A stretch of DNA of 64,000 bases from a virus: positions 530-64,529 of the IMG/VR virus record IMGVR_UViG_3300020147_000009; one strand, given 5' to 3'. Each line of letters starts with the position of its first letter. The stretch's first letter is position 1. Position numbers and translations under genes: made by a program. A model generated the notes under the pieces. The model was not told the origin of the DNA. It saw only the letters and a list, made by a program, of their open reading frames with translations, and did not search any database. Shown piece after piece: positions 1-64,000 of this stretch.

Positions 1-200
1 CTCGTTCATCTAAGCGATGATAGTCATCGTTTACATCAGTATCCTCTTCAACAATAATTACATAACATGAATAGGGAATACCAGCTGGATTGATGTCAAC
101 AATGCGACCAGCAACATAATGTTCTTGACGACCTTCAATTGGTTCAAAGTCATATGCCTTGATTTTCTGACCGATTTGTAAACCTTCATACTTAAGCATT
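1..200 (-). CDS. hypothetical protein, N-terminal part only (gene continues past window edge)
   Basis: Minus-strand ATG at 198-200 preceded by GAGGAG SD; open frame runs to the window edge; translation MLKYEGLQIGQKIKAYDFEPIEG... Confidence 0.4.
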
Positions 201-374
201 ATATAATACTCCTCAATGTTTAACAACTTGAGTAATTATATAATATTTTCAAGATTAAGTACACGTTTTTATAAATGAATAATTATGAAGGGAATCCATA
301 CTCCGTTGTATTGTTCCCACTTCAGAATTTTCCATTTGGCTAAATCGATTGCCTTTTCAAAAGGTCTTCATCTG

Positions 375-1106
375 TCATTTATTTTTTCCCTGTTTTCTGA
401 AACTCCACTTCTTATCGAACCCATGAGATTCGATTTTGATGGAGTCAGACATCTTAGGCATTTCCATTCCACTGTTTGCAATAACACCAGAAACAAACAT
501 ATCTATTTCTTGATGCGCTGTAAATGGTTCTATTACCTTAAAGAACTGGAATTCCTTTAGACATGGATTAATAGAATAAATTGTTCCTTCAAATGGAGAG
601 TCACTAATATAAACAGATGCAGTAACTATTTTATTCTCAATTAATATGTCATTGAACTCATCTTGATTCTGTTTAAAGAATTCAGGAATGCTCGTATTTA
701 GATAAAAGAATCTTCTTTTTTCTTTTTTCTCAGGATTGTAAGGAACACCGGTTAATTTCTCAACTGTTTCTTTGTAAGATTCATATGAATATACAAAAAG
801 CTTTTCAGGTTTAAGCTGCCCAGGTTGGTAATGTGTATGATACATTCCATTGTATTTCTTACCACATACAAATATTGATATTGGATATAATGTTTCATGA
901 TAAATTCTACCACTATTCCTTATAGTAAATGTTTGCGGATGTGGTAAATTAACAATAGGATTAAGAACTTTATAGATATGATTATCTTGATAGCCTGATA
1001 ATTTAGAGTCAGTTGACTCCGTAGTTCTTATATATTTGACACCACCTTCGTCCCTGAATTTTTGGGCGGTGTCGTAGTAATCCTTAAACTTTGAGATGAT
1101 AATCAT
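375..1106 (-). CDS. hypothetical protein (243 aa)
   Basis: Long minus-strand ORF in same orientation as the whole gene array; no recognisable motif. Confidence 0.5.
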   Translation of the reverse strand: MIIISKFKDYYDTAQKFRDEGGVKYIRTTESTDSKLSGYQDNHIYKVLNPIVNLPHPQTFTIRNSGRIYHETLYPISIFVCGKKYNGMYHTHYQPGQLKPEKLFVYSYESYKETVEKLTGVPYNPEKKEKRRFFYLNTSIPEFFKQNQDEFNDILIENKIVTASVYISDSPFEGTIYSINPCLKEFQFFKVIEPFTAHQEIDMFVSGVIANSGMEMPKMSDSIKIESHGFDKKWSFRKQGKNK

Positions 1107-1474
1107 ATCTTTTTACCTAAATTAGCAGGGTCTATTCCAGGAGAAATATATTGAATCGCTCCTTTGTTATAAGCTGGTGCTACTCTACTTCCAACATCAT
1201 GGACTATTTGTTTGTCATCATCTGATAGTCTATGATAATCTTTCATGATACCAGATGGACTACAATCCCCAATACCATGAGAGATGGAATTAATCTTTCG
1301 ATTGCTGCTTCTATGGCTATAGTTAACATTAAGAGACTTATTGCTCTTAGACTTCTTAACGTTTGGGTTAACATCATACTTCTCAAGAATATGACTCCAG
1401 TTCGCCGAAAGTTCTCTTTGTTTGGCGTTAGGTTTTCTCTTTTTCCTTTTCGGAATCTTTTCGTGTATTATCAC
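1103..1474 (-). CDS. hypothetical protein (123 aa), basic N-terminus
   Basis: ORF, ATGA-type overlap with downstream gene. Confidence 0.45.
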   Translation of the reverse strand: MIIHEKIPKRKKRKPNAKQRELSANWSHILEKYDVNPNVKKSKSNKSLNVNYSHRSSNRKINSISHGIGDCSPSGIMKDYHRLSDDDKQIVHDVGSRVAPAYNKGAIQYISPGIDPANLGKKI

Positions 1475-1676
1475 TAAAATATCTCTCGTATATCTCTTTA
1501 GAACTATTAATTTGATTGATATCTATTTCATCTCGCCAAACTATATCCACTTTTCCTTCTGGAAATGCTTTAATTGATTCATCCCTAATTTGTTCTAAAT
1601 CATACTTAATCTCGTTAGATGAATATTCATCAAAATCTATAACATATATTGTAAATTTATGGATAGAGGCTTTCAT
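1428..1676 (-). CDS. hypothetical protein (82 aa)
   Basis: ORF on coding strand; real start probably internal to avoid overlap. Confidence 0.35.
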   Translation of the reverse strand: MKASIHKFTIYVIDFDEYSSNEIKYDLEQIRDESIKAFPEGKVDIVWRDEIDINQINSSKEIYERYFSDNTRKDSEKEKEKT

Positions 1677-2219
1677 TTATTTTTCAATTCCATATAATGG
1701 AACAGGTAAATGAACTACTCCGTCCTTATCTTTGACTCCACCACCCTCAACAATAGTTCCATCTTTGGAAGGAGCTCCATCGTTGAAGAATACAGTTTCA
1801 GCACTCCATAGAACTGTACCTTCTAGTTCAGCCATAAGCTCAGCATCAGTCTTATTCATGCCAGCTTCTGTTCTGAAGAAGTGAACCTTTTTTACGTTCT
1901 TGAAAGTAACCAAACTTGGAACTAGCCAAGCGTCAGGTTCTTCTTTCAGTTTGAATACAGGAGTCCATTCTACACCTGGTTCCTCTAGCATCCAATCATG
2001 CATGTCGAATTCAAAGTTTCCGTATGGGTCAACATAACCATACGCACCTTCAACTTCTTTATTTGGATTTGGTGCTATTACCTTATCTACACGTTTAGAT
2101 ATTTCTTGAATGTCATCGCTTGGTTCGTATGGGCCAGAGTGTAGTTCTTCATGAAGATACCTGTCCTTCTCATTGACTAATTCAAGAAGGTCTGCTATTA
2201 ATTGTTTCCATGGATGCAT
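1677..2219 (-). CDS. hypothetical protein (180 aa)
   Basis: ORF with ATG at 2217-2219. Confidence 0.55.
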   Translation of the reverse strand: MHPWKQLIADLLELVNEKDRYLHEELHSGPYEPSDDIQEISKRVDKVIAPNPNKEVEGAYGYVDPYGNFEFDMHDWMLEEPGVEWTPVFKLKEEPDAWLVPSLVTFKNVKKVHFFRTEAGMNKTDAELMAELEGTVLWSAETVFFNDGAPSKDGTIVEGGGVKDKDGVVHLPVPLYGIEK

Positions 2220-2220
2220 A

Positions 2221-2385
2221 TTATTTCCTTATACAGTAAGCATGTTTGACAGCTTTTGTCCTTGATTTGACAACTTTCGCTGCATGCTCACATTGTGTTT
2301 GACTACTGAATTCTTGTGTATGAATTTCGACATCATTTCCACTATTGACATGGGAAGACATTAATATAAACAGAATGTAAATCAT
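2221..2385 (-). CDS. small hypothetical protein (54 aa, hydrophobic N-terminus MIYILFILM), not in ORF track
   Basis: ATG at 2383-2385 overlaps stop of upstream gene (TAATG); stop at 2221-2223, one nt before next gene start. Confidence 0.3.
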   Translation of the reverse strand: MIYILFILMSSHVNSGNDVEIHTQEFSSQTQCEHAAKVVKSRTKAVKHAYCIRK

Positions 2386-2846
2386 TATGCTGCTCCTTTG
2401 CCTTGCATATATCCTAATGGATATTCGGTTTGTCGTTTATGTTCTTCAGCACATTCTGCGGCTGCAACAATCGTCTTCTTTGATGTCCTGCCATACCAAG
2501 TTCTGATTGCTGGTATGGTATTATACATCAATTTTTGCTCATTGTTATATCCAATTAGACTTTTCTTTTCAAACAACGAAGCAAAAGATTCACATGGTTT
2601 GACACCGTTGATTCTATCGACGTAAGCAGCGTGAGAATGGTGTTTAAGTAGAATATAGTCTTCATTTTCCCATAAAATCTTTGGCTTAGCCGGCACCCTA
2701 CATGAAGTTCCAACAAGCCACCTTCTTAGAATATAATCGGTTCCACTATAATCAGTTTGCATTTTCTGCTTCCTCATATCCATTTTGATAACCATCGTCG
2801 TATCCAGTTTCCTTGGCATTAGAAATACATTTTTGACAAGGTTCAA
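2385..2846 (-). CDS. hypothetical protein (153 aa; true start probably an internal Met)
   Basis: ORF; overlaps 2752..2979 frame so start likely downstream. Confidence 0.45.
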   Translation of the reverse strand: MNLVKNVFLMPRKLDTTMVIKMDMRKQKMQTDYSGTDYILRRWLVGTSCRVPAKPKILWENEDYILLKHHSHAAYVDRINGVKPCESFASLFEKKSLIGYNNEQKLMYNTIPAIRTWYGRTSKKTIVAAAECAEEHKRQTEYPLGYMQGKGAA

Positions 2847-2979
2847 CTACAACTTGTGGAACATTTCTATTGCGGCTATTTCTTGTTGTGCTTTGAAGAC
2901 ATAATCCCTCACCACAAGAACAATAAACCTCAAATTCTACTGAAACGGTTGTTGTAACTTCAGCATCGAATTCAGGCAT
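2752..2979 (-). CDS. small Cys-rich hypothetical protein (75 aa)
   Basis: ORF with CSCGEG...CQKC cysteine pairs. Confidence 0.35.
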   Translation of the reverse strand: MPEFDAEVTTTVSVEFEVYCSCGEGLCLQSTTRNSRNRNVPQVVVEPCQKCISNAKETGYDDGYQNGYEEAENAN

Positions 2980-2981
2980 GT

Positions 2982-3539
2982 TTATTCTCCAAGTTTCAGT
3001 CTACCAGTTTCTACACTAAGCTCATGCCAATCTCTGAATTCAATTCCTTTGAAAGCCATTCGTTCTTGCCCATCAAATACACATGTGGATGCTTTGTGGG
3101 CAATATAAGCTTGCATAGCTCCAGAAACATAGCAACCATAACCTTCAAGAAAATATAGGTCCGCGTGGTCATCCATGCTAGGATATTCAATATTGTTATA
3201 AAGACAATATAGATAAGACATTAATACACAATGAGAGCCACTACCTAAGTTGCATATAAAAGTCTTAGTCTTCTTATCATATAACCAACAATATGTATAT
3301 TCATCAGCATCAAATCGAGTTTTAACTTCGGATATGTCATGATATTCTGTATATCCACTAGAATATGGGTTCCATCGACTCTTTCGACCATTACGATATT
3401 CTTCTTCAACTTCGTCCAGGCGCTTTTTAAGTTTGTCACCTTTTTCAAGACCTATATCTAGATAACCGAGGTCGTGTTCAGTTAAAGGTCTACCGATAAC
3501 AGATTCGAGTCTTTTATGGAATTCTTCACGGAATATCAT
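2982..3539 (-). CDS. hypothetical protein (185 aa)
   Basis: ORF. Confidence 0.55.
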   Translation of the reverse strand: MIFREEFHKRLESVIGRPLTEHDLGYLDIGLEKGDKLKKRLDEVEEEYRNGRKSRWNPYSSGYTEYHDISEVKTRFDADEYTYCWLYDKKTKTFICNLGSGSHCVLMSYLYCLYNNIEYPSMDDHADLYFLEGYGCYVSGAMQAYIAHKASTCVFDGQERMAFKGIEFRDWHELSVETGRLKLGE

Positions 3540-3892
3540 TCTTTTGCCTTTGCTTTGAACAATACAATATGAGCATTCATGGCGTTAGTAGATGTTACTC
3601 CATCTGGGAGGTTTTCTTTCAGCCATTCATTGATATAATCATAGTGAACTACAGCACTAGTGGCTTCCCAAAATAGGATAACTAATCCACCAATTTTCTT
3701 CTTAAAAACAGAAATACAAATTGGATAAGTTTCTCCATCAATGGTTACTTGGTTGATTGTCGCAAGCTTGCCTTCGCCACCTCGTTCCCAATCATACTTC
3801 TTACTGTATTCCTGCCAAAGAGCAATAGTTTCATAACTGTTGGCTTCAATTACACCACCAACTTCAGCGAAATATTCTTTCCAAGTATTCAT
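3536..3892 (-). CDS. hypothetical protein (118 aa)
   Basis: ORF, ATGA overlap with neighbour. Confidence 0.5.
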   Translation of the reverse strand: MNTWKEYFAEVGGVIEANSYETIALWQEYSKKYDWERGGEGKLATINQVTIDGETYPICISVFKKKIGGLVILFWEATSAVVHYDYINEWLKENLPDGVTSTNAMNAHIVLFKAKAKE

Positions 3893-4248
3893 AATAACTC
3901 CTCCGGAATTTCTACTACATCACCCAACTTGCTGGCGACATAACAGCGCATGGCGGCGATTAGTTCTGTCTCACCCCATGCCATAGCTTGGCGTTCACAA
4001 GTACTATCCCCTTGTGAACGAATTTCTGCTAAAACATACTCTTCACCATTATTCAGGAAGTGAGTGAAGTCAATCTTTCCAAGAGAAACAATCGGCCCAC
4101 CTTGGGCCCAGTCGGTTGAGGGGCTGTACACTGTTCCGACTATGTCCCTGATATGCAATCCATCAAACGAAATAATCCTTGCCTTAATAATTGTAGCCAC
4201 AGCCCAATCAAGCGCTGCTTCTGTGAGTTCTGCTGTTTTGATTTTCAC
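3889..4248 (-). CDS. hypothetical protein (119 aa)
   Basis: ORF, 4-nt overlap with neighbours. Confidence 0.5.
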   Translation of the reverse strand: MKIKTAELTEAALDWAVATIIKARIISFDGLHIRDIVGTVYSPSTDWAQGGPIVSLGKIDFTHFLNNGEEYVLAEIRSQGDSTCERQAMAWGETELIAAMRCYVASKLGDVVEIPEELL

Positions 4249-4634
4249 TTTGTGTCACCAAACTTCTTTTGTAGACGTTCGTATTCTTTACGTTCGCGTT
4301 CTTCCTGTTCCTTCTCGGCCTTCTGGCGTCTAGCTTCTTTTTCTTGGCGTTCTCTTTCAGCCTCTGCGGCATAGAGGTCTTCCATTGCTTGTTGAAGTTC
4401 TTCCTTATCTTTGAAAATGAATTCTTTGGTGAAGGAAATTGTCATTGACTCTCTATCACCTCTCCACCAATAAAGTTCAATGGATAATTGTTTATCATCT
4501 CCAATGTAGAAGTTATCCAAATCCCAATTAGTATGATGGATATCATTGTATATCTTGATGATATCGCATGCTCTTTGGAGGAGCATATCATGATAATCAA
4601 TATATACATCCAACGCTGCTTCGTCAAATTTCAT
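4245..4634 (-). CDS. hypothetical protein with C-terminal charged K/E/R-rich coiled-coil tail (129 aa)
   Basis: ORF; C-terminus EAERERQEKEARRQKAEKEQEERERKEYERLQKK. Confidence 0.5.
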   Translation of the reverse strand: MKFDEAALDVYIDYHDMLLQRACDIIKIYNDIHHTNWDLDNFYIGDDKQLSIELYWWRGDRESMTISFTKEFIFKDKEELQQAMEDLYAAEAERERQEKEARRQKAEKEQEERERKEYERLQKKFGDTK

Positions 4635-4891
4635 TATATATTCCTTTCACGTAAAAACTCAAGAGCTTCTTCTTTAGACATATTGAACAATTCATCAATC
4701 TCTTCAACATACAATCTGGCGTTATAGGCATCACCATAGCATACTACAAAACCGTCACCATATTGCCAAACAACATGAGCTTGCTCGTCCTCTAGTACCT
4801 CAGAAATTTTATCACTTAGAGGCTGAATAGTAGATTCGATTTCGTTGAAAAGCTTGGCGGCTTTGTTGAGTAGTCTTGAATATTTGCTCAT
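4634..4891 (-). CDS. hypothetical protein (85 aa)
   Basis: ORF. Confidence 0.45.
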   Translation of the reverse strand: MSKYSRLLNKAAKLFNEIESTIQPLSDKISEVLEDEQAHVVWQYGDGFVVCYGDAYNARLYVEEIDELFNMSKEEALEFLRERNI

Positions 4892-4911
4892 AATATAATG
4901 TTCCTCAGTTG

Positions 4912-5244
4912 TTATTCAATATCAGGTTTTACAAAATCTGGAAATGATTCAATAAATTTAGCAGCTAATTCTTTAGCTTCGCTTAGAGTTGTTGCTCTTT
5001 TCTTGAGAAGCTTCCATTCAAACGCAGCCTCTTCCGGCTTTCTGTTATGGTTCCATTTTGCAACGTAAACCTTGAGCTCAGAATGTTCTCCAGTTTTTAC
5101 TTTTGATGGAATATATTTGTCTGAACAGGATATTCTTGCTGCAGGGGAACCATCAGAATATGTAGCATGTGGCCAACCTCTTTCTTGGAAATAGCGATAA
5201 GGACCATATGGAGCTGGGTCAACATTCCATTTCAATTTAGGCAT
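4912..5244 (-). CDS. hypothetical protein (110 aa)
   Basis: ORF. Confidence 0.5.
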   Translation of the reverse strand: MPKLKWNVDPAPYGPYRYFQERGWPHATYSDGSPAARISCSDKYIPSKVKTGEHSELKVYVAKWNHNRKPEEAAFEWKLLKKRATTLSEAKELAAKFIESFPDFVKPDIE

Positions 5245-5261
5245 AATATAATGTTCCTCAG

Positions 5262-5468
5262 TTATATCATTTTGCCTGGTATTTCATTTGTAGAAATACC
5301 ATGTTTTTCCAGCATTTTGGTGACTTCACCAGATGGCGAAGATTTCAAATACCAATGAGTATTTGGGTCATCAGCTTCATACATCAATGACATAGCTATC
5401 ACATGCCGTTCCTTCAGCATTATTAATGCTTTGGCAAGCTCAGCCTTTACTTCTTCAATTGTTTCCAT
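5262..5468 (-). CDS. hypothetical protein (68 aa)
   Basis: ORF directly downstream of early promoter plus 5' hairpin module. Confidence 0.45.
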   Translation of the reverse strand: METIEEVKAELAKALIMLKERHVIAMSLMYEADDPNTHWYLKSSPSGEVTKMLEKHGISTNEIPGKMI

Positions 5469-5501
5469 ATATAATCTTTCTCAAATTTAACAACTTGAGT
5501 A

Positions 5502-5530
5502 ATTATATAATAATTAACTGAAAAAGTAAA
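5502..5530 (-). promoter_or_regulatory. sigma70-like early promoter (TTTACT-17-TATAAT on minus strand), followed by 5' UTR hairpin at 5480..5499
   Basis: Minus-strand read TTTACTttttcagttaattattaTATAAT; the 27-bp core tttaacaacttgagtaattatataata is an exact repeat of 220..246. Confidence 0.5.
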
Positions 5531-5535
5531 TGATT

Positions 5536-5940
5536 TTATTCAACTTTGTAGCCATACATGGCTACATTAGTATGAGTCAATTTTGGGAAAACTGATTTTA
5601 GATTCTGCTGACGAATAGCAATAAGGATATCAGCATCCTCTTTTGCCATACCCTCAATCATTTGGAGAAATATTTCTTCTTTACGTTTTTGAGTGATATT
5701 CGTTTTTGCAGATGTTAGGACATACAGACGTCTAAGTTCAGCCATTAGAGAGATTGGTGCAATACCAATAACTGACTTTTCCTGTCTGTAAGGTGGGATT
5801 TTCTTAGGAAGGTCAAACTTAAGGTCAGGGTCAAACGCATATCCAAATATCATCTTAATTGATGTTGTATTTTTGTATGTTGAATTCAATAAATCCAAGT
5901 CATCGTTGATTTCTTGAAGCATTTCATGAATATATTTCAT
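5536..5940 (-). CDS. hypothetical protein (134 aa)
   Basis: ORF. Confidence 0.5.
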   Translation of the reverse strand: MKYIHEMLQEINDDLDLLNSTYKNTTSIKMIFGYAFDPDLKFDLPKKIPPYRQEKSVIGIAPISLMAELRRLYVLTSAKTNITQKRKEEIFLQMIEGMAKEDADILIAIRQQNLKSVFPKLTHTNVAMYGYKVE

Positions 5941-5973
5941 TTGAACCTTAACCTTAATTGTTGTATGTACTAT

Positions 5974-6408
5974 TTATTCAAGATAGCTGATTGGTTTATT
6001 AGTATAGATTGCATATTCAATCTCAGATTGGGTTGAGGAACCAATATACCCATCCTTGTTAATCACATAGACTTCATCAGCTAAATCGATTTTCCTCTTA
6101 TGTAGGTTATCCAATGCTTCCTTCTCAGATAAAGTAATAGTATCATTATCTGTATGCATGAAGAAACCAACTGACAAAACAATATATCCTTTAAGAGTGA
6201 ATTCTTTATTAGCCTTATAGAATTCATCCTTGAATTTTGTTGAACCACATAAACAAACAACTTTTACATCTTTTAGTCTCTTAGCTGTATCATGAACAGC
6301 TTTAAGAGAACCATCAAACTTATGTAGAAGCTGAGGAAAATCATCATCAACTATAGCTGTCTGTCTTACGTTTAAACCGTCTTCAATTGCATTTATAAAT
6401 TTCTTCAT
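5974..6408 (-). CDS. nucleoside 2-deoxyribosyltransferase-like (NDT/DNPH1-like Rossmann) protein
   Basis: N-terminal VVCLCGSTKF and C-terminal GSSTQSEIEYAIYTNKPISYL match the NDT-family pattern (DxGTxxExGyA...KPv). Confidence 0.5.
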   Translation of the reverse strand: MKKFINAIEDGLNVRQTAIVDDDFPQLLHKFDGSLKAVHDTAKRLKDVKVVCLCGSTKFKDEFYKANKEFTLKGYIVLSVGFFMHTDNDTITLSEKEALDNLHKRKIDLADEVYVINKDGYIGSSTQSEIEYAIYTNKPISYLE

Positions 6409-7292
6409 TAAAAATCCTCTACACTTGCTATTAGATTATTACAACGCTTACCAGCAAGATAAGTCCAAAGCTTCATTCTATCAAACTTAGTCTCTCTTGG
6501 CTTAGCATACTCCGTTAAGATTAGTTCCTCAATATCAGCAGGTATATAGTCAAAATTCATCAATGTTTGGTTTCTTGTGTAGTTCCTTCTTTCTTCATCA
6601 TTTACACAAGCCTCAATTCCCTTCTCGAGAAACTCATCCAATCTGTTTTGATAGATTGCTTTTGCTCTGCCGTTAGGCTTAGTAAACCAATCATCAGCCA
6701 TATAGATTGATGGAATACCATCCTTCTTCTGACCTTTCACCGTACATTCATTGAGATATTCTTTTACCTCTTTAATAGACTTCTTAATCATCTTCTTTGT
6801 ACTAGGACTATATTGCTCAACCTTATCATACTTCTGAAGTTGAGACATGTCGTTATCTGAAGAGATAATCATAACCGGTTCTGTAGTACCAAATACACCA
6901 ATACGAGCTTTCTTTGTAAGAATAGCAATGATGTCATCAGCCTCACAACCTTCCAGTTGTATAACCTTATATGGGGTAAATTTGATTAACTCTTGTCTGA
7001 TGATATCCATACATTGGAATATCATGTCCCAATCTAGGTCTGATTCTGCTCTACCAGCTCCTCTACTCCATTTATAGTATGGAAAATATTTCTTTCTCCA
7101 ATAGTTTCTACCATCACAAGCAATTACAACTTCACCGAACTTCGCTGAGTGTTTCTTCTTATGTGACAATATACTACTTAATACAATATGTCTTACAAGA
7201 CCAATAGCATCATCAATCTTCTTGCCTTTGATTTCCTTTTGGAGAACAAAGACACCAGCGATGACGATGCCACTGTAGTCAATAATTATCAT
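6408..7292 (-). CDS. rnh: RNase H / 5'-3' flap exonuclease (T4 rnh-like)
   Basis: FEN/5'-3' exonuclease motifs incl. GCEADDIIA; length 294 aa similar to T4 RNase H. Confidence 0.85.
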   Translation of the reverse strand: MIIIDYSGIVIAGVFVLQKEIKGKKIDDAIGLVRHIVLSSILSHKKKHSAKFGEVVIACDGRNYWRKKYFPYYKWSRGAGRAESDLDWDMIFQCMDIIRQELIKFTPYKVIQLEGCEADDIIAILTKKARIGVFGTTEPVMIISSDNDMSQLQKYDKVEQYSPSTKKMIKKSIKEVKEYLNECTVKGQKKDGIPSIYMADDWFTKPNGRAKAIYQNRLDEFLEKGIEACVNDEERRNYTRNQTLMNFDYIPADIEELILTEYAKPRETKFDRMKLWTYLAGKRCNNLIASVEDF

Positions 7293-8404
7293 TTAAACAC
7301 TTTCAATATAATACAATTTGAGTTAATTCTACCTGTTGGGATATATGTTGTGCCTTTGATATCACGTAATCCCATTTCCATTTTCTTTCGAGTCAGAGTT
7401 GCAAATTCCTTTAACATTTCTGGCTTACGAATAGTCTTCATTGAAGATTTCTCTGGTTCGAAGTTTACTAAAGTAGTTCCCTTGACAGATATGTTTTCAC
7501 CAACATATCTCGCCAGTTTCCTATACTTGATATCAAATACCCATACTTCATTTGAACCAATGATATCTGCTGGATTTTCAGACTTTATTCCAAGCTCAGA
7601 ATCTTCCATCTTATATTTTAGATTCTTGACCAATACACCGGCAGGTTTTACCTTTTTAGTCCTTGGTTTACGAACCTTTGTTGATATACCATAAATCTTT
7701 ACTGCTTCTCCAATAGACTCATACCAAGCCAGCAACTTCTTAATCTTAGACTTAGATACATGACTCCAAGCCTCGTTAAGTTGTTCATCCTTACCTTCCA
7801 ATAAGGTCTTCAGTTCAGAAATAATATGAGTGTAGAATTTAGGAATATGATTTGCAACTGGTCGACTTACGTTATTCGACTTTAGAATTCCGTCAACAGG
7901 AGGAAGTGGAATGTCTTTTGTGATAAACTCATCTACTGCATAGTCAAATTCACTTGAGAATTCATGAGCTTTTTCAAGGATTTTTTCTTGAATGTTTACA
8001 ACGTTCTTGCTTGGCTCTTTTTCTTCTTCTACTTCTTTGATTGAATTCTTGTATGCGATTTGCATCTTAACTAGATGTTCGATTTTTGTATCAACCCAAT
8101 TTAGGTCTTTCTTTGCCAAATCGATACCACGAGTCTTCATTCTGATTATAGCACCCAAAGTATGGAAGTGATAATCTGGCAGTTCTGATATTTCGTCAAG
8201 CTTGGTGGGATGATTCTTCTTAACGTAATCTAGAACCCACTTCTTCTTAACTTTATTATCTACCATCACATTGTAGTAATTGAGAGCATACATCAATTCA
8301 AGACGATAATTCTCTTTCTTGATTGTTGTTGGTTCAATAGAGCCTGAAACTTCTCTCTCGAACTTCTCTATAATTCTACGATTTTTTGCACTGGAAGAAG
8401 CCAT
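7289..8404 (-). CDS. hypothetical protein (371 aa)
   Basis: Long ORF with AGGGG SD and canonical early promoter upstream. Confidence 0.55.
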   Translation of the reverse strand: MASSSAKNRRIIEKFEREVSGSIEPTTIKKENYRLELMYALNYYNVMVDNKVKKKWVLDYVKKNHPTKLDEISELPDYHFHTLGAIIRMKTRGIDLAKKDLNWVDTKIEHLVKMQIAYKNSIKEVEEEKEPSKNVVNIQEKILEKAHEFSSEFDYAVDEFITKDIPLPPVDGILKSNNVSRPVANHIPKFYTHIISELKTLLEGKDEQLNEAWSHVSKSKIKKLLAWYESIGEAVKIYGISTKVRKPRTKKVKPAGVLVKNLKYKMEDSELGIKSENPADIIGSNEVWVFDIKYRKLARYVGENISVKGTTLVNFEPEKSSMKTIRKPEMLKEFATLTRKKMEMGLRDIKGTTYIPTGRINSNCIILKVFK

Positions 8405-8433
8405 GTAATTCCCCTAATTTAATAAGTAAGATA

Positions 8434-8463
8434 ATTATATATCATTTTTTGACTAAAGTAAAA
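8434..8463 (-). promoter_or_regulatory. early promoter (TTTTACTTTA-N16-TATAAT)
   Basis: Minus strand reads ttttactttagtcaaaaaatgataTATAAT about 30 nt upstream of ATG at 8404. Confidence 0.55.
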
Positions 8464-8529
8464 TTTTAAATTTCAATAATATTTAAATTATCAATATTTA
8501 TCATTTACTTATAGTCAAAAAACGTTAAA

Positions 8530-8880
8530 TTATGGAAGTTGGTCACCAATTTCTGGGTCGAATGGTAGGTCACAGCTTCTGAACTTTCCAGTTGAGTATA
8601 AGCTGGCAGGACCTGGAAAATCTTCCCAATAGATTGAGATGAAATTACTATCACCAATCCAACATCCTTTACCTGTTGTTCCGTCAGGTGCAGTCCAGTC
8701 GGCTCTATAGAAAGAACCATGAGTGGTTACAGGACACGCGAGCAAAGTAATCTTTACTTCACTTCCATCTGAGAATTTACGGCACATTTCCTTGTCATGA
8801 CCAGGCACAACAGCTGCGTTAGCAAAAGTAGTGCTTAATAATAATCCAATTGCTACAATATAAGTAATAAGTTTCTTCAT
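8530..8880 (-). CDS. secreted protein with signal peptide (MKKLITYIVAIGLLLSTTFANA)
   Basis: ORF 8530..8913; preferred start ATG 8878-8880 with AGGAAAA SD; cleavable signal peptide. Confidence 0.5.
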   Translation of the reverse strand: MKKLITYIVAIGLLLSTTFANAAVVPGHDKEMCRKFSDGSEVKITLLACPVTTHGSFYRADWTAPDGTTGKGCWIGDSNFISIYWEDFPGPASLYSTGKFRSCDLPFDPEIGDQLP

Positions 8881-8888
8881 TAATTTTC

Positions 8889-9314
8889 CTAATAACCCCA
8901 TTCGTCTCTCCAAGAATCACCTGAATCTCTGTACGCATAATCAACAAAGGTATAATAGTCTCTTAAGCAATCAGTCTCATCATATAACTCACTTGATAAG
9001 ATTAATAAAACACAGTCTGATGATATCTCAGATATTTCAATCCAATATAGTTTATCAATATCTAAACCAATATTGGGTTCGTTTAAGTAGAAAGATTCAA
9101 CCTTTGTTCCAGAATCAGTGTAAATCTTACATGAACCTGAAACAGCAATAAAAACCTGTCTACATTTCTTATGAGCCACAAACCCATGAGATTTTACTCC
9201 TCTTAGGTATTGAACTCTTTTTATATCAAATGGAAAGCTGATGTTAGGTTCCAACATTGTGAAGGAACCTAACTCATCAACAAACTCATCTAATTTTAAA
9301 ATATTCACACTCAT
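8889..9314 (-). CDS. cupin-fold sugar-nucleotide 3,4-ketoisomerase-like protein (FdtA/WxcM-like)
   Basis: FDIKRVQYLRGVKSHGFVAHKKCRQVFIAVSGS resembles the conserved core of the FdtA/WxcM cupin family. Confidence 0.45.
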   Translation of the reverse strand: MSVNILKLDEFVDELGSFTMLEPNISFPFDIKRVQYLRGVKSHGFVAHKKCRQVFIAVSGSCKIYTDSGTKVESFYLNEPNIGLDIDKLYWIEISEISSDCVLLILSSELYDETDCLRDYYTFVDYAYRDSGDSWRDEWGY

Positions 9315-10049
9315 TTAGAATTGTCTTGTTGATAGCTTCTTTTGGCTTGATACGTAATAATCTTCAATGAATTTGAAGTGTCTTTCATAGACATGAAGAG
9401 ACGAAGCTGACCAAATGATATCACCAACATCAACAAACAAATCTGCTGCTAACATCTTTAAAACATAACTTTGCCAAGCTCTGTCGTTCTTATATCCAAA
9501 TACTGCGTCGTTACTTCTCATCTTTACGTGGGCGTGAATCTTACCACCACGAATCAAATATGTTACAGAATCAGTGCAGATAAAGTCAGACATTCCGTCT
9601 TTATTATAATCTTTATGCATACTTGGACGAGTGTAAATCATATTTGCTCTACGAGAATATGGATTCTTCTTGAGTTCAGCCAAAACATTTTCGTATTGGT
9701 TTCCATTTTCTTCTGAGTAAATACACCAACCATAGTTAGAGTTAATCATCCCTGCTGAGCTTGCTACAGCCTTCCAGATTTCTGGAGCACCACCTGGGAT
9801 ATCAGCAACAAATCTTGATTTAGACTTATACCATTGAACTTCACGTTCAACATAGTCCCAATTAACTTCACCAAAAATGGATTCTTCAGAAGCTAAGAAA
9901 GTACAACCAACTAACTCAACCATCTTAACGCCGGATTTATCAATTACAAAATTACCAGCTCTATATCTTTTAGCTAAGGACTCCCTAATATATTCAATAT
10001 TATGGTATTCTTTAATAGTACCAAATTCATGATTATTTGCATTAATCAT
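9315..10049 (-). CDS. 42: dCMP hydroxymethylase (T4 gene 42 homolog)
   Basis: Strong collinear similarity to T4 gp42 (VDKSGVKMVEL, YKSKSRFV, EIWKAVASS, INSNYGW, NPYSRRANMIYTRPSM, DYNKDGMSDFICT, MRSNDAVFG); 244 aa vs 246. Confidence 0.9.
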   Translation of the reverse strand: MINANNHEFGTIKEYHNIEYIRESLAKRYRAGNFVIDKSGVKMVELVGCTFLASEESIFGEVNWDYVEREVQWYKSKSRFVADIPGGAPEIWKAVASSAGMINSNYGWCIYSEENGNQYENVLAELKKNPYSRRANMIYTRPSMHKDYNKDGMSDFICTDSVTYLIRGGKIHAHVKMRSNDAVFGYKNDRAWQSYVLKMLAADLFVDVGDIIWSASSLHVYERHFKFIEDYYVSSQKKLSTRQF

Positions 10050-10051
10050 AA

Positions 10052-10417
10052 TTACTCCTCAACATTCTTCTTTACTTGAACAGGTTTATTCAACCAATCT
10101 CTATCTGGTGTCTGACCGTCTACTTTTCCACGGCAATAAGCAACACCAAAACTACAATAGTTAATCAAATCAATCAAAGAATCTTCAATTGATTCAAAGT
10201 TTGGATTATATTCAGGGTCCATCTCCATAGCTTCCATGACTGACATAACACGAAGAAGTTTGCCATGAATTGAATCAACAATTGTTGCTAGGCCACGTGG
10301 ATAGTAATCAGCCTGTTTGATTCTTGATTTTGGGTTTTGATAGTCATTTGACTTTTTAAGTTGAAGCTCAGCAGCTTCTTGTAATACCTTAATAGATTCT
10401 TTATTTTCTTTAGCCAT
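10052..10417 (-). CDS. hypothetical protein (121 aa)
   Basis: ORF between gene 42 and MazG-like gene. Confidence 0.5.
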   Translation of the reverse strand: MAKENKESIKVLQEAAELQLKKSNDYQNPKSRIKQADYYPRGLATIVDSIHGKLLRVMSVMEAMEMDPEYNPNFESIEDSLIDLINYCSFGVAYCRGKVDGQTPDRDWLNKPVQVKKNVEE

Positions 10418-10418
10418 G

Positions 10419-10838
10419 TTATTCCTCGTAAAGTTTAGATAGAAGACCTACATTATCTGCGTGAGTTGGAGCTGTCCAACCGGTCGGTTTAATTAGGTCA
10501 GGAAGACCAAGTGGATTTGGTCGATTTGGATTAACGCCTGGGTTCTTAGCCATATTTGCAAAATGAACCCTATCCCAAGCCTCTTGAGCATCAACATCAA
10601 AAGCATTTAGGGTACCAATAGCGACAACACACAGGTCAATAAGAGCATCTACAACATCATCCGCATTTTTAGCGGTATTCATTTCATCAAGTTCTTCTTG
10701 AAGAAACTTGATTCTGAATTCAAGAAACTGTTTGAGCTTTTCTGGTGGAAGGTTTCTGATAACTTCGTTAACACCAAATTTTGTATGCATTGCAGCGATA
10801 TCTGCAATCCAGTCATTTTGAATAGCAATTCCGTACAT
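10419..10838 (-). CDS. MazG-like all-alpha NTP pyrophosphohydrolase (candidate dCTPase, gp56-like role)
   Basis: LKQFLEFRIKFLQEELDEM...DALIDLCVVAIG fits MazG/HisE-type EExxE/D motifs; adjacent to dCMP hydroxymethylase. Confidence 0.6.
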   Translation of the reverse strand: MYGIAIQNDWIADIAAMHTKFGVNEVIRNLPPEKLKQFLEFRIKFLQEELDEMNTAKNADDVVDALIDLCVVAIGTLNAFDVDAQEAWDRVHFANMAKNPGVNPNRPNPLGLPDLIKPTGWTAPTHADNVGLLSKLYEE

Positions 10839-10885
10839 ATAATCTCTTTTAATTTAAGAAGATTAATTGTAGTATTTTTGGCTAT

Positions 10886-11299
10886 TTAAAGTAAAATTTT
10901 GTTTTTAACGTGTTTCTTATGGATTTTGCAGGATACCCATGAATTGTAATATGAATCATCAAGTAAGACGTGACGATTGAATATTTCCCAGGTTTCTAGG
11001 TATGAGCACTCTGATTTTGATTTACAGAGGTGTAGAATTTCTCTGGAGAAGTTGTCTTCTCCGATAGTTTTAACTTCTTCTTTTAGTTCTTCACTTGAGC
11101 CGTAGTATTCTTGCCAGTCTGATTCTTTTACAACTTTCTTTTTTCTGGTAGAACCCTTCACGGCTTTTCGTGAAGTAAAATTAAAAAGCTTTTTACCGAC
11201 GTACTTTCTTCCGTCTTTTAAGTTGGTGATAAGATAGACAAAGCCAATGTAACCTTCTGGAATTTCTGTCAGTTCTTTCCCACTATATATCCAGTTCAA
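10886..11299 (-). mobile_element. free-standing GIY-YIG homing endonuclease (Seg-like); TTG start
   Basis: GYIGFVYLITNLKDGRKYVGKK GIY-YIG motif; sits in intergenic position with its own promoter-like upstream sequence. Confidence 0.6.
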
Positions 11300-11458
11300 T
11301 TAATCTTCGTCTTCTGTTATTTCTTCTTCTTCACTTGAAATATCTGCTCCACAAAATGGGCAATATACAAGGTCTGTTAATCCGGCGTACTCCGACTCTT
11401 TGATTGTGATTTTGCAGTTATTTCCACATGTCTCACAAGAAACGTTTTTTGATGCCAT
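11300..11458 (-). CDS. small zinc-ribbon protein (52 aa), not in ORF track
   Basis: Translated by hand: MASKNVSCETCGNNCKITIKESEYAGLTDLVYCPFCGADISSEEEEITEDED; two CxxC pairs; AGAGGGAA SD upstream. Confidence 0.4.
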   Translation of the reverse strand: MASKNVSCETCGNNCKITIKESEYAGLTDLVYCPFCGADISSEEEEITEDED

Positions 11459-11467
11459 TATTCCCTC

Positions 11468-11737
11468 TTAGAATAGTTTTGGTCTATTAGCTAGTCTTAT
11501 AAGTATCTCACCATGGCATCTATTTGGATAACAGTGGCAACCTAAAACTTTACCTCTGAGCTCTTCTATATCAGCCATTAATTCCGGATTATTTCTAATC
11601 CATACAGAATATTTATATATTACTTCAGCTCTAGTTCCATCTTCTCCTATTTTAAATGGGTTTCCCCACTTAGAAGGTCTTCCTATATAGACATCATACT
11701 TGTCCTTCTTACAATGGACTAGCAGTTGTTTCTCCAT
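11468..11737 (-). CDS. DUF4326-family protein
   Basis: YDVYIGRPSKWGNPF...LGCHCYPNRCHGEIL matches the conserved DUF4326 signature. Confidence 0.55.
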   Translation of the reverse strand: MEKQLLVHCKKDKYDVYIGRPSKWGNPFKIGEDGTRAEVIYKYSVWIRNNPELMADIEELRGKVLGCHCYPNRCHGEILIRLANRPKLF

Positions 11738-12236
11738 TTTTCTCTTTCCAAAATGGCTTCAATTCATCTCTTACTTCAGTCATGATTTGACCTAATAGAT
11801 TCAAACCTTTCCATTTTGTTGGGTCACCTACATCTGGATGGTCTTCACCCATTCCAATTCCCCAGATTCTATCAAACGGAGAAGCCTCAGCTAATCGAGT
11901 ATCCATACTAATAAGAATGAGATAGTTTAGAAGGTTCTCATTCTGTTTAAATCTTTCAAGAGTAATTCTTTTTACAATTGGATATCTATAGTCTTTCCAC
12001 TTATCTTCATCGAAGTTTCTAACTTCTCTACCCAAGTCCTTGTGTAGACTTGGGTTTGATGTTGACATTATCTTTGCGGCAGTTTCAAGGTCACCCATGA
12101 GCATTGCTTTATAATACATCATAGCTTGCTCACCACAACAAAACTTTACTCCGTCAATAATAAAGTCATTCATGTGCCAATTAGATATCTTTTCCTTCCA
12201 GAAGAAGGTGTAACCATTAATTCTTTTCATTGACAT
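11709..12236 (-). CDS. NADAR / YbiA-like (DUF1768) family protein
   Basis: FFWKEKISNWHMNDFIIDGVKFCCGEQAMMYYKA typical NADAR N-terminal motif; probable start at Met3 (ATGA overlap with nrdA). Confidence 0.65.
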   Translation of the reverse strand: MSMKRINGYTFFWKEKISNWHMNDFIIDGVKFCCGEQAMMYYKAMLMGDLETAAKIMSTSNPSLHKDLGREVRNFDEDKWKDYRYPIVKRITLERFKQNENLLNYLILISMDTRLAEASPFDRIWGIGMGEDHPDVGDPTKWKGLNLLGQIMTEVRDELKPFWKEKNGETTASPL

Positions 12237-13930
12237 GCCTCACATTCCTTGCTAGCTTGAACCCCAGCTTGTGTATAGATATAATAAAGGGCTAGAATAT
12301 TCTCGTCCAAGAAAGCCTCTTTGTGAACTTCACTAATCCATTCTTCATCTTCTTCAGCAGCAAAGAATAGGTTCAGTGATTGCCATTGGTCGATAAATTT
12401 TGCTCTTCCAGCAGCCAATCTAATTACTACCTTTTGGTTGATTTCAAACGCGGTTTTGAATACTGCTTTTTCTTCTGGTGTCAACCATTCAACATGTTGG
12501 ACCGAACCCATTTTATCCTTAATGTCTTTAACATTTCTTCTGTTATAGACACCCTTCTTTTTCATTATTTCAAGAAGTTTAGGGTTGATACGGTCTACTT
12601 CACCACCTGCAGTTGTTTGAGTGTACGACATAGCTGGGTCAAGATTGATACCTTCAGAAACTCCACCCATTAGAAGAGCAGTTGATTTTGTCGGAGCAAT
12701 AGCGATTCTATGTGTATTTCTTAATCCAAGACCCTTACACCATTCAGGTTCACCTAATTCACTAGCCATCCATTGAGATGCCTTAAGAGATTCATCCCAA
12801 ATATGTTTTGCAATTTCTGTGTTCTTCCACATAGCATCAAGAGATTCAAACGGAATCATATTTTCTTGAAGATAGGTATGGAAACCACATTGGCCAAGAC
12901 CAAGAGCCCTTCCCTTTTGAGTGAATCTAACAGCCTTCTCTAAACCAGGAATATCCTTACCCTTTTGGATGAACTCTTCAGCAACACAATCAAGAAATAT
13001 AGTTGCCCAAAATACAGCATCCGTATTTTTCCATTCGTCATACTTAGCGACATTCATAGAAGATAGAACACATGTATAAGTATGATCAGTATCAGAATGA
13101 AGAGTAATTTCTGAGCAAAGGTTAGAAGCCTTAACTGTTAAGTCATGTTTCTTGTATGATTCTGGTCTTTTACGATTAATTTTATCAACGAATAGGAAAT
13201 AACCCTTACCATGAACCATCTTTAGTTTCATGGCCTTTTGGTAACGTCGTATATAGTCTTCATTACCTTCGTTCAAACCTTTGGTGAATTCATCAGTGAC
13301 AATCCAACCAACGTTTGCATCATCTGGTTCTGAATTAACAAAGTCAGCTAATTCATCAAAGTCAGAATGAGTAAGTTCAAGGTAACCAGCCCAAGCTCCT
13401 CTTCGAGCAGTTCCTTGAGCAACGTCTCTCATGTCTTGAACAAAACCCTTAAAGACAGGAACTACACCAGAAGACTTTCCACCCTTACTAATCTTTGACC
13501 CTCTTGGTCTAACAGCTCCAAGGTAAGCAGAAGTACCAAAACCATGTTTAGTTAGGACTGCAGTTTCTCGTCTAGCTGTATAGAAACCATCAATCGAATC
13601 TTCTACATATCCACCTGAGCAAGAAACCGGCATACCTCTATCAGTACCCATGTTTGCAAGAACTGGAGTAGATGGGCTAACCCAACCTTTCCAAAATAAT
13701 TCAAAGAATTTTTCTCTTGCTAGGTCTTCCAATCCAATACCAGCAAGGTGTTTAGCTGCCGTCGCCGCAAGTCTTTCAAATTGACCCTTTACTGAATCAG
13801 TCCCGTATAGATACTTATCTAGAAATAATTGAAGACCTCCAGTTGAGTACCAATCCGGAACCAAACCTTCCACTTGCATTGTTTTTCTTTTTGAAGACAG
13901 TTCTTCATATAAATCTACATCTTTTACCAT
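12227..13930 (-). CDS. nrdA: class I ribonucleotide reductase large subunit (short form without ATP-cone)
   Basis: NLCSEI active-site motif, VLANMGT, C-terminal CEACQ redox pair; followed by R2 gene. Confidence 0.85.
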   Translation of the reverse strand: MVKDVDLYEELSSKRKTMQVEGLVPDWYSTGGLQLFLDKYLYGTDSVKGQFERLAATAAKHLAGIGLEDLAREKFFELFWKGWVSPSTPVLANMGTDRGMPVSCSGGYVEDSIDGFYTARRETAVLTKHGFGTSAYLGAVRPRGSKISKGGKSSGVVPVFKGFVQDMRDVAQGTARRGAWAGYLELTHSDFDELADFVNSEPDDANVGWIVTDEFTKGLNEGNEDYIRRYQKAMKLKMVHGKGYFLFVDKINRKRPESYKKHDLTVKASNLCSEITLHSDTDHTYTCVLSSMNVAKYDEWKNTDAVFWATIFLDCVAEEFIQKGKDIPGLEKAVRFTQKGRALGLGQCGFHTYLQENMIPFESLDAMWKNTEIAKHIWDESLKASQWMASELGEPEWCKGLGLRNTHRIAIAPTKSTALLMGGVSEGINLDPAMSYTQTTAGGEVDRINPKLLEIMKKKGVYNRRNVKDIKDKMGSVQHVEWLTPEEKAVFKTAFEINQKVVIRLAAGRAKFIDQWQSLNLFFAAEEDEEWISEVHKEAFLDENILALYYIYTQAGVQASKECEACQ

Positions 13931-14868
13931 ACGAATGATTTTTCATCCCAATCTCTGTTATATTGTGAGCCCATACCACTAAAGAAGTCGTTATATTGGT
14001 AACCATTGATACCATCATAAAACCATTCAGCGATAGGATTATAAGTTATTTTGAATAGGTTATTGAATCCCAATTCTTGTAGAACTTGGTTGATTCTTGA
14101 TTCTACGAAGTGTTTCATTTGAACGGCTGTAATTCCGTCGATTGGACCCTTCTCAAAAATCATCTCAATAATTCTACATTCATGATTATATAGTTCCGTC
14201 GCCATATTGAGAATTTCAATACGTAAATCCTCAAGTTCGTCCTCATTAAGTTTGAATTTTGGCAACTTCTTCTTGAATACATATGCACCAGCCATGGAAT
14301 GAAGGTTTTCATCCCTAACAGAGAAGTTGATGCCTCGTACTACGTTTAGAAGTTTGTTCTTTCCTTTTGATTGGAAATGTTTAAGGAAAGCAAAACTGGA
14401 ATAGAGAATAACACCTTCAACAAGAGAGAATCCTGCTAGAGACAATAACTCATTCTTTGAGGATACTATGGAATCAATGTATTCCATTCTTGATTTTAGA
14501 GTTGGGTCGTTTACATATGAATCATAAAAATCATCGGTGTTAACGTATAACAATTCATTTAAAGTGGCATAGAACGGTTTATGCACAGCCAATTCGAATG
14601 CCCCAAATACTGCTGCCATTCTGTGGGCTTCTGCAGACTTATTGGTTCGCATAAACTTACCTAACCAATAATCCGTTCCTGCTTTTAATTCATATAATGT
14701 GAATAGTTTTAATGTTGTGATGACACCATGTTTTTCTGCTGGTGTCATATTTACAAGAATGTCTTGAATATCCTTCTCTACTTTAATTTCTGTTGGGGAC
14801 CAGAAAATCTTCCATTGTTGTTCAGCAAACTCTACTAGCTGCTTATCTACCTCTATCGGTGAATACAT
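13924..14868 (-). CDS. nrdB: ribonucleotide reductase small subunit R2
   Basis: Ferritin-like di-iron R2 motifs (EGVILYSSFAFL, RDENLH). Confidence 0.85.
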   Translation of the reverse strand: MYSPIEVDKQLVEFAEQQWKIFWSPTEIKVEKDIQDILVNMTPAEKHGVITTLKLFTLYELKAGTDYWLGKFMRTNKSAEAHRMAAVFGAFELAVHKPFYATLNELLYVNTDDFYDSYVNDPTLKSRMEYIDSIVSSKNELLSLAGFSLVEGVILYSSFAFLKHFQSKGKNKLLNVVRGINFSVRDENLHSMAGAYVFKKKLPKFKLNEDELEDLRIEILNMATELYNHECRIIEMIFEKGPIDGITAVQMKHFVESRINQVLQELGFNNLFKITYNPIAEWFYDGINGYQYNDFFSGMGSQYNRDWDEKSFVW

Positions 14869-14877
14869 ACTACTCCA

Positions 14878-15120
14878 TTACTTAACTGCGTCTATTAATC
14901 TATCGTGCCTGGTAGCACATTCCGTGTATTGCTTCATTAACTCTATATCGTGTTTGTATAGGTCACCCAACGTATTACCTTCTAATCCTTCAATCTCTGG
15001 GCATTTTACAAGTAAATTACTTGGGATTGGAGCCTTAGGTGGAGTAGTTTCTAATTTAGGTTTATTACTTGCGCAACCTACTAATAATACCACTAAAAGA
15101 ATTGATATGATTTTTTTCAT
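14878..15120 (-). CDS. o-spanin-like outer-membrane lipoprotein
   Basis: Lipobox LLVGCAS, proline-rich TTPPKAPIPS segment; immediately downstream of i-spanin-like gene. Confidence 0.5.
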   Translation of the reverse strand: MKKIISILLVVLLVGCASNKPKLETTPPKAPIPSNLLVKCPEIEGLEGNTLGDLYKHDIELMKQYTECATRHDRLIDAVK

Positions 15121-15509
15121 TATTTTCTCGTGTCATTTAGTGTTTTAGCGGCATCATTGAGAGTTTTTACACCAGATTCTGGTACAAGGCATTGATTATA
15201 AACAGGTTTTTCAACCTCTTTAATAACCGTATTCTCAATGATTTTCTCTCTAGTCTTAAGGTTCTTAAGATTTTCTTCAAATTTATCAGAAGCACTAGCA
15301 TATTTATCTAATGTCTCCTTTAGATTCTTAGCGTTCTCATCCTTAAGTTTGATTATTTCTTGTTGGTGTGTTATTACTTCTTTCTGTAGTTTGACTTCAC
15401 CTTCATTCAAGCCAGAAGTTCTACCAGCAAAAAATACAGAAGCAACAATAGCTAAAGTTACAAGAACTATTGCTATGTGTTTACCATATTTAATTAGAAA
15501 TAAAGGCAT
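15120..15509 (-). CDS. i-spanin-like protein (N-terminal TM + coiled coil)
   Basis: Single N-terminal TM (IAIVLVTLAIVASVFFA) then K/E-rich coiled coil; paired with lipoprotein gene. Confidence 0.5.
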   Translation of the reverse strand: MPLFLIKYGKHIAIVLVTLAIVASVFFAGRTSGLNEGEVKLQKEVITHQQEIIKLKDENAKNLKETLDKYASASDKFEENLKNLKTREKIIENTVIKEVEKPVYNQCLVPESGVKTLNDAAKTLNDTRK

Positions 15510-16327
15510 TATCTCTTTTCCTTTAATTGTGATTCAACATCAACTCTATGTTGCTTCCAACCACGGAAGTTCTTGATGAACTTATTTGGTTTTACAGCCT
15601 TAGCAGGATGTTCAGTTGGAGAAGCGTGAATAGGAACCGAACCAACCAATCTGTTATACAACTCAATATCTTTATCAATTGAAGGAGTCTTACCATCATG
15701 AGTTAGATAAGAAACTCTAGCACAACGAGCTGTTGATAACATCATACATTTAGCCATCGGAAGAGTATTTCTTTCTTCTTTACTTACATATGGAAGATGG
15801 TAGTGAGATACCACTGGATTTGATGCATCTATTGCTTTCTTCATTTCAATAGCAAGTTCTCTGATTTCAGGTTGGGCATCCTTATGGTCTCGTAGAGAAT
15901 CCCAATTATCAGTTTCAGTTGCCGTCATAACAACAGAAATATATTGCCAAGGTTCCAATAATCTATTTAGAGTTTGTTTATGTGGTTTAGCAACTACATT
16001 AGCTAACCAAACAAAAGAACAAACTGCTTTACCTGTGAAAGACCAAATAAATTTAGTAAATTTAAGCTTAAATCCTGTCAATTCATGAGCTGCCTGCATT
16101 CCTGCTTGATTTGCACCCCAATGGATTGGACCTGCTGGGTCGTTCCAAACCTGTTTCAAAAACGTCTTAATAGGAATTGCTCTTGAACTTGAAGCATTAC
16201 GGGAAAACACTCTGTGAGTCATGAACTCAGCATGAATGCTCCTCCAATACTTAAGTTGATACGTTGTAAGACGAACTCCGTTGTAAGGGTTGATACTGTC
16301 TTCAATAATCTTTACTTCACAAGCCAT
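15509..16327 (-). CDS. thyX: flavin-dependent thymidylate synthase ThyX
   Basis: ThyX signature THRVFSRNASSSRAIP (RHRx7S-type). Confidence 0.85.
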   Translation of the reverse strand: MACEVKIIEDSINPYNGVRLTTYQLKYWRSIHAEFMTHRVFSRNASSSRAIPIKTFLKQVWNDPAGPIHWGANQAGMQAAHELTGFKLKFTKFIWSFTGKAVCSFVWLANVVAKPHKQTLNRLLEPWQYISVVMTATETDNWDSLRDHKDAQPEIRELAIEMKKAIDASNPVVSHYHLPYVSKEERNTLPMAKCMMLSTARCARVSYLTHDGKTPSIDKDIELYNRLVGSVPIHASPTEHPAKAVKPNKFIKNFRGWKQHRVDVESQLKEKR

Positions 16328-16534
16328 TTATTCTTCTTCCTCTTCTTCTGAAAATTTGTATTCTACTGGTATATTCAGCAACATAGCCATTGTTGATACT
16401 ACATCCTCAACTGCATTCATACCATCCCAGCCTATGCTATCATGAGTTATAGTAGCAATCTCGACGTCATTAAGAAATATTACCTTTTTCTCTTCATTAA
16501 CTAAATCTTCTACTATGGTTATTCTATCAGTCAT
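16328..16534 (-). CDS. hypothetical protein (68 aa, acidic EEEEEE tail)
   Basis: ORF. Confidence 0.4.
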   Translation of the reverse strand: MTDRITIVEDLVNEEKKVIFLNDVEIATITHDSIGWDGMNAVEDVVSTMAMLLNIPVEYKFSEEEEEE

Positions 16535-16763
16535 TTATTTTCTCATATTCATTTTTAAAAATTCTAAAAGTTCTTTTGTCTATAATATATTTCTGTTCAT
16601 GAGCTACATAGACTTTATTATCGTCAAAATACTTAATTACTTGTAACTCTTCTCCTTCCCAAGCAAGTACTCCTGGAGGAGCATAGTCATCACCGTTGTC
16701 GTAGATTGTTGTTTTCAGCCTAACTTTATAAAATGGAAGGTTATTACTCACAACAGTCTCCAC
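16527..16763 (-). CDS. hypothetical protein (78 aa)
   Basis: ORF. Confidence 0.4.
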   Translation of the reverse strand: METVVSNNLPFYKVRLKTTIYDNGDDYAPPGVLAWEGEELQVIKYFDDNKVYVAHEQKYIIDKRTFRIFKNEYEKIND

Positions 16764-16935
16764 TAAAGAAATATCTAAATTTAAATTCTCTCCATTCTAG
16801 TATCTTTTCGAACATCATGTATTTTTGGTCATCAGAAGTTATTTGGAATGTACAATTTTCATCAGTTTTGAGTAATTGTTCTACATCAACTCCTTCGACC
16901 TTACATATATACAATGTATTTGGTTTCAAATTCAC
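16744..16935 (-). CDS. hypothetical protein (63 aa)
   Basis: ORF. Confidence 0.35.
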   Translation of the reverse strand: MNLKPNTLYICKVEGVDVEQLLKTDENCTFQITSDDQKYMMFEKILEWREFKFRYFFSGDCCE

Positions 16936-17954
16936 TTAATTTTTCTCCATGCTTTATATTTTAATAATGCAGAAAGACCTTGATGGGTGTTTTCGGTAAT
17001 CATATTTAATACTTCAGTTTGATTGATACCGTTCATAACACACTCATTAATATCCTTAAATCGTATTTTATCAGGCCAAATAAACACCCTATATCCACTA
17101 TCGATTGTCTTCTGCATAGCGTTCATAATTTCTTTAGACCTTGGTTCATTGTCATAAATGATAATACACTTATTTTTATTCTTCTGAACAAAATCCAAAT
17201 TCATCGCCGAACCAGCAGCAGCAATACAATTAGGGAGGAATAGAGAATCAATTTGACCTTCTACGATGTAGATGTCCTTCTTACAATCGATTGATTCTAA
17301 CCCATATATTTTTTCCTTAGTTTCATCAAACTTAATGGTTAAATACTTGGGTTTTTCGTTACCAAAAGCTCTACCAGCTATAGCGAATGGGATATTACTT
17401 TCATCAAAGAAAGGAAATATCAATCTTGGATGTTCGTATTTTTCTGAACCTTCTGGATAAGTACCTGGTTTAACTGAATTTATCCATTTAATAAATCTAG
17501 CAGAAAAATAAATCCTATCCCATTTATCCTCTGGAATTTTTCTTTTGGTGATATATTTAATGGCAGGATGGTCTTTATTGAACTCCTTGACACATATAAT
17601 ATCATCCAAAATATTATTCGTTTGGATTGGTTTTACTATTTCTCTTTCAAGAGTTTCTTGAACAACGTTGCGAGAGGTAAAGCTTGAGAACTTCTTTTCA
17701 AGAATCCATTGACGATAAACCTTCTCATCGATGAACTTTAGAACCATCCCGAAAGAGTATGGTGCGTTACAGTTGTAGCACTTGAATGAGTAAGAGGAAT
17801 CTCCTTTATAGAACCATCCTCTGGCTATTCTTTGCTTTTTCTTTGAGTCACCACAGATTGGGCAGGAGAAATTGTAATCATCTCCGGCTTTTCTATTAAA
17901 GTTTCTTAACTTATGGGATATTAAAGAAATGTACTTTTGGTCAACGTAAATCAT
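16932..17954 (-). CDS. 61: DNA primase (T4 gp61-like, zinc finger + TOPRIM)
   Basis: CPICGDS...C..C zinc finger and YIVEGQIDSLF TOPRIM motif; 340 aa vs 342 in T4. Confidence 0.85.
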   Translation of the reverse strand: MIYVDQKYISLISHKLRNFNRKAGDDYNFSCPICGDSKKKQRIARGWFYKGDSSYSFKCYNCNAPYSFGMVLKFIDEKVYRQWILEKKFSSFTSRNVVQETLEREIVKPIQTNNILDDIICVKEFNKDHPAIKYITKRKIPEDKWDRIYFSARFIKWINSVKPGTYPEGSEKYEHPRLIFPFFDESNIPFAIAGRAFGNEKPKYLTIKFDETKEKIYGLESIDCKKDIYIVEGQIDSLFLPNCIAAAGSAMNLDFVQKNKNKCIIIYDNEPRSKEIMNAMQKTIDSGYRVFIWPDKIRFKDINECVMNGINQTEVLNMITENTHQGLSALLKYKAWRKIK

Positions 17955-17959
17955 AATAA

Positions 17960-17990
17960 ATTATAATCACGTGACGTATTTAAAGTAAAA
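17960..17990 (-). promoter_or_regulatory. early promoter motif (TTTTACTTTAAA-N13-TATAAT) abutting primase ATG
   Basis: Minus strand ttttactttaaatacgtcacgtgatTATAATttattATG; -10 lies only 5 nt from the ATG. Confidence 0.4.
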
Positions 17991-17991
17991 T

Positions 17992-18492
17992 CTATGTTGT
18001 TACAGGTTTCTTAAATCTCTTAAGAACTGTCTTTGGTTTCTTTTTACCAAGAATTTCGGCTGCATCTGCTGAGCCGTTTGTAGCAGCTATGTTTCCACCA
18101 CCAACGTTATTAGCGGCAACTTCTTCTGCTATTAGAGTTTCTTCAACGTTCACAACATTTTTAAGTCTGTCATGAATTTCGAAAAGTTTGGATTCGGAAA
18201 TATCGTCGCTGTTTTCGTAATTTTCCTTAACTAGAAAATATGCTGAAACGATATTCTTAAGTTTTGATTCTCCACCTGGAAGCTTATTGATTATTTTCTT
18301 AGTATTAAACACATACCTGTGGAGAAGTGTATATGCTTCTTTTTGTTCTGTTGTTGTAAAATTCTTTGTCGGAATTAGGTTATTACCATTCTCATCAATA
18401 ATTCCAAGCTTATAAGCTGCGGTTTCGGTAAATGGTTTTACCAACATTTCAATAATTCTAAATGTTATTAGGTTATCAACTACTCTTTGCAT
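17992..18492 (-). CDS. hypothetical protein (166 aa)
   Basis: ORF. Confidence 0.5.
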   Translation of the reverse strand: MQRVVDNLITFRIIEMLVKPFTETAAYKLGIIDENGNNLIPTKNFTTTEQKEAYTLLHRYVFNTKKIINKLPGGESKLKNIVSAYFLVKENYENSDDISESKLFEIHDRLKNVVNVEETLIAEEVAANNVGGGNIAATNGSADAAEILGKKKPKTVLKRFKKPVTT

Positions 18493-18866
18493 TATAATTC
18501 TCGCAGTCTTTTAACTACAGATTCATCTAGTGTTATGTCAGATGACTGTAAGTTATATTCAAGGATATATTCCGGAAGCCTATTAAGATATACAATAAAT
18601 GCTAATAAAGATGGCCACTGATGCTTTGGAATTTTATACAAAAGCATATTAGTGGCCATATCACCAAAAACATTGTAAAGGATAATGATATGGTTTAAAA
18701 TCAACCTATCATTTAAATCCTTATTGATGTAATATCTATTGAAAAGCTTCTTTAGATACTTAAACCTACTGAGGTCATTTTCAAATTCTTCAATTGAAAC
18801 CACTGACGCTTTATCGTAGTGATTCATTGCATGTAATAGGAAATTTTCCTCAGTAAGTTTTATCAT
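18492..18866 (-). CDS. hypothetical protein (124 aa)
   Basis: ORF. Confidence 0.5.
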   Translation of the reverse strand: MIKLTEENFLLHAMNHYDKASVVSIEEFENDLSRFKYLKKLFNRYYINKDLNDRLILNHIIILYNVFGDMATNMLLYKIPKHQWPSLLAFIVYLNRLPEYILEYNLQSSDITLDESVVKRLREL

Positions 18867-18874
18867 CCAATTAT

Positions 18875-19726
18875 TTATACTTCGGCTGGAGTTACCGTTA
18901 CTACAGCAACTTCAGAAGCTACTTCTGCAGCAGCTCCGTTTGTAGTTGAGCTTACGACCACTCTGTATTGGCCTGCAACAGTATCATCTTCAGCTGTGAT
19001 TGTAAGAACGTTTGTGTTAACACCATCATATATTTCACCATCATCAATAGTTTCCCAATTGTCTTCAACTTGGAATTCCCAAATATATGAAATACCAGTA
19101 TCTGGAGCTACTGTTACTGACAATTCAACCTCTCCGCCTTCTTCAACCTCAACATCTTCTGGTTGAGCGGTGAAGACGATATCAAAGTCATAAATTCCTT
19201 CAGCAGAATCATCTGAAGCGTCACCAGCGGAAATAGCAGTAACAGAAGAACTCATTGCTACTAAACATTCAGCTCTCCACTTGTCTCCACTATTTTCAGT
19301 ATTCCATCCGTCAAAATACCACCAACCAGGTGTGTTAACACCTTGTTTCTTATTTGTTTCTAATTGAGCTTCATCTCTATCAACGAAAACAATTTTTTTA
19401 TAATCGTATTGAATAGGAGCTAGAACAACCCCAACAGTAAGACCTGTGCCACCAGACATGGATACAGCTGGAAGAGAAACGTCCGCGTCTGTGTAATATC
19501 CTGCTCCTGGGTTTACAAGATTGATTGAACGAACGATACCACCTGATACAACAGCAGTAGCTGTTGCTTGAACTCCATCACCATCCGGAGCAGCAATAGT
19601 TACTGCAACTGCTGCGCCATTAGTATAACCTGTTCCACCGTTCGTAACGTTAATCTTTTTGATTTGGCCGACATCAAGAAATTTTGGTCTTGCTGCACCA
19701 GAATCTGTTTTTCCGAATAAACTCAT
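18875..19726 (-). CDS. putative virion/decoration protein with Gly/Ala/Thr-rich N-domain and acidic Ig-like C-domain (283 aa)
   Basis: ORF preceded by TATAAATA late-promoter motif (19751..19758) and AAGGA SD; composition typical of phage adhesin/Ig-like decoration domains. Confidence 0.5.
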   Translation of the reverse strand: MSLFGKTDSGAARPKFLDVGQIKKINVTNGGTGYTNGAAVAVTIAAPDGDGVQATATAVVSGGIVRSINLVNPGAGYYTDADVSLPAVSMSGGTGLTVGVVLAPIQYDYKKIVFVDRDEAQLETNKKQGVNTPGWWYFDGWNTENSGDKWRAECLVAMSSSVTAISAGDASDDSAEGIYDFDIVFTAQPEDVEVEEGGEVELSVTVAPDTGISYIWEFQVEDNWETIDDGEIYDGVNTNVLTITAEDDTVAGQYRVVVSSTTNGAAAEVASEVAVVTVTPAEV

Positions 19727-19750
19727 TTTTAAGTCCTTTACCTAATATAT

Positions 19751-19758
19751 TATTTATA
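19751..19758 (-). promoter_or_regulatory. T4-type late promoter box TATAAATA
   Basis: Plus-strand tatttata = minus TATAAATA, about 25 nt upstream of ATG at 19726. Confidence 0.45.
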
Positions 19759-19760
19759 AC

Positions 19761-20090
19761 TTATTTAACTTGAAGTCCGTTAGAACCAGACTTAGAGCCT
19801 ACTGGTCGACCTCTTCCTCTTTTTGGAGAATCATCAACAACGTCTGCCTTTTCACCACCTGTTGCTGGACCATGATTCTCCACTTTGGTACCATTAGGTG
19901 TATAGTGATAAGTCTTTTTCATTCCTTCTTTGTCAACCATAGTAATATGAGATTTAGATGGAGAATGTTTAGCGTCAAGAACATTAAAACCTGCATTTTT
20001 ATATGTTGACACCTTATCAAGGAAAGATACATACCCCATACTATCTTCTCTCAACAGGTCAATATCGTCTTTATTTAGTTTGTAGCTCAT
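19761..20090 (-). CDS. hypothetical protein with C-terminal AT-hook-like GRGRPVGSKSG motif (109 aa)
   Basis: ORF; RGRP core of AT-hook. Confidence 0.5.
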   Translation of the reverse strand: MSYKLNKDDIDLLREDSMGYVSFLDKVSTYKNAGFNVLDAKHSPSKSHITMVDKEGMKKTYHYTPNGTKVENHGPATGGEKADVVDDSPKRGRGRPVGSKSGSNGLQVK

Positions 20091-20099
20091 TATATTTCC

Positions 20100-23000
20100 T
20101 TATTTAAATACATGCATTGGGTGTGGTTTATCAACACCAATGTCGTTATCTTTGTGAACAATCTTACCATTTTCCAAATGAATCTTATTACGAATAGTAT
20201 GGGAACCTAAATCTTTTTGAGTTTGGTCGTGTTTAGCATAAATGATATCACCTACTTTTTCATTTGTATGACCTGAACCGACGAAGTATTTATGTTTCCC
20301 TTCTCTATCAGAAACAACATGAACAGTCATCTTATCGTTACCCCACGTATCATGGATATCTTTCAATGAAGACTTGTTTTTGTCATGTAGAATTCTTGAA
20401 GCTGGAAGAGTTGACCTATAATGAGCCTTAGCTTCTTCGTTGATGTCAATCGTATAGTCTTCAAATACAATTTCGATATCTTGATTTTCTTCAAGACTAT
20501 CCCATTCCTTGATGGCATCTGATGCTGACTCAAAATATACTGAAATTACTTCGTCACCAGATTTAAGGCAATATCCAGATTTTGTTTCGATAGTATCTTC
20601 AATGATTTCTGATGTCTTTTCATTTAAATATTCTGAGAATTTGAATGATTTCATTTCTTCTACTTTTTCATTTAATCCACCAATTACTGGGATATCATGT
20701 CCTAGTTTCTTGATGTGTGATTTGGCCTTACCGATGTTTGAATTGTGAACGACAACCTTACCATTCTTAATATCAGCATTAATGTCATTATTTGCTAGAG
20801 ATTGAAGGATATGGTCATGTTCCGTATTTTCATCTATAATCATATCATTTTCATAGTCTTCATGTACAATTTTTATTCCCTTTTTCTCATGGTCCGACAT
20901 ATTTCTCCATGTTGTCATAGCTGAATCAGCTGAATCATGTCTTTTAGAAACATATTTTCCATCTTTTTTCAGATAATGACCCTTACCAGAATATGAATGT
21001 CCTGCATTTGAAACAAGAGAATTATGAGCTGCATGATTTTCAGATGAAGGTGATTCTTCTAATGTTGTTTCTTCATTCATTCTTCTAATGTGATTAAATG
21101 ATGAAATGATTCTTCCATTAGATTCAACAGTTTTTATAGTGGAACTACTGCCATCTTTAAAATAGAATTCGTGATGTGTGCCTGTTTTTTGTTTAATCTT
21201 TGGTTCAATAGCATCCTTCTTAAGAATACCCAAAACATGGTTATGAGCAGCATATACACTCTTGTGCTTTGTCATATCCCATTTAATGTTTGTTTCCCCT
21301 TTACCATCTGAATCATGTAAAATCTTATTTCCGTCAACTTCATTCATTGATTCATTTATAGGTAAAGATTCTTCCTTAAGTTGTTCAATATGCTCAGCGC
21401 CATGAACTTTGTAACCATACTTCTTGTAGTGCTTCTTAGCTATTTCAACCGCAGCTTCCTTTGAAGAAGCTTTCACTTTAGCTCTTCTTTCTTTTTGTAC
21501 TTTTCTTTGTATAACAGAAGGATGGTCCGGTTCAGAAACTGTTACAATAACTCTATGATATTCTTCGTTCATATTTAACTCTATTGACTCGTTTAATTTT
21601 CTATCTTTAAACTCTTGAATTTTCTGTTTAATATTTCTTTGACCAGCCCTTGCGTGAATTCCTTTGTGTTTCCATACACCATCTTCTCCCTTATGGAAGT
21701 CACCTACCATATGAGTTGTCTTATTACCACCACTTCCAATACCCATATGTCTCCAAGCTAAAACAGCGTGGTTTCCATCAGCAGAAATATGAGAATGTTC
21801 AATTCCGCCAATATATCCAAATTTATTAGTCTTACGATAATCTCGATTTATTTCCTTGTGAATCTTTCCATGACTCTCAATATCTGTGTTATACCCATCC
21901 TTCTTGGCTTCGTCAAGAGATTCCTTAATAGGTCTATGGGTAAAGATTAATTTCTGATGTTTATCACCATGTTCATGTTCTAGGTGTACAGAAGTACCAT
22001 CCGGATGGTGCATTGAGTCTGAATGTGTTATCATTGATTCAGAACTATGTCTTATATATAGACTTTTCCTGTCTTGTCCCCAACCACGAGGGTGTTGGAA
22101 GCCATGCTTTGCAAGATGGTCATAAATCTTCTGGTGAGAAACATCTTTAGAAACATGGACAACCTTATGATTTGGAATAGCTTGTCCAGTCAAACGATTT
22201 ATGTATGGGTGAGCATCTGTACCCTTCAAATTCTTTTGAGTGTTTTTGATATGCTTATCCATACCAGATAAGGATTTACCTTCATCAAGCTCAGTTGACT
22301 CGCCATAGATACGTTTCTCTCTTTGCTTAGCAAGTTCTGCTGCTAAATTTTGTGTATCTTTTGATGCCTTAACAGAATGCTTATAGTGATTTTCTAAGTA
22401 ATCATCCAACCATTTCTTGCGTTCAGCTGGAGACAAATGACTTGGTGCTTCAGGAACAACACCTTCATGAAGTTCAGGTTTATATTCCCTTTTGAACTTA
22501 GAAAAATCTTTGGCAATGTATTCATGGTCATCTTCTCTACCTTTAAGATGCTTTCCACGATTAGAATCCAAATAATGTTTAATTGTTACATTAGGATTCT
22601 TTACGTCTTTAAGATGTCCTGCCTCACCAACTACTTTCTTTACTTTAGCATGAGTTTTGGAATAGTTTTCATCAGCGTTTTCTGAATGAGTCCCATGGTA
22701 ACCATATCCTTCATTACCAGTTTTAACAGCTTCATCCAACAATTCTTCATTTAGTTTTTTCCAACCTGGCATATATTCTGCGGATTTATTATGTCTTTTA
22801 ATTATAGCTTTATGTAAATCAGATATATTCTCAGATGACTTAACCTTACTCCATTTCACTGGAAGATGTATTCTTTGTTGATATCCTTGTCGAAGAGTAT
22901 GCACACCATCCTCATGTGTTATTCTATATGGACGGTCTTTACCGCTTTTATGGTGAATAACCGTATCTCCTCTATCTTTATAGATATTGTATTCTTTTTT

Positions 23001-23420
23001 TAGTTCATCCTCATGATTTACTTCTTCTATCAATGATTCTTCTTTTAATTTAGGAAGCTCGTCATGATAAATATAACCTTCACCTGCATTTTTATTCCAA
23101 GTTCCTATGGTTCCCTTTTTAGTATGGGTTGCATTATTACCAGAAACGTATCCACCAAGAGATTCTGCCTTTTTCTTCCACTCAGATTTGTCTTGGAACA
23201 ATTCTTTATATTTTGAACCCTCTTTAATAGGAATTTCATCCTTACGCTTTTGTTCTTCATGGTCATTTTCACCATTATGAACAACTATACCAGATTCTCT
23301 ATTAGCACCAACCTTAATCTCACCAGAAGCAATCTTCTTTTTAGTTTCTATCTGCTTTAGTTTAGTTGCCAGAATCTTATGACCGCGGGATTCTAGAATG
23401 TCAGTTAATTTCTTTGCCAT
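20100..23420 (-). CDS. giant hydrophilic His/Lys/Asp/Gly-rich protein (1106 aa), function unknown
   Basis: Uninterrupted 3.3-kb ORF; recurring H-x-DG / GxH / KH segments; translationally coupled to upstream 706-aa gene. Confidence 0.7.
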   Translation of the reverse strand: MAKKLTDILESRGHKILATKLKQIETKKKIASGEIKVGANRESGIVVHNGENDHEEQKRKDEIPIKEGSKYKELFQDKSEWKKKAESLGGYVSGNNATHTKKGTIGTWNKNAGEGYIYHDELPKLKEESLIEEVNHEDELKKEYNIYKDRGDTVIHHKSGKDRPYRITHEDGVHTLRQGYQQRIHLPVKWSKVKSSENISDLHKAIIKRHNKSAEYMPGWKKLNEELLDEAVKTGNEGYGYHGTHSENADENYSKTHAKVKKVVGEAGHLKDVKNPNVTIKHYLDSNRGKHLKGREDDHEYIAKDFSKFKREYKPELHEGVVPEAPSHLSPAERKKWLDDYLENHYKHSVKASKDTQNLAAELAKQREKRIYGESTELDEGKSLSGMDKHIKNTQKNLKGTDAHPYINRLTGQAIPNHKVVHVSKDVSHQKIYDHLAKHGFQHPRGWGQDRKSLYIRHSSESMITHSDSMHHPDGTSVHLEHEHGDKHQKLIFTHRPIKESLDEAKKDGYNTDIESHGKIHKEINRDYRKTNKFGYIGGIEHSHISADGNHAVLAWRHMGIGSGGNKTTHMVGDFHKGEDGVWKHKGIHARAGQRNIKQKIQEFKDRKLNESIELNMNEEYHRVIVTVSEPDHPSVIQRKVQKERRAKVKASSKEAAVEIAKKHYKKYGYKVHGAEHIEQLKEESLPINESMNEVDGNKILHDSDGKGETNIKWDMTKHKSVYAAHNHVLGILKKDAIEPKIKQKTGTHHEFYFKDGSSSTIKTVESNGRIISSFNHIRRMNEETTLEESPSSENHAAHNSLVSNAGHSYSGKGHYLKKDGKYVSKRHDSADSAMTTWRNMSDHEKKGIKIVHEDYENDMIIDENTEHDHILQSLANNDINADIKNGKVVVHNSNIGKAKSHIKKLGHDIPVIGGLNEKVEEMKSFKFSEYLNEKTSEIIEDTIETKSGYCLKSGDEVISVYFESASDAIKEWDSLEENQDIEIVFEDYTIDINEEAKAHYRSTLPASRILHDKNKSSLKDIHDTWGNDKMTVHVVSDREGKHKYFVGSGHTNEKVGDIIYAKHDQTQKDLGSHTIRNKIHLENGKIVHKDNDIGVDKPHPMHVFK

Positions 23421-23421
23421 A

Positions 23422-25542
23422 TTATTGCTCTTTCGTAAATGACTTATGATTCAGTCTGTCTTTTTCTAATTGTTTTACTCTTGGAATAAGCTTAACTGAT
23501 AGTCTATTAAGGATAGCCTTAGACTTAGATAGTCTTTGTTCCAAACGCTCTTTTTCCGCTACCGACAGTTTATCCAAAGGCTTCTTAGCCAATCTTCTCT
23601 TAAGAGCCTTAACAGCAAGTCTTCTAGCTCTCTTGTTGATTGTCTTATTGTCACCCTTACGCTTAAGAGCAAGCTCAAGTCTTCTTTCTCTCTTCGCTTT
23701 AGTTCTTGCGAATCTAATCTTTGCTCTAATTCTTTCTGGTCTTGTCAGAACTTCATTTAATTTCTGAACGGCTTCTTCACTAAGTTCTTCATCTTCTTGG
23801 CTGCAACAAGCAACTTCTTCACCAGTATCAGCATCAATAATTGACAATTCTTCATCGTCATAAGCGTCAAGATAATCTTCTTCAAAGTCTAAGTGAGTAT
23901 TAATAATGCTTTCTAAATCTTCATCAGAAAGAGTATCTTCCAGAGATTGTTCACCATCATCTATAGTGAAGTCATTTAGGCTGTCAGCTTCCTTAATGTA
24001 AACATGCTTTGTTGGCTTATCCTTTTTAGTAAGGTCAACAATTTGAACATGCTTACCTACCTTAACGTCATCCTTAGCTTCCCAATGACCATCATTAATT
24101 TTCTTCATAACATGTTCATGGCTATGTTCTTCAGCTTCATTAATTTTCTTATGATTTTTTAATTCACTGACATGTTTATCCGCATCTTCTTTTGCAGTTT
24201 CACCTTTGAAAGTCTTAACAGTCTTACCGTTAGACATTACTCTATATTCATTATGCCCGATATGTTGTGACCAATGTTCTTCAGATTCTTCCTCAACCAA
24301 GGATTGGTCATAATTAATACCAGCATCCTTAGCAATCTTCAACATATTGTGGAAAGCCTTCCTTGATTTGGAAGTAAGCTTGATTGTTTTTGCTCTCGTT
24401 AAAGCATCATTTACTAACTCTTCTGGGCTCATGCCTCTAACGGCTTCCCCAAAGGTGTTAGCGATAATTACTGCTATCTTTTGTTTGTCAGAAGAATTAG
24501 CGCTCATTTCTATTAGTTCCTTAATGTAGGAGTGATTCTCTATTTGGTTTATATTTTCCAATAAAGAATACGCCTTCTCAACACATTCTTTATTAAATGT
24601 TACGAAATACTTATTTATATTTATAAAAGATGAAACAAGGGCCAGTTTATCCTTGAATTCCCCATTGATGTATGATTCATTGGTCTTTCTGAAAGATTCT
24701 TGAACCTCAACTGGCAAAGATTCAATATTGAAATATTTAGGATGATATTCTGATTTGGAAATTTTAACCTTATCCGGCCATTTCTTACTAATGACTCCGT
24801 CTTCAGTAATTACAGTCAGATAATTTGAACCAATATCTAGGACTTCATATATACCTTTATCATCCTCTACGATATCATCAACCTTGTAAAGTTTTCCTTG
24901 ATAGAAAGCTTCTCTTTCTGGTGCTATTTCAAGTTTAATTTGTTCTTGTATTGATGTTATCCCAAGACCGTTCTGGACGTCACTGAAATATCTCTTAGCA
25001 TCGAATAATGAAAGACTTTTTGGGATGCATTTTTTAAATGATTCGAAGTCTGATTTCCTGGCAAACTCCCTCATCTTTGTTCCGGAAATACCAGAAATTG
25101 ATTCAGAATCTGGGTCTCTGTCTCCAACAGAAACTACCTTTATTGAATCATATTGGTATGATTTACCATTATATTTATTCAGTCTATCCTCATATTCAGC
25201 TACCCTATCAGAGCCGGCTACCATGATGATATTCTTATATTTTCTATTGAGTCTACCAACGAAATGCATGAACGATGGAAGTTCATCAGTCGCTGGAATG
25301 AAATTAGTGCCTTTGGAAATTTTCTTTGCCCAGTAGAGTCTTTTTTCTACTGATAGAGGATTCTTATCTGAATCTTGAGATTTACTAAGAACTATTACAT
25401 GGTCTGCTTCAAGAGAAGCAGCAATTGATTTGACTTTATTTGTTAATAAGTCATGACCGGAAGTATAAGGATTGAATCTACCGAATGCAAATACTACTGT
25501 TGACTTTGGTAGCTTACGCACCAAGGTTTTAAAAGTTTTCAT
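23422..25542 (-). CDS. multidomain protein: N-terminal cytidylyltransferase-like nucleotidyltransferase domain, acidic central region, highly basic C-terminal tail (706 aa)
   Basis: VVFAFGRFNPYTSGHDLL = (G/T)xFxPxTxGH HIGH-type nucleotidyltransferase motif (TagD/PPAT/NMNAT-like); DE-rich stretch ~residues 520-590; C-term RKRERRLELALKRKG...KRRLAKK. Confidence 0.65.
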   Translation of the reverse strand: MKTFKTLVRKLPKSTVVFAFGRFNPYTSGHDLLTNKVKSIAASLEADHVIVLSKSQDSDKNPLSVEKRLYWAKKISKGTNFIPATDELPSFMHFVGRLNRKYKNIIMVAGSDRVAEYEDRLNKYNGKSYQYDSIKVVSVGDRDPDSESISGISGTKMREFARKSDFESFKKCIPKSLSLFDAKRYFSDVQNGLGITSIQEQIKLEIAPEREAFYQGKLYKVDDIVEDDKGIYEVLDIGSNYLTVITEDGVISKKWPDKVKISKSEYHPKYFNIESLPVEVQESFRKTNESYINGEFKDKLALVSSFININKYFVTFNKECVEKAYSLLENINQIENHSYIKELIEMSANSSDKQKIAVIIANTFGEAVRGMSPEELVNDALTRAKTIKLTSKSRKAFHNMLKIAKDAGINYDQSLVEEESEEHWSQHIGHNEYRVMSNGKTVKTFKGETAKEDADKHVSELKNHKKINEAEEHSHEHVMKKINDGHWEAKDDVKVGKHVQIVDLTKKDKPTKHVYIKEADSLNDFTIDDGEQSLEDTLSDEDLESIINTHLDFEEDYLDAYDDEELSIIDADTGEEVACCSQEDEELSEEAVQKLNEVLTRPERIRAKIRFARTKAKRERRLELALKRKGDNKTINKRARRLAVKALKRRLAKKPLDKLSVAEKERLEQRLSKSKAILNRLSVKLIPRVKQLEKDRLNHKSFTKEQ

Positions 25543-25588
25543 TTATTCCATCTATAAAGGGTGATACTACTGATATATTTATTGAATA

Positions 25589-26710
25589 TCAGTCGTTCTT
25601 TTTGAAGTTTTGGTGTGAAAATTCAGTTCTATCAACTAATTTTACACTAGTTTCATAGAATGATGCTACGTAACCTTCGTGAGCACCATCGACACCAAGT
25701 ACAGAATTTTTATTGAGGTCATTGATGATACTTATTTTAAGATAATTAAGGTTATTTATTATCGTCAAAAAGTTCTCGACATGTTCCTGTGGCATTGCTT
25801 CAATTAATTTTTCTTTTTCAGCTTGATATCTGCGTTTTGTTGATTTCATCTTTCTGTTTCTTTTGATGTCATCATAATACTCATGGACAAATCTTATAAA
25901 ATCAACGTAATTACCAGATGGATAATAGCCTTTCCTTATACAATTGTTATAATATCTCTTAAATAAGAGTTTGGCTTTTTCTGTATTATCAACAGCTTCT
26001 ATGAATATGTAAGACTCTTCCAGAAGCTTGAATATATTAACGTGAATATTTCTAAATACATCATTATCTAAAGTTGACGTAACTTCGTCAAAATTATATG
26101 TTGCATCAATACACCACAGGTCACCAAAGTTTTTGAATTGTTCAGAAATTGGTGCACCAAACTCAGCTTTAAGTTTCTTCAAACTAGGTCCTGAATATTT
26201 GGTATGAAAAACTATTCCACATTGAGCATTAACGATATCATTACCTAGTTCACTATTAATAGGAACGAAATACTCAAGAGTATTAGTTTTAAAATAGTAT
26301 GAATCTAATCCTGTGATGATATCATCTTTTGTAAACATCAAGTCGCCTTGATAAATACCTTCTTTAATACCTAGCTGAGAACAAGTATTAAAGATAATCA
26401 TCATCTTATTAGCCAATTCAATATTGTCAATCATCTCATAAATACCATCAATTGACTTGTAAACCTCTGGTTCCTTATTGAATATAGACTTCTTGGCAAC
26501 AAAAAACGCACCATCTTCAGGGTCAATACCGATGAATACAGAAGGGGAGCCGTCATATTTGGTAGACATCTTAAGAACTTTGATGTTATTACCAGCCATC
26601 TTAGATAAGATTAAACTAATAATAGTCAGGGCTGTTACAGCTCCACTAACTCCTTCAAGAGCTAGTTCTTCTATATGTGGTAGGTGATTATTTATCATTT
26701 GACTATACAT
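25589..26710 (-). CDS. rnlA: RNA ligase 1 (T4 RnlA-like)
   Basis: Motif I KYDGS, C-terminal EGYVASFYE...VKLVD resembles T4 Rnl1 EGYVAVMKDGSHFKIK; 373 aa vs 374. Confidence 0.7.
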   Translation of the reverse strand: MYSQMINNHLPHIEELALEGVSGAVTALTIISLILSKMAGNNIKVLKMSTKYDGSPSVFIGIDPEDGAFFVAKKSIFNKEPEVYKSIDGIYEMIDNIELANKMMIIFNTCSQLGIKEGIYQGDLMFTKDDIITGLDSYYFKTNTLEYFVPINSELGNDIVNAQCGIVFHTKYSGPSLKKLKAEFGAPISEQFKNFGDLWCIDATYNFDEVTSTLDNDVFRNIHVNIFKLLEESYIFIEAVDNTEKAKLLFKRYYNNCIRKGYYPSGNYVDFIRFVHEYYDDIKRNRKMKSTKRRYQAEKEKLIEAMPQEHVENFLTIINNLNYLKISIINDLNKNSVLGVDGAHEGYVASFYETSVKLVDRTEFSHQNFKKND

Positions 26711-27765
26711 GTTCCATTAATAACGGTAGGCCATACTTTCGATCTTGCATTTCTAAAAGATAAAATTAATTTTAAGCCTTTTGTTTCAATTAATACATCA
26801 ACATTCTTGGCTTGACCTTTTGGATAATAAATCTTAACACTTTCTATTTCACATAATGACTTTACAGTTTCATTGTCTCTAAAATCAATAAATTTATGAG
26901 TTTTTTCATCAATTGAATTTATGTAGAAATAACCAAAACCAAAACCTGAACAAATAAAATTGAAAACTTTTTCTAGGTCAATCCTATCAGTGACGTCATC
27001 AAACTCTTTGTTTCTATCAGCTGGTCGACCCTTTTTATAATTTTTAAATACAGACGTAAATTCAGATTCGCCAATACCAAATAAATCAAGAATTTGTTTT
27101 CCATATAGGTTTTCAATGACACCAGTAACCATTTCAGTTTCTTTCAAGTACTGAGTAATTCCAGCATTGAAAGCTCTGGTATCCTTACCATATTTTAAAC
27201 TTAGGAAGAAAGTATCACCATCGGCTTCAATTGTAATATCAGCTATGGATTCTCCTTGATTGATGTCTTTACCCATAAGATAAATTCCACCATCGTCAGA
27301 AAATACCATTGGTCTTCTGCTGTTCTTTTCTGCTGTTGAATACACATCTATATTTTTCTTACCTTTCAGTATTTTTTCATAGACATATAAGACAACATCT
27401 CTATGTTTGTAATTATAATCTAAATGTAGAATTTTGGAAAATAATTGTAAGTCAGCGAGGACTTCAATTTCATAAATTTTTCCTCGATTGTTAGCTCCTC
27501 TTCCTGTTCTTCCTCCATCACCAAACTCTGGTGTATGTCGGAGGAAGAACGTCTTCTTCATATCTTTTCTATCAATAATTTCATTTATATCCGCAATTGC
27601 CCATGTAATTTTTGATTTATTTTTCTCTACATTTATAGAGATAGGAGTAGGATGCCAGTTAGACAAATAATTGAACATCTCAACGTAACCCTGAATATAC
27701 ATTTTCTCAATATTAGAATCTAAGATATCCTGAACACACGTAGGCACCAAGGAGAAACCAGCCAT
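26695..27765 (-). CDS. hypothetical protein (356 aa), possible PD-(D/E)xK-like nuclease
   Basis: ORF; weak ADITIEADGDTFFLSLKYGKD nuclease-like pattern only. Confidence 0.5.
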   Translation of the reverse strand: MAGFSLVPTCVQDILDSNIEKMYIQGYVEMFNYLSNWHPTPISINVEKNKSKITWAIADINEIIDRKDMKKTFFLRHTPEFGDGGRTGRGANNRGKIYEIEVLADLQLFSKILHLDYNYKHRDVVLYVYEKILKGKKNIDVYSTAEKNSRRPMVFSDDGGIYLMGKDINQGESIADITIEADGDTFFLSLKYGKDTRAFNAGITQYLKETEMVTGVIENLYGKQILDLFGIGESEFTSVFKNYKKGRPADRNKEFDDVTDRIDLEKVFNFICSGFGFGYFYINSIDEKTHKFIDFRDNETVKSLCEIESVKIYYPKGQAKNVDVLIETKGLKLILSFRNARSKVWPTVINGTCIVK

Positions 27766-27787
27766 AATTTATTTCCTTAAAGAAGTA

Positions 27788-29179
27788 CTACTGAAAGTTG
27801 AAGCCGTTGAAATTCGGCTGTCTATTTATAGATTTATCAAACAAAGGAGTGTCGTCATCTTCTTTTTTACCAGCATCAGAGATGTCCGATTGAGCGGATT
27901 CTTCCACATCGAATAACTTCATTCGCTTGAAGTCTACACCAACAACAAATCGCTTATAATAATTTGGGTCATTATATCGATTCTTTAATTGCTTAATCAT
28001 TATCTGATTAAGACTATCTAACTCTTCTGTTCTAATCAATGCCAAGTACAAATCCAGAGTCTGTGGAAGACCGATAGATTCTGATGTATTTGTCATATCA
28101 ATGTCAGAAGAATCAATACCTTCTCTATTGGCTTGAGTAGCCGTTAGAATTGGAATGTCAAACTCAACACAGAGAGAACGAATTTCTTCTGCAATAAATT
28201 TAACATAAGTATATGAATTGATTGAACTACCCATCTTGATTCTTTGTGAAGCACAGATGTTCAAGTAGTCAACAACCATAATATCTGGTACGAAGTCTTT
28301 CTTAAGTTTCAATTCACGGAGAAGAGCTCGGAAGTGACCAGCATGAGCAGAACCAGTTGGGTATTCCTTGATAATCAACTTACCCTTGGTTTTGTTCGAA
28401 AGTTTTACTACTCTGTTGTTGAAGTTATCGTAATCAAGATGTTTTAAGTCCTTGATATTAACATTCAACAAATTAGCATCAATTCTCTCTGCGATTCTTT
28501 CTTCAGCCATTTCCATGGTAACATACAGAACATTTTTACCTTGAAGAAGTGCTGCAGCTGCTGTATGACACATGAATAATGTCTTACCACCACCAGTTCC
28601 AGAAATAACACATGTTAGACTCTTCTTTGGAAGACCACCTTCTGTAATCTTATTCAGAAGGTCGATATCAAACGGAAGTCTTTCATCTACCCTGTTATAA
28701 AACTCAAAACGATTATCAGAATCAAGAACGTAATCGTGTCCAACTGCTGTGTCAAATGATACTGCCAAAGCATCAGATAGAATCTTTGGAATTGAATCCG
28801 GAGCTTTGTTAGCATCTTTTCCATCGATAATATGTATTGATTCATATATAGCATTAAACAGTGCTTTCTTTTTGCAAAAACTTTCAGTCTCTTCAACTAA
28901 CCATTCTTGATTAACACTACTAATGGAAGATATTTCTTTGATTAGGTCAATTGATTCTTTTAATTGGGTTTCAGATACGTCATCTCTATTAGAGATTTGG
29001 ATTGTTAAAATATCTGAATTTGGCTTGGAATTGTATTTTGTGTAGAAATTTGATATTTCTTGAAGGACTGTTGCTTCGTTTCCTTCGGTGAAGTATTCCT
29101 CTTTTAGGAATGGTAGAACTTTTCTTGCGTATTCTTCTGAATTTAATAAATTACTAAGTATCTCTAACTCTATCCTCAT
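27788..29179 (-). CDS. 41: replicative DNA helicase (T4 gp41, DnaB family)
   Basis: Walker A VISGTGGGKT and DnaB-like motifs. Confidence 0.9.
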   Translation of the reverse strand: MRIELEILSNLLNSEEYARKVLPFLKEEYFTEGNEATVLQEISNFYTKYNSKPNSDILTIQISNRDDVSETQLKESIDLIKEISSISSVNQEWLVEETESFCKKKALFNAIYESIHIIDGKDANKAPDSIPKILSDALAVSFDTAVGHDYVLDSDNRFEFYNRVDERLPFDIDLLNKITEGGLPKKSLTCVISGTGGGKTLFMCHTAAAALLQGKNVLYVTMEMAEERIAERIDANLLNVNIKDLKHLDYDNFNNRVVKLSNKTKGKLIIKEYPTGSAHAGHFRALLRELKLKKDFVPDIMVVDYLNICASQRIKMGSSINSYTYVKFIAEEIRSLCVEFDIPILTATQANREGIDSSDIDMTNTSESIGLPQTLDLYLALIRTEELDSLNQIMIKQLKNRYNDPNYYKRFVVGVDFKRMKLFDVEESAQSDISDAGKKEDDDTPLFDKSINRQPNFNGFNFQ

Positions 29180-29462
29180 CTAACCCTCCATAGTACACAA
29201 GCTCTTTTTGTTTAAGTTGTTCCTCAAGGTGAGAGATAATAGCATCACCAAGAGCTTGTTCATATTCTTCTTTATCTTCTGGTTTCAATTCACCTTTAAT
29301 AACATCATAGTTAAATTGTAGGTGAGCTGTACCGTTTTCTGGATTTTCCTTGAAATTGATTTGTCCAATCTTAATGATAATGTTATCCCAGCCTTTTAAT
29401 GAGACTGGGATAACCTGGACTAGACCATCATTTTCATCGACTAAGTCCGGATGTTGAATCAT
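29154..29462 (-). CDS. hypothetical protein (102 aa)
   Basis: ORF between helicase and uvsX. Confidence 0.45.
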   Translation of the reverse strand: MIQHPDLVDENDGLVQVIPVSLKGWDNIIIKIGQINFKENPENGTAHLQFNYDVIKGELKPEDKEEYEQALGDAIISHLEEQLKQKELVYYGGLDEDRVRDT

Positions 29463-30520
29463 TCAATTTCGTCCTCGGAATAAACATCTTCACTCACATC
29501 TGATGGATTTGAAATACCACCAAGAAGATATTTATTTTTCACATACTCAACGAATGATGGAGATTGAAGAACTTTACCTAAAAAGTCTTCAGTTTGAGTC
29601 GCATCAAATCGAACGTTTCCACTAACTTCTCCAGTATCTTTGTCAACCATTGCATACCAACCGTTCTTCGGCTTAATGACATGGCCTGATTCTAATGCAA
29701 TGTCAAGAAGTCCAGACCATTTGTTGATACCAGAATCATATAGAACAGTTAAAGGAATCTTTGATTTTTCCTTGACAAAACGAGATTTCTCGATGTTCAA
29801 AATGAAGTTGAATCCTGTTACAACGGTTCCTTCCTTCTCTTGCTGTCTACCAAAGATGATAATAATGTCAGCAGAATAGTAAATACCTGTACCACCGGAA
29901 ACAACCGCCTTACTGAACATTTCCATAGTTTGATAAGTGTGTGCAACAAATATCGCTGGAATATTACGTAGCTTGATTTGTGGAGTAACGATACGGAAGA
30001 AACTCTTCATTTCACGAGCTCTTGTCATATCAACTGTTGACTTACCTTCTAGTACGTCCGTAGCTTCTTTCTTAGAAGCCAAATTGCCAATAGAATCAAC
30101 AAATATAATTACCTTATCTTTATCTGAAATATCATTCAGCTTTTGGGGCATATCTTGTTTCATTTCTTCAATGTTTTGAATAGGGACATGAAGAACTCTT
30201 GAAACATCAATACCAAAATTCGACCAATATGTTGGAGGTGAACCAAACTCTGAATCATAAAACAAACAAATGCCGTCTTTGTGCTTTCTTAGGAATGCTG
30301 CAACCATAAGAATACCAGTATTAGACTTAAAGTGTTTTGATGGACCTGCTAAAACGATAACACCAGAACCTAGGCCTGAATCGAATTCTCCACCCAGTGC
30401 TACGTTAAGAATAGGAATTTCTGTGTCTATCAAATCTCGCTTATGATAAACCTTAGAATCCGCTAATTGTTCAGACTTAAGACCAATTTTCGAAAGTCTT
30501 TCTAAAAGATTATTGCTCAT
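29459..30520 (-). CDS. uvsX: UvsX recombinase (RecA family)
   Basis: Collinear with T4 UvsX: VLAGPSKHFKSN, CLFYDSEFG, IFVDSIGNLASKKE, VKPKNGWYA. Confidence 0.9.
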   Translation of the reverse strand: MSNNLLERLSKIGLKSEQLADSKVYHKRDLIDTEIPILNVALGGEFDSGLGSGVIVLAGPSKHFKSNTGILMVAAFLRKHKDGICLFYDSEFGSPPTYWSNFGIDVSRVLHVPIQNIEEMKQDMPQKLNDISDKDKVIIFVDSIGNLASKKEATDVLEGKSTVDMTRAREMKSFFRIVTPQIKLRNIPAIFVAHTYQTMEMFSKAVVSGGTGIYYSADIIIIFGRQQEKEGTVVTGFNFILNIEKSRFVKEKSKIPLTVLYDSGINKWSGLLDIALESGHVIKPKNGWYAMVDKDTGEVSGNVRFDATQTEDFLGKVLQSPSFVEYVKNKYLLGGISNPSDVSEDVYSEDEIE

Positions 30521-30547
30521 ATTTCCTCTTATTTTTAAGATAGTTAA

Positions 30548-30578
30548 TTTTATAAATTGTGAATATTTAAAGTAAAAT
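30548..30578 (-). promoter_or_regulatory. early promoter (ATTTTACTTTAAA-N-TATAAA)
   Basis: Minus strand attttactttaaatattcacaatttaTAAAAT, then AGGAA SD and ATG at 30520. Confidence 0.5.
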
Positions 30579-30579
30579 A

Positions 30580-30930
30580 TTAATGGACAGATTTTCCTTC
30601 AGCCATATTTTCATTTCTTAGGTCAATCACTTCTTTTGTTTCCATGTTATCGTCGGTAAATACAACTACTTTTGGGGATATATCAGGAAATAGAGTTGAA
30701 GCATAGATGAAGGTTATCTTAGCACATTGCTTAGGGTCTTCATGGGACAGGTCGGTGACCAATGTGACGTTATAATCTGAATTATCAAATGAAGGTAAAA
30801 ATATGAAGAGGAGAGCTCGGTAATAAGAACCTCCATCTTCGGTTTCCATATGTTCTAGGTGAATCTGTACTTGCTCTGGTTCAAAAACTCCCCAATTAGG
30901 GATAAAATCTACTTTCTTTATATCAGTCAT
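30580..30930 (-). CDS. hypothetical protein (116 aa)
   Basis: ORF. Confidence 0.5.
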   Translation of the reverse strand: MTDIKKVDFIPNWGVFEPEQVQIHLEHMETEDGGSYYRALLFIFLPSFDNSDYNVTLVTDLSHEDPKQCAKITFIYASTLFPDISPKVVVFTDDNMETKEVIDLRNENMAEGKSVH

Positions 30931-31414
30931 TAATATCTACTACATCCCAGTTCAAAATAACGGATTGGACTTCATTAAAGAATCCATCCAAATTATCAAT
31001 TACTTCGATTTCTGGTCTAATAATAGATAGCTGTTTAATTACATCAAACTTTCTCTTATATCCAGGATGAACACCGACCACCATTGGCTTATCTGACATG
31101 GCAATCTTACCAAGTTCAAATAAAGTAATAGGACATAGAGTTTCTTCCGGAAACCAGAATGAAACGATGTCAGCAATCTCCAGATTGCAATGTTCCCATT
31201 CAATTTGAATATCACTTTGTTTTGGGTCCATGACATCAAAATCATATCTTCTTGGATTGATGAAAATAGCATCCAGATGGGAGCATCTTTCAATCATTAA
31301 TTCCTGCCAGTCAGGGCAGTTTGAAATTCCTCCAGCCATGAACAAAGAAGGCCTTGTTCTGGATAGTGTTAAAGGAAAATCATTTGGTGCTCGTACAACA
31401 ATTAAATTTGACAT
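30923..31414 (-). CDS. nucleoside 2-deoxyribosyltransferase-like protein (second copy)
   Basis: SLFMAGGI and ITLFELGKIAMSDKPMVV match the NDT pattern (G-T-x-F-E-x-G...KPvv). Confidence 0.55.
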   Translation of the reverse strand: MSNLIVVRAPNDFPLTLSRTRPSLFMAGGISNCPDWQELMIERCSHLDAIFINPRRYDFDVMDPKQSDIQIEWEHCNLEIADIVSFWFPEETLCPITLFELGKIAMSDKPMVVGVHPGYKRKFDVIKQLSIIRPEIEVIDNLDGFFNEVQSVILNWDVVDIND

Positions 31415-33924
31415 TAGAAAAACGCCTTTAGTGATGACTCTTCATGAAGAGACCAACCCATAGAGTCAGTCATTGATTTGACTACATTCACAAAAACTTT
31501 ATCAAACATTGTTTCATAATCAATATACTTATGAAGACCAAATTCAACTGGTAAATCTGTTAAGAATCCAATTACATCTTCTCTAATGGTATTTGGTACC
31601 TTAAGATGGATGAATTTAATCTTATCTCCGTTTGATATTTTCTGTCTTGAAGAATGTAGTTTATATTTATCAACAAGCATATTATATAGAATTGCTGCCC
31701 TCGAGTTAATCGGTGTACCTTTGGTATAACCTGATTTCCCGTTCATATACTTATTGACCTCATTTACACCTCTCGGAAACGCGATATCTTCCGGAGGCAA
31801 TTGATTGAATTCATCTCTATACTTCTTAATGAATCTTCTCAATTCTATATTTGTTCCACTTAGAATAATAGGAACAACTTCTCTTAATTTATCTCTAACC
31901 ACCTTTGGTGTAGATGATTTGATGATATCCAATCCAACAATCTTGATTTTCGGTGTAGCATATTGAACACCTTCAGAGTTATGGACATTGAGAATATATC
32001 TTTTCTTAGCAACGAACAAAGCTGAATCACATAAAGATTCTCTCTTCATGCTCATCTTCTGCTCTCTTGCATTCATGTATGTTGCAAGCTCTTTATAAGA
32101 CTTATCAATGAATGGCTTAAGAACCTTTTCACAGAATTTATCCATGAACTGGATTTTCTCTTCTGTTGTTGGTTCATGAGAAAGAGTTTTAGCCCAATTT
32201 TCAACAACTGTATTAAGGTTCAAATAGTTAGAGTCTGTGTCGATATAGATAACATAATCAACATCAGTCGTGTTATTCATTTTATTCAAATATTCATTGA
32301 ATTTATTAGCAATCCAACGAATAGACAATTGACTAGAAAGTGTAATTCCTTCAGCCATTCTAATATCAAAGTATCTGAATCCTTTGTTACCCAACGCACC
32401 ATAAGCTGAGTTAAGAGCGATTTTCAGAGCTAATTGAAGATTATTTAGACTAGCAATCTTCTTCTCTAATTCTGGGTTTTTTGTCTTTTCGTATTCTTGC
32501 TCGAGCTTGAGCATTTCCTGTTTGTACTTCTTTCTGTCTTTGTACATGCTGTCCATAAGTTCAGCAAGAAAACCCCTAACATCTTTCTTATAGCATATAC
32601 CATTTGCAGTTACCGTTAAGTCCTTATATATTGCCTCTGAAGTATCAATCTTCTTTTCAAGAAAATCATCAACAGAAGCAACGTCTCTATAGTTAAATCC
32701 TTCGAACAAAGTCTCTGGACTGATATTATATTGCATGATAATATGAGGGTACAGACTGTCCAAGTCGAAGCTTGCTACATTCTTGTGCTTACCGACAATT
32801 GGAGGTTTGACGTATGCACCCTCAAAACCCATATCTTGGCGAGAGTGTCTTGCAATCTCACCATAGATGTTCTTCTTTTTCAAATAGTTATAGATAATGG
32901 TTTCCCATACCTTAACTTGACCGAAAATATCCTCATAATTAACCTTTGCCATATAAGCAATAGTCAATTGAAGTTCAATTAATTTCAACTTATCTTCAAG
33001 TTCACTAACAAGAGTTACATCTCGAACGTTATACTCACAAAAAAGTTGCCAATCTTTTTCATAAAACTCTCTAAAGGTTGGATATGGGTTTTCTAACTTA
33101 GTAGAACCCAACTCATATTGAGCAATAGTTGCTAGCTTATAGTTTTCTTGAGGAATCTTGACATACTTCATGTACAAGTCCTGGTAATCCAGAACTGAAA
33201 TACCCATGATTTCAAACGTAGTTTTATCAATCCCGTTGATAGTAACACTACGCAGGTTTATTTTATTCCATGGTGATAGTCTATTAGCATAGTCCGGGTC
33301 ACCAAACACCCAAGTGATTCTGTTAATCAGGTAAGGCAAATCGAAAAATTTAACGTACCAACCTGTAATTACGTCAGGTGCTGACTTGTTCCAGAATTCG
33401 ATGAATTGATTAAGAAGGTCTCGTTCATCAGCACACTGAACAACTCGAATAGACTTATCTTTTGGGATGAATTGTTTTGAAGTGAAAGTAACAATCTTCT
33501 TAGTTATCTTATCCTGAACAGTGATAAGTAAAACCTCATCGGATGGATTGTTTACATCCGGAAAACCTTTGTTAGCTGTAGTTTCAATATCCAGAGTATG
33601 AATCCGAATATGACTAATATCCCAAGGAACTTCTTTTGTATATTTCTCAGAAAGATACTGGTACGACCAAGCATTGTTACCATAAATTTTAAATCCTTCA
33701 ACACCATCATATCTATCAACAAAAGCTTTTGCTTCGTTAATAGTTTCAAATGTCATTGGTTCGATATTTCTACCGTTCAATGACTTATATCCTGTATTTT
33801 TATTCGAATTAATAAAAAGAGTTGGGGAAAACGGAACTTGTCTTCTGAATTGAACTCCGTCTTTATAACCTCTTACAAGGATTTTATTTCCCCATTTTAT
33901 AGAATGGGTGTAAAACTCTGACAT
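31414..33924 (-). CDS. 43: family B DNA polymerase (T4 gp43-like)
   Basis: Exonuclease (DIETT) and polymerase motifs incl. YIDTDS, KxxxNSxYG; 836 aa. Confidence 0.9.
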   Translation of the reverse strand: MSEFYTHSIKWGNKILVRGYKDGVQFRRQVPFSPTLFINSNKNTGYKSLNGRNIEPMTFETINEAKAFVDRYDGVEGFKIYGNNAWSYQYLSEKYTKEVPWDISHIRIHTLDIETTANKGFPDVNNPSDEVLLITVQDKITKKIVTFTSKQFIPKDKSIRVVQCADERDLLNQFIEFWNKSAPDVITGWYVKFFDLPYLINRITWVFGDPDYANRLSPWNKINLRSVTINGIDKTTFEIMGISVLDYQDLYMKYVKIPQENYKLATIAQYELGSTKLENPYPTFREFYEKDWQLFCEYNVRDVTLVSELEDKLKLIELQLTIAYMAKVNYEDIFGQVKVWETIIYNYLKKKNIYGEIARHSRQDMGFEGAYVKPPIVGKHKNVASFDLDSLYPHIIMQYNISPETLFEGFNYRDVASVDDFLEKKIDTSEAIYKDLTVTANGICYKKDVRGFLAELMDSMYKDRKKYKQEMLKLEQEYEKTKNPELEKKIASLNNLQLALKIALNSAYGALGNKGFRYFDIRMAEGITLSSQLSIRWIANKFNEYLNKMNNTTDVDYVIYIDTDSNYLNLNTVVENWAKTLSHEPTTEEKIQFMDKFCEKVLKPFIDKSYKELATYMNAREQKMSMKRESLCDSALFVAKKRYILNVHNSEGVQYATPKIKIVGLDIIKSSTPKVVRDKLREVVPIILSGTNIELRRFIKKYRDEFNQLPPEDIAFPRGVNEVNKYMNGKSGYTKGTPINSRAAILYNMLVDKYKLHSSRQKISNGDKIKFIHLKVPNTIREDVIGFLTDLPVEFGLHKYIDYETMFDKVFVNVVKSMTDSMGWSLHEESSLKAFF

Positions 33925-33950
33925 AGAAACTCCAACATTGATTAATATAA

Positions 33951-33982
33951 ATTATAAGCAATGTTGGAATTTAATGTAAAAT
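33951..33982 (-). promoter_or_regulatory. early promoter upstream of DNA polymerase
   Basis: Minus strand ATTTTACATTAAA...TTATAAT then GGAG and ATG at 33924. Confidence 0.5.
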
Positions 33983-34360
33983 TTAGATTTGTACTTCTGG
34001 AATAGATGGGTCGTAGTATTCGCTTCGACCTGGATATTGAGGAGTAAAGGATTCTTTATTAAAAAGAAGAATTTCTTGTGGGGTAAAGAAAACACGGAAA
34101 ACAGTTTCATTTTCCTTATCAGGATGAGGAATTACAGTCCAACAAACCTCCATCTGTATTCCCTGAGCTGTAAACTCCGGTGTCTTTACATAACCTCTAT
34201 ATGGGTGATGTTGAGACACTGAACCTTCAATTCTACATGGTTCAGTAGTAAGGGCAACGAATGATTTATTATCATCGTCAATTGGCATATAAATTTCTTG
34301 GGGTTTTGCGTTAGCTGAAAGACTGAAAATTAGTCCTAACGCTAATAGAAACTTCTTCAT
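33983..34360 (-). CDS. secreted protein (signal peptide MKKFLLALGLIFSLSANA)
   Basis: ORF with signal peptide, AAGGA SD, late-promoter box upstream. Confidence 0.55.
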   Translation of the reverse strand: MKKFLLALGLIFSLSANAKPQEIYMPIDDDNKSFVALTTEPCRIEGSVSQHHPYRGYVKTPEFTAQGIQMEVCWTVIPHPDKENETVFRVFFTPQEILLFNKESFTPQYPGRSEYYDPSIPEVQI

Positions 34361-34395
34361 AATTATCCTTAAAAGTCGGCACAGTTACCTATTTC

Positions 34396-34403
34396 TATTT
34401 ATA
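34396..34403 (-). promoter_or_regulatory. late promoter box TATAAATA
   Basis: Minus-strand TATAAATA about 35 nt upstream of ATG 34360. Confidence 0.5.
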
Positions 34404-34421
34404 CCGATTTCAAGGATAATT

Positions 34422-35186
34422 TTATATTTCTACAATCAAGTCTGGATTAAATTCTTTAAGGTTTTCTCGACCATATCCCTTTGGATTGCAGATAACACGA
34501 GTATCTCCAACCATGTAGTCAAAATTACAATGAGTATGTCCATGAATCCAAAGACCTTCCCAACCCATATATTGAGACATCTCAGTACTGAAGTAAGGAG
34601 TGATTAGATTATTCTTGAATTTTTCATGGACAGACCTAATACCCGGACAGAAATGAGTAACAACAACTCTCTTTTGACCTTCAGTCTCTTTTAATGCCCA
34701 TTTAAGAAACTGTTCAAATTCCCTGAATAACTTCTTCGTGTCTTCGATAGTAAAAGCTTCTTCTTGAAATTCATAATAACCAGTAAACTTACCATCCCAT
34801 TTTCTTATACCATGACGTATGTTATAGTCAGTAATTCCACGTTCGCATAATGTATCAATAAGAACTTGTGGCTGTGTAGCTGAAAACAAACTGAAGTCTG
34901 TCCACATGGTGCCACAGATAAAATGCACGTCGTCGATGACCTTTATGTCATTATCAATGTAACCTATATCCTGTAGGTTCTTTCGATGAACCATGAAGTT
35001 TTGTTTATAGTACTCATGATTTCCTGGTACAGTTATAACCGGAACTTCGATGTTGCTAACGAATTGTTCATATAATGAAGGTCTAGATGAGATGTCACCA
35101 GCAAGAACTACAACATCCTCGCCTTTATTATCATAATAGTGGAACTGCCCCTCCAGATGGAGGTCTGACATTATTCTAAGTTTCAT
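34422..35186 (-). CDS. calcineurin-like metallophosphoesterase
   Basis: DLH / GD / GNHE metallophosphatase motifs. Confidence 0.7.
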   Translation of the reverse strand: MKLRIMSDLHLEGQFHYYDNKGEDVVVLAGDISSRPSLYEQFVSNIEVPVITVPGNHEYYKQNFMVHRKNLQDIGYIDNDIKVIDDVHFICGTMWTDFSLFSATQPQVLIDTLCERGITDYNIRHGIRKWDGKFTGYYEFQEEAFTIEDTKKLFREFEQFLKWALKETEGQKRVVVTHFCPGIRSVHEKFKNNLITPYFSTEMSQYMGWEGLWIHGHTHCNFDYMVGDTRVICNPKGYGRENLKEFNPDLIVEI

Positions 35187-35583
35187 TCAATTGTTCCATT
35201 AATAATCGTTTAACTAAAATATTTGGTTGTCTATATCTGTCAGTTTCCATAAATCCAATAGAAATACCAGCCTCAACTACAGCTCCAGACCTGCACATAC
35301 CAGCATGGCAATGAACTATAACATTTGAATGATTATCCAAAGCTGATTTAAGGATATGGACAATCTCTTTTGCTTGTTCTCTGGTGAAGTTTCCTTCATA
35401 ACCTTCTTCATCCTGGTCCCAAAACTTGAATTGATGTATTTCCTTGAATTTGTACTTAGGAAAAGGGAATCCTGACATATTTGGGTCAGTGATTTGAATT
35501 AGAACTGAGTTTGGGCCTGGGTCGTAATGAAACGCTCTTTTGATATTATCATACGAAACGTTTTCAATAAATGGTCTCATCAT
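35176..35583 (-). CDS. Cys-based protein-tyrosine/dual-specificity phosphatase-like protein
   Basis: VHCHAGMCRSG = HCx5R(S) P-loop; ORF track start TTG at 35595, ATG at 35581-35583 preferred. Confidence 0.65.
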   Translation of the reverse strand: MMRPFIENVSYDNIKRAFHYDPGPNSVLIQITDPNMSGFPFPKYKFKEIHQFKFWDQDEEGYEGNFTREQAKEIVHILKSALDNHSNVIVHCHAGMCRSGAVVEAGISIGFMETDRYRQPNILVKRLLMEQLNET

Positions 35584-35711
35584 ATTATTCTTCAACTTCT
35601 TCAGCTATAATATCTTCATCATAGCTATAGTCAAATAATCCTTCTTTCATTTCAACCAATATCTTATCAAAACACTCATCACATTGACAAGTGTCTGAGC
35701 CATCACAAAAC

Positions 35712-35909
35712 TCAGATTGGTCCGTATTGGATGAAATTTGCTCTATTGTCATCATATATTTTTACACATACAACACATTTCAGCCAAACCCTCAAAGATT
35801 TAGCATTGTTGTATGCTATTGTTCCTACCCTTTCAGCTTCGTTAAAATCATCGGTTTCCAATAGCAAAATTGGTTCTTTTCCTGCTGCTTCATAGAAAAC
35901 TTTAATCAT
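35712..35909 (-). CDS. hypothetical protein (65 aa)
   Basis: ORF. Confidence 0.35.
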   Translation of the reverse strand: MIKVFYEAAGKEPILLLETDDFNEAERVGTIAYNNAKSLRVWLKCVVCVKIYDDNRANFIQYGPI

Positions 35910-35945
35910 GATTTATTATAACAAATTTCATAATAAAGATATACA

Positions 35946-36101
35946 TTATTTTTCAGTTTGTTCTTCTGTTGTACCTTTATTTTCAACTTCTGTATCATTT
36001 TTGTCTTTTTTACCGAATATCGCGTCGAAATTATCTGTATAGGCTTTGCTCGGTACTCTTGAGATGATTGAATCTCCGGTTATATCATTCTTTGTTGCCA
36101 T
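35946..36101 (-). CDS. small acidic hypothetical protein (51 aa; ORF track 35946..36134)
   Basis: Internal ATG at 36099-36101 preceded by GGAGAAA SD; longer N-terminus would overlap the terminator hairpin. Confidence 0.35.
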   Translation of the reverse strand: MATKNDITGDSIISRVPSKAYTDNFDAIFGKKDKNDTEVENKGTTEEQTEK

Positions 36102-36110
36102 ATTTTCTCC

Positions 36111-36142
36111 AAAATAAAATGCAACCGGAATCATCCGGTTGC
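36111..36142 (-). terminator. rho-independent terminator (9-bp GC-rich stem GCAACCGGA/TCCGGTTGC, then AUUUUAUUUU on the minus strand)
   Basis: Perfect inverted repeat 36121..36142 with 4-nt loop; plus-strand A-rich run 36111..36120 = U-tract for leftward transcription; downstream of SPFH gene stop. Confidence 0.55.
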
Positions 36143-36172
36143 ATTGTTGTCAGACTTAAATGTAACTACTTT

Positions 36173-36180
36173 TATTTATA
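36173..36180 (-). promoter_or_regulatory. late promoter box TATAAATA located upstream of the terminator hairpin
   Basis: Plus tatttata at 36173..36180. Confidence 0.35.
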
Positions 36181-36182
36181 GG

Positions 36183-37571
36183 TTATTCCTTTGAGGAAGC
36201 CTTCTTAATAGCTTTAGTAGTTTCCTTCTCTGTTTCTTGAGCTACTACACCAAGCTTGTTAAGAAGGGCAGCTCCCTGTTCGGTATTTGAAAGACCTTCA
36301 AGCATCGAACCAAGTGCTACACCACCTTTGCTGGTCAGAACTTCAGACAAACTTTGAACACCGCCAGTTACCTCACCGGAGTTAACGATAATCTTGAGGT
36401 CAGCAGCTTCCAATGCCTTAGCATTTTCGATACCAATCTTCTCGTTAGCTTCAACTTGACGGACAGTAACCAGGTAGTTTTGGTAACCAACATTTTCGCC
36501 GATTTCTTTAGCCAATGTAATCTGAGTTTCAACAGGAGCCATAAGGATAGCAGTTTCTGCAGCACCTTTTGCTTCACCTTCAACTCGAATACCTTCAGCT
36601 GCTCGACGTTGAGCTTCCAAGTTACCTTCAGCAATAATAACTGTCTGTTCCTTGGTACCTTCAGCTTTAATAACTTGGGTACGCTTTTGTTCTTCAGCTT
36701 GAACGATTTTAACTTCTTTTTCGATGTCGGCCTTCTTAACTTCTTGAACCTTAACAACTTCCATCGACTTTTCAGTAGTTACCTTTTCTTGGGACTTGAT
36801 TTCTTGAAGGGCTTGTTCCTTCGCGATACCAACTTCCTTTTCTTTCTCGGCTGTTCGAATACCAACGGCTTGTTGAGCTTCTTGAGCACGAATATCAACA
36901 GCTTGTTTTGCTGCAAGTTCTGCAGTTTGGGCTTGCTTAGTGTTTTCAGCTACTTCAATACGTGATTGCATCTCAATCAAGGACTTCTTCTTTTCCATGA
37001 TGTTTTGAATCACCTTAGAGTCTTTGCTGTCGCGAATATCCATAAGTTCGATATTCTTAACTGTAGTAACACCCCAATGAGTAAGTTGTTCAGCCACTTC
37101 CTTGGTAAAAGCTTCACCAAACTCAGCACGACCTTGCATGATTTCTTCAATGTCTTTCGAAGCTAGAATAGTACGAGCAGCACCTTGTAGAATAGAGCGA
37201 AGCTGGTTATTTAGCTCTTGAACATTCGAAACTCTCTGAGCAGCAATGTTAGAGTCTGCAATACGGAAGAAAGCTTCCATATCAAGAACGAACGGCAATC
37301 TACCCTTGTCATAAGCATCATAACCTTCAAGACGCAGACTGAAGTTAGAAACTGGCAACTTAATAACTTGAATACCAATTACTGGAATCCAGCTTGGCCA
37401 TTCATAATATGTGTTACCATCAGAGAGGTCCTTACCATACGATGTAGTCTTCTTTCGAGACTGCACAATATGAACCTCATTTGTGTTCACTACACGGCGC
37501 AGTGACACTACCCAGACAGCGAAGCAAACTGCAATCGCCGCCAGTACAAGACTTCCAATAAGCATAATCAT
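36183..37571 (-). CDS. SPFH/band-7 (flotillin-like) membrane protein with long EA-rich coiled-coil
   Basis: N-terminal TM (LIGSLVLAAIAVCFAVWVV), SPFH-like core, extended A/E/K/Q repeats typical of flotillins. Confidence 0.7.
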   Translation of the reverse strand: MIMLIGSLVLAAIAVCFAVWVVSLRRVVNTNEVHIVQSRKKTTSYGKDLSDGNTYYEWPSWIPVIGIQVIKLPVSNFSLRLEGYDAYDKGRLPFVLDMEAFFRIADSNIAAQRVSNVQELNNQLRSILQGAARTILASKDIEEIMQGRAEFGEAFTKEVAEQLTHWGVTTVKNIELMDIRDSKDSKVIQNIMEKKKSLIEMQSRIEVAENTKQAQTAELAAKQAVDIRAQEAQQAVGIRTAEKEKEVGIAKEQALQEIKSQEKVTTEKSMEVVKVQEVKKADIEKEVKIVQAEEQKRTQVIKAEGTKEQTVIIAEGNLEAQRRAAEGIRVEGEAKGAAETAILMAPVETQITLAKEIGENVGYQNYLVTVRQVEANEKIGIENAKALEAADLKIIVNSGEVTGGVQSLSEVLTSKGGVALGSMLEGLSNTEQGAALLNKLGVVAQETEKETTKAIKKASSKE

Positions 37572-37603
37572 TGTGTTTTATTTCTCCATAAAATTAAAAT
37601 TAA

Positions 37604-37903
37604 CTACTTTTCTTCTACTACATATTTTCCGGTTTCAATATCAAATCTTTCAACTTTTCCAGTTTCAATATTGAATCGGTCAAATCTTATCCCTAGCATA
37701 TAGGTAACTTTTGCTGGTATTGGACCAGCAAAGATACCGTTAAATTCAGGAATAAAATCCTTTTGACACTTATCACACCACAAGTGTCCTTTGAATTCAG
37801 ACCATTCACATTCATCGTTACCACAACTGCATGGACTGACTTCAAATTCTTTTGGTTTCTGTATATAGAACCAAGTTCTCTTTTCCAACTCAGGCATATT
37901 CAT
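37604..37903 (-). CDS. small zinc-binding protein with tandem 10-aa C-terminal repeat
   Basis: CSCGNDEC...CDKC; RFNIETGKVE / RFDIETGKYV encoded by ~30-bp tandem DNA repeat at 37620..37690. Confidence 0.5.
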   Translation of the reverse strand: MNMPELEKRTWFYIQKPKEFEVSPCSCGNDECEWSEFKGHLWCDKCQKDFIPEFNGIFAGPIPAKVTYMLGIRFDRFNIETGKVERFDIETGKYVVEEK

Positions 37904-39050
37904 CTGCTGCAGTTGTATGGTTGAATTCAGAGTAAACAGTTCTTAATGTATATTCACTCAAATAATTCTTTTCCCAGAAACCTTTATAATCTGGCTCCTT
38001 ACCATCGTAAAGTTTCATTGCAAGCCCAAAGAAAGAATAGCTTCTATATTTCTCAGCTGCATCCTTTCTTGTTGGTTCAGCTTTAATCAGTTCAAACATT
38101 TCTTCTGTTGCAGAAACTATTCCCTTCATTTCTTCAATGTATCGATTTTCAATAGCTTCAACTAAAGAAAGGTCATAATTTGATTCAACAATAGTTGACT
38201 TGATATCATCTAAGGTCTCATCAACGCACATGCGAGCTACGTCTCGTTCACGTAAGTCTGTATTGATATGGTGGCGAAGGTTGTACCAATTACACTTTGT
38301 CTTTACTCGAGTTCCATCCTCGAACGCGATGACGAAACCTTCCATACCACACATATTCTCAATTTGAGCTTCTATGTCTTCATAATTAGTCATTCCATCA
38401 AACTTCTTAACAACAGAAACGTTTGGGTTATCAATAGATAATAGAGAAGATGGCCATAGATTTTTATGTTCAACATATAAACCATTATACGAGTCTCTAA
38501 CGGCAATTAAAGTCCATGTTGGTTTTTGACCATAATCGACAACAATTTTCCAGTCAGGATGGGTGAATTCCCAAATTGGGGATAATCCAACATCAAGAGC
38601 AATTTTGGTAAGAGCTCTTACACATTCTGGAGCCATCTCATTTGCTAGCTTAGCTACATCAGAATAGAAAGATTTCTTAGTCTTGAAATATACTTCTCCA
38701 CCTATACAAACCGCAGTAATCATCGAGCCGTCTCGTTTTTCCAGAACTTCGAATGGTTGGTCCCAGTTCAAGTTGTGTACTTGAGTAGATTCTTTTTCAT
38801 TGATGTTGAAAAACTTAGGAAAAGCCATAGAGATTAGCTGACCAGTGTCCTTACGGAATACATGGCCGCGGCATTCCAAACCCATTGGTTTAGCCCAAAG
38901 TTCTGGAGATGCAATCATATAACATGGAATAACAACATCAATTCCACCAACAGTTTCTTCCTTGAATTGAACTGTCTTGTCGTCTCGTAAATGGTCAAAA
39001 TCACTTAGATGCATAATATTTTTCCTATTCCATCCTATATCAAGTGTCAT
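37890..39050 (-). CDS. RNA ligase-like nucleotidyltransferase (second KxDG ligase)
   Basis: Motif I LEKRDGSM, motif IV/V EGFVIAFEDGTRVKTK; 386 aa. Confidence 0.6.
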   Translation of the reverse strand: MTLDIGWNRKNIMHLSDFDHLRDDKTVQFKEETVGGIDVVIPCYMIASPELWAKPMGLECRGHVFRKDTGQLISMAFPKFFNINEKESTQVHNLNWDQPFEVLEKRDGSMITAVCIGGEVYFKTKKSFYSDVAKLANEMAPECVRALTKIALDVGLSPIWEFTHPDWKIVVDYGQKPTWTLIAVRDSYNGLYVEHKNLWPSSLLSIDNPNVSVVKKFDGMTNYEDIEAQIENMCGMEGFVIAFEDGTRVKTKCNWYNLRHHINTDLRERDVARMCVDETLDDIKSTIVESNYDLSLVEAIENRYIEEMKGIVSATEEMFELIKAEPTRKDAAEKYRSYSFFGLAMKLYDGKEPDYKGFWEKNYLSEYTLRTVYSEFNHTTAADEYA

Positions 39051-39107
39051 GATAATCCTTTGATAAGATTATCTCTAAAAGATTCTACTTCCATATAAAC
39101 CAAAATG

Positions 39108-39467
39108 TCATATTACCATTCTGCATATATCGTCATCTGAAAGAATTTCATATTTTACAGGAGTATTGATTTGAGCCTTATCTTTAGCAGAAGATGTCCA
39201 GCAATTTGGTCTATTATGTTCAGATATACCTTTCTCCTGAAAGAAAGTATGGTCTTTAATATCGCCATCAAATAAAATCTTGATGACAACTGATTTACCA
39301 TGGCGAACATGTCTTGCAGCACCTTTAGATTTCTTAGACATTATACGAGTTGCCCACATATAAGCCGTTTTAAAATCTACCGCAGTAGTACCAGGAATAT
39401 AACCTGGCTTGAGGTCTGAAGCTAAAACACCTTTGTATAAAGTAATCATAGAAGAATTATATAACAA
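39108..39467 (-). CDS. hypothetical protein (119 aa)
   Basis: ORF. Confidence 0.45.
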   Translation of the reverse strand: MLYNSSMITLYKGVLASDLKPGYIPGTTAVDFKTAYMWATRIMSKKSKGAARHVRHGKSVVIKILFDGDIKDHTFFQEKGISEHNRPNCWTSSAKDKAQINTPVKYEILSDDDICRMVI

Positions 39468-39573
39468 TTTCGATATTTTGTATAATTATTTTTGTCAAAA
39501 ATAATTTGTACTTTAATTCTAAAAACTGTTATAATAAAACTCTGTTGGTAGCACGGAGTAGATATAGAGACTT

Positions 39574-39741
39574 CTACTTTACCATGTTACTGAGTTCAAT
39601 TGACATTATTTCATCAAGTAATTCAGACTTAGATTTATTACTTGGCTTGATGTTGTAATCAAGTTTAGCAATACCAAGTAATTCAGTCTTATTCAAAGTT
39701 GACAAATAACAAGCTAATTCATTAAGATAAGTAACAATCAT
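39574..39741 (-). CDS. small HeH/Rho_N-like protein (55 aa), not in ORF track
   Basis: Hand translation MIVTYLNELACYLSTLNKTELLGIAKLDYNIKPSNKSKSELLDEIMSIELSNMVK; strong AGGGGTGGGA SD; LxxLxKxELxxIAK...SKxELLxEI resembles Rho-N/SAP-type HeH motif. Confidence 0.35.
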   Translation of the reverse strand: MIVTYLNELACYLSTLNKTELLGIAKLDYNIKPSNKSKSELLDEIMSIELSNMVK

Positions 39742-39763
39742 GATATCCCACCCCTATTTTAGA

Positions 39764-40429
39764 TTATATTTTTACTACATTTTTCCAGTGACAAACGATT
39801 TCAGATTCACCACGACCAGTTAGATAACCAATAACATTAGATTTCTTCACTTTACCGGTTGTAACTACAGCGTTTCCACTAAATCTGTTTGCAAACCATG
39901 CTGCTTTACTCTTATCTGTAGTCCAACTAAAACCTTGCCAGTTGTTGTCACGAGTTCCACGATAAATAATGATTTCTTCCGGTAATTTGTTGAATTCTTC
40001 CAGTTCATGGTCGTTCATAAAGTTTTCATTGTCTGGCCGACTACAAAACAAAAGCTTTTCCCAGATATCATAATTCTGATATAGGTTTTCTGTATCAATA
40101 TAAACTTGAGATAAAACTCTCCAGTATTCTTTATCGGTAGGGATTAGACCTTGAGCCACAACTTCATAGAATCCATTTACACGATAAGCTCGTTCATAGA
40201 TGAATGGTATCAATTCATAATTTTCGGTTTTATAAGCCTCTTCAAGACGTTTCTTGGCTTGTTCATACCGATAATTACACATAGCGTTCAGATATTCTGA
40301 ATGTGGGACGCTATAAACAAGAGGATGTTGAATGACTTTCCAGGTTCCCATTGGAAACAAATATTCTTGTAAGTCTGGATGTAAGTCTTCGACTTTATTA
40401 AAAATTTCATCAGGATTGAAATTCATCAT
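39764..40429 (-). CDS. hypothetical protein (221 aa)
   Basis: ORF. Confidence 0.5.
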   Translation of the reverse strand: MMNFNPDEIFNKVEDLHPDLQEYLFPMGTWKVIQHPLVYSVPHSEYLNAMCNYRYEQAKKRLEEAYKTENYELIPFIYERAYRVNGFYEVVAQGLIPTDKEYWRVLSQVYIDTENLYQNYDIWEKLLFCSRPDNENFMNDHELEEFNKLPEEIIIYRGTRDNNWQGFSWTTDKSKAAWFANRFSGNAVVTTGKVKKSNVIGYLTGRGESEIVCHWKNVVKI

Positions 40430-40776
40430 TGTTTTGTCCTATACTTTCCAAAGGTGTCCCAATAAGGAAGGTTTCGGTCTACATCTTCCCATTTATCATC
40501 CGGATGACGGAACCTGTTATAAACTTGGATGGTTGCATTACCAATTAGCCATTTCATAATGAGTATAGCATGCTTTTGTGGTAACTCAATAAGAACAACA
40601 TCTTTGCTCTCGATGCTATATTCCAACGGGTCAAGTTCGTCTAACATTCCAATGACGTCCTCAAAACCATTATCATCTACGTTCTTCACCTCAAGAAAAA
40701 AGTCCTGTAACTTAAATTCTAGCACCGAAGTGCGAGACTTTAAAAGCCACAGGACTTTATGGAGATTCTTACTCAT
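40426..40776 (-). CDS. hypothetical protein (116 aa)
   Basis: ORF. Confidence 0.5.
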   Translation of the reverse strand: MSKNLHKVLWLLKSRTSVLEFKLQDFFLEVKNVDDNGFEDVIGMLDELDPLEYSIESKDVVLIELPQKHAILIMKWLIGNATIQVYNRFRHPDDKWEDVDRNLPYWDTFGKYRTKQ

Positions 40777-40808
40777 TATATAAATACCTCATCAATTACG
40801 ATAAGGTC

Positions 40809-40838
40809 ATTATATCAAAGAATTGAATTTATGTAAAC
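40809..40838 (-). promoter_or_regulatory. early promoter with exact T4-type GTTTAC -35 and TATAAT -10 (18-nt spacer)
   Basis: Minus strand GTTTACataaattcaattctttgaTATAAT upstream of ATG 40776. Confidence 0.55.
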
Positions 40839-40885
40839 ATATGCTTACTACTCTTCCTCAACAATATAGATTTTTGATTTATCCA

Positions 40886-42082
40886 TTAATCTTCACCACC
40901 TTTCAACAGGAACTTGTTAGAGATTGCCTTGAATGTAAAGTTGCTGTCATGCGACTTAAACACTAGACCTTCTCTTACTTCGTTGTTGATACTTGCTCCA
41001 TCAGCGAAAGATAGCATTTCTTCAATGTTGTTGATACTAATGTCACTAAGATTAGTTTCAAAGTAAACAACAGGAACCCAATAGATATCAACACCAAAAT
41101 CCACTCTTAATCTATTAATGATGTTATGTCTCTCATCGGGAGTCATATATTTTTGTTTTTCGATATCCCAAATATCGAAGACATAGAACTTATGTTCACT
41201 GAAACCTTCACGGTTGCCTTGGATTCCAGGTCCCATGAGTTCTCCTTGGATAGCCATAGGGTACCCATAATCATATAGAGCTTGAATCAAACCAGAATTC
41301 TTGGCAACATCTACATAAGTATTGCCTTCCTGGTCTAACTTAAGGTTCATGTTTCTTGAGCATACACCTACCTCAGTCTTACAATCGCTGTGGTCAAAAC
41401 CAAATTCATGGTTGTAGTATACAGTCATAGAAGAACCATCAAGCTTAAGGGTTACTTCATACTTTTCATCCTTATGCTTTTCGAAGATGTCTCGTACCAA
41501 GTTTTGGCAACGTTCTTGGTCAGTTTTACGGATAAAACTAGGGAAAGAACCCCTAACCTGACCTGCTAATTGACCAGGAACAGGCTTCTCATATTTCTGG
41601 ATACCTAAAGCTTCAGTTACATCTTGTCCTTCAGAAACATTTTGAATATTTCCATCAATATGGTCAATATAATATCCACCATTTTCTGAATATTTAACTG
41701 GCATAATCAAACCTTGTGAAACTTGACCACGTAGCTTGATTGTTCTGAGTCTGGCACCAGGAACTCCATTGTATTCCTTTGGAATTCCACCCTTAGACAA
41801 AAACGGCGCAACTGAGTCAGGTACCCAAGAATCAATTTCAAAGTAGACTACAAGGTCTCCAACATTGAAACCGTTGTCGATTGCCGTTACAACCCACCAT
41901 CCACCAATTCGAGCCTTTACAATCTTGTCAGCTCCTTCAATTGGTTGGATTTCTTCAATTACACGAATTGTTGCAAGCTTACGAAACTTTGGCTCAGGAC
42001 TAGGCAATCCATCGTCATATGGAATACCAAAATATTCACCTTCTACCGTACCACGTTCTTCATCTACTTTAATTTCCATCAT
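40886..42082 (-). CDS. RNA ligase-like nucleotidyltransferase fused to N-terminal tRNA-binding OB-fold (Trbp111/EMAPII-like) domain
   Basis: N-term IEGADKIVKARIGGWWVVTAIDNGFNVGDLVVYFEIDS resembles the Trbp111/EMAPII tRNA-binding OB-fold; motif I VTLKLDGSS; motif IV EGLVFK. Confidence 0.55.
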   Translation of the reverse strand: MMEIKVDEERGTVEGEYFGIPYDDGLPSPEPKFRKLATIRVIEEIQPIEGADKIVKARIGGWWVVTAIDNGFNVGDLVVYFEIDSWVPDSVAPFLSKGGIPKEYNGVPGARLRTIKLRGQVSQGLIMPVKYSENGGYYIDHIDGNIQNVSEGQDVTEALGIQKYEKPVPGQLAGQVRGSFPSFIRKTDQERCQNLVRDIFEKHKDEKYEVTLKLDGSSMTVYYNHEFGFDHSDCKTEVGVCSRNMNLKLDQEGNTYVDVAKNSGLIQALYDYGYPMAIQGELMGPGIQGNREGFSEHKFYVFDIWDIEKQKYMTPDERHNIINRLRVDFGVDIYWVPVVYFETNLSDISINNIEEMLSFADGASINNEVREGLVFKSHDSNFTFKAISNKFLLKGGED

Positions 42083-42471
42083 TTTCCTCCATTATTTAAA
42101 TATAATTCACACTGTCTAATAATATCAACTTCAAACTTCTTGTCGTTCAATAATCTGTTTCTTGGGGAAGGATGTGGAAGTTTGAAATGGTCTATATTCA
42201 ACTTATTCAAAACTTCAGAAACAGTATTCCCAAGAGCTAAAACTTTATTATAATCCTTTATTGAATAAATTGATACAACATTTATATCATTTTTATTTGG
42301 GGTTTTTGAGACATATTCAATTATATTCATGAAAGAATAATACTGAATACCAAGTATATCCATCCACTTATTAAGTCTATCAAGTGTCGAATTCCGGGCA
42401 ACCCTAATCCTAGCGGATGGATTAAGACCTACCACTATGACTTTAGGATTGCTTGAAGGGGAATAATTCAA
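42079..42471 (-). CDS. uracil-DNA-glycosylase-superfamily-like small protein
   Basis: VIVVGLNPS near N-term and KLPHPSPRNR near C-term resemble UDG family 4/5 motifs; only 130 aa. Confidence 0.35.
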   Translation of the reverse strand: MNYSPSSNPKVIVVGLNPSARIRVARNSTLDRLNKWMDILGIQYYSFMNIIEYVSKTPNKNDINVVSIYSIKDYNKVLALGNTVSEVLNKLNIDHFKLPHPSPRNRLLNDKKFEVDIIRQCELYLNNGGK

Positions 42472-42724
42472 GGATTTTCTTACCGGATGGGAGCTTCAAT
42501 TCGTACTTCAATAGGTTTTCTCTAACCCATTCAATACCAATCAATTCTCCATCTGGATAGAACTTATCGAGGAAATTTGTTAATTCATCAAACTGTTCAT
42601 CTGATAGGACATCAAACAAAAAGTCTTCAACATCATCGTAGAACGGTGAATATTGAGAATTAATTATTAGACCAATTGTTATGCCAGTAATTAGGGATAT
42701 TACTGATGAGATGATAGTAAACAT
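42443..42724 (-). CDS. small membrane protein (N-terminal TM)
   Basis: MFTIISSVISLITGITIGLII hydrophobic segment. Confidence 0.45.
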   Translation of the reverse strand: MFTIISSVISLITGITIGLIINSQYSPFYDDVEDFLFDVLSDEQFDELTNFLDKFYPDGELIGIEWVRENLLKYELKLPSGKKILELFPFKQS

Positions 42725-43027
42725 TTATTTCTTAAAAATGTGTCTAATTGCTTGTAGAATTATTTCATCTGCTTTAACTATATCTATTACTTCAACATAA
42801 CCGTCTTCATCAAGTTTACCAGAAACGAATTTTCCATCAATCAAGGCTTTGTATACGTCAAACTCCCAGCAAGAATTACCAAATGGCCTCTTACCGGAAA
42901 ACATATCCTTCTCATCCCAGAGAGTTTCCAATAGTAATAGCAGATAATTCCTAATTGTATCAAATCCGTTATCAGAATTGAACTTGAACTCAAGAATTTC
43001 TTCGATTTTTTCCGGTGTTAAATTCAT
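42725..43027 (-). CDS. hypothetical protein (100 aa)
   Basis: ORF. Confidence 0.5.
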   Translation of the reverse strand: MNLTPEKIEEILEFKFNSDNGFDTIRNYLLLLLETLWDEKDMFSGKRPFGNSCWEFDVYKALIDGKFVSGKLDEDGYVEVIDIVKADEIILQAIRHIFKK

Positions 43028-43039
43028 AATATTACCTTT

Positions 43040-43357
43040 TTAATCCATCCTAGCATTTGCTGAACATGCAATTCCATGTTTTTGGAGAACTAATGCATAC
43101 TCTAATGCACCAGAATATTTGACGTCCATGTTCTGAGTAGAATGGTTAGAAGGATTCCAAACCATATAACCCTTACCCATAATATTCTTTTCACAAACTT
43201 TCCTGACTTCCTTACCAAGAGGACTGCGACCATCTACATGGATAATAACCCAAGCGAAACCGCATGGATAAAATTGTTCACCATACTTTTCGATGTATTG
43301 TTCAGAACCCTTCTTAGCTGCTTCTTTTGCTTCGTTGTGGATTTCAAGAAAATTCAT
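43040..43357 (-). CDS. hypothetical protein (105 aa)
   Basis: ORF. Confidence 0.5.
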   Translation of the reverse strand: MNFLEIHNEAKEAAKKGSEQYIEKYGEQFYPCGFAWVIIHVDGRSPLGKEVRKVCEKNIMGKGYMVWNPSNHSTQNMDVKYSGALEYALVLQKHGIACSANARMD

Positions 43358-43423
43358 GATTTAATATTCCTCAATAAATTATAACGTAGGATAATTATAA
43401 TTTATCTCAGAATTTTTGTATAC

Positions 43424-43894
43424 TTATTTTTGATATTTTTCTTCTGTAATTATAATTAATTCTTCAATATTACAAACCAATTCGCCACTAAAAGTCATAT
43501 CATCTTCTACTTCTTTTCCATCTTGGTCCATATGTGACAGAGTACTTGGCTTCCCACCACCTACTCCATACAAAGCAAAAATCTTACTCATTTCAGCATG
43601 TGGTTCTATGTCATGGTCAAGTGACGCAACCATAGCCATATCATAAATCTTATTGAAGAATTCTCTACCAGACTCTCGGTGATAATGAAATTTCATTCTG
43701 TTAGAATCATCATCCCACCATTTGGAGAACATCTCGTCTCTAGACTTCTTACGATTCTTAAGATGTTTTGTTAGTTGAGTAACTTCAGGCCATTTAGATA
43801 TCTTACCAAATTCTCCATTAGTAAGAATTTGATATTCTTCATCAAATTTGGCAATCATTTCTTCGATAGATTCAATAAAGGTAGTTTTTGGCAT
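43424..43894 (-). CDS. hypothetical protein (156 aa)
   Basis: ORF. Confidence 0.5.
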   Translation of the reverse strand: MPKTTFIESIEEMIAKFDEEYQILTNGEFGKISKWPEVTQLTKHLKNRKKSRDEMFSKWWDDDSNRMKFHYHRESGREFFNKIYDMAMVASLDHDIEPHAEMSKIFALYGVGGGKPSTLSHMDQDGKEVEDDMTFSGELVCNIEELIIITEEKYQK

Positions 43895-43895
43895 A

Positions 43896-44948
43896 TTAGA
43901 AATACTTACTTAAGTTGGAAACAGTATCACATGAAGTGTCATCTACTTGTCTAGCAATCTTGCGTTTTGATATTAAATGTGGGTTTTCTTTCAACCAACA
44001 GTAAACACCGAATTGACACAAACCGACTTCTAAACCATACACTTTTAAGTTGTTTTGCTCATCTTTGAACACTTTTTTGTTGTTTATTTCATAGTTATGG
44101 AAGAACTGGTGGATAGTGATATGATTCAACAACGTGGACTGGTTATCTCTCAACCAGACTACCATTTCTCCATACTTTCTTTTACCGGTATAACTGTCAA
44201 AGATGTAGTCAAGAGATGATCTTGCTCCAGGACCAGGTGCACAGAATTCCTCATCATGTTGGAACGGAAGATACGGATTGACTGAATTAGACGTGGCGCA
44301 GTGATAACCATAATATTCACCAATGCCTGGTTTTGAAGTCAAAATACCATACATATCCTTTAGAGTAATAGCGTCGTTTTTTATCCTTTCGAACGTTCCA
44401 TCTGATTTCCAAGATGCAATCCATTCGATGATATCCGATAAGGAAGCTTCTCTATCTGGTTCTCCATACTTATTTCTACAGAAATTTCTTGCAGCTGTTT
44501 GCAAAGATGTATGGAGCTCGGTAGTACCATAAAATTTCTTCTTTGCTTTCTTTGAGATATCAATCTGAGTCTTGATGTTATTCAAATACTCAATATCACC
44601 AGCATCTATTCGTTCAAAATCGACATGAGCCTTCTTGTAGTCCTTAATGCCAGTGACAATTTCATGAATACCTCTAGCGCCATAGAAGTGGGATATAATT
44701 GTGTTACCAATCTTATTATCCATAGATAGAGAATCAACTGTTACGATGTTCTCAATGATGTATCTCATACGGTCATCTTGGAGAATATTGAAACCAAAGT
44801 ATTCAACATCTTCATCAAGAGCTGGGTCATCTACAGGAGGGTCGTATCTGTCACGTAGATTGAATTGATATTCAGTTCGTTCATTAACTTTTATTAGGAA
44901 TTGTTCAAACTCTTCAAGTCTTTTCTTATTCAAATTGTTCGATAGCAT
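43896..44948 (-). CDS. hypothetical protein (350 aa), first gene of the putative sugar/cyclitol cluster
   Basis: Long ORF; no motif recognised; HCATSNSVNPYLPFQHDEEFCAPGPGARS conserved-looking core. Confidence 0.55.
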   Translation of the reverse strand: MLSNNLNKKRLEEFEQFLIKVNERTEYQFNLRDRYDPPVDDPALDEDVEYFGFNILQDDRMRYIIENIVTVDSLSMDNKIGNTIISHFYGARGIHEIVTGIKDYKKAHVDFERIDAGDIEYLNNIKTQIDISKKAKKKFYGTTELHTSLQTAARNFCRNKYGEPDREASLSDIIEWIASWKSDGTFERIKNDAITLKDMYGILTSKPGIGEYYGYHCATSNSVNPYLPFQHDEEFCAPGPGARSSLDYIFDSYTGKRKYGEMVVWLRDNQSTLLNHITIHQFFHNYEINNKKVFKDEQNNLKVYGLEVGLCQFGVYCWLKENPHLISKRKIARQVDDTSCDTVSNLSKYF

Positions 44949-45318
44949 GCCTTACGTTTTCTTTTTCAATAAACGGTGTGTGAATTCTAACTACTTTTAG
45001 CCAAGGACATAGGTTCTCGATGATACTAGCTTGTACGTCGTCATCCTCAAAGTGGATTCCAATTTCCATGCCATGTCTTTTGAGGTAATTAAGAGTATTG
45101 GCCTTATGTTCACCAGAAGATTCTCGAGTTTTATTCTCCCATTCAAGAGGATTGTAAAACACAAGATTATCAATATCTTTACTATGAAGCATAGCTTCAG
45201 TTTCTGGTTTCTCCTCATAGGACCTACCAGTTACAATGATGTCGTTCTTATCTGGTTTAAGGCCGTTTAGATATTTTCCCAGATAGATTACACCATCAAT
45301 GTCATATGAATTAATCAT
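44926..45318 (-). CDS. small HAD-superfamily phosphatase-like protein
   Basis: YDIDGVIY = HAD motif I (DxDGV). Confidence 0.5.
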   Translation of the reverse strand: MINSYDIDGVIYLGKYLNGLKPDKNDIIVTGRSYEEKPETEAMLHSKDIDNLVFYNPLEWENKTRESSGEHKANTLNYLKRHGMEIGIHFEDDDVQASIIENLCPWLKVVRIHTPFIEKENVRHAIEQFE

Positions 45319-46026
45319 TTAATTCCTTGAGAAATGTCCTAGAATTAGGCATGGTTTTTGAAAAACTTCACATACTTTTTCGAAGTGGATAACTGGAAAT
45401 TGTTTCTTAAGTTGTTCGGCAAGAACCCACATCATTTCATTCTGTTCCTTACGGAAACCGTGAAGTTCTACAGCAATTTCCTTAACATAGTCGGGAAATG
45501 TGTAGTCCATCAAGATACCATATTCTCCACCTTCAATATCCATTTTAACTAAATTTGGTTTAATCTTATCAAGTTCAGTATAGAAATTAAAAGCAACAAC
45601 ATCAATTTTTAATTTTCTAGTGGATGGATTAGTTGAACCAGAACAAGCAGATTTCTTACTCTTACCCATATAAAAAGAAATTCCAGGTTCATTTGTTGCA
45701 ATAAGAGCAACTTGATGAGCTAAAACTATTTTATTACTATCGACTTGATCGAGATTTTTCAATAAAACTGAAAAATTGAATTCTTCAGGTTCGTATGCAA
45801 TAACTTCCCTTGCACCACCTTGAACTGCTCGTGCTGTGAATGAACCAATATTCGCTCCACAATCCATAACGACTTTGTTTTCAAACGTCAGAGTTGGATA
45901 ATCACCAGTACCTTCCTTAATCATATCGAAGTCGGAAGTATTTGGTCGATAGAAAAGGTTGAACTTCTTACTAAATTGAAGTTCAACCTCTTGAACGTTT
46001 AAATCCTTATCATAATATTTGTACAT
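45319..46026 (-). CDS. FkbM-family SAM-dependent methyltransferase
   Basis: VMDCGANIGSFT (motif I) and VKMDIEGGEYGIL (FkbM signature). Confidence 0.7.
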   Translation of the reverse strand: MYKYYDKDLNVQEVELQFSKKFNLFYRPNTSDFDMIKEGTGDYPTLTFENKVVMDCGANIGSFTARAVQGGAREVIAYEPEEFNFSVLLKNLDQVDSNKIVLAHQVALIATNEPGISFYMGKSKKSACSGSTNPSTRKLKIDVVAFNFYTELDKIKPNLVKMDIEGGEYGILMDYTFPDYVKEIAVELHGFRKEQNEMMWVLAEQLKKQFPVIHFEKVCEVFQKPCLILGHFSRN

Positions 46027-46093
46027 TTCACTTTATCCATAATTAAAAAGACAATTCTATTATAATGCAAATTAGATTTAAAGTACATATTTC

Positions 46094-47251
46094 TTATACA
46101 GAATTATGTTTTCTTGTGATTTCAGTCCATTCACGGTTTGCCAATGCTTTACATTCTTCATAAGCATCTTGAATCATCATCTGAGTTGGTGGAGTCTTTT
46201 GTGTAGATGCAGAAGGTCCACGAAGAGAACCGACCATACCCATTTCACGAGCTACTTGAACGTATCTAATAGCATCGATAACTACACCAGCAGAATTTGG
46301 AGAATCTTGAACAGATAAACGTGCATCAAAAATTACTGGCGCGCCGCCAAAACCTTCTGCCTCAATACGGAAATGAGCAACCTTATTATCTCCGTGATAG
46401 GCAATATAAGAAGAAGGACCAGCATAGATACCGTTCTTTGGAACTGGAATTCCACGAATATCATTCTGTGAACGAATCACGTTTTCCTTGGAGATTTTCT
46501 TTGAGGCCAAACGACTCTGGTCCATCATGTTCAAGAAGTCAGTGTTACCACCGTGGTTGGTTTGTTCATGGAACTTTACCTTCATACCACGATTAAAGAA
46601 CAATTCTTGAAGGGCTTGAGACATTACAGAAGCACCAAGTTGGCTACGCATGTCGTCCCCGATTGCTGGAATTCCGGCTTCTTTCAAACGGCCTTCCCAA
46701 TATGGGTCAGATACAATAAAGACAGGAATACAATTTACGAAAGGAACCTTTGCTTCCAAACAACCTTCGATATAGAATCTTGTTGCCGTTTCAGAACCAA
46801 CTGGCAGATAGTTAAGAACTACATCAACATCGTTATCAATTAAATCCTGAACAAACTTTTCCTTTGTAAGTTCTGGGTCCTTTGTTGGACGGAATGATTC
46901 ATCTTCATCCCATGTCAGCATATGAGGTGCAACACCATCAAACAAAGCACCACGCTTTACTTTAACACCTTCCAACATGTGATTGTAATAATTCTGAATA
47001 TCGGAAGTTGTCAATAAATCAATTGCACAATTTGGTTTCGCTTGAAGGGCTTCAGATAATGGACGACCAACCTTGCGTTTATCAATATCATAAGCCAGAA
47101 CGAAACTAATATTTCCTGCTGTATAACCACCAATGTCCGCAAAAGCAAGACCATCCGTACGACCAGTTGCTGAATATAATGCAACACCTTCAACTAGAGA
47201 CTTTGCGCAGTTACCTACACCAATGATTGCTACTTTAATTACATCTTTCAT
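46094..47251 (-). CDS. myo-inositol-1-phosphate synthase family protein (bacterial Ino1-like, NAD-dependent)
   Basis: IKVAIIGVGNCAKSLVEGV, DVVLNYLPVGSE, GDDMRSQLGASV...LQELF resemble the Rossmann and active-site segments conserved in bacterial Ino1-type enzymes; 385 aa. Confidence 0.7.
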   Translation of the reverse strand: MKDVIKVAIIGVGNCAKSLVEGVALYSATGRTDGLAFADIGGYTAGNISFVLAYDIDKRKVGRPLSEALQAKPNCAIDLLTTSDIQNYYNHMLEGVKVKRGALFDGVAPHMLTWDEDESFRPTKDPELTKEKFVQDLIDNDVDVVLNYLPVGSETATRFYIEGCLEAKVPFVNCIPVFIVSDPYWEGRLKEAGIPAIGDDMRSQLGASVMSQALQELFFNRGMKVKFHEQTNHGGNTDFLNMMDQSRLASKKISKENVIRSQNDIRGIPVPKNGIYAGPSSYIAYHGDNKVAHFRIEAEGFGGAPVIFDARLSVQDSPNSAGVVIDAIRYVQVAREMGMVGSLRGPSASTQKTPPTQMMIQDAYEECKALANREWTEITRKHNSV

Positions 47252-47351
47252 TACTTTTTACCTTTATTTCAGTTGTTTCGTGATTTTCTTGAGACCACAG
47301 GCAGAATTTTGTTTCGTTTTAGAAAGTAGCTGCCCTAAAAACTCATAGAAG

Positions 47352-47359
47352 TATTTATA
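47352..47359 (-). promoter_or_regulatory. late promoter box TATAAATA upstream of MIPS-like gene
   Basis: Plus gtatttataa; about 100 nt upstream of ATG 47251. Confidence 0.4.
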
Positions 47360-47378
47360 ATCACAGAAGAGAACTATA

Positions 47379-48419
47379 TTAAAAATTTTTCAAACTAATT
47401 GTGGTGGGTGTGACAGAATTTGGTTTATTATCCCAATAATTCCATTTATGATGGATTGGGGCTAGATGAACACTCTTTGGTCTTTCCATATAGTCTTTCA
47501 TATAGGACAAAGGTGATATTGTATACCATTCTGTAGGCCACTTAATAGTTTCCCACTTATTACTACTGCACATTTCAGACAGATAATAGGAAAATACACG
47601 AACTACTTCCTGTCTTTCTTTTGTTGACCCAAAGAATGGAGTTCCTTCAAAGTAACCAGTTTTTGGTAACCTACGAGACTCATCCTCAATTGGCAACGGA
47701 AATACTATTTTAATCTTTTTTCCTAATTCTTGTAAACTTTTTTCATAGGATTTTACGAGCATTTCGACATATTCAACAACATTAAAATTTCTCATTATAT
47801 GATGTCGAATATCTATGTTTCCGTAGTATGAAATGATAGTGTCTATTGAATCAAGGTCAAAACCATGGTCCAGTATTTCCTTTTTAATGGACTTCTTCAA
47901 TACACCATTGAGTGTTCTTCCATCTTTACGAAGAACCATTGACTTTCCGTCATAAACGGAAAAAGCATGAGAATCACCAACAATCAGTGAATTGAGTTTC
48001 AAATCTGCTTGGGTGAAATGAGGAATTGTTTTACATTTTTCGGTGACGGCATCCCAATTAACGTTTCTCCAATAATCCTCACAGGACTTAAGTCTGCCTT
48101 TGCACAGTGTTCCATAATCTGGCATTGGAATATCCAACGAGATGAGTTCAACATTTGGATTTACTGTAATGATTCTCTCATAGAATTTCGCTGATTCTTC
48201 TGATGCACCACCGAAGAGATTCAGAGTACCTTGAAACTCCATTGAGTGGTATAGATATACCCTATCAAAGTGGTTCCAGGATTGATTCTCTGTGATGACA
48301 GTTACGTCGAAGCCAAACTTATTCTTTAATTGACAGGCCCAAAGATGGGCCCAACCGGCCTTATGTGAATATCTTGATGATGAGAGATTTCCGCCTACGA
48401 GAGTTATTGCTACTTTCAT
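47379..48419 (-). CDS. T4 beta-glucosyltransferase (Bgt)-like DNA glycosyltransferase
   Basis: N-terminal MKVAITLVGGNLSS...FDRVYLYHSMEFQGTLNLFGG parallels T4 Bgt MKIAIINMGNNVIN...YDRLIVVNSSINFFGG; 346 aa vs 351; C-terminal half not obviously similar. Confidence 0.45.
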   Translation of the reverse strand: MKVAITLVGGNLSSSRYSHKAGWAHLWACQLKNKFGFDVTVITENQSWNHFDRVYLYHSMEFQGTLNLFGGASEESAKFYERIITVNPNVELISLDIPMPDYGTLCKGRLKSCEDYWRNVNWDAVTEKCKTIPHFTQADLKLNSLIVGDSHAFSVYDGKSMVLRKDGRTLNGVLKKSIKKEILDHGFDLDSIDTIISYYGNIDIRHHIMRNFNVVEYVEMLVKSYEKSLQELGKKIKIVFPLPIEDESRRLPKTGYFEGTPFFGSTKERQEVVRVFSYYLSEMCSSNKWETIKWPTEWYTISPLSYMKDYMERPKSVHLAPIHHKWNYWDNKPNSVTPTTISLKNF

Positions 48420-48706
48420 TAATTACAGTACTTCCTCGGATTATGTTGAACTTCATCCTTCGCGAAGTTCATGATTGATGCTATGTATGAATTTTTCATT
48501 TCTACTATAAAGGTATTCTCGTTTATATCACCATTATAGAAGCGTTGCATGATTTTTTCCCAATCAGAAAACATATCAGCTTTATGAGACTCTACGTTCT
48601 CGTCCCATGGTTTTCCTTTTAGAATTTGAGTAGTTAGCCTATTTACAGCTTGGGCCATTTCTTGTACGGTTGGCTCTTTCTCATCTGGCGGGTCAAATCT
48701 TCCCAT
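48419..48706 (-). CDS. hypothetical protein (95 aa)
   Basis: ORF, coupled to Bgt-like gene. Confidence 0.45.
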   Translation of the reverse strand: MGRFDPPDEKEPTVQEMAQAVNRLTTQILKGKPWDENVESHKADMFSDWEKIMQRFYNGDINENTFIVEMKNSYIASIMNFAKDEVQHNPRKYCN

Positions 48707-48742
48707 GATAAACTCCTTCTCAAAATGACATTATATACTAAG

Positions 48743-48958
48743 TTACAACCACAGTCTTACATGTGTTCCAAAAACTTCATCTGTAGACACTATTAGAGTT
48801 TCAACGGTTGTTTCATATGGATATCCGTTAAGATGAGCCCAAGCTTCTGATTTATCTTTTGGTGGGTCACCCATTAGACTATGAGTACAGGTAACTTCAA
48901 TGTCACCTTCCTTCTCTTGAATTTTCTGAAGCTCTTCAATTAAATCTGATATCTTCAT
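48743..48958 (-). CDS. hypothetical protein (71 aa)
   Basis: ORF. Confidence 0.4.
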   Translation of the reverse strand: MKISDLIEELQKIQEKEGDIEVTCTHSLMGDPPKDKSEAWAHLNGYPYETTVETLIVSTDEVFGTHVRLWL

Positions 48959-49175
48959 TTTCAGTAATATCCTCTACTTTAGCGTCCCGAAAGAAATTGA
49001 TTGTTTTGAACCTATCTGAATGACTCATCAAATGAGGATTTCCAGCGAGACTTTCATAATGCCGCTTAACTTGAACTTGAAGGACAACTAATTCTCTCCT
49101 GAAAATACCAGCTCGTTTTGTTCTAAATCGAGTTTTTCCTGTTAGTTCTTCTTTAACTAACTTATAATTTAGCAT
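48936..49175 (-). CDS. hypothetical protein (79 aa)
   Basis: ORF. Confidence 0.4.
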   Translation of the reverse strand: MLNYKLVKEELTGKTRFRTKRAGIFRRELVVLQVQVKRHYESLAGNPHLMSHSDRFKTINFFRDAKVEDITENEDIRFN

Positions 49176-49395
49176 TAGTTATACTTTCAATAGTATATGA
49201 GTTTGGGACGAACACAACTGTTTTAATTGGAAGTACTTCTGAATAATTCATTTCCAAATTAAAAGCAACTGCAGTCTCTGTAGTTTTTAAATGATTTGAC
49301 ATTATGTAATAATATTCACCAATCATAAATAATGTTCTAGGAGTAATTTCGTCTATTGACTTATTTACACCATCAAAGCTAGATGCGATTTTCAT
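49162..49395 (-). CDS. hypothetical protein (77 aa)
   Basis: ORF. Confidence 0.4.
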   Translation of the reverse strand: MKIASSFDGVNKSIDEITPRTLFMIGEYYYIMSNHLKTTETAVAFNLEMNYSEVLPIKTVVFVPNSYTIESITNAKL

Positions 49396-49622
49396 TATTT
49401 ACTCCTATTTGTCTTAAAGATTTGTTGAAGTTTATTGAAAATCCATTCGTCTGGGTCTCCAGTCCTTGCCTTAGCAACACCGTATGGCATGTCATTAAGA
49501 AAGTAATTGTATAATCTATCTAAAAGCCTGTCTTCCAGCTTTTTCTTTCCTCTGGCATATTGGGCTATACGTAGAAAATCAATCGTACCAAACTCTCTTG
49601 ACATGTCAACTAGAACTGGCAT
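49395..49622 (-). CDS. hypothetical protein (75 aa)
   Basis: ORF. Confidence 0.4.
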   Translation of the reverse strand: MPVLVDMSREFGTIDFLRIAQYARGKKKLEDRLLDRLYNYFLNDMPYGVAKARTGDPDEWIFNKLQQIFKTNRSK

Positions 49623-49624
49623 AG

Positions 49625-50056
49625 TTATCCGTTAATTATTGAGTTAATATCAACCAGTTTAACAACGTCTACAAACTTTTGTTTAATAGTATCATATACT
49701 TCTTTTGATATGCTAGTCAAAGTTTCATCTGCACTTAAATCTTCCCAGAATACCCATCCAGCGCTGGAAGAATTCATATCAATGCTATTCGTATTGTAAC
49801 GAGCATCATCGATAATTCTAATACAATCGTATTGAAGTTCTCCATCCACTATGGTTTTAAACTTATAAAAATCCCACATTTTGCGGTCAGGAAAAGATTG
49901 ATGGATGGCAATATATGAGTTTTCATACTTTTTAAGACTGTTTAAAGCCTCATCTTTATTAAGCTTTTCCAACTCAATTTTTAATTGATAAATACGATTT
50001 GAATGTTCACTAATTTCATTATTAATTTGTTCAATCGTTTTCATGTTATTCTCCAT
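49625..50056 (-). CDS. hypothetical coiled-coil protein (143 aa)
   Basis: ORF. Confidence 0.5.
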   Translation of the reverse strand: MENNMKTIEQINNEISEHSNRIYQLKIELEKLNKDEALNSLKKYENSYIAIHQSFPDRKMWDFYKFKTIVDGELQYDCIRIIDDARYNTNSIDMNSSSAGWVFWEDLSADETLTSISKEVYDTIKQKFVDVVKLVDINSIING

Positions 50057-50094
50057 AATGTAGTAATTATATAAAAATTTCTAATTAAAGTACA

Positions 50095-50622
50095 TCATTT
50101 CTTTGTATTCTTGTCTGCCCAATCGAGGTCCAAGTCTTCCTTATATTCTCGTTCGAGGTATAGATGGAACTTAGGAATTTCAATATCCTCAATAGACATA
50201 TCACCAATGTCGTATGACAAAGTAACATGTGGTTTATATTCAGGATAATCAAATGTTGCACCATGTTCCTTCATTAAGTACTTATGTCTCTTTATCAAAC
50301 CATCACAATCAAGTTTGAGAACTAGACAGTTCTTTCCTCCCTGAGAAGGCCAAATTTCCAAACTTTCAACTTGAGCCGAATATGGGTTCTTATAGTAACC
50401 TTCAGGTCTGAAATTAGGTAGAAACTTCCTAGAATACAGGATAGTCACATGGAACTTATTCATCGGAATTACGTTAGGAACATCAATATCTTCAGCAAAC
50501 TTTGCCAGTCGTTCTTGGCTATTTTTACCAAATCTTGCTCCACAATAAGTTCCTGTTTTATCGGTGGATTCATTTACTTTATTAATTGTGAATCCAATAT
50601 ATTCTAGAAAAGTTTTCAACAT
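50095..50622 (-). CDS. 2H phosphoesterase (LigT/CPDase-like; Acb1-like candidate)
   Basis: Two H-x-T-x motifs: FHVTILY and PHVTLSY. Confidence 0.65.
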   Translation of the reverse strand: MLKTFLEYIGFTINKVNESTDKTGTYCGARFGKNSQERLAKFAEDIDVPNVIPMNKFHVTILYSRKFLPNFRPEGYYKNPYSAQVESLEIWPSQGGKNCLVLKLDCDGLIKRHKYLMKEHGATFDYPEYKPHVTLSYDIGDMSIEDIEIPKFHLYLEREYKEDLDLDWADKNTKK

Positions 50623-50629
50623 CTTGTTC

Positions 50630-50983
50630 CTATTTAAAAATGATTAGTGCTGCTAATGTTAATTGAGAAACGAATCCAACAAAGTGAATCAACACGCTCA
50701 CTAAGTCCTTCATTATGATTGACCTAAGAGTCATTATCGATAAAGATAGAAGGACAAATAAGTAGATATCCACATTTGGCAGGTGTTCAGTGACACCTGA
50801 GATATAGGCATACATCGTAGGGATGAACGCTGCATGTAAAATTGCTATTGACATTAGAGACAGAGTTCGTTCTGACAGACTTGTCAGAGCTGTCCATAAA
50901 TTATGACCAAACAACTGCAGGCGTTTTTCCAAAACTTCAATTGGTATAGTCTTCATAATAAATCTCCTAGTTAGAAACTTCAA
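50630..50983 (-). CDS. multi-pass membrane protein (holin-like candidate)
   Basis: Three hydrophobic segments; adjacent to endolysin. Confidence 0.45.
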   Translation of the reverse strand: MKFLTRRFIMKTIPIEVLEKRLQLFGHNLWTALTSLSERTLSLMSIAILHAAFIPTMYAYISGVTEHLPNVDIYLFVLLSLSIMTLRSIIMKDLVSVLIHFVGFVSQLTLAALIIFK

Positions 50984-51341
50984 TCACGTTATAAATTTGG
51001 TCATTAGATATTACTTGTTGAATTTTATGATATTTATTATATCCGCTTTTACGTACAAATTGTCCAATAGACATAATAATAAATTCTTCACCGTAACAGG
51101 ATAACGGTCTATAGGATGGTTGTGCACAAGTAACGGTTGAAAAATTACTTGGTGGTGCAATTGGTCCTACGGGCGACGGACTCTTGGAATTTGCTGAACC
51201 TGCTGCATATCCAATTGCTCCACCAACAACACCACCAACAACGCCACCAACCAATGCCCCAGTTCCTACTCCTACTCCTCGTTTTGCTTCAGCAGTAAAA
51301 GGCATCATAATTAAAGCTAATACAAATAAAATCTTAACCAT
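50967..51341 (-). CDS. secreted/membrane glycine-zipper protein
   Basis: Signal peptide then GVGVGTGALVGGVVGGVVGGAIGYAAG glycine zipper. Confidence 0.45.
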   Translation of the reverse strand: MVKILFVLALIMMPFTAEAKRGVGVGTGALVGGVVGGVVGGAIGYAAGSANSKSPSPVGPIAPPSNFSTVTCAQPSYRPLSCYGEEFIIMSIGQFVRKSGYNKYHKIQQVISNDQIYNVIEVSN

Positions 51342-51350
51342 TATATTCTC

Positions 51351-51866
51351 CTAAGGATGTTCATAAAAAATATGTTTACCAATCTTTGCTAACTTCTTGT
51401 ATTTCCAACCAGGATTTACGTAGTCAGCGTGATAAAACTCAGCATTCTCAAGTGAAGATAGTCTTTCTCCTTCAAGTAAAACTGCCTTTGCAACTTCTCT
51501 TGCTTCATTATAAGCTACTTCATTTCGCTTCTTTAAAGCCTTTGGTTTATCACAATACCAAGAGAACTGACAAACTACACCATTCTTTTGATATACTACT
51601 TTACAAATGTCATTTGGAAAATTACTTGAATTCGCTCTGTTTATAGTAACTTGCGCGATTGCAATCTTTCCTTCTGCGTTTTCTCCAGTTGCCTCATAGT
51701 AAATATTCTCTGTTAGGCAATCTAGTTGTCTATATCTTTCCTTAAGAGTAATATAGTTTTGATTAGTTTCATCAGCCTTGATTCGGTTGTATTGGATTGT
51801 TGTTATCTTATCTATTGCAAATACAACAACGAGTACTGCGATTAATGAAATGATAACATTCTTCAT
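51351..51866 (-). CDS. SleB-like cell-wall hydrolase (endolysin) with N-terminal signal-anchor
   Basis: NIYYEATGENAEGKIAIAQVTINRANSSNFPNDICKVVYQ...QFSWYCD matches the SleB/Hydrolase_2 core; N-terminal TM MKNVIISLIAVLVVVFAI. Confidence 0.7.
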   Translation of the reverse strand: MKNVIISLIAVLVVVFAIDKITTIQYNRIKADETNQNYITLKERYRQLDCLTENIYYEATGENAEGKIAIAQVTINRANSSNFPNDICKVVYQKNGVVCQFSWYCDKPKALKKRNEVAYNEAREVAKAVLLEGERLSSLENAEFYHADYVNPGWKYKKLAKIGKHIFYEHP

Positions 51867-51881
51867 TCCGTCTCCTCATGG

Positions 51882-52067
51882 TTATTTTACTTCTAGACAC
51901 TCAAACTTAACCGTCTTGCTTGTTGCGTTGGTTAATTTAAGAGTCTTATTTCCTTCCTTTTGGCATTGTGCCAATGTTGAAAAGCCTGTTATTGTAACGG
52001 CAGATACAGCTTCATAGTCTGCCATAATACCAGTGTGAAAGAAAATCAATAAGACAAAAGTGCTCAT
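51882..52067 (-). CDS. small membrane protein (61 aa)
   Basis: ORF with N-terminal hydrophobic segment. Confidence 0.35.
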   Translation of the reverse strand: MSTFVLLIFFHTGIMADYEAVSAVTITGFSTLAQCQKEGNKTLKLTNATSKTVKFECLEVK

Positions 52068-52486
52068 ACAACGTTCTCCATCTTACCGGTTTCTTTGTTG
52101 AGTACTTTGAGCACTTTATTCAGCATATGCTCAGTAATATATGGTTGCCGAACGAAAATTATTCCGGCCCGGTCAATCACTTCTCCGTTACCTATCTGAG
52201 AAAGTTGAGTCTTATTTGTGGCTGGTCTGACAATTCTACATGTAGCAGAATCTTCTTTAACATGAATGACTTCCCGCAATCCGCCTTGAGAAGCTCCTTG
52301 CATCTTAACGATGTCACCAACCTTTAGGTTATCTTTAGCCCAGTCTTCTCGCCTATCCTCAAGTTCAGCTTGGACTTTTCGTTTTTCAGCCAATTTAATT
52401 CTGGCTGCTTGTTCAGCAGGGGGAAGCTTCTTAAACCATTCCTCTGTCTGGAAATTTCTTTCCCACCAATCAAAAAATAGTTTCAT
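52064..52486 (-). CDS. hypothetical protein (140 aa)
   Basis: ORF. Confidence 0.5.
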   Translation of the reverse strand: MKLFFDWWERNFQTEEWFKKLPPAEQAARIKLAEKRKVQAELEDRREDWAKDNLKVGDIVKMQGASQGGLREVIHVKEDSATCRIVRPATNKTQLSQIGNGEVIDRAGIIFVRQPYITEHMLNKVLKVLNKETGKMENVV

Positions 52487-52492
52487 ATTAAT

Positions 52493-52891
52493 TCAACCAT
52501 ATATGAGTTTTGCAATTGTTTCGCCGTTATATGTAAAGTACTTTGAACCTTGCATTACAATGACGTCAAGTTTGCGAGGAGTCATACCAACAATTACAGA
52601 TTCTTTACCGAGAATGTTAATAGTTTTGCCAAAGTCAGATTCTTTCAGACCAATCAGACTATGGTTTCGAATAAAATCACGTTTCCACTTTGGGTTACCA
52701 ATAATTTCTTGGCCGTCTTCAGTTACAGACTTTGTTGCGGCGTTGATTTTGGATGTAAACGTTGAGTTTGTGTAGGAGATATCTCCTAGTTTGATATTGA
52801 TATCATACTTTGCTCCAATCTCATCCAGAGCCTTCTGGATGTCGGAACGAATATCAGTGAAATGTTTTGGTTCAAATTTGGTAATCTTCAT
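52493..52891 (-). CDS. hypothetical protein (132 aa)
   Basis: ORF; its SD lies inside the hairpin at 52897..52949. Confidence 0.5.
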   Translation of the reverse strand: MKITKFEPKHFTDIRSDIQKALDEIGAKYDINIKLGDISYTNSTFTSKINAATKSVTEDGQEIIGNPKWKRDFIRNHSLIGLKESDFGKTINILGKESVIVGMTPRKLDVIVMQGSKYFTYNGETIAKLIYG

Positions 52892-52896
52892 GATGT

Positions 52897-52949
52897 AAAA
52901 CTCCTCAATGTTTATAAAGTAAGAACATTATAAACAAATGAGGAGTTTT
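52897..52949 (-). promoter_or_regulatory. long imperfect hairpin (11 + 9 bp stem, 10-nt loop) sequestering the GAGGAG SD of gene 52493..52891; possible terminator/translational operator
   Basis: aaaactcctca (52897..52907) pairs with tgaggagtttt (52939..52949); inner tgtttataa/ttataaaca arms. Confidence 0.45.
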
Positions 52950-52981
52950 TGTATACAAAAATTTTAAAAATAATTAAATTT

Positions 52982-53215
52982 TTATGTAATTTTTGCCATC
53001 TTTTTTCCTTCTTTTTCCATTATTTCTAATGTACCATACATCTTAATGGAACCTTTAGTGTGTGAATTATCCGGTGTTTCTTTAGTGGTAAAACCAACAC
53101 TAGACTCAAAATGATTAATATAGTGAGTTTCTCCCTTGTATTTGATAATCCAAGGAGGAATGCTTTGGTCTATATTGTGAGCCTTATTATAAGTGAAAAT
53201 AATAGGACTGCTCAT
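52982..53215 (-). CDS. hypothetical protein (77 aa from ATG 53213-53215; ORF track starts GTG at 53227)
   Basis: ATG overlaps TAA of upstream PTH2-like frame (TAATG). Confidence 0.45.
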   Translation of the reverse strand: MSSPIIFTYNKAHNIDQSIPPWIIKYKGETHYINHFESSVGFTTKETPDNSHTKGSIKMYGTLEIMEKEGKKMAKIT

Positions 53216-53520
53216 TATGGCCTCCACAACTTGAAGTTACTCATCAACTTCTTTTGATTCTCATCAAGTGGTTCCGTCGTTATGGACGAGTAACCCATAT
53301 CATTATCAGGTTCGAAGAACTTATGATAACGTATGTTGTGAGTATCTAAGTAGTTGCCAATAGACTCTAAGTGAGAAGGTCCTTTAGCTTCCAATAAAAT
53401 TAAATATGGAACCTACGTTGGTTCAAGAAATTCTGCTCCCGCTTGCATAGCAGAATGGCAGGCTTGAACCATTTGATGTTGAATAGGTAAATCTTTTCTA
53501 ATAAAAGTATATGTTCTCAT
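53215..53520 (-). pseudogene. PTH2-like peptidyl-tRNA hydrolase gene interrupted by in-frame amber codon (TAG at 53413..53415)
   Basis: ATG 53518-53520 with AAGGA SD; 35 codons, TAG, then 65 more in-frame codons ending TAA at 53215-53217; first segment RKDLPIQHQMVQACHSAMQAGAEF resembles PTH2 (RxDLxMxxGKxxAQxxHAA); frame ends with TAATG coupling. Confidence 0.5.
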
Positions 53521-53580
53521 TTTGTATCCTTTGAAATTAATTGAAAAATGTTTATAGACAATTAATCTTAAGGAGGTTCA

Positions 53581-54069
53581 TTAATCTAGCGCGTCATGAT
53601 TTTTCCTTTCTTGAATTGGTCGACGGAAAGAAACTTTTGAAACATTGTTCAATATAATTAAGTTAGACTCAGTCACACTTTTTACTAATTTTCTTAGAGT
53701 GTAGTAATAAATCTCGTTTGGTCTAAACAAACGTCTATCTGCACCAGTTAAATATGGAACATATGGGAAGTCTTTTCTTAACGCATCCAAACTCTTATAT
53801 TTCTTTGATAGGTTATTGTTGTAGCAATTGTATTTAGTATGGCAGTTACTAATTTCTACAGTATTATTATCGTAATAATATTTAAAATCACAATTAACAA
53901 TAAGAGTTCCGGAAAACTTTAAATTGTTATAATCATCATTCTCATACTTGTCCCAATAATCATGAAAGTTTTTACAATTAGGATACACGTTAACAATATT
54001 TCCAGACTTGCAAATTTCAACTGCACATCCAGCTGATTTCAATACATCAATTTTTGGTATATGTTCCAT
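53581..54069 (-). CDS. Cys-rich hypothetical protein (162 aa)
   Basis: ORF. Confidence 0.5.
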   Translation of the reverse strand: MEHIPKIDVLKSAGCAVEICKSGNIVNVYPNCKNFHDYWDKYENDDYNNLKFSGTLIVNCDFKYYYDNNTVEISNCHTKYNCYNNNLSKKYKSLDALRKDFPYVPYLTGADRRLFRPNEIYYYTLRKLVKSVTESNLIILNNVSKVSFRRPIQERKNHDALD

Positions 54070-54081
54070 ATTATTAACTTT

Positions 54082-54561
54082 CTAAAGTTCAAACGTCTTG
54101 TTTAATTCAAAATCATCCTGAGGGCCCGACTTATTTATAATTTCAATAACTGATTCTATTAAATCTTCAGGCACAACAAGGTCATTCTCAATAATTTGTG
54201 CTAATTGCCCAAATGTCATGCCATTGTCATTCAGAATTGTTATACCAACAGAAGAACCTTTGTAAATTCCCGATTCAATTTTAACTATAAGATTTTGAAA
54301 CCTATTGCCAGTGGTTTCAAATCCTAGATGTTTAGCTATTGCAATTGGTAATGTTCCACCTTGGCCGTCATAAGAAACCATGTCGGAATTTTCATTTTCA
54401 ACTTTTATTACATCACACTTAGGATAGAATAAGTCACAGGCTACACCAAGACAACAAAACTCTTCGGAATCATCCGGCAACTTTGTGTGAAGGGTTCCAG
54501 TGCCTTGTTTATATTTTCCTGAGCGAAGTGCTTCTACCCATTCTTTCCTAGCTTTATTCAT
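54082..54561 (-). CDS. hypothetical protein (159 aa)
   Basis: ORF. Confidence 0.5.
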   Translation of the reverse strand: MNKARKEWVEALRSGKYKQGTGTLHTKLPDDSEEFCCLGVACDLFYPKCDVIKVENENSDMVSYDGQGGTLPIAIAKHLGFETTGNRFQNLIVKIESGIYKGSSVGITILNDNGMTFGQLAQIIENDLVVPEDLIESVIEIINKSGPQDDFELNKTFEL

Positions 54562-55898
54562 AATGTATCTGCCTCAGTCTTATCGAAACGAACTTCAACG
54601 AATACCGGTAAGAACAGGCTAGTGCTACCATCAGAAGCCTTAATGATTTCATTATACTTGATAGCGGCAATCTTACCGATTGGCTTATTTTCCCAGTATT
54701 CTTTACGTTGTGCGTCAGAAATACCAGTTCCTACGTTAACTTTGACTTTACCGTCTGCTGATTCACAACAGAAGGCACCAACCATACCTTCATATTTACC
54801 TCTACCTTCTTCGACTCCAGTAATCAGAAGGTCACATTCCAATTCAGCTTTAAATTTAATCAAAGACTTAGAACGCTTATCTTCCCAAGGAGCATTGATA
54901 TCCTTCAAAATGATACCTTCGTATCCTTCAGATAAGTATCTACGGAACTCAACCTGAGCTTCTTCAAGGTTCTGGACTTCTTTAGTCTCTATTACTTGAA
55001 TTGTTATATTGTCAGTTGTTGCCAATTTCAACTCAGAAAATCTCATTCCATATGGAAGTTGGAAATATCCAGATTGGAATTTGTTATATGGAATCCAATC
55101 CCAAATTACAAAGTAGACTCGTTTAGCTTCTTCTGGAGAAATTGTTCCACGGTTCGCCTTTGTTAGAATACCATTACCTTCCTTACGAGTCATTGGCTTA
55201 GTGAAGTCTTCATTCCAAACCATTAGTTCTCCATCGATGACAATACCATTACCATCATCATGAGCAAAACTTAAAGTATCGTTTGAACCGATAAGAGTAT
55301 ATAAAGCGTGGTCCAATTTACCTAAAATATCCAGTGGTTTTCCGCTTCGAGCAAAAAAATCAACTTGTCCGTTGTTGATGACTGCGTTACAGCGCATCCC
55401 ATCAGATTTCAGTTGAGCATAGGCTGGCCACTTCAGCTTGTTAATAAGCTTCTCATGATACCCTGAAGCAAGCATGCACGGCCATTCAGGAATCAAATCA
55501 GGCCAAATCTTATTAACTGTAGAGATTGATACTCCACAATCTAAATCCTTAGCAATGATGAGTTTAATAACTTCAGCATCAGCTGAATGTACTGATGATA
55601 AAATTTTACGCAGATGTTCGACACCTGCGTTTCCTGTTAATTCACGCCTTGACAGTCTTTCAAGCTCATTGATTGCCAGCTCTAATGATAGCGGCTTTTC
55701 AGGTGAGACAAATCCTGGAATATTATGGGCGTATTCAGGAATTTTCCGAATATAATATTGTTTGAGAGGATTCAGTGCAGCCTTGAAGACTTTCTGTAGA
55801 AGGTCATCGCTTGCAAAATCCTTTTCCCTCTTAAGAACACCCTCTTTAAAGAGACGAGAATTATCCGTACGAAGTTCTTGAATAATATTGTATATCAT
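54558..55898 (-). CDS. 30: ATP-dependent DNA ligase (T4 gp30-like)
   Basis: Motif I QLKSDGMR, motif IV EGIILKD, OB-domain motifs; 446 aa. Confidence 0.85.
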   Translation of the reverse strand: MIYNIIQELRTDNSRLFKEGVLKREKDFASDDLLQKVFKAALNPLKQYYIRKIPEYAHNIPGFVSPEKPLSLELAINELERLSRRELTGNAGVEHLRKILSSVHSADAEVIKLIIAKDLDCGVSISTVNKIWPDLIPEWPCMLASGYHEKLINKLKWPAYAQLKSDGMRCNAVINNGQVDFFARSGKPLDILGKLDHALYTLIGSNDTLSFAHDDGNGIVIDGELMVWNEDFTKPMTRKEGNGILTKANRGTISPEEAKRVYFVIWDWIPYNKFQSGYFQLPYGMRFSELKLATTDNITIQVIETKEVQNLEEAQVEFRRYLSEGYEGIILKDINAPWEDKRSKSLIKFKAELECDLLITGVEEGRGKYEGMVGAFCCESADGKVKVNVGTGISDAQRKEYWENKPIGKIAAIKYNEIIKASDGSTSLFLPVFVEVRFDKTEADTL

Positions 55899-56266
55899 TT
55901 AACTTCTCCAGTAAAAAAGGGGATTAAGAATATTGTTTTTCCTGTCAAATGGTTGACGTCACCATTAGCCCCGTCCCAAGATACTACACCCTTCTGATTG
56001 AGCCTATACAAAATAATATCACCAAAATGTTTTGCTTCAAATAAGCTCAAATCAGGAATGTTATTTCGACAAACTTTCATGAATGCTACAAGTTCTCCCT
56101 TGAGAATATGAGCCTTAGCTTCATCCATCCAAGTATCTCCATTAACAATCATGTTCATAGAGATGAAAATTTCTGGATGAGACTTAGCAAGCTGTACGGC
56201 TATCGCATTACCATTAAAATCACCTGAAGAAAGAATGTCAATTACTTTGTTTGTGACCATGTTCAT
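55895..56266 (-). CDS. hypothetical protein (123 aa)
   Basis: ORF. Confidence 0.5.
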   Translation of the reverse strand: MNMVTNKVIDILSSGDFNGNAIAVQLAKSHPEIFISMNMIVNGDTWMDEAKAHILKGELVAFMKVCRNNIPDLSLFEAKHFGDIILYRLNQKGVVSWDGANGDVNHLTGKTIFLIPFFTGEVK

Positions 56267-56274
56267 AATATATC

Positions 56275-56547
56275 CTAATAGTTGGTTAGGAGAGCATACA
56301 GAAAGAATAACAATGCTATGATTGTTATTACATAGAGAACCCAGTTGTTTTTTACTTCTTCTTTAAAGAAACTTTTCTTTATTTCTGGTTTTAGTTGATT
56401 TTTAAATCTCTGTCGAGCAACTTTACCTGCCATCTTAAGACCAAAATTTGAATGAACAGTAGCAAATGAAATTACACCAATAAGACCATCTAAAAGATAT
56501 AACCAATAGAAAGCCCAACGAAAAAACCAAAGTTTGATGTGTTTCAT
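56275..56547 (-). CDS. small membrane protein (2 TM)
   Basis: ORF with two hydrophobic helices; early promoter motif upstream (56594..56618 region). Confidence 0.45.
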   Translation of the reverse strand: MKHIKLWFFRWAFYWLYLLDGLIGVISFATVHSNFGLKMAGKVARQRFKNQLKPEIKKSFFKEEVKNNWVLYVITIIALLFFLYALLTNY

Positions 56548-56606
56548 AATAAATTCCTACTCAATTAATGTAAGATAATTATAACAAATTCATGAATTAA
56601 AGTACA

Positions 56607-56783
56607 TCAAAATAAAATAAATTTGATTGCTGCTATTAGCAATATTAAGAAGAAAAAGAATTTTAACCAAAAATATATGAGCAATGCTCTATAAGTATTG
56701 AGGATATTACACTCCTCAGGTGTTCTTTCTTCTGCTGGCTTAGCCTTAATAATTTTTATGATTACTTCTTGGAGAGTTGACAT
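56607..56783 (-). CDS. small tail-anchored membrane protein (58 aa), not in ORF track
   Basis: ATG 56781-56783 one nt after upstream stop; C-terminal ALLIYFWLKFFFFLILLIAAIKFILF. Confidence 0.3.
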   Translation of the reverse strand: MSTLQEVIIKIIKAKPAEERTPEECNILNTYRALLIYFWLKFFFFLILLIAAIKFILF

Positions 56784-56784
56784 G

Positions 56785-57120
56785 TTACTTCCACCTTGTG
56801 CTGTCTTGGATTTCTTGCTCAGTAAATGCGCCGCCCGACTTATCTGGGTTAAGTTCCCAATTTGTGTCAGTTACCTTTTGTTCAACGCTTTGGATTTTAC
56901 GTTTATTATACTCAAAGAAACCATTTAGGATATCTTCAATAGGCCAGCGACATTTAATAATTTGTCCTCTAGAATCAATAACTACAACAGCACATTGTGT
57001 GAGTTTTAAGTCTCCCATGGACTCGTTGTCTTTGAATCGGTCATAATCATCTAGATGATTATAATGTTCTTCTTCAATATAGAAGTTTTTATTGTTTCGT
57101 GTGATTTTCTTTATAGACAT
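56785..57120 (-). CDS. hypothetical protein (111 aa)
   Basis: ORF. Confidence 0.5.
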   Translation of the reverse strand: MSIKKITRNNKNFYIEEEHYNHLDDYDRFKDNESMGDLKLTQCAVVVIDSRGQIIKCRWPIEDILNGFFEYNKRKIQSVEQKVTDTNWELNPDKSGGAFTEQEIQDSTRWK

Positions 57121-57413
57121 TATAATCCAATTCTTTCTACTTTCAGATTTTGTTTCATTACTTCTGCTCGGGCCCGACGTTTCTCATGAGCAATTTTCCA
57201 AGCATCTTCACTAAGAACACACCAATTAGTGAAATTATAAGATATGTCAGAATGCGCGATTCTTCCAAATTTGATAAAACCAGATTCATTCCACCGTCTG
57301 GCAATATCAAAATCTTCTTGATTCATTCTGCGCCCGTCGATTTTACCACCATAATCTACTTCAACAGTTTCAAGATATAAAAGAAGACTAATTTCAGCTC
57401 TTGTCATTTCCAT
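57120..57413 (-). CDS. hypothetical protein (97 aa)
   Basis: ORF. Confidence 0.45.
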   Translation of the reverse strand: MEMTRAEISLLLYLETVEVDYGGKIDGRRMNQEDFDIARRWNESGFIKFGRIAHSDISYNFTNWCVLSEDAWKIAHEKRRARAEVMKQNLKVERIGL

Positions 57414-57649
57414 TATTTCTTCTCCTCAAATCGGCTTGTTCTTAATGTTAAACTTTCAAGTATTCCTAAGGAAGAAACTTTCATATTCCTAGCAGCGAAC
57501 CCAAACCCAGCATCCCAGTTATTCGGATGCCTCCACCTGAGCAAGTTCCAAGGTTTCATCTTTATACTGACTATCTGACAGTCACTAGTTACTATGACGG
57601 AAGGTCCGAGGAGTTTGTCAACTCGCTTTAACATTTCATCACCCCTCAT
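57413..57649 (-). CDS. hypothetical protein (78 aa from internal ATG; ATGA overlap with upstream gene)
   Basis: ORF track 57413..57703; start at 57647-57649 avoids 58-nt overlap. Confidence 0.4.
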   Translation of the reverse strand: MRGDEMLKRVDKLLGPSVIVTSDCQIVSIKMKPWNLLRWRHPNNWDAGFGFAARNMKVSSLGILESLTLRTSRFEEKK

Positions 57650-58377
57650 GACTTCTTCCCATTCAGTGTGTGGGAGACGATGGCTCTTAAGTCTGCCTCC
57701 CAATGCTCTATCCGTCTAGACATTGGTGTTTCAGCACGGTAGTTATATCCTTTAAGAACACACCCAAAGACAATCTCTTCCAGCTCATCCCGCGTCATCG
57801 TCACCATATCGGTGGAGGCTTTGTTGGCTTTTTCCGCCCTGTAACGTAAGATGATAGAGTGAAGTATGTCTATATCTTCTGCTAGATAAGGTGGCTCTTC
57901 CCCATTTGAGTTATCCCATTGCTGGACGAGGGCGTTTGCTGCTTCTATAAGATGCTTATATTCATCCTGTGGTATCGTTACTGTATCGGTGGGACGCTTG
58001 AGAACTTCTAGTTTCCTGAGATAAGGCTCAGGTATTTTCCCTTTCAATGCTTCGATTGTTGCATCTATCCCTTGATTAAAGCTGGCGTCATCGCTGATGG
58101 GTTGGGTGAAAAGAATGCGCTTGCTATCCAAACTACTGCCATACTCGATTTTGCTAACATCCTTCCATTTCCCGGTAGGCATCCAAGTGTTAGAATCACG
58201 CACCCATACTTGATACACCGGCACACCCTGCTGCTGTGGGGCGGCTGCTAGCATGGCTTTGTAGTGGTCTCTTGATGAGAAAATATCATCCCAATTTTCT
58301 TTGAAGTATTTCTTACCTGCCTCAATCATTTCTTCCGTCGGCTCTACTGGCACTAACTGATTAGTTTGCAATGTCAT
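57646..58377 (-). CDS. hypothetical protein (243 aa) in GC-rich island
   Basis: ORF; local GC visibly higher (~45-50%) than flanking ~33%. Confidence 0.55.
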   Translation of the reverse strand: MTLQTNQLVPVEPTEEMIEAGKKYFKENWDDIFSSRDHYKAMLAAAPQQQGVPVYQVWVRDSNTWMPTGKWKDVSKIEYGSSLDSKRILFTQPISDDASFNQGIDATIEALKGKIPEPYLRKLEVLKRPTDTVTIPQDEYKHLIEAANALVQQWDNSNGEEPPYLAEDIDILHSIILRYRAEKANKASTDMVTMTRDELEEIVFGCVLKGYNYRAETPMSRRIEHWEADLRAIVSHTLNGKKS

Positions 58378-58391
58378 GATTTACTGAATCC

Positions 58392-58739
58392 TTATTTATA
58401 TACGATATGGAATTCTTTGTAGCTACCAATACCAGGTTCGCTGTAGAAAGCTGAATCATCAACTGGTTCCTTAATGAAACGAGAAGTTCCATCGTTCATT
58501 ATCCAAAGGTAACCAAATGGAGCAGTTTTCTTTTTAGCTTCCTGCCAAGCCCACCAAGCGACATTTAGACTGTCTTCTACATATGAACCATCATCTTTCC
58601 TAGCCATCCATTCGTCTTTCGGTTTTGCGGCGCAGTCAGCAAATTGTTTGCTTGGATTAAATGATATAGAAGACATGAAGTACTTCATGTAAGCAGCTTC
58701 TTCAAACTCTTTTCTCATTTCAATATTTTCAGAACTCAT
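58392..58739 (-). CDS. hypothetical protein (115 aa)
   Basis: ORF. Confidence 0.5.
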   Translation of the reverse strand: MSSENIEMRKEFEEAAYMKYFMSSISFNPSKQFADCAAKPKDEWMARKDDGSYVEDSLNVAWWAWQEAKKKTAPFGYLWIMNDGTSRFIKEPVDDSAFYSEPGIGSYKEFHIVYK

Positions 58740-59089
58740 ATTATTTCAACCTTGAAGAAATTTTTCAAATTATTTAAAAATATTAAAATCTTGCTAGGCT
58801 TTGGAGGCCAGTAATCTATGCGAACAGTAATGGAACCATCATCGTTAAGATACACCTTCTTTACTGGGGCATCTGTTGTTCCAGTAATTCCGTTCTCAAT
58901 ACAATAGAATTCAGCGTTTATAACAGGAATACTCTTTTGTTGTTCTTCTTCTGTATTGACGATTTCTATTGCTGTATATAGAAGATTTTTCATCTCTTTT
59001 GGGATTTGTATTCCGTCATCAATTGCTTTGTTATGATGCCAAGCGAGAGAATCAATGACAGACTTCATAGATGGTAAATTACGTGACAT
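58736..59089 (-). CDS. hypothetical protein (117 aa)
   Basis: ORF. Confidence 0.5.
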   Translation of the reverse strand: MSRNLPSMKSVIDSLAWHHNKAIDDGIQIPKEMKNLLYTAIEIVNTEEEQQKSIPVINAEFYCIENGITGTTDAPVKKVYLNDDGSITVRIDYWPPKPSKILIFLNNLKNFFKVEII

Positions 59090-59118
59090 TTTCTTCTTCC
59101 TTATTAAGTGACTTCATT

Positions 59119-59379
59119 TCAGAACTTTTTCCTGTTACGTGAGACAGAATCGACCGATGTTTGTTCAAGAAGCCTTTCTTTTTGAGCCGTTTCAAATACA
59201 TGGCCACACTTACTACATTGAATAAAACAATGAACATCACGTCTATCAATGTACAATTCTTTACCAGCCATTTTTGGTTGAATTTCTGGTGTAACCTTTG
59301 ATGCATGCCACCGACTGACAAAAAGAGTTTTATGTTTACAGAATAACTTAAGCATAGCTTGCATCCTTCTTTCGAGCAT
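59119..59379 (-). CDS. small zinc-ribbon protein (86 aa); alternative overlapping frame 59079..59321 less likely
   Basis: CFIQCSKCGH cysteine cluster; two overlapping ORFs in track, this one more protein-like. Confidence 0.35.
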   Translation of the reverse strand: MLERRMQAMLKLFCKHKTLFVSRWHASKVTPEIQPKMAGKELYIDRRDVHCFIQCSKCGHVFETAQKERLLEQTSVDSVSRNRKKF

Positions 59380-59617
59380 CTATCCCAGCTTTGTAATAAG
59401 CATAGGAAAGAGTATTTTTCATTGTAGAATCGAATTTGAACATGCCTTGATTTTTACCATCATAGCCTGCCCAGAAGAAAGTAGCGAATGTACTGCCAAG
59501 GTCCGGAGATTGACGTCGCTCTCCGTTTATGAAAAGATTCTGATGCTTAGTATCAAATGCAAACATACTTGCATTATACTCAGCTCGAAGTATTGAATTC
59601 TTGAATCGATTTGCCAT
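59348..59617 (-). CDS. hypothetical protein (89 aa)
   Basis: ORF. Confidence 0.45.
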   Translation of the reverse strand: MANRFKNSILRAEYNASMFAFDTKHQNLFINGERRQSPDLGSTFATFFWAGYDGKNQGMFKFDSTMKNTLSYAYYKAGIDARKKDASYA

Positions 59618-59678
59618 AATATAATTCCTTCTTCACAATATGATTAATTATAAATTAAATAGATTTAAAAGTAAACCA

Positions 59679-60230
59679 TTAAATTCCATATTTCATCATA
59701 AATGCGTCGTAGGCTACATCATGGCAAGGGTCATGTTTGACAACGATATTCTTATCAAAATTTGGAATATCGCAGTAAGAATAGTTGGAGGTGTCCTTCA
59801 TCAGATCAATGAAGGTTCTAACATCACGGTACATGTACCATGGAGCCCACTTATCAACCTTAGCCGCTTCAGCTAAAGAATCTATTGCTAGGTTATCCAA
59901 GGCACCACGAATCCAGATGGTGTGGTTCTTCTTATAGTTAGAACGAAGGAGTTCTAATCCATATTCAACAGAAACATCGGAAATTCTTGGAATAAAACTT
60001 TTTGCTTTTACTTCAGAAGACTGTTGCATCCACCATTCTACGGTAGACTTTGTCTTAGTTCTACCAAGTTTTTGAATTTGTTCCATCACATCAAACTTAA
60101 CAAATACTGTCTTTTCAAGAAGTTCTTCGTAAGTGAAGTCCTTATCGAAGTCAACCTCAAGGAGAGATGCTGATAAAACTACCGTATTGGATTCAATTCC
60201 AAGAGTCTCAATATCAAATAGAAAACTCAT
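59679..60230 (-). CDS. dexA: DEDD-family 3'-5' exonuclease (T4 DexA-like)
   Basis: Exo I motif FDIETLG, Exo III HDPCHDVAYD. Confidence 0.7.
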   Translation of the reverse strand: MSFLFDIETLGIESNTVVLSASLLEVDFDKDFTYEELLEKTVFVKFDVMEQIQKLGRTKTKSTVEWWMQQSSEVKAKSFIPRISDVSVEYGLELLRSNYKKNHTIWIRGALDNLAIDSLAEAAKVDKWAPWYMYRDVRTFIDLMKDTSNYSYCDIPNFDKNIVVKHDPCHDVAYDAFMMKYGI

Positions 60231-60424
60231 TTACGAACAGTCTTAGTATCAGTCATCGTGAAGTAGGCAACAGGCTCATTAACCCATCTTGATATAGATT
60301 CAATAATCAAAGTATGTTGACCTTTAGTGCCAATAACTTTTCCTCTGATTAAACCCTTCAAGTATGGTGGGTTGAATGCTACTTCATCACCTATTTTAAT
60401 ATCTTTTCCGAAAATATCTTTCAT
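60227..60424 (-). CDS. hypothetical protein (65 aa)
   Basis: ORF. Confidence 0.4.
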   Translation of the reverse strand: MKDIFGKDIKIGDEVAFNPPYLKGLIRGKVIGTKGQHTLIIESISRWVNEPVAYFTMTDTKTVRK

Positions 60425-60849
60425 TTTGCTAAACTATACCTATCTATAATTTGTTTCAACTCTTGTCTATGCCAATATTCAGGATTTTTAACTTCATTTC
60501 CTGTTTCATCTTCTACGAAGTTATACACATTATATGGTAGAATGATTCCACAGCACGTTACTGCACCATTCAGTGAAATTGAGTCCTCACGGAAGATAGC
60601 CCTAGGATATCTATTTTCAATATCAATAGAAACCAATTCATTGTATATGTTTTCAACAGACTCTGAATTTCCACCATTAAGGACTATTATTGTCTTATGG
60701 TCTCTTGCCCATTTTTCCAGAGTGAATCGTAAATCATAAATTGAGCGTTGGGCCTTGGTGTTCAAGTACATTTCAGCCAAGACATGAGCAGACTGAATTC
60801 CTTGCTGAATTGAGCTCAAGTAATAATTACAAAAGAAGTATGCTCTCAT
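60421..60849 (-). CDS. hypothetical protein (142 aa)
   Basis: ORF. Confidence 0.5.
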   Translation of the reverse strand: MRAYFFCNYYLSSIQQGIQSAHVLAEMYLNTKAQRSIYDLRFTLEKWARDHKTIIVLNGGNSESVENIYNELVSIDIENRYPRAIFREDSISLNGAVTCCGIILPYNVYNFVEDETGNEVKNPEYWHRQELKQIIDRYSLAK

Positions 60850-61130
60850 CGTTCGTCCGATGTATAATATTTTCCGGATGAATGGGAACCAGTTTCAGAA
60901 ATACCAATTCCGCTAATTCCAATATATTCGATACCTGTTTTTGTGTCAGTAATCAAATAAATTCCTCTTCTTCCTCCATAGGCTAGATTGTCTCTAACAG
61001 AATTAATTCTTTCAACAATAATTCTATTATTCGATAATCCAACTGTTTGTTCAGTTTTCATGTCATCGGCCACTTTGACTCCGCAACCAAACAGAAACAA
61101 ACTGGTAATTAAAACTAACAACTTCTTCAT
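60846..61130 (-). CDS. lipoprotein (lipobox LFLFGCG)
   Basis: Signal peptide + Cys lipobox. Confidence 0.5.
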   Translation of the reverse strand: MKKLLVLITSLFLFGCGVKVADDMKTEQTVGLSNNRIIVERINSVRDNLAYGGRRGIYLITDTKTGIEYIGISGIGISETGSHSSGKYYTSDER

Positions 61131-61555
61131 GACAAAAGTCCTTTCTTTTCTTCAGGGTAAATAATGATAATTGGCTTCTTTTTCTTACGAGCGTATCTTA
61201 CGGTAGCCCAAGTTCCACTTCTGATAACTTCTTCCATTTCCTTTGGTGTAGCTATAAGAACATCACAAGCATCTACGATATCTCTATTTCTTGATAGATA
61301 TGGTTTCCTTGGCAATTCTTCATGGTTACCATAAATTTTAGCTTCAGCTACAGTGTTTATAGGAGGATGGATGATTATCTTACAATCTTTCCGAAAAGCA
61401 GAAATAATTCCATGAGCCTCAGCATCAGCACCAATACATTTCCCATGATGGAATTGATGCATCTCAATATCTTTAATTAATCGAATGAATTCCTTTGCTT
61501 GTTTAGGATTCATTCCATTCTTGGTTCCAGTAAAACCAACTGAATATGACTTCAT
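61127..61555 (-). CDS. SLOG/LOG/DprA-like Rossmann-fold protein
   Basis: GFTGTKNG...IGADAEAHG...EEVIRSGTWATVRYARKKKKPIIII resembles the DprA/LOG-type Rossmann signature. Confidence 0.45.
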   Translation of the reverse strand: MKSYSVGFTGTKNGMNPKQAKEFIRLIKDIEMHQFHHGKCIGADAEAHGIISAFRKDCKIIIHPPINTVAEAKIYGNHEELPRKPYLSRNRDIVDACDVLIATPKEMEEVIRSGTWATVRYARKKKKPIIIIYPEEKKGLLS

Positions 61556-61707
61556 TAATAAACTTCTTCATATGTTACATCATCAAATCCAAGATATTTG
61601 AATAACTCAACCATCTCAGATTTATTATCTTCATGATGATATCTAAATCTCTTATCATCAACTACTATAGATAAACAGTCACATTCTTCTTGAACAATTA
61701 TTTTCAT
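61555..61707 (-). CDS. small acidic protein (50 aa), not in ORF track
   Basis: ATG 61705-61707 overlaps upstream stop (TAATG) and its own stop overlaps downstream ATG (TAATG); MKIIVQEECDCLSIVVDDKRFRYHHEDNKSEMVELFKYLGFDDVTYEEVY. Confidence 0.35.
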   Translation of the reverse strand: MKIIVQEECDCLSIVVDDKRFRYHHEDNKSEMVELFKYLGFDDVTYEEVY

Positions 61708-61979
61708 TAGTAGAGATTCTCTGAAAACAAACCTTCTCCATCAGGACCGTCTGCTCCAACTCTTCGAAAGATTTGATTGTTCTTCTCAGCTACAAACCAA
61801 GCTTCCATACGGGTAAGGAAATTTCCTTGGTCATCAACGAAACCTTGAACTACATTAGCCCCGGAAAATTTAATTCCTCTTTCATCAAGAAGTTCCATTT
61901 GAGTTCGCATCATTGGGTCATAGTGTCTCTTACCAAGAACTACGATGTTACCACATTTACAAGCTGCACAGACTATCAT
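61707..61979 (-). CDS. hypothetical protein (90 aa)
   Basis: ORF. Confidence 0.45.
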   Translation of the reverse strand: MIVCAACKCGNIVVLGKRHYDPMMRTQMELLDERGIKFSGANVVQGFVDDQGNFLTRMEAWFVAEKNNQIFRRVGADGPDGEGLFSENLY

Positions 61980-62260
61980 GCTAGTTTATAGATTCTCTTA
62001 AGGAAAAGATTTGATTTTACAATAGTATCAATATACTTACCTTCTCCAAGGGAACTGTTCCATTTCCAAACTTGGGCAGGCCATTCAATCTTCACTGACT
62101 CAACTTCACCCTTTTCGTTGTAATTGGCTCCAAGATATGTTGCTTCTCTTGTACTGACGTAATGACCATATCCAGAAGCGATAGCCATTACTTTATCACC
62201 AACGTTAATTGTTTGATTGAACTTATTAACGAAAGATACAGCTTTAAAAGTGCTAGACAT
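61976..62260 (-). CDS. hypothetical protein (94 aa)
   Basis: ORF. Confidence 0.45.
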   Translation of the reverse strand: MSSTFKAVSFVNKFNQTINVGDKVMAIASGYGHYVSTREATYLGANYNEKGEVESVKIEWPAQVWKWNSSLGEGKYIDTIVKSNLFLKRIYKLA

Positions 62261-62519
62261 TATTCATCCTTTTTGCTATTTGCTTCAAAATAAGGTATCC
62301 AAGAAGGTCGTTCTCAACATCCTCGTCTTCATCAGCTTGTTGATTTCTAATTCTTGAAAGTTTGTCGTCGATTCTGACGTTGATTTGAGCGAGAGCGTCC
62401 TGCTTCGCGAAGATTTGAATCGGAGCGATTGCTGAATTGCCATACTTACGATTCTTGCTTTTCAGCAAGTCTCCGATTTCAGTTAGTATTGTGTTAAGGT
62501 GGGTTTCAAATTCTGACAT
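62253..62519 (-). CDS. hypothetical protein (88 aa)
   Basis: ORF. Confidence 0.45.
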   Translation of the reverse strand: MSEFETHLNTILTEIGDLLKSKNRKYGNSAIAPIQIFAKQDALAQINVRIDDKLSRIRNQQADEDEDVENDLLGYLILKQIAKRMNNV

Positions 62520-62680
62520 TAATACTCTGTTCTTTTGTGTTTGATTAAATTACATGTGTAGCATGTTCGGTACTGGACCACATATTTTCCAATAGTCTTG
62601 TGTCCATCTCTTATATCTCCAGCGCCATGCAGATGCCATGGACCCCAATTGTGGAAAATATGTGGAAATTTTAATTTCAT
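62519..62680 (-). CDS. small His/Trp-rich protein (53 aa), not in ORF track
   Basis: ATG 62678-62680 overlaps upstream TGA (ATGA); stop overlaps downstream ATG (TAATG); MKLKFPHIFHNWGPWHLHGAGDIRDGHKTIGKYVVQYRTCYTCNLIKHKRTEY. Confidence 0.3.
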   Translation of the reverse strand: MKLKFPHIFHNWGPWHLHGAGDIRDGHKTIGKYVVQYRTCYTCNLIKHKRTEY

Positions 62681-62925
62681 GCTATCAATTCTTCTACATT
62701 GTTAACATGAAATTCTTTTTCAGACGGGACTTCAAGTTGCTTTGCACCAATTAGATGCCGAGCAAGCTTATCCCTCATCATTGTTGGAATGTCTTCATAT
62801 GGGGCTTCAAGAATGAATGGACAACCAGGAGAACCCCATTCTTGTGATTCAAAGAATCTCCTTGCGAGAAACTTATGAACAGGGTTGGCAGGATTGAATT
62901 CGTTCTTTTGTTTTCCTACAAGCAT
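62677..62925 (-). CDS. hypothetical protein (82 aa)
   Basis: ORF. Confidence 0.45.
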   Translation of the reverse strand: MLVGKQKNEFNPANPVHKFLARRFFESQEWGSPGCPFILEAPYEDIPTMMRDKLARHLIGAKQLEVPSEKEFHVNNVEELIA

Positions 62926-62989
62926 AATATAACTCCAATAATATAAGGAAATAATATTGTAAATTTATTTCAATAAAAAGTAAACTATT

Positions 62990-63340
62990 TTAACAAATAA
63001 TATCTGGTCTTTTGTAATTAGGAGGAATAGACCATTTACCAGGATGGTCAGGATTCGAATTATCCCAAGGTTCGAATGGACGAGTAATCGGGTCTCCAGT
63101 TCTTCCAGAATCCCTAATAATTCTGATTAATTCTTCAAGGTATGATGGAACCTCAGGTACTGGATTATCAACAAATGGACCATTATCTTTTGGATGTGTT
63201 ATAGGTGATTCAATAAAAACTAAATCAAGATGTCTCTTAATCATTTCTAATGTTTCTTGTGTTGCACCTTCTCTATGGTCAATTGTTTGGTTAAGTTCAA
63301 ACCAACCTTGTAACCAATAGCAAAAATTTTCTGGCGTCAT
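62990..63340 (-). CDS. hypothetical protein (116 aa)
   Basis: ORF. Confidence 0.5.
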   Translation of the reverse strand: MTPENFCYWLQGWFELNQTIDHREGATQETLEMIKRHLDLVFIESPITHPKDNGPFVDNPVPEVPSYLEELIRIIRDSGRTGDPITRPFEPWDNSNPDHPGKWSIPPNYKRPDIIC

Positions 63341-63780
63341 GCTACTATCTTTTCCTTTCTATATTCAATTAATAATGGCTGATTCAAGGCGTCGTCATCA
63401 TCAGACATTAAAATCAACCATGGGATATTGCTAATGTATTCTCTCTTATTTGCAAGAATTTCTCTTAAGGATTTGAATACAACTTCTTCATCAGTAGCTG
63501 AATAAATTGCAGATTCATCACTACTAAGAGTTAGAAATACATAAACTTTAAAATCTGGTCCTTGCATGGAACAGAAGTGTTTCCATTGCCAAAATTCAGT
63601 TTTCATTCCAGCTTCTTCTCGGAATTCACGAATCATAGCATCAATAGGTATTTCATTTTCTTCTATCTTACCACCAACTCCATTGATAAGACCTTTTTGC
63701 CATTCAGGTTTGTTCTTACGAATAAGAGCATATCTATTTGTGTTCTGGTCGTAAGCAAATCCTAATACATATTCTTTCAT
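63337..63780 (-). CDS. Nudix hydrolase
   Basis: Nudix box GGKIEENEIPIDAMIREFREEAGM. Confidence 0.7.
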   Translation of the reverse strand: MKEYVLGFAYDQNTNRYALIRKNKPEWQKGLINGVGGKIEENEIPIDAMIREFREEAGMKTEFWQWKHFCSMQGPDFKVYVFLTLSSDESAIYSATDEEVVFKSLREILANKREYISNIPWLILMSDDDDALNQPLLIEYRKEKIVA

Positions 63781-63992
63781 TCTTCAATTATCCATTCATT
63801 TAATTCTTCACACCAAACAGCCTCTTTCCTAGCAATCATATAGCTTAGTTTCTCATTAGACATAGGAATGACGTTATCATTCTCATCTATTCCATGAGAA
63901 ACTAAAACGTCGGTGCGACCAGTATGTTCGTCTGTTTCTTTGACAGTTACTATGACAATCAAGACCAGGACCTTGACTTCTCTTGAACCCAC
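63777..63992 (-). CDS. hypothetical protein (71 aa)
   Basis: ORF. Confidence 0.4.
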   Translation of the reverse strand: MGSREVKVLVLIVIVTVKETDEHTGRTDVLVSHGIDENDNVIPMSNEKLSYMIARKEAVWCEELNEWIIEE

Positions 63993-64000
63993 TCTGTATG

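What the first reader, a model, noticed from the sequence alone, without database searches (positions are those of the whole stretch)
53215..53520. PTH2-like peptidyl-tRNA hydrolase gene with an in-frame amber (TAG) codon, yet with intact translational coupling at both ends
Hand translation gives MRTYTFIRKDLPIQHQMVQACHSAMQAGAEFLEPT-[TAG]-VPYLILLEAKGPSHLESIGNYLDTHNIRYHKFFEPDNDMGYSSITTEPLDENQKKLMSNFKLWRP. The first segment resembles the PTH2 core (RxDLxMxxGKxxAQxxHAA). The frame stays open for 65 codons after TAG and ends in a TAATG overlap with the next gene. The SD AAGGA precedes the ATG. TAG is used as a genuine stop elsewhere (e.g. 39574). So this is either a fresh nonsense pseudogene or a laboratory amber mutation. 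It could also be a gene expressed by amber suppression; T4-like phages often carry tRNA genes elsewhere. The ORF track missed it because each half is <60 aa.
Basis: seen in the sequence. Interest (0 to 1): 0.65.

Follow-up and report, generated by a model that had tools for sequence, protein, structure and literature searches.

The report
Amber-gated PTH2-like phage gene
A small phage gene for a peptidyl-tRNA-hydrolase-like protein is interrupted by a UAG stop codon; about 160 relatives show that such a UAG, usually next to a phage suppressor-tRNA gene, is the rule in this family, so it looks like a switch that allows the protein only when the suppressor tRNA works.

Summary

The family context was the unexpected part. 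I read about 160 distinct relatives at the DNA level, all from phage or metagenome contigs. About 110 carry an in-frame stop:
- It is usually 'SD-ATG-(0-5 codons)-TAG' just before the conserved domain, with no ATG between (a few have a GTG).
- Otherwise it lies inside the gene, at the window's own column in two other lineages.
- It is TAG in all but three cases.
- The next base was a purine in all 70 cases scored.
- A tRNA(CUA) gene usually lies within a few hundred bases.
- Both TGA cases sit next to a tRNA(UCA).

Flanking genes still use TAG as a terminator, so these are standard-code phages.

Best reading: translation of this gene is gated by a phage suppressor tRNA. For this copy a caveat remains: no suppressor tRNA was found in the 100 kb of the 124-kb contig that I could read. 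A pseudogene is therefore not excluded (about 0.3).

The parts
53215..53520 (-). Whole PTH2-fold gene: 101 codons including the in-frame TAG, plus the TAA stop
   Evidence: Translation. Homologues span both halves in one piece. The fold comes from a model of the 87%-identical P0001.
53527..53531 (-). Shine-Dalgarno AAGGA, 6 nt upstream of the ATG (53520-53518)
   Evidence: Read directly from the sequence.
53416..53520 (-). Codons 1-35: strand beta1 and helix alpha1, with the family-invariant Y4, R8, D10, Q19 and H22
   Evidence: Alignments. Secondary structure (E2-8, H13-31).
53413..53415 (-). In-frame amber codon TAG (codon 36), followed by G. It lies in the alpha1-beta2 surface loop. The closest relative has Gln here.
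   Evidence: P0001 reads EFLEPTQVPYL. L064 and L005 have a TAG at the same column. This loop has the lowest pLDDT block of the model's core, 78.
53218..53412 (-). Codons 37-101: beta2, alpha2, beta3, beta4 and the C-terminal helix, with invariant L40, F68, E70, P71, G76 and P84 all intact
   Evidence: Between TAG-bearing members, pN is 0.26-0.37 against saturated pS of 0.87-1.0.
52982..53215 (-). Translationally coupled 77-aa partner gene (TAATG overlap), syntenic with the PTH2-like gene in about 20 related loci. Function unknown.

Best explanation
The gene belongs to a phage-specific family of small proteins (about 100 aa) with the PTH2 (peptidyl-tRNA hydrolase 2) fold. The family is genetically tied to phage suppressor tRNAs, and its mRNA typically carries one suppressible stop codon in frame.

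Shown: the ribosome-binding site serves an ATG that lies upstream of the stop. The stop is UAG, or UGA where the neighbouring tRNA has a UCA anticodon. It sits at positions that tolerate any amino acid, namely an N-terminal leader or a surface loop. It is followed by a purine in every case scored. The gene's real terminator is almost never UAG.

Inferred: the full-length protein is made only when a ribosome inserts an amino acid at the UAG using the phage-encoded tRNA(CUA). Output of the hydrolase-like protein therefore reports how well the suppressor competes with release factor 1. The tRNA and the gene are usually adjacent and on the same strand, so timing alone would not need such a gate. 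The most likely purpose is feedback or dosage coupling. The protein would act on an ester-linked tRNA species produced by or including the suppressor (peptidyl- or aminoacyl-tRNA), and it would be made in proportion to suppressor activity. Its biochemical activity and the sign of the feedback are not shown.

For the window's copy, the UAG at codon 36 is the internal-loop variant of the same device. I infer that it is read through by a suppressor tRNA encoded in the unassembled part of this T4-like genome. That genome has a tRNA/tmRNA island that starts 2 kb from the contig end.
For: 1. One gene, PTH2 fold.

2. Recurrence of the in-frame stop.
- Among 132 distinct members that could be anchored, 79 have a leader ATG-(0-5 codons)-TAG, 9 have an internal TAG (codons 36, 46, 52, 56), 1 has a leader TGA and 37 are intact.
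- About 19 more leader-TAG members, 1 TGA, 1 TAA and 1 internal TAG appear among 34 more divergent loci.

3. Specificity of the stop, in the first set of 106 distinct members.
- 69 of 70 in-frame stops are TAG, against 22% TAG among upstream in-frame stops of neighbouring ORFs (p = 7e-44).
- The next base is a purine in 70 of 70, against 76 of 155 after genuine TAG terminators (p = 4e-17).
- The family's own terminators are TAA 47, TGA 53 and TAG 3.

4. A core SD precedes the leader ATG in 50 of 62 cases, and no ATG lies between the stop and the domain, though a minority have a GTG there.

5. Linkage to a suppressor tRNA.
- A UAG-reading suppressor (CUA or UUA) lies within 10 kb in 45 of 53 leader-TAG loci with adequate flanks.
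- It is often under 500 nt away and on the same strand.
- It is the nearest tRNA in 24 of 51 loci, against 8.6 expected.

6. Covariation: both independent TGA cases (L020 and L202) sit next to a tRNA(UCA).

7. The same column as the window carries TAG in L064 (66% identical) and L005 (57% identical). L005 has a tRNA(CUA) 101 nt upstream.

8. The part downstream of the TAG is conserved: pN is far below pS, and all invariant residues are kept.

9. Cultured phages show the pattern: ME3, Serratia BF, Arash and RsoM2USA. GenBank leaves the gene unannotated or truncated in these records, and PHROG 34073 models only the C-terminal 77 residues.

10. A relative of the window phage, found through an unrelated gene, has a 16-tRNA cluster ending in tRNA(CUA). 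That tRNA is followed 42 nt later by ATG AAA CTG TAG and a family member.

11. The flanking genes are not recoded.
Against: - No tRNA(CUA) was found in the window or in contig positions 24,542-124,132. The visible tRNA island holds only Met-like, Gly, Ser-like and one aberrant tRNA, plus a tmRNA.
- The closest relative (P0001, 87% identical) has Gln at codon 36. Its short intergenic spacer also leaves no room for a tRNA directly upstream. The window's TAG could therefore be a recent CAG-to-TAG mutation.
- Read-through has not been observed in any member: there is no proteomic or ribosome-profiling evidence.
- The amino-acid identity of the suppressor tRNAs could not be assigned.
- The loop that carries the catalytic Lys in Pth2 is deleted, so hydrolase activity is uncertain.
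- 37 members are intact, and several of them still sit next to a suppressor tRNA. The TAG is therefore not obligatory.
- The statistics treat distinct sequences as independent, but they are phylogenetically related. At 70% identity the first set (the 129 loci) gives 53 clusters, 37 of them with an in-frame stop.
Confidence: 0.6

Rival explanations
1. Pseudogene. In this T4-like lineage the gene has moved away from the tRNA island and the suppressor has been lost. Alternatively, a fresh CAG-to-TAG transition has just occurred. Either way the gene now yields only a 35-residue fragment and will decay.
For: No suppressor tRNA appears in 100 kb of the contig. The 87%-identical relative has Gln at this codon, and CAG to TAG is a single transition. 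That relative also lacks a tRNA directly upstream. A fresh nonsense mutation would leave everything else intact, as is seen here.
Against: TAG occupies exactly this column in two further lineages, at 66% and 57% identity, with intact frames downstream. One of them sits next to a tRNA(CUA). Three independent random nonsense hits at one of about 100 codons, all TAG and all followed by a purine, are very unlikely. About 19% of TAG-bearing relatives also have no suppressor within 10 kb, and in RsoM2USA the suppressor is known to lie elsewhere in the genome (PMC8504454). The window genome is incomplete, and its tRNA island lies at the contig end.
Confidence: 0.3
2. Two products without read-through. 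The TAG ends a short upstream ORF, and the downstream part is translated by re-initiation: at TTG 53394 in the window, or at near-cognate AUU/AUC codons in the leader-type relatives.
For: An ORF with a TTG start (53394..53215, 59 aa) exists. In 34 of 62 leader-type relatives the codon after the stop is ATT or ATC.
Against: Re-initiation would work with any stop codon, yet 69 of 70 are TAG, and the TGA cases covary with a UCA tRNA. In the window a product starting at 53394 would lack beta1, alpha1 and beta2, and with them the invariant R8, D10, Q19, H22 and L40. Many leader-type members have AAC, AAT, GTT, ACT or GAT after the stop.
Confidence: 0.04
3. Genome-wide stop-codon reassignment: the phage reads TAG as an amino acid throughout (code 15), and this gene is just one of many recoded genes.
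For: Phage-encoded suppressor tRNAs are the hallmark of recoded phages (bioRxiv 10.1101/2021.08.26.457843, read).
Against: In the window, 12 of 90 ORFs end in TAG, and no other gene is split by a TAG. In about 1.3 Mb of related loci, TAG ends 11% of ORFs, and TAG-bridged ORF pairs are not clearly enriched: 11 of 220, against 27 of 984 for TAA and 23 of 728 for TGA.
Confidence: 0.03
4. Artefact: a sequencing or assembly error at 53413-53415, or a laboratory amber mutant.
For: None beyond the prior rarity of in-frame stops.
Against: The bases are identical in a MEGAHIT assembly and a Logan assembly. The source is a metagenome, not a laboratory stock. The same feature is found in dozens of independent assemblies and in cultured phages.
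Confidence: 0.02

Closest known systems
Archaeal/eukaryotic peptidyl-tRNA hydrolase 2 (Pfam PF01981; e.g. P. horikoshii PH1539, PDB 1WN2; human PTRH2/Bit1, PDB 1Q7S)
   Different: Identity is only 10-16%. Scores fall below Pfam's gathering cut-off. The protein is about 15 residues shorter. The G-K loop is deleted; from my own knowledge, that loop carries the catalytic Lys of Pth2. The family was found only on phage and metagenome contigs, with none in 185,579 bacterial and archaeal genomes using the one conserved pattern scanned. It is linked to suppressor tRNAs and carries an in-frame stop.
Stop-codon recoding in Lak, crAss-like and other gut phages (TAG or TGA read as sense by phage suppressor tRNAs)
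   Same: A phage-encoded suppressor tRNA is needed to translate phage genes that contain in-frame stops, and this has been proposed as a regulatory device (preprint read; PMC10879173).
   Different: In those phages many late genes are recoded and the stop is largely abandoned as a terminator. Here the genomes use the standard code and TAG still ends about 11-13% of genes. One small gene, usually adjacent to the tRNA, carries a single stop at a permissive position. These are mostly jumbo and T4-like phages of Proteobacteria and environmental phages.
Autoregulation of release factor 2 (prfB) by an early in-frame UGA (own knowledge)
   Same: A translation-termination-related factor has an early in-frame stop codon in its own mRNA, so its synthesis depends on how that stop is decoded.
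   Different: RF2 uses a +1 frameshift and a proven negative feedback. Here decoding would be by a suppressor tRNA, and the direction of any feedback is unknown.
Lambda bar minigenes and pth(rap) (own knowledge)
   Same: A two- or three-codon ORF (AUG-NNN-stop) behind a good SD, with a functional connection to peptidyl-tRNA hydrolase.
   Different: The bar minigenes are free-standing and toxic through peptidyl-tRNA drop-off. Here the mini-ORF is in frame with, and continuous with, a Pth-like coding sequence.
Synthetic suppressor-tRNA gated circuits (PMC7969014, seen)
   Same: The design is the same: the target gene carries an amber codon and is expressed only when a co-expressed suppressor tRNA is present.
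   Different: Those circuits are engineered. The module described here is natural, widespread and tied to one protein family.

Membership tests
PTH2 (Pfam PF01981) | Scores at or above the Pfam gathering cut-off (23 bits) | tested here: not met
   The window protein has no hit at E <= 10. Relatives score 15.6-20.6 bits. 25 of 40 close relatives give sub-threshold hits, best E = 2e-5.
PTH2 (Pfam PF01981) | PTH2 alpha/beta fold | tested here: met
   [not shown]
PTH2 (Pfam PF01981) | Catalytic residues: Lys of the G-K loop and Asp of the D-A-G-x-T motif (recalled from the S. solfataricus Pth2 literature, not re-read here) | tested here: inconclusive
   A profile alignment to PDB 24bt_A shows a two-residue gap exactly at the 'tgK' position. 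The C-terminal motif is E-P-D-x-x-x-G rather than D-A-G-x-T. R8, D10, Q19, H22, E70 and P71 are invariant. No structural superposition of side chains was possible.
PTH2 (Pfam PF01981) | Hydrolysis of peptidyl-tRNA | not testable with these tools
   Needs an enzyme assay.
Suppressor-tRNA-dependent (programmed) stop-codon read-through gene | An in-frame stop conserved or recurrent among homologues, with coding sequence conserved on both sides | tested here: met
   About 110 of about 160 distinct members carry an in-frame stop. The window's column carries TAG in three lineages. pN is far below pS downstream of the stop.
Suppressor-tRNA-dependent (programmed) stop-codon read-through gene | A cognate suppressor tRNA encoded by the same genome | tested here: inconclusive
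   The family meets this: 45 of 53 leader-TAG loci with adequate flanks have one, and both TGA cases have a UCA tRNA. For the window phage none was found in contig positions 24.5-124.1 kb, and the genome is incomplete.
Suppressor-tRNA-dependent (programmed) stop-codon read-through gene | A stop-codon context that favours read-through | tested here: met
   The next base is a purine in 70 of 70 cases, against 49% after genuine TAG terminators. The window has TAG-G. That +4U strengthens termination is stated in the abstract of PMC5289835. That a 3' purine favours amber suppression is from my own knowledge (Bossi 1983; Miller and Albertini 1983).
Suppressor-tRNA-dependent (programmed) stop-codon read-through gene | A full-length product observed | not testable with these tools
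   Needs proteomics or ribosome profiling.
Genome-wide recoded phage (code 15) | TAG abandoned as a terminator and many genes split by TAG | tested here: not met
   12 of 90 window ORFs end in TAG, and only this gene is split. Related loci give the same picture.

The most novel reading that the evidence does not exclude
The suppressor tRNA and the amber-gated PTH2-fold protein form a self-regulating two-gene module, often with a tmRNA gene nearby, by which large standard-code phages set the level of UAG read-through in the infected cell. The protein would act on the charged or peptidyl form of the suppressor tRNA itself. Its synthesis would be a direct read-out of suppression efficiency. That would make it a tRNA-based analogue of RF2 autoregulation, and the first physiological target and partner for the 'orphan' suppressor tRNAs of jumbo phages.
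Probability: 0.3. Interest if true: 0.9.

Novelty: new variant of a known kind. Interest (0 to 1): 0.8.

Why it matters
Suppressor tRNA genes have been reported in many jumbo phages that use the standard code (XacN1, RsoM2USA, Atu_ph07, phiKp24), and their targets are unknown. The XacN1 authors say explicitly that they could not identify any (PMC5852040).

This family supplies a concrete, testable target. It is a small PTH2-fold gene, usually adjacent to the tRNA, whose translation must pass a matching stop codon.

The finding also explains why the gene is missing or truncated in GenBank records, and why PHROG 34073 covers only the C-terminal two thirds.

If the gating is confirmed, it is a natural single-gene use of stop-codon suppression as a regulatory device in otherwise unrecoded viruses. 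It could also be a stepping stone towards full recoding. It would further provide naturally matched tRNA and context pairs for genetic-code engineering.

Tried and rejected
1. megablast of the locus against 50,697 phage records found no close relative.
2. Pfam, NCBIfam and PHROGs searches on the window protein and its neighbours gave nothing informative, apart from PHROG 34073 and weak PTH2 hits.
3. A single-sequence search of the PDB gave nothing.
4. I tried to assign the suppressor tRNAs' amino-acid identity by nearest-neighbour comparison with 400 other phage tRNAs. The result was inconclusive, with weak resemblance to Lys and Arg tRNAs.
5. A scan of 185,579 bacterial and archaeal genomes found no relatives, although only one conserved pattern could be used.
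6. I looked for more TGA-type members with the L020 protein and found only L020 itself. A broad 53-sequence alignment was too diverse to search with.
7. I walked the source contig to look for a suppressor tRNA and reached positions 24,542-124,132. The last look-ups returned a shorter Logan contig, so positions 1-24,541 remain unread; baseplate genes lie at the edge of that stretch.
8. The partner protein's fold matched nothing in the PDB.
9. The re-initiation, recoding and artefact explanations were considered and rejected, as set out under rival explanations.
10. A 5-bp hairpin around the window's TAG is not conserved in L064 or L005, and I treat it as chance.

Full report
**Observation**

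On the minus strand, 53520..53215 is a single 101-codon frame. AAGGA (53531-53527) precedes the ATG (53520-53518). Thirty-five sense codons follow, then TAG at 53415-53413, then 65 more sense codons. The TAA at 53217-53215 overlaps the ATG of the next gene as TAATG.

The two halves are one gene. tblastn aligns residues 3-100 in one piece in 26 phage records. Forty-two database proteins of about 101 aa cover both halves at 40-87% identity. The closest, P0001 (87%), reads EFLEPTQVPYL where the window has EFLEPT-TAG-VPYL.

The window comes from ENA assembly ERZ27257321, contig k141_670337 (124,132 bp; the window is positions 43,685-107,684). The phage is T4-like, with gp32, gp59, gp5, gp25, gp6 and a DNA ligase. 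A Logan assembly of run SRR7004144 has the same bases, TAG included. A sequencing artefact or a laboratory amber mutant can therefore be set aside.

TAG is otherwise a normal terminator here, ending 12 of 90 ORFs, and no other gene is split by one.

**What the protein is**

Pfam finds nothing in the window protein. Relatives give only sub-threshold PTH2 hits: 15.6-20.6 bits against a cut-off of 23, with best E = 2e-5 in 25 of 40 members.

The R-x-D-L...Q-x-x-H motif is shared with Pth2. A profile alignment to a solved Pth2, however, shows a two-residue deletion exactly where Pth2 has its G-K loop.

So the fold is PTH2, family membership by Pfam's criterion is not met, and catalytic competence is open.

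The family is large: 1,917 cluster representatives at E <= 1e-3. With the pattern that could be scanned, it was absent from 185,579 bacterial and archaeal genomes.

**The family-wide pattern**

Three cultured phages gave the lead. In Acinetobacter phage ME3, Serratia phage BF and Salmonella phage Arash, the homologous frame has no start codon of its own. It is preceded, in frame, by SD-ATG-(1-2 codons)-TAG. ME3 has an annotated tRNA with anticodon CTA 450 nt upstream.

I then collected homologous loci at the DNA level, which is independent of gene calling. They came from IMG/VR and JGI metagenomes, and I classified them with scripts.

Among 132 distinct members that could be anchored on the conserved Y-x-F-x-R start of the domain:

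| Class | Members |
|---|---|
| Leader ATG-(0-5 codons)-TAG | 79 |
| Internal TAG (codons 36, 46, 52 or 56) | 9 |
| Leader TGA | 1 |
| Ordinary ATG start, no stop | 37 |
| Unclear | 6 |

Thirty-four more divergent loci add about 19 leader-TAG cases, a second TGA, one TAA and another internal TAG in the same loop as the window's.

In the first 106 distinct members:
- 69 of 70 in-frame stops are TAG. Only 22% of the first upstream in-frame stops of neighbouring ORFs are TAG (binomial p = 7e-44).
- The base after the stop is A or G in 70 of 70. After genuine TAG terminators it is a purine in 76 of 155 (p = 4e-17).
- The family's own terminators are TAA 47, TGA 53 and TAG 3.

These tests treat sequences as independent, which they are not. 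At 70% identity the first set (the 129 loci) gives 53 clusters, of which 37 carry an in-frame stop.

A core Shine-Dalgarno motif sits 4-18 nt before the leader ATG in 50 of 62 cases. No ATG lies between the stop and the domain, though a minority have a GTG there. The short stretch after the stop carries a recurring (D/E)-K-T-(W/Y) motif, as expected if it is translated.

**Link to suppressor tRNAs**

ARAGORN finds a tRNA with anticodon CUA on the same strand in most loci, often within a few hundred bases of the gene.
- Among leader-TAG loci with at least 3 kb on both sides, 43 have a tRNA(CUA) within 10 kb. Two have a tRNA(UUA), which would also read UAG. Eight have none.
- In loci with three or more tRNAs, the suppressor is the nearest tRNA in 24 of 51, against 8.6 expected from the tRNAs present.
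- The two independent members whose leader stop is TGA (L020 and L202) each lie next to a tRNA(UCA), which ends about 210 nt and 70 nt upstream of the conserved domain. No TAG-bearing locus has a UCA tRNA as its nearest suppressor. By hand calculation, drawing those two out of 49 loci by chance has a probability of about 1 in 1,176.
- The loci are not recoded. TAG ends 11% of neighbouring ORFs, and TAG-bridged ORF pairs are not clearly enriched.

While trying to see beyond the end of the window's contig, I followed an unrelated HD-hydrolase gene to a 90-kb relative. There a 16-tRNA cluster ends in tRNA(CUA). It is followed 42 nt later by ATG AAA CTG TAG ACT and a divergent member of this family. 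This was an unplanned replication of the pattern.

**The window's copy in this context**

Its TAG lies in the loop between helix alpha1 and strand beta2. That is the least confident part of the model's core, and the column is variable (Q, K, E, N, D, I and others).

The same column carries TAG in L064 (66% identical; CCG ACC TAG ATT) and in L005 (57% identical; CCT GGG TAG GGG). L005 has a tRNA(CUA) ending 101 nt upstream of the conserved domain.

Between these TAG-bearing members, the region downstream of the TAG shows pN of 0.26-0.37 against saturated pS, and keeps every invariant residue. This is not what three independent fresh pseudogenes would look like.

Against that, the window phage shows no suppressor tRNA:
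- There is none in the window by ARAGORN or by Rfam.
- There is none in contig positions 24,542-124,132.

About 14 kb upstream of the gene, and 2 kb from the contig end, lies a small island. It holds a CAU tRNA, an aberrant 92-nt tRNA-like sequence, tRNA-Gly(GCC), a permuted tmRNA (tag ANDESYALAA) and a Ser(GCU)-like tRNA. Both assemblies stop at the same point. The genome is therefore incomplete exactly where further tRNAs would be expected.

RsoM2USA shows that the target gene and the suppressor can be far apart. Its leader-TAG gene is unannotated in GenBank and has no tRNA within 6 kb. The published genome nevertheless has one CUA suppressor (PMC8504454).

**Mechanism: what is shown and what is inferred**

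Shown:
- The ribosome-binding site serves an ATG upstream of a stop.
- The stop type matches the neighbouring suppressor's anticodon.
- The stop sits where any residue is tolerated.
- Its 3' context is uniformly a purine.
- The gene avoids TAG as its real terminator.

Inferred: the full-length protein is made only by suppressor-tRNA read-through.

The tRNA and the gene are usually adjacent and co-oriented, so the gate adds no timing information. What it adds is a read-out of suppression efficiency, that is, of the suppressor's competition with RF1. I therefore favour a feedback or dosage-coupling role, in which a PTH2-fold enzyme acts on an ester-linked tRNA species connected with suppression and is produced in proportion to suppressor activity. 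The sign of the feedback and the substrate are unknown.

Re-initiation after a mini-ORF is rejected because it would not require TAG specifically. It also cannot rescue the internal-stop variants, which would lose the invariant N-terminal residues.

**Comparison with what is known, and novelty**

The closest known things are these:
- Pth2 itself: same fold, but not a member by Pfam's test.
- Stop-codon recoding in gut phages: the same use of suppressor tRNAs, but genome-wide.
- RF2's early in-frame UGA: the same logic, but a different decoding event (own knowledge).
- Lambda bar minigenes (own knowledge).
- Synthetic amber-gated circuits (PMC7969014).

Six full-text searches found no description of a PTH2-like gene gated by an in-frame stop, or of its linkage to phage suppressor tRNAs. 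Nor did reading the most relevant papers. The XacN1 paper states that no targets of its CUA suppressors could be identified. The library does not hold most subscription-journal papers, so prior description cannot be excluded.

I rate this a new variant of a known kind: suppressor-dependent decoding, here as a dedicated tRNA-target pair in standard-code phages.

**Verdict**

- The family-level claim, that in-frame stops are functional and read by the linked suppressor, has a confidence of about 0.85.
- That this particular copy is so expressed: about 0.55-0.6.
- A pseudogene in this lineage: about 0.3.
- Interest: 0.8.

Noticed in passing
[not shown]
   Followed up: partly
L141 2126-3766 (source contig about 120.4-122.0 kb, outside the window, about 14 kb upstream of the gene): The window phage has a tRNA/tmRNA island: a CAU tRNA, an aberrant 92-nt tRNA-like sequence with an A33 anticodon loop, tRNA-Gly(GCC), a permuted tmRNA (tag ANDESYALAA) and a Ser(GCU)-like class II tRNA. 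An HNH endonuclease gene lies next to the island. Both assemblies end 2 kb further on.
   Followed up: partly
16 related loci, e.g. L057 9157-9483, L158, L160, L171: A phage-encoded tmRNA gene lies 1-5 kb upstream of the PTH2-like gene in 16 of 68 loci with at least 5 kb of flank. Suppressor tRNA, tmRNA and the PTH2-like gene may therefore travel together.
   Followed up: partly
L002 1472-1809 (Serratia phage BF), L144 5975-6345 (RsoM2USA), L003 1478-1809 and 2795-2869 (Arash): Public annotation misses or truncates the gene. It is unannotated in BF, RsoM2USA, fHe-Yen9-03/04 and the pEa_SNUABM phages. In Arash it is split into a 'hypothetical protein' and a 50-aa 'peptidyl-tRNA hydrolase'. PHROG 34073 models only the last 77 residues. 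ARAGORN gives Arash's annotated 'tRNA-Phe' a CUA anticodon.
   Followed up: yes
L145 973-1815 (Xanthomonas phage XacN1 ORF364): In XacN1 a divergent copy of the domain, without an in-frame stop, forms the C-terminus of a 279-aa protein. By eye, the N-terminal part has an HD-like H-D-I-G-K-P motif. RaK2_00216 is another intact divergent copy, lying between tRNA-Leu and tRNA-Gly with no suppressor nearby.
   Followed up: partly
L178 about 9940-10015: One member has a leader that ends in TAA (ATG TTG CCA CAC ACG TAA GTA). No suppressor tRNA was found within 10 kb. This is the only TAA case and is unexplained.
   Followed up: partly
window 54082-54084 and 51351-51353 (minus strand): Two genes end in TAG and are followed, in the same frame and after only 3-4 codons, by the next gene (159 aa + 162 aa, and 171 aa + 124 aa). 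Amber suppression would fuse each pair. Being in frame has a 1-in-3 chance for each pair.
   Followed up: no
window 53409-53424 (minus strand): A 5-bp hairpin, GAACC-AACGTA-GGTTC, encloses the TAG and is followed by a T-rich run, so the scan flagged it as terminator-like. It is not conserved in L064 or L005 and is probably chance.
   Followed up: partly
L055 5644-6561 and 3703-5286 (source contig, beyond window position 64000): The phage encodes a polynucleotide kinase-phosphatase-like protein (AAA_33 + HAD_PNKP) and a NAMPT-like protein upstream of the locus. A NUDIX gene lies inside the window at 63337-63780. The first fits a tRNA-repair or tRNA-maintenance theme in this genome region.
   Followed up: no
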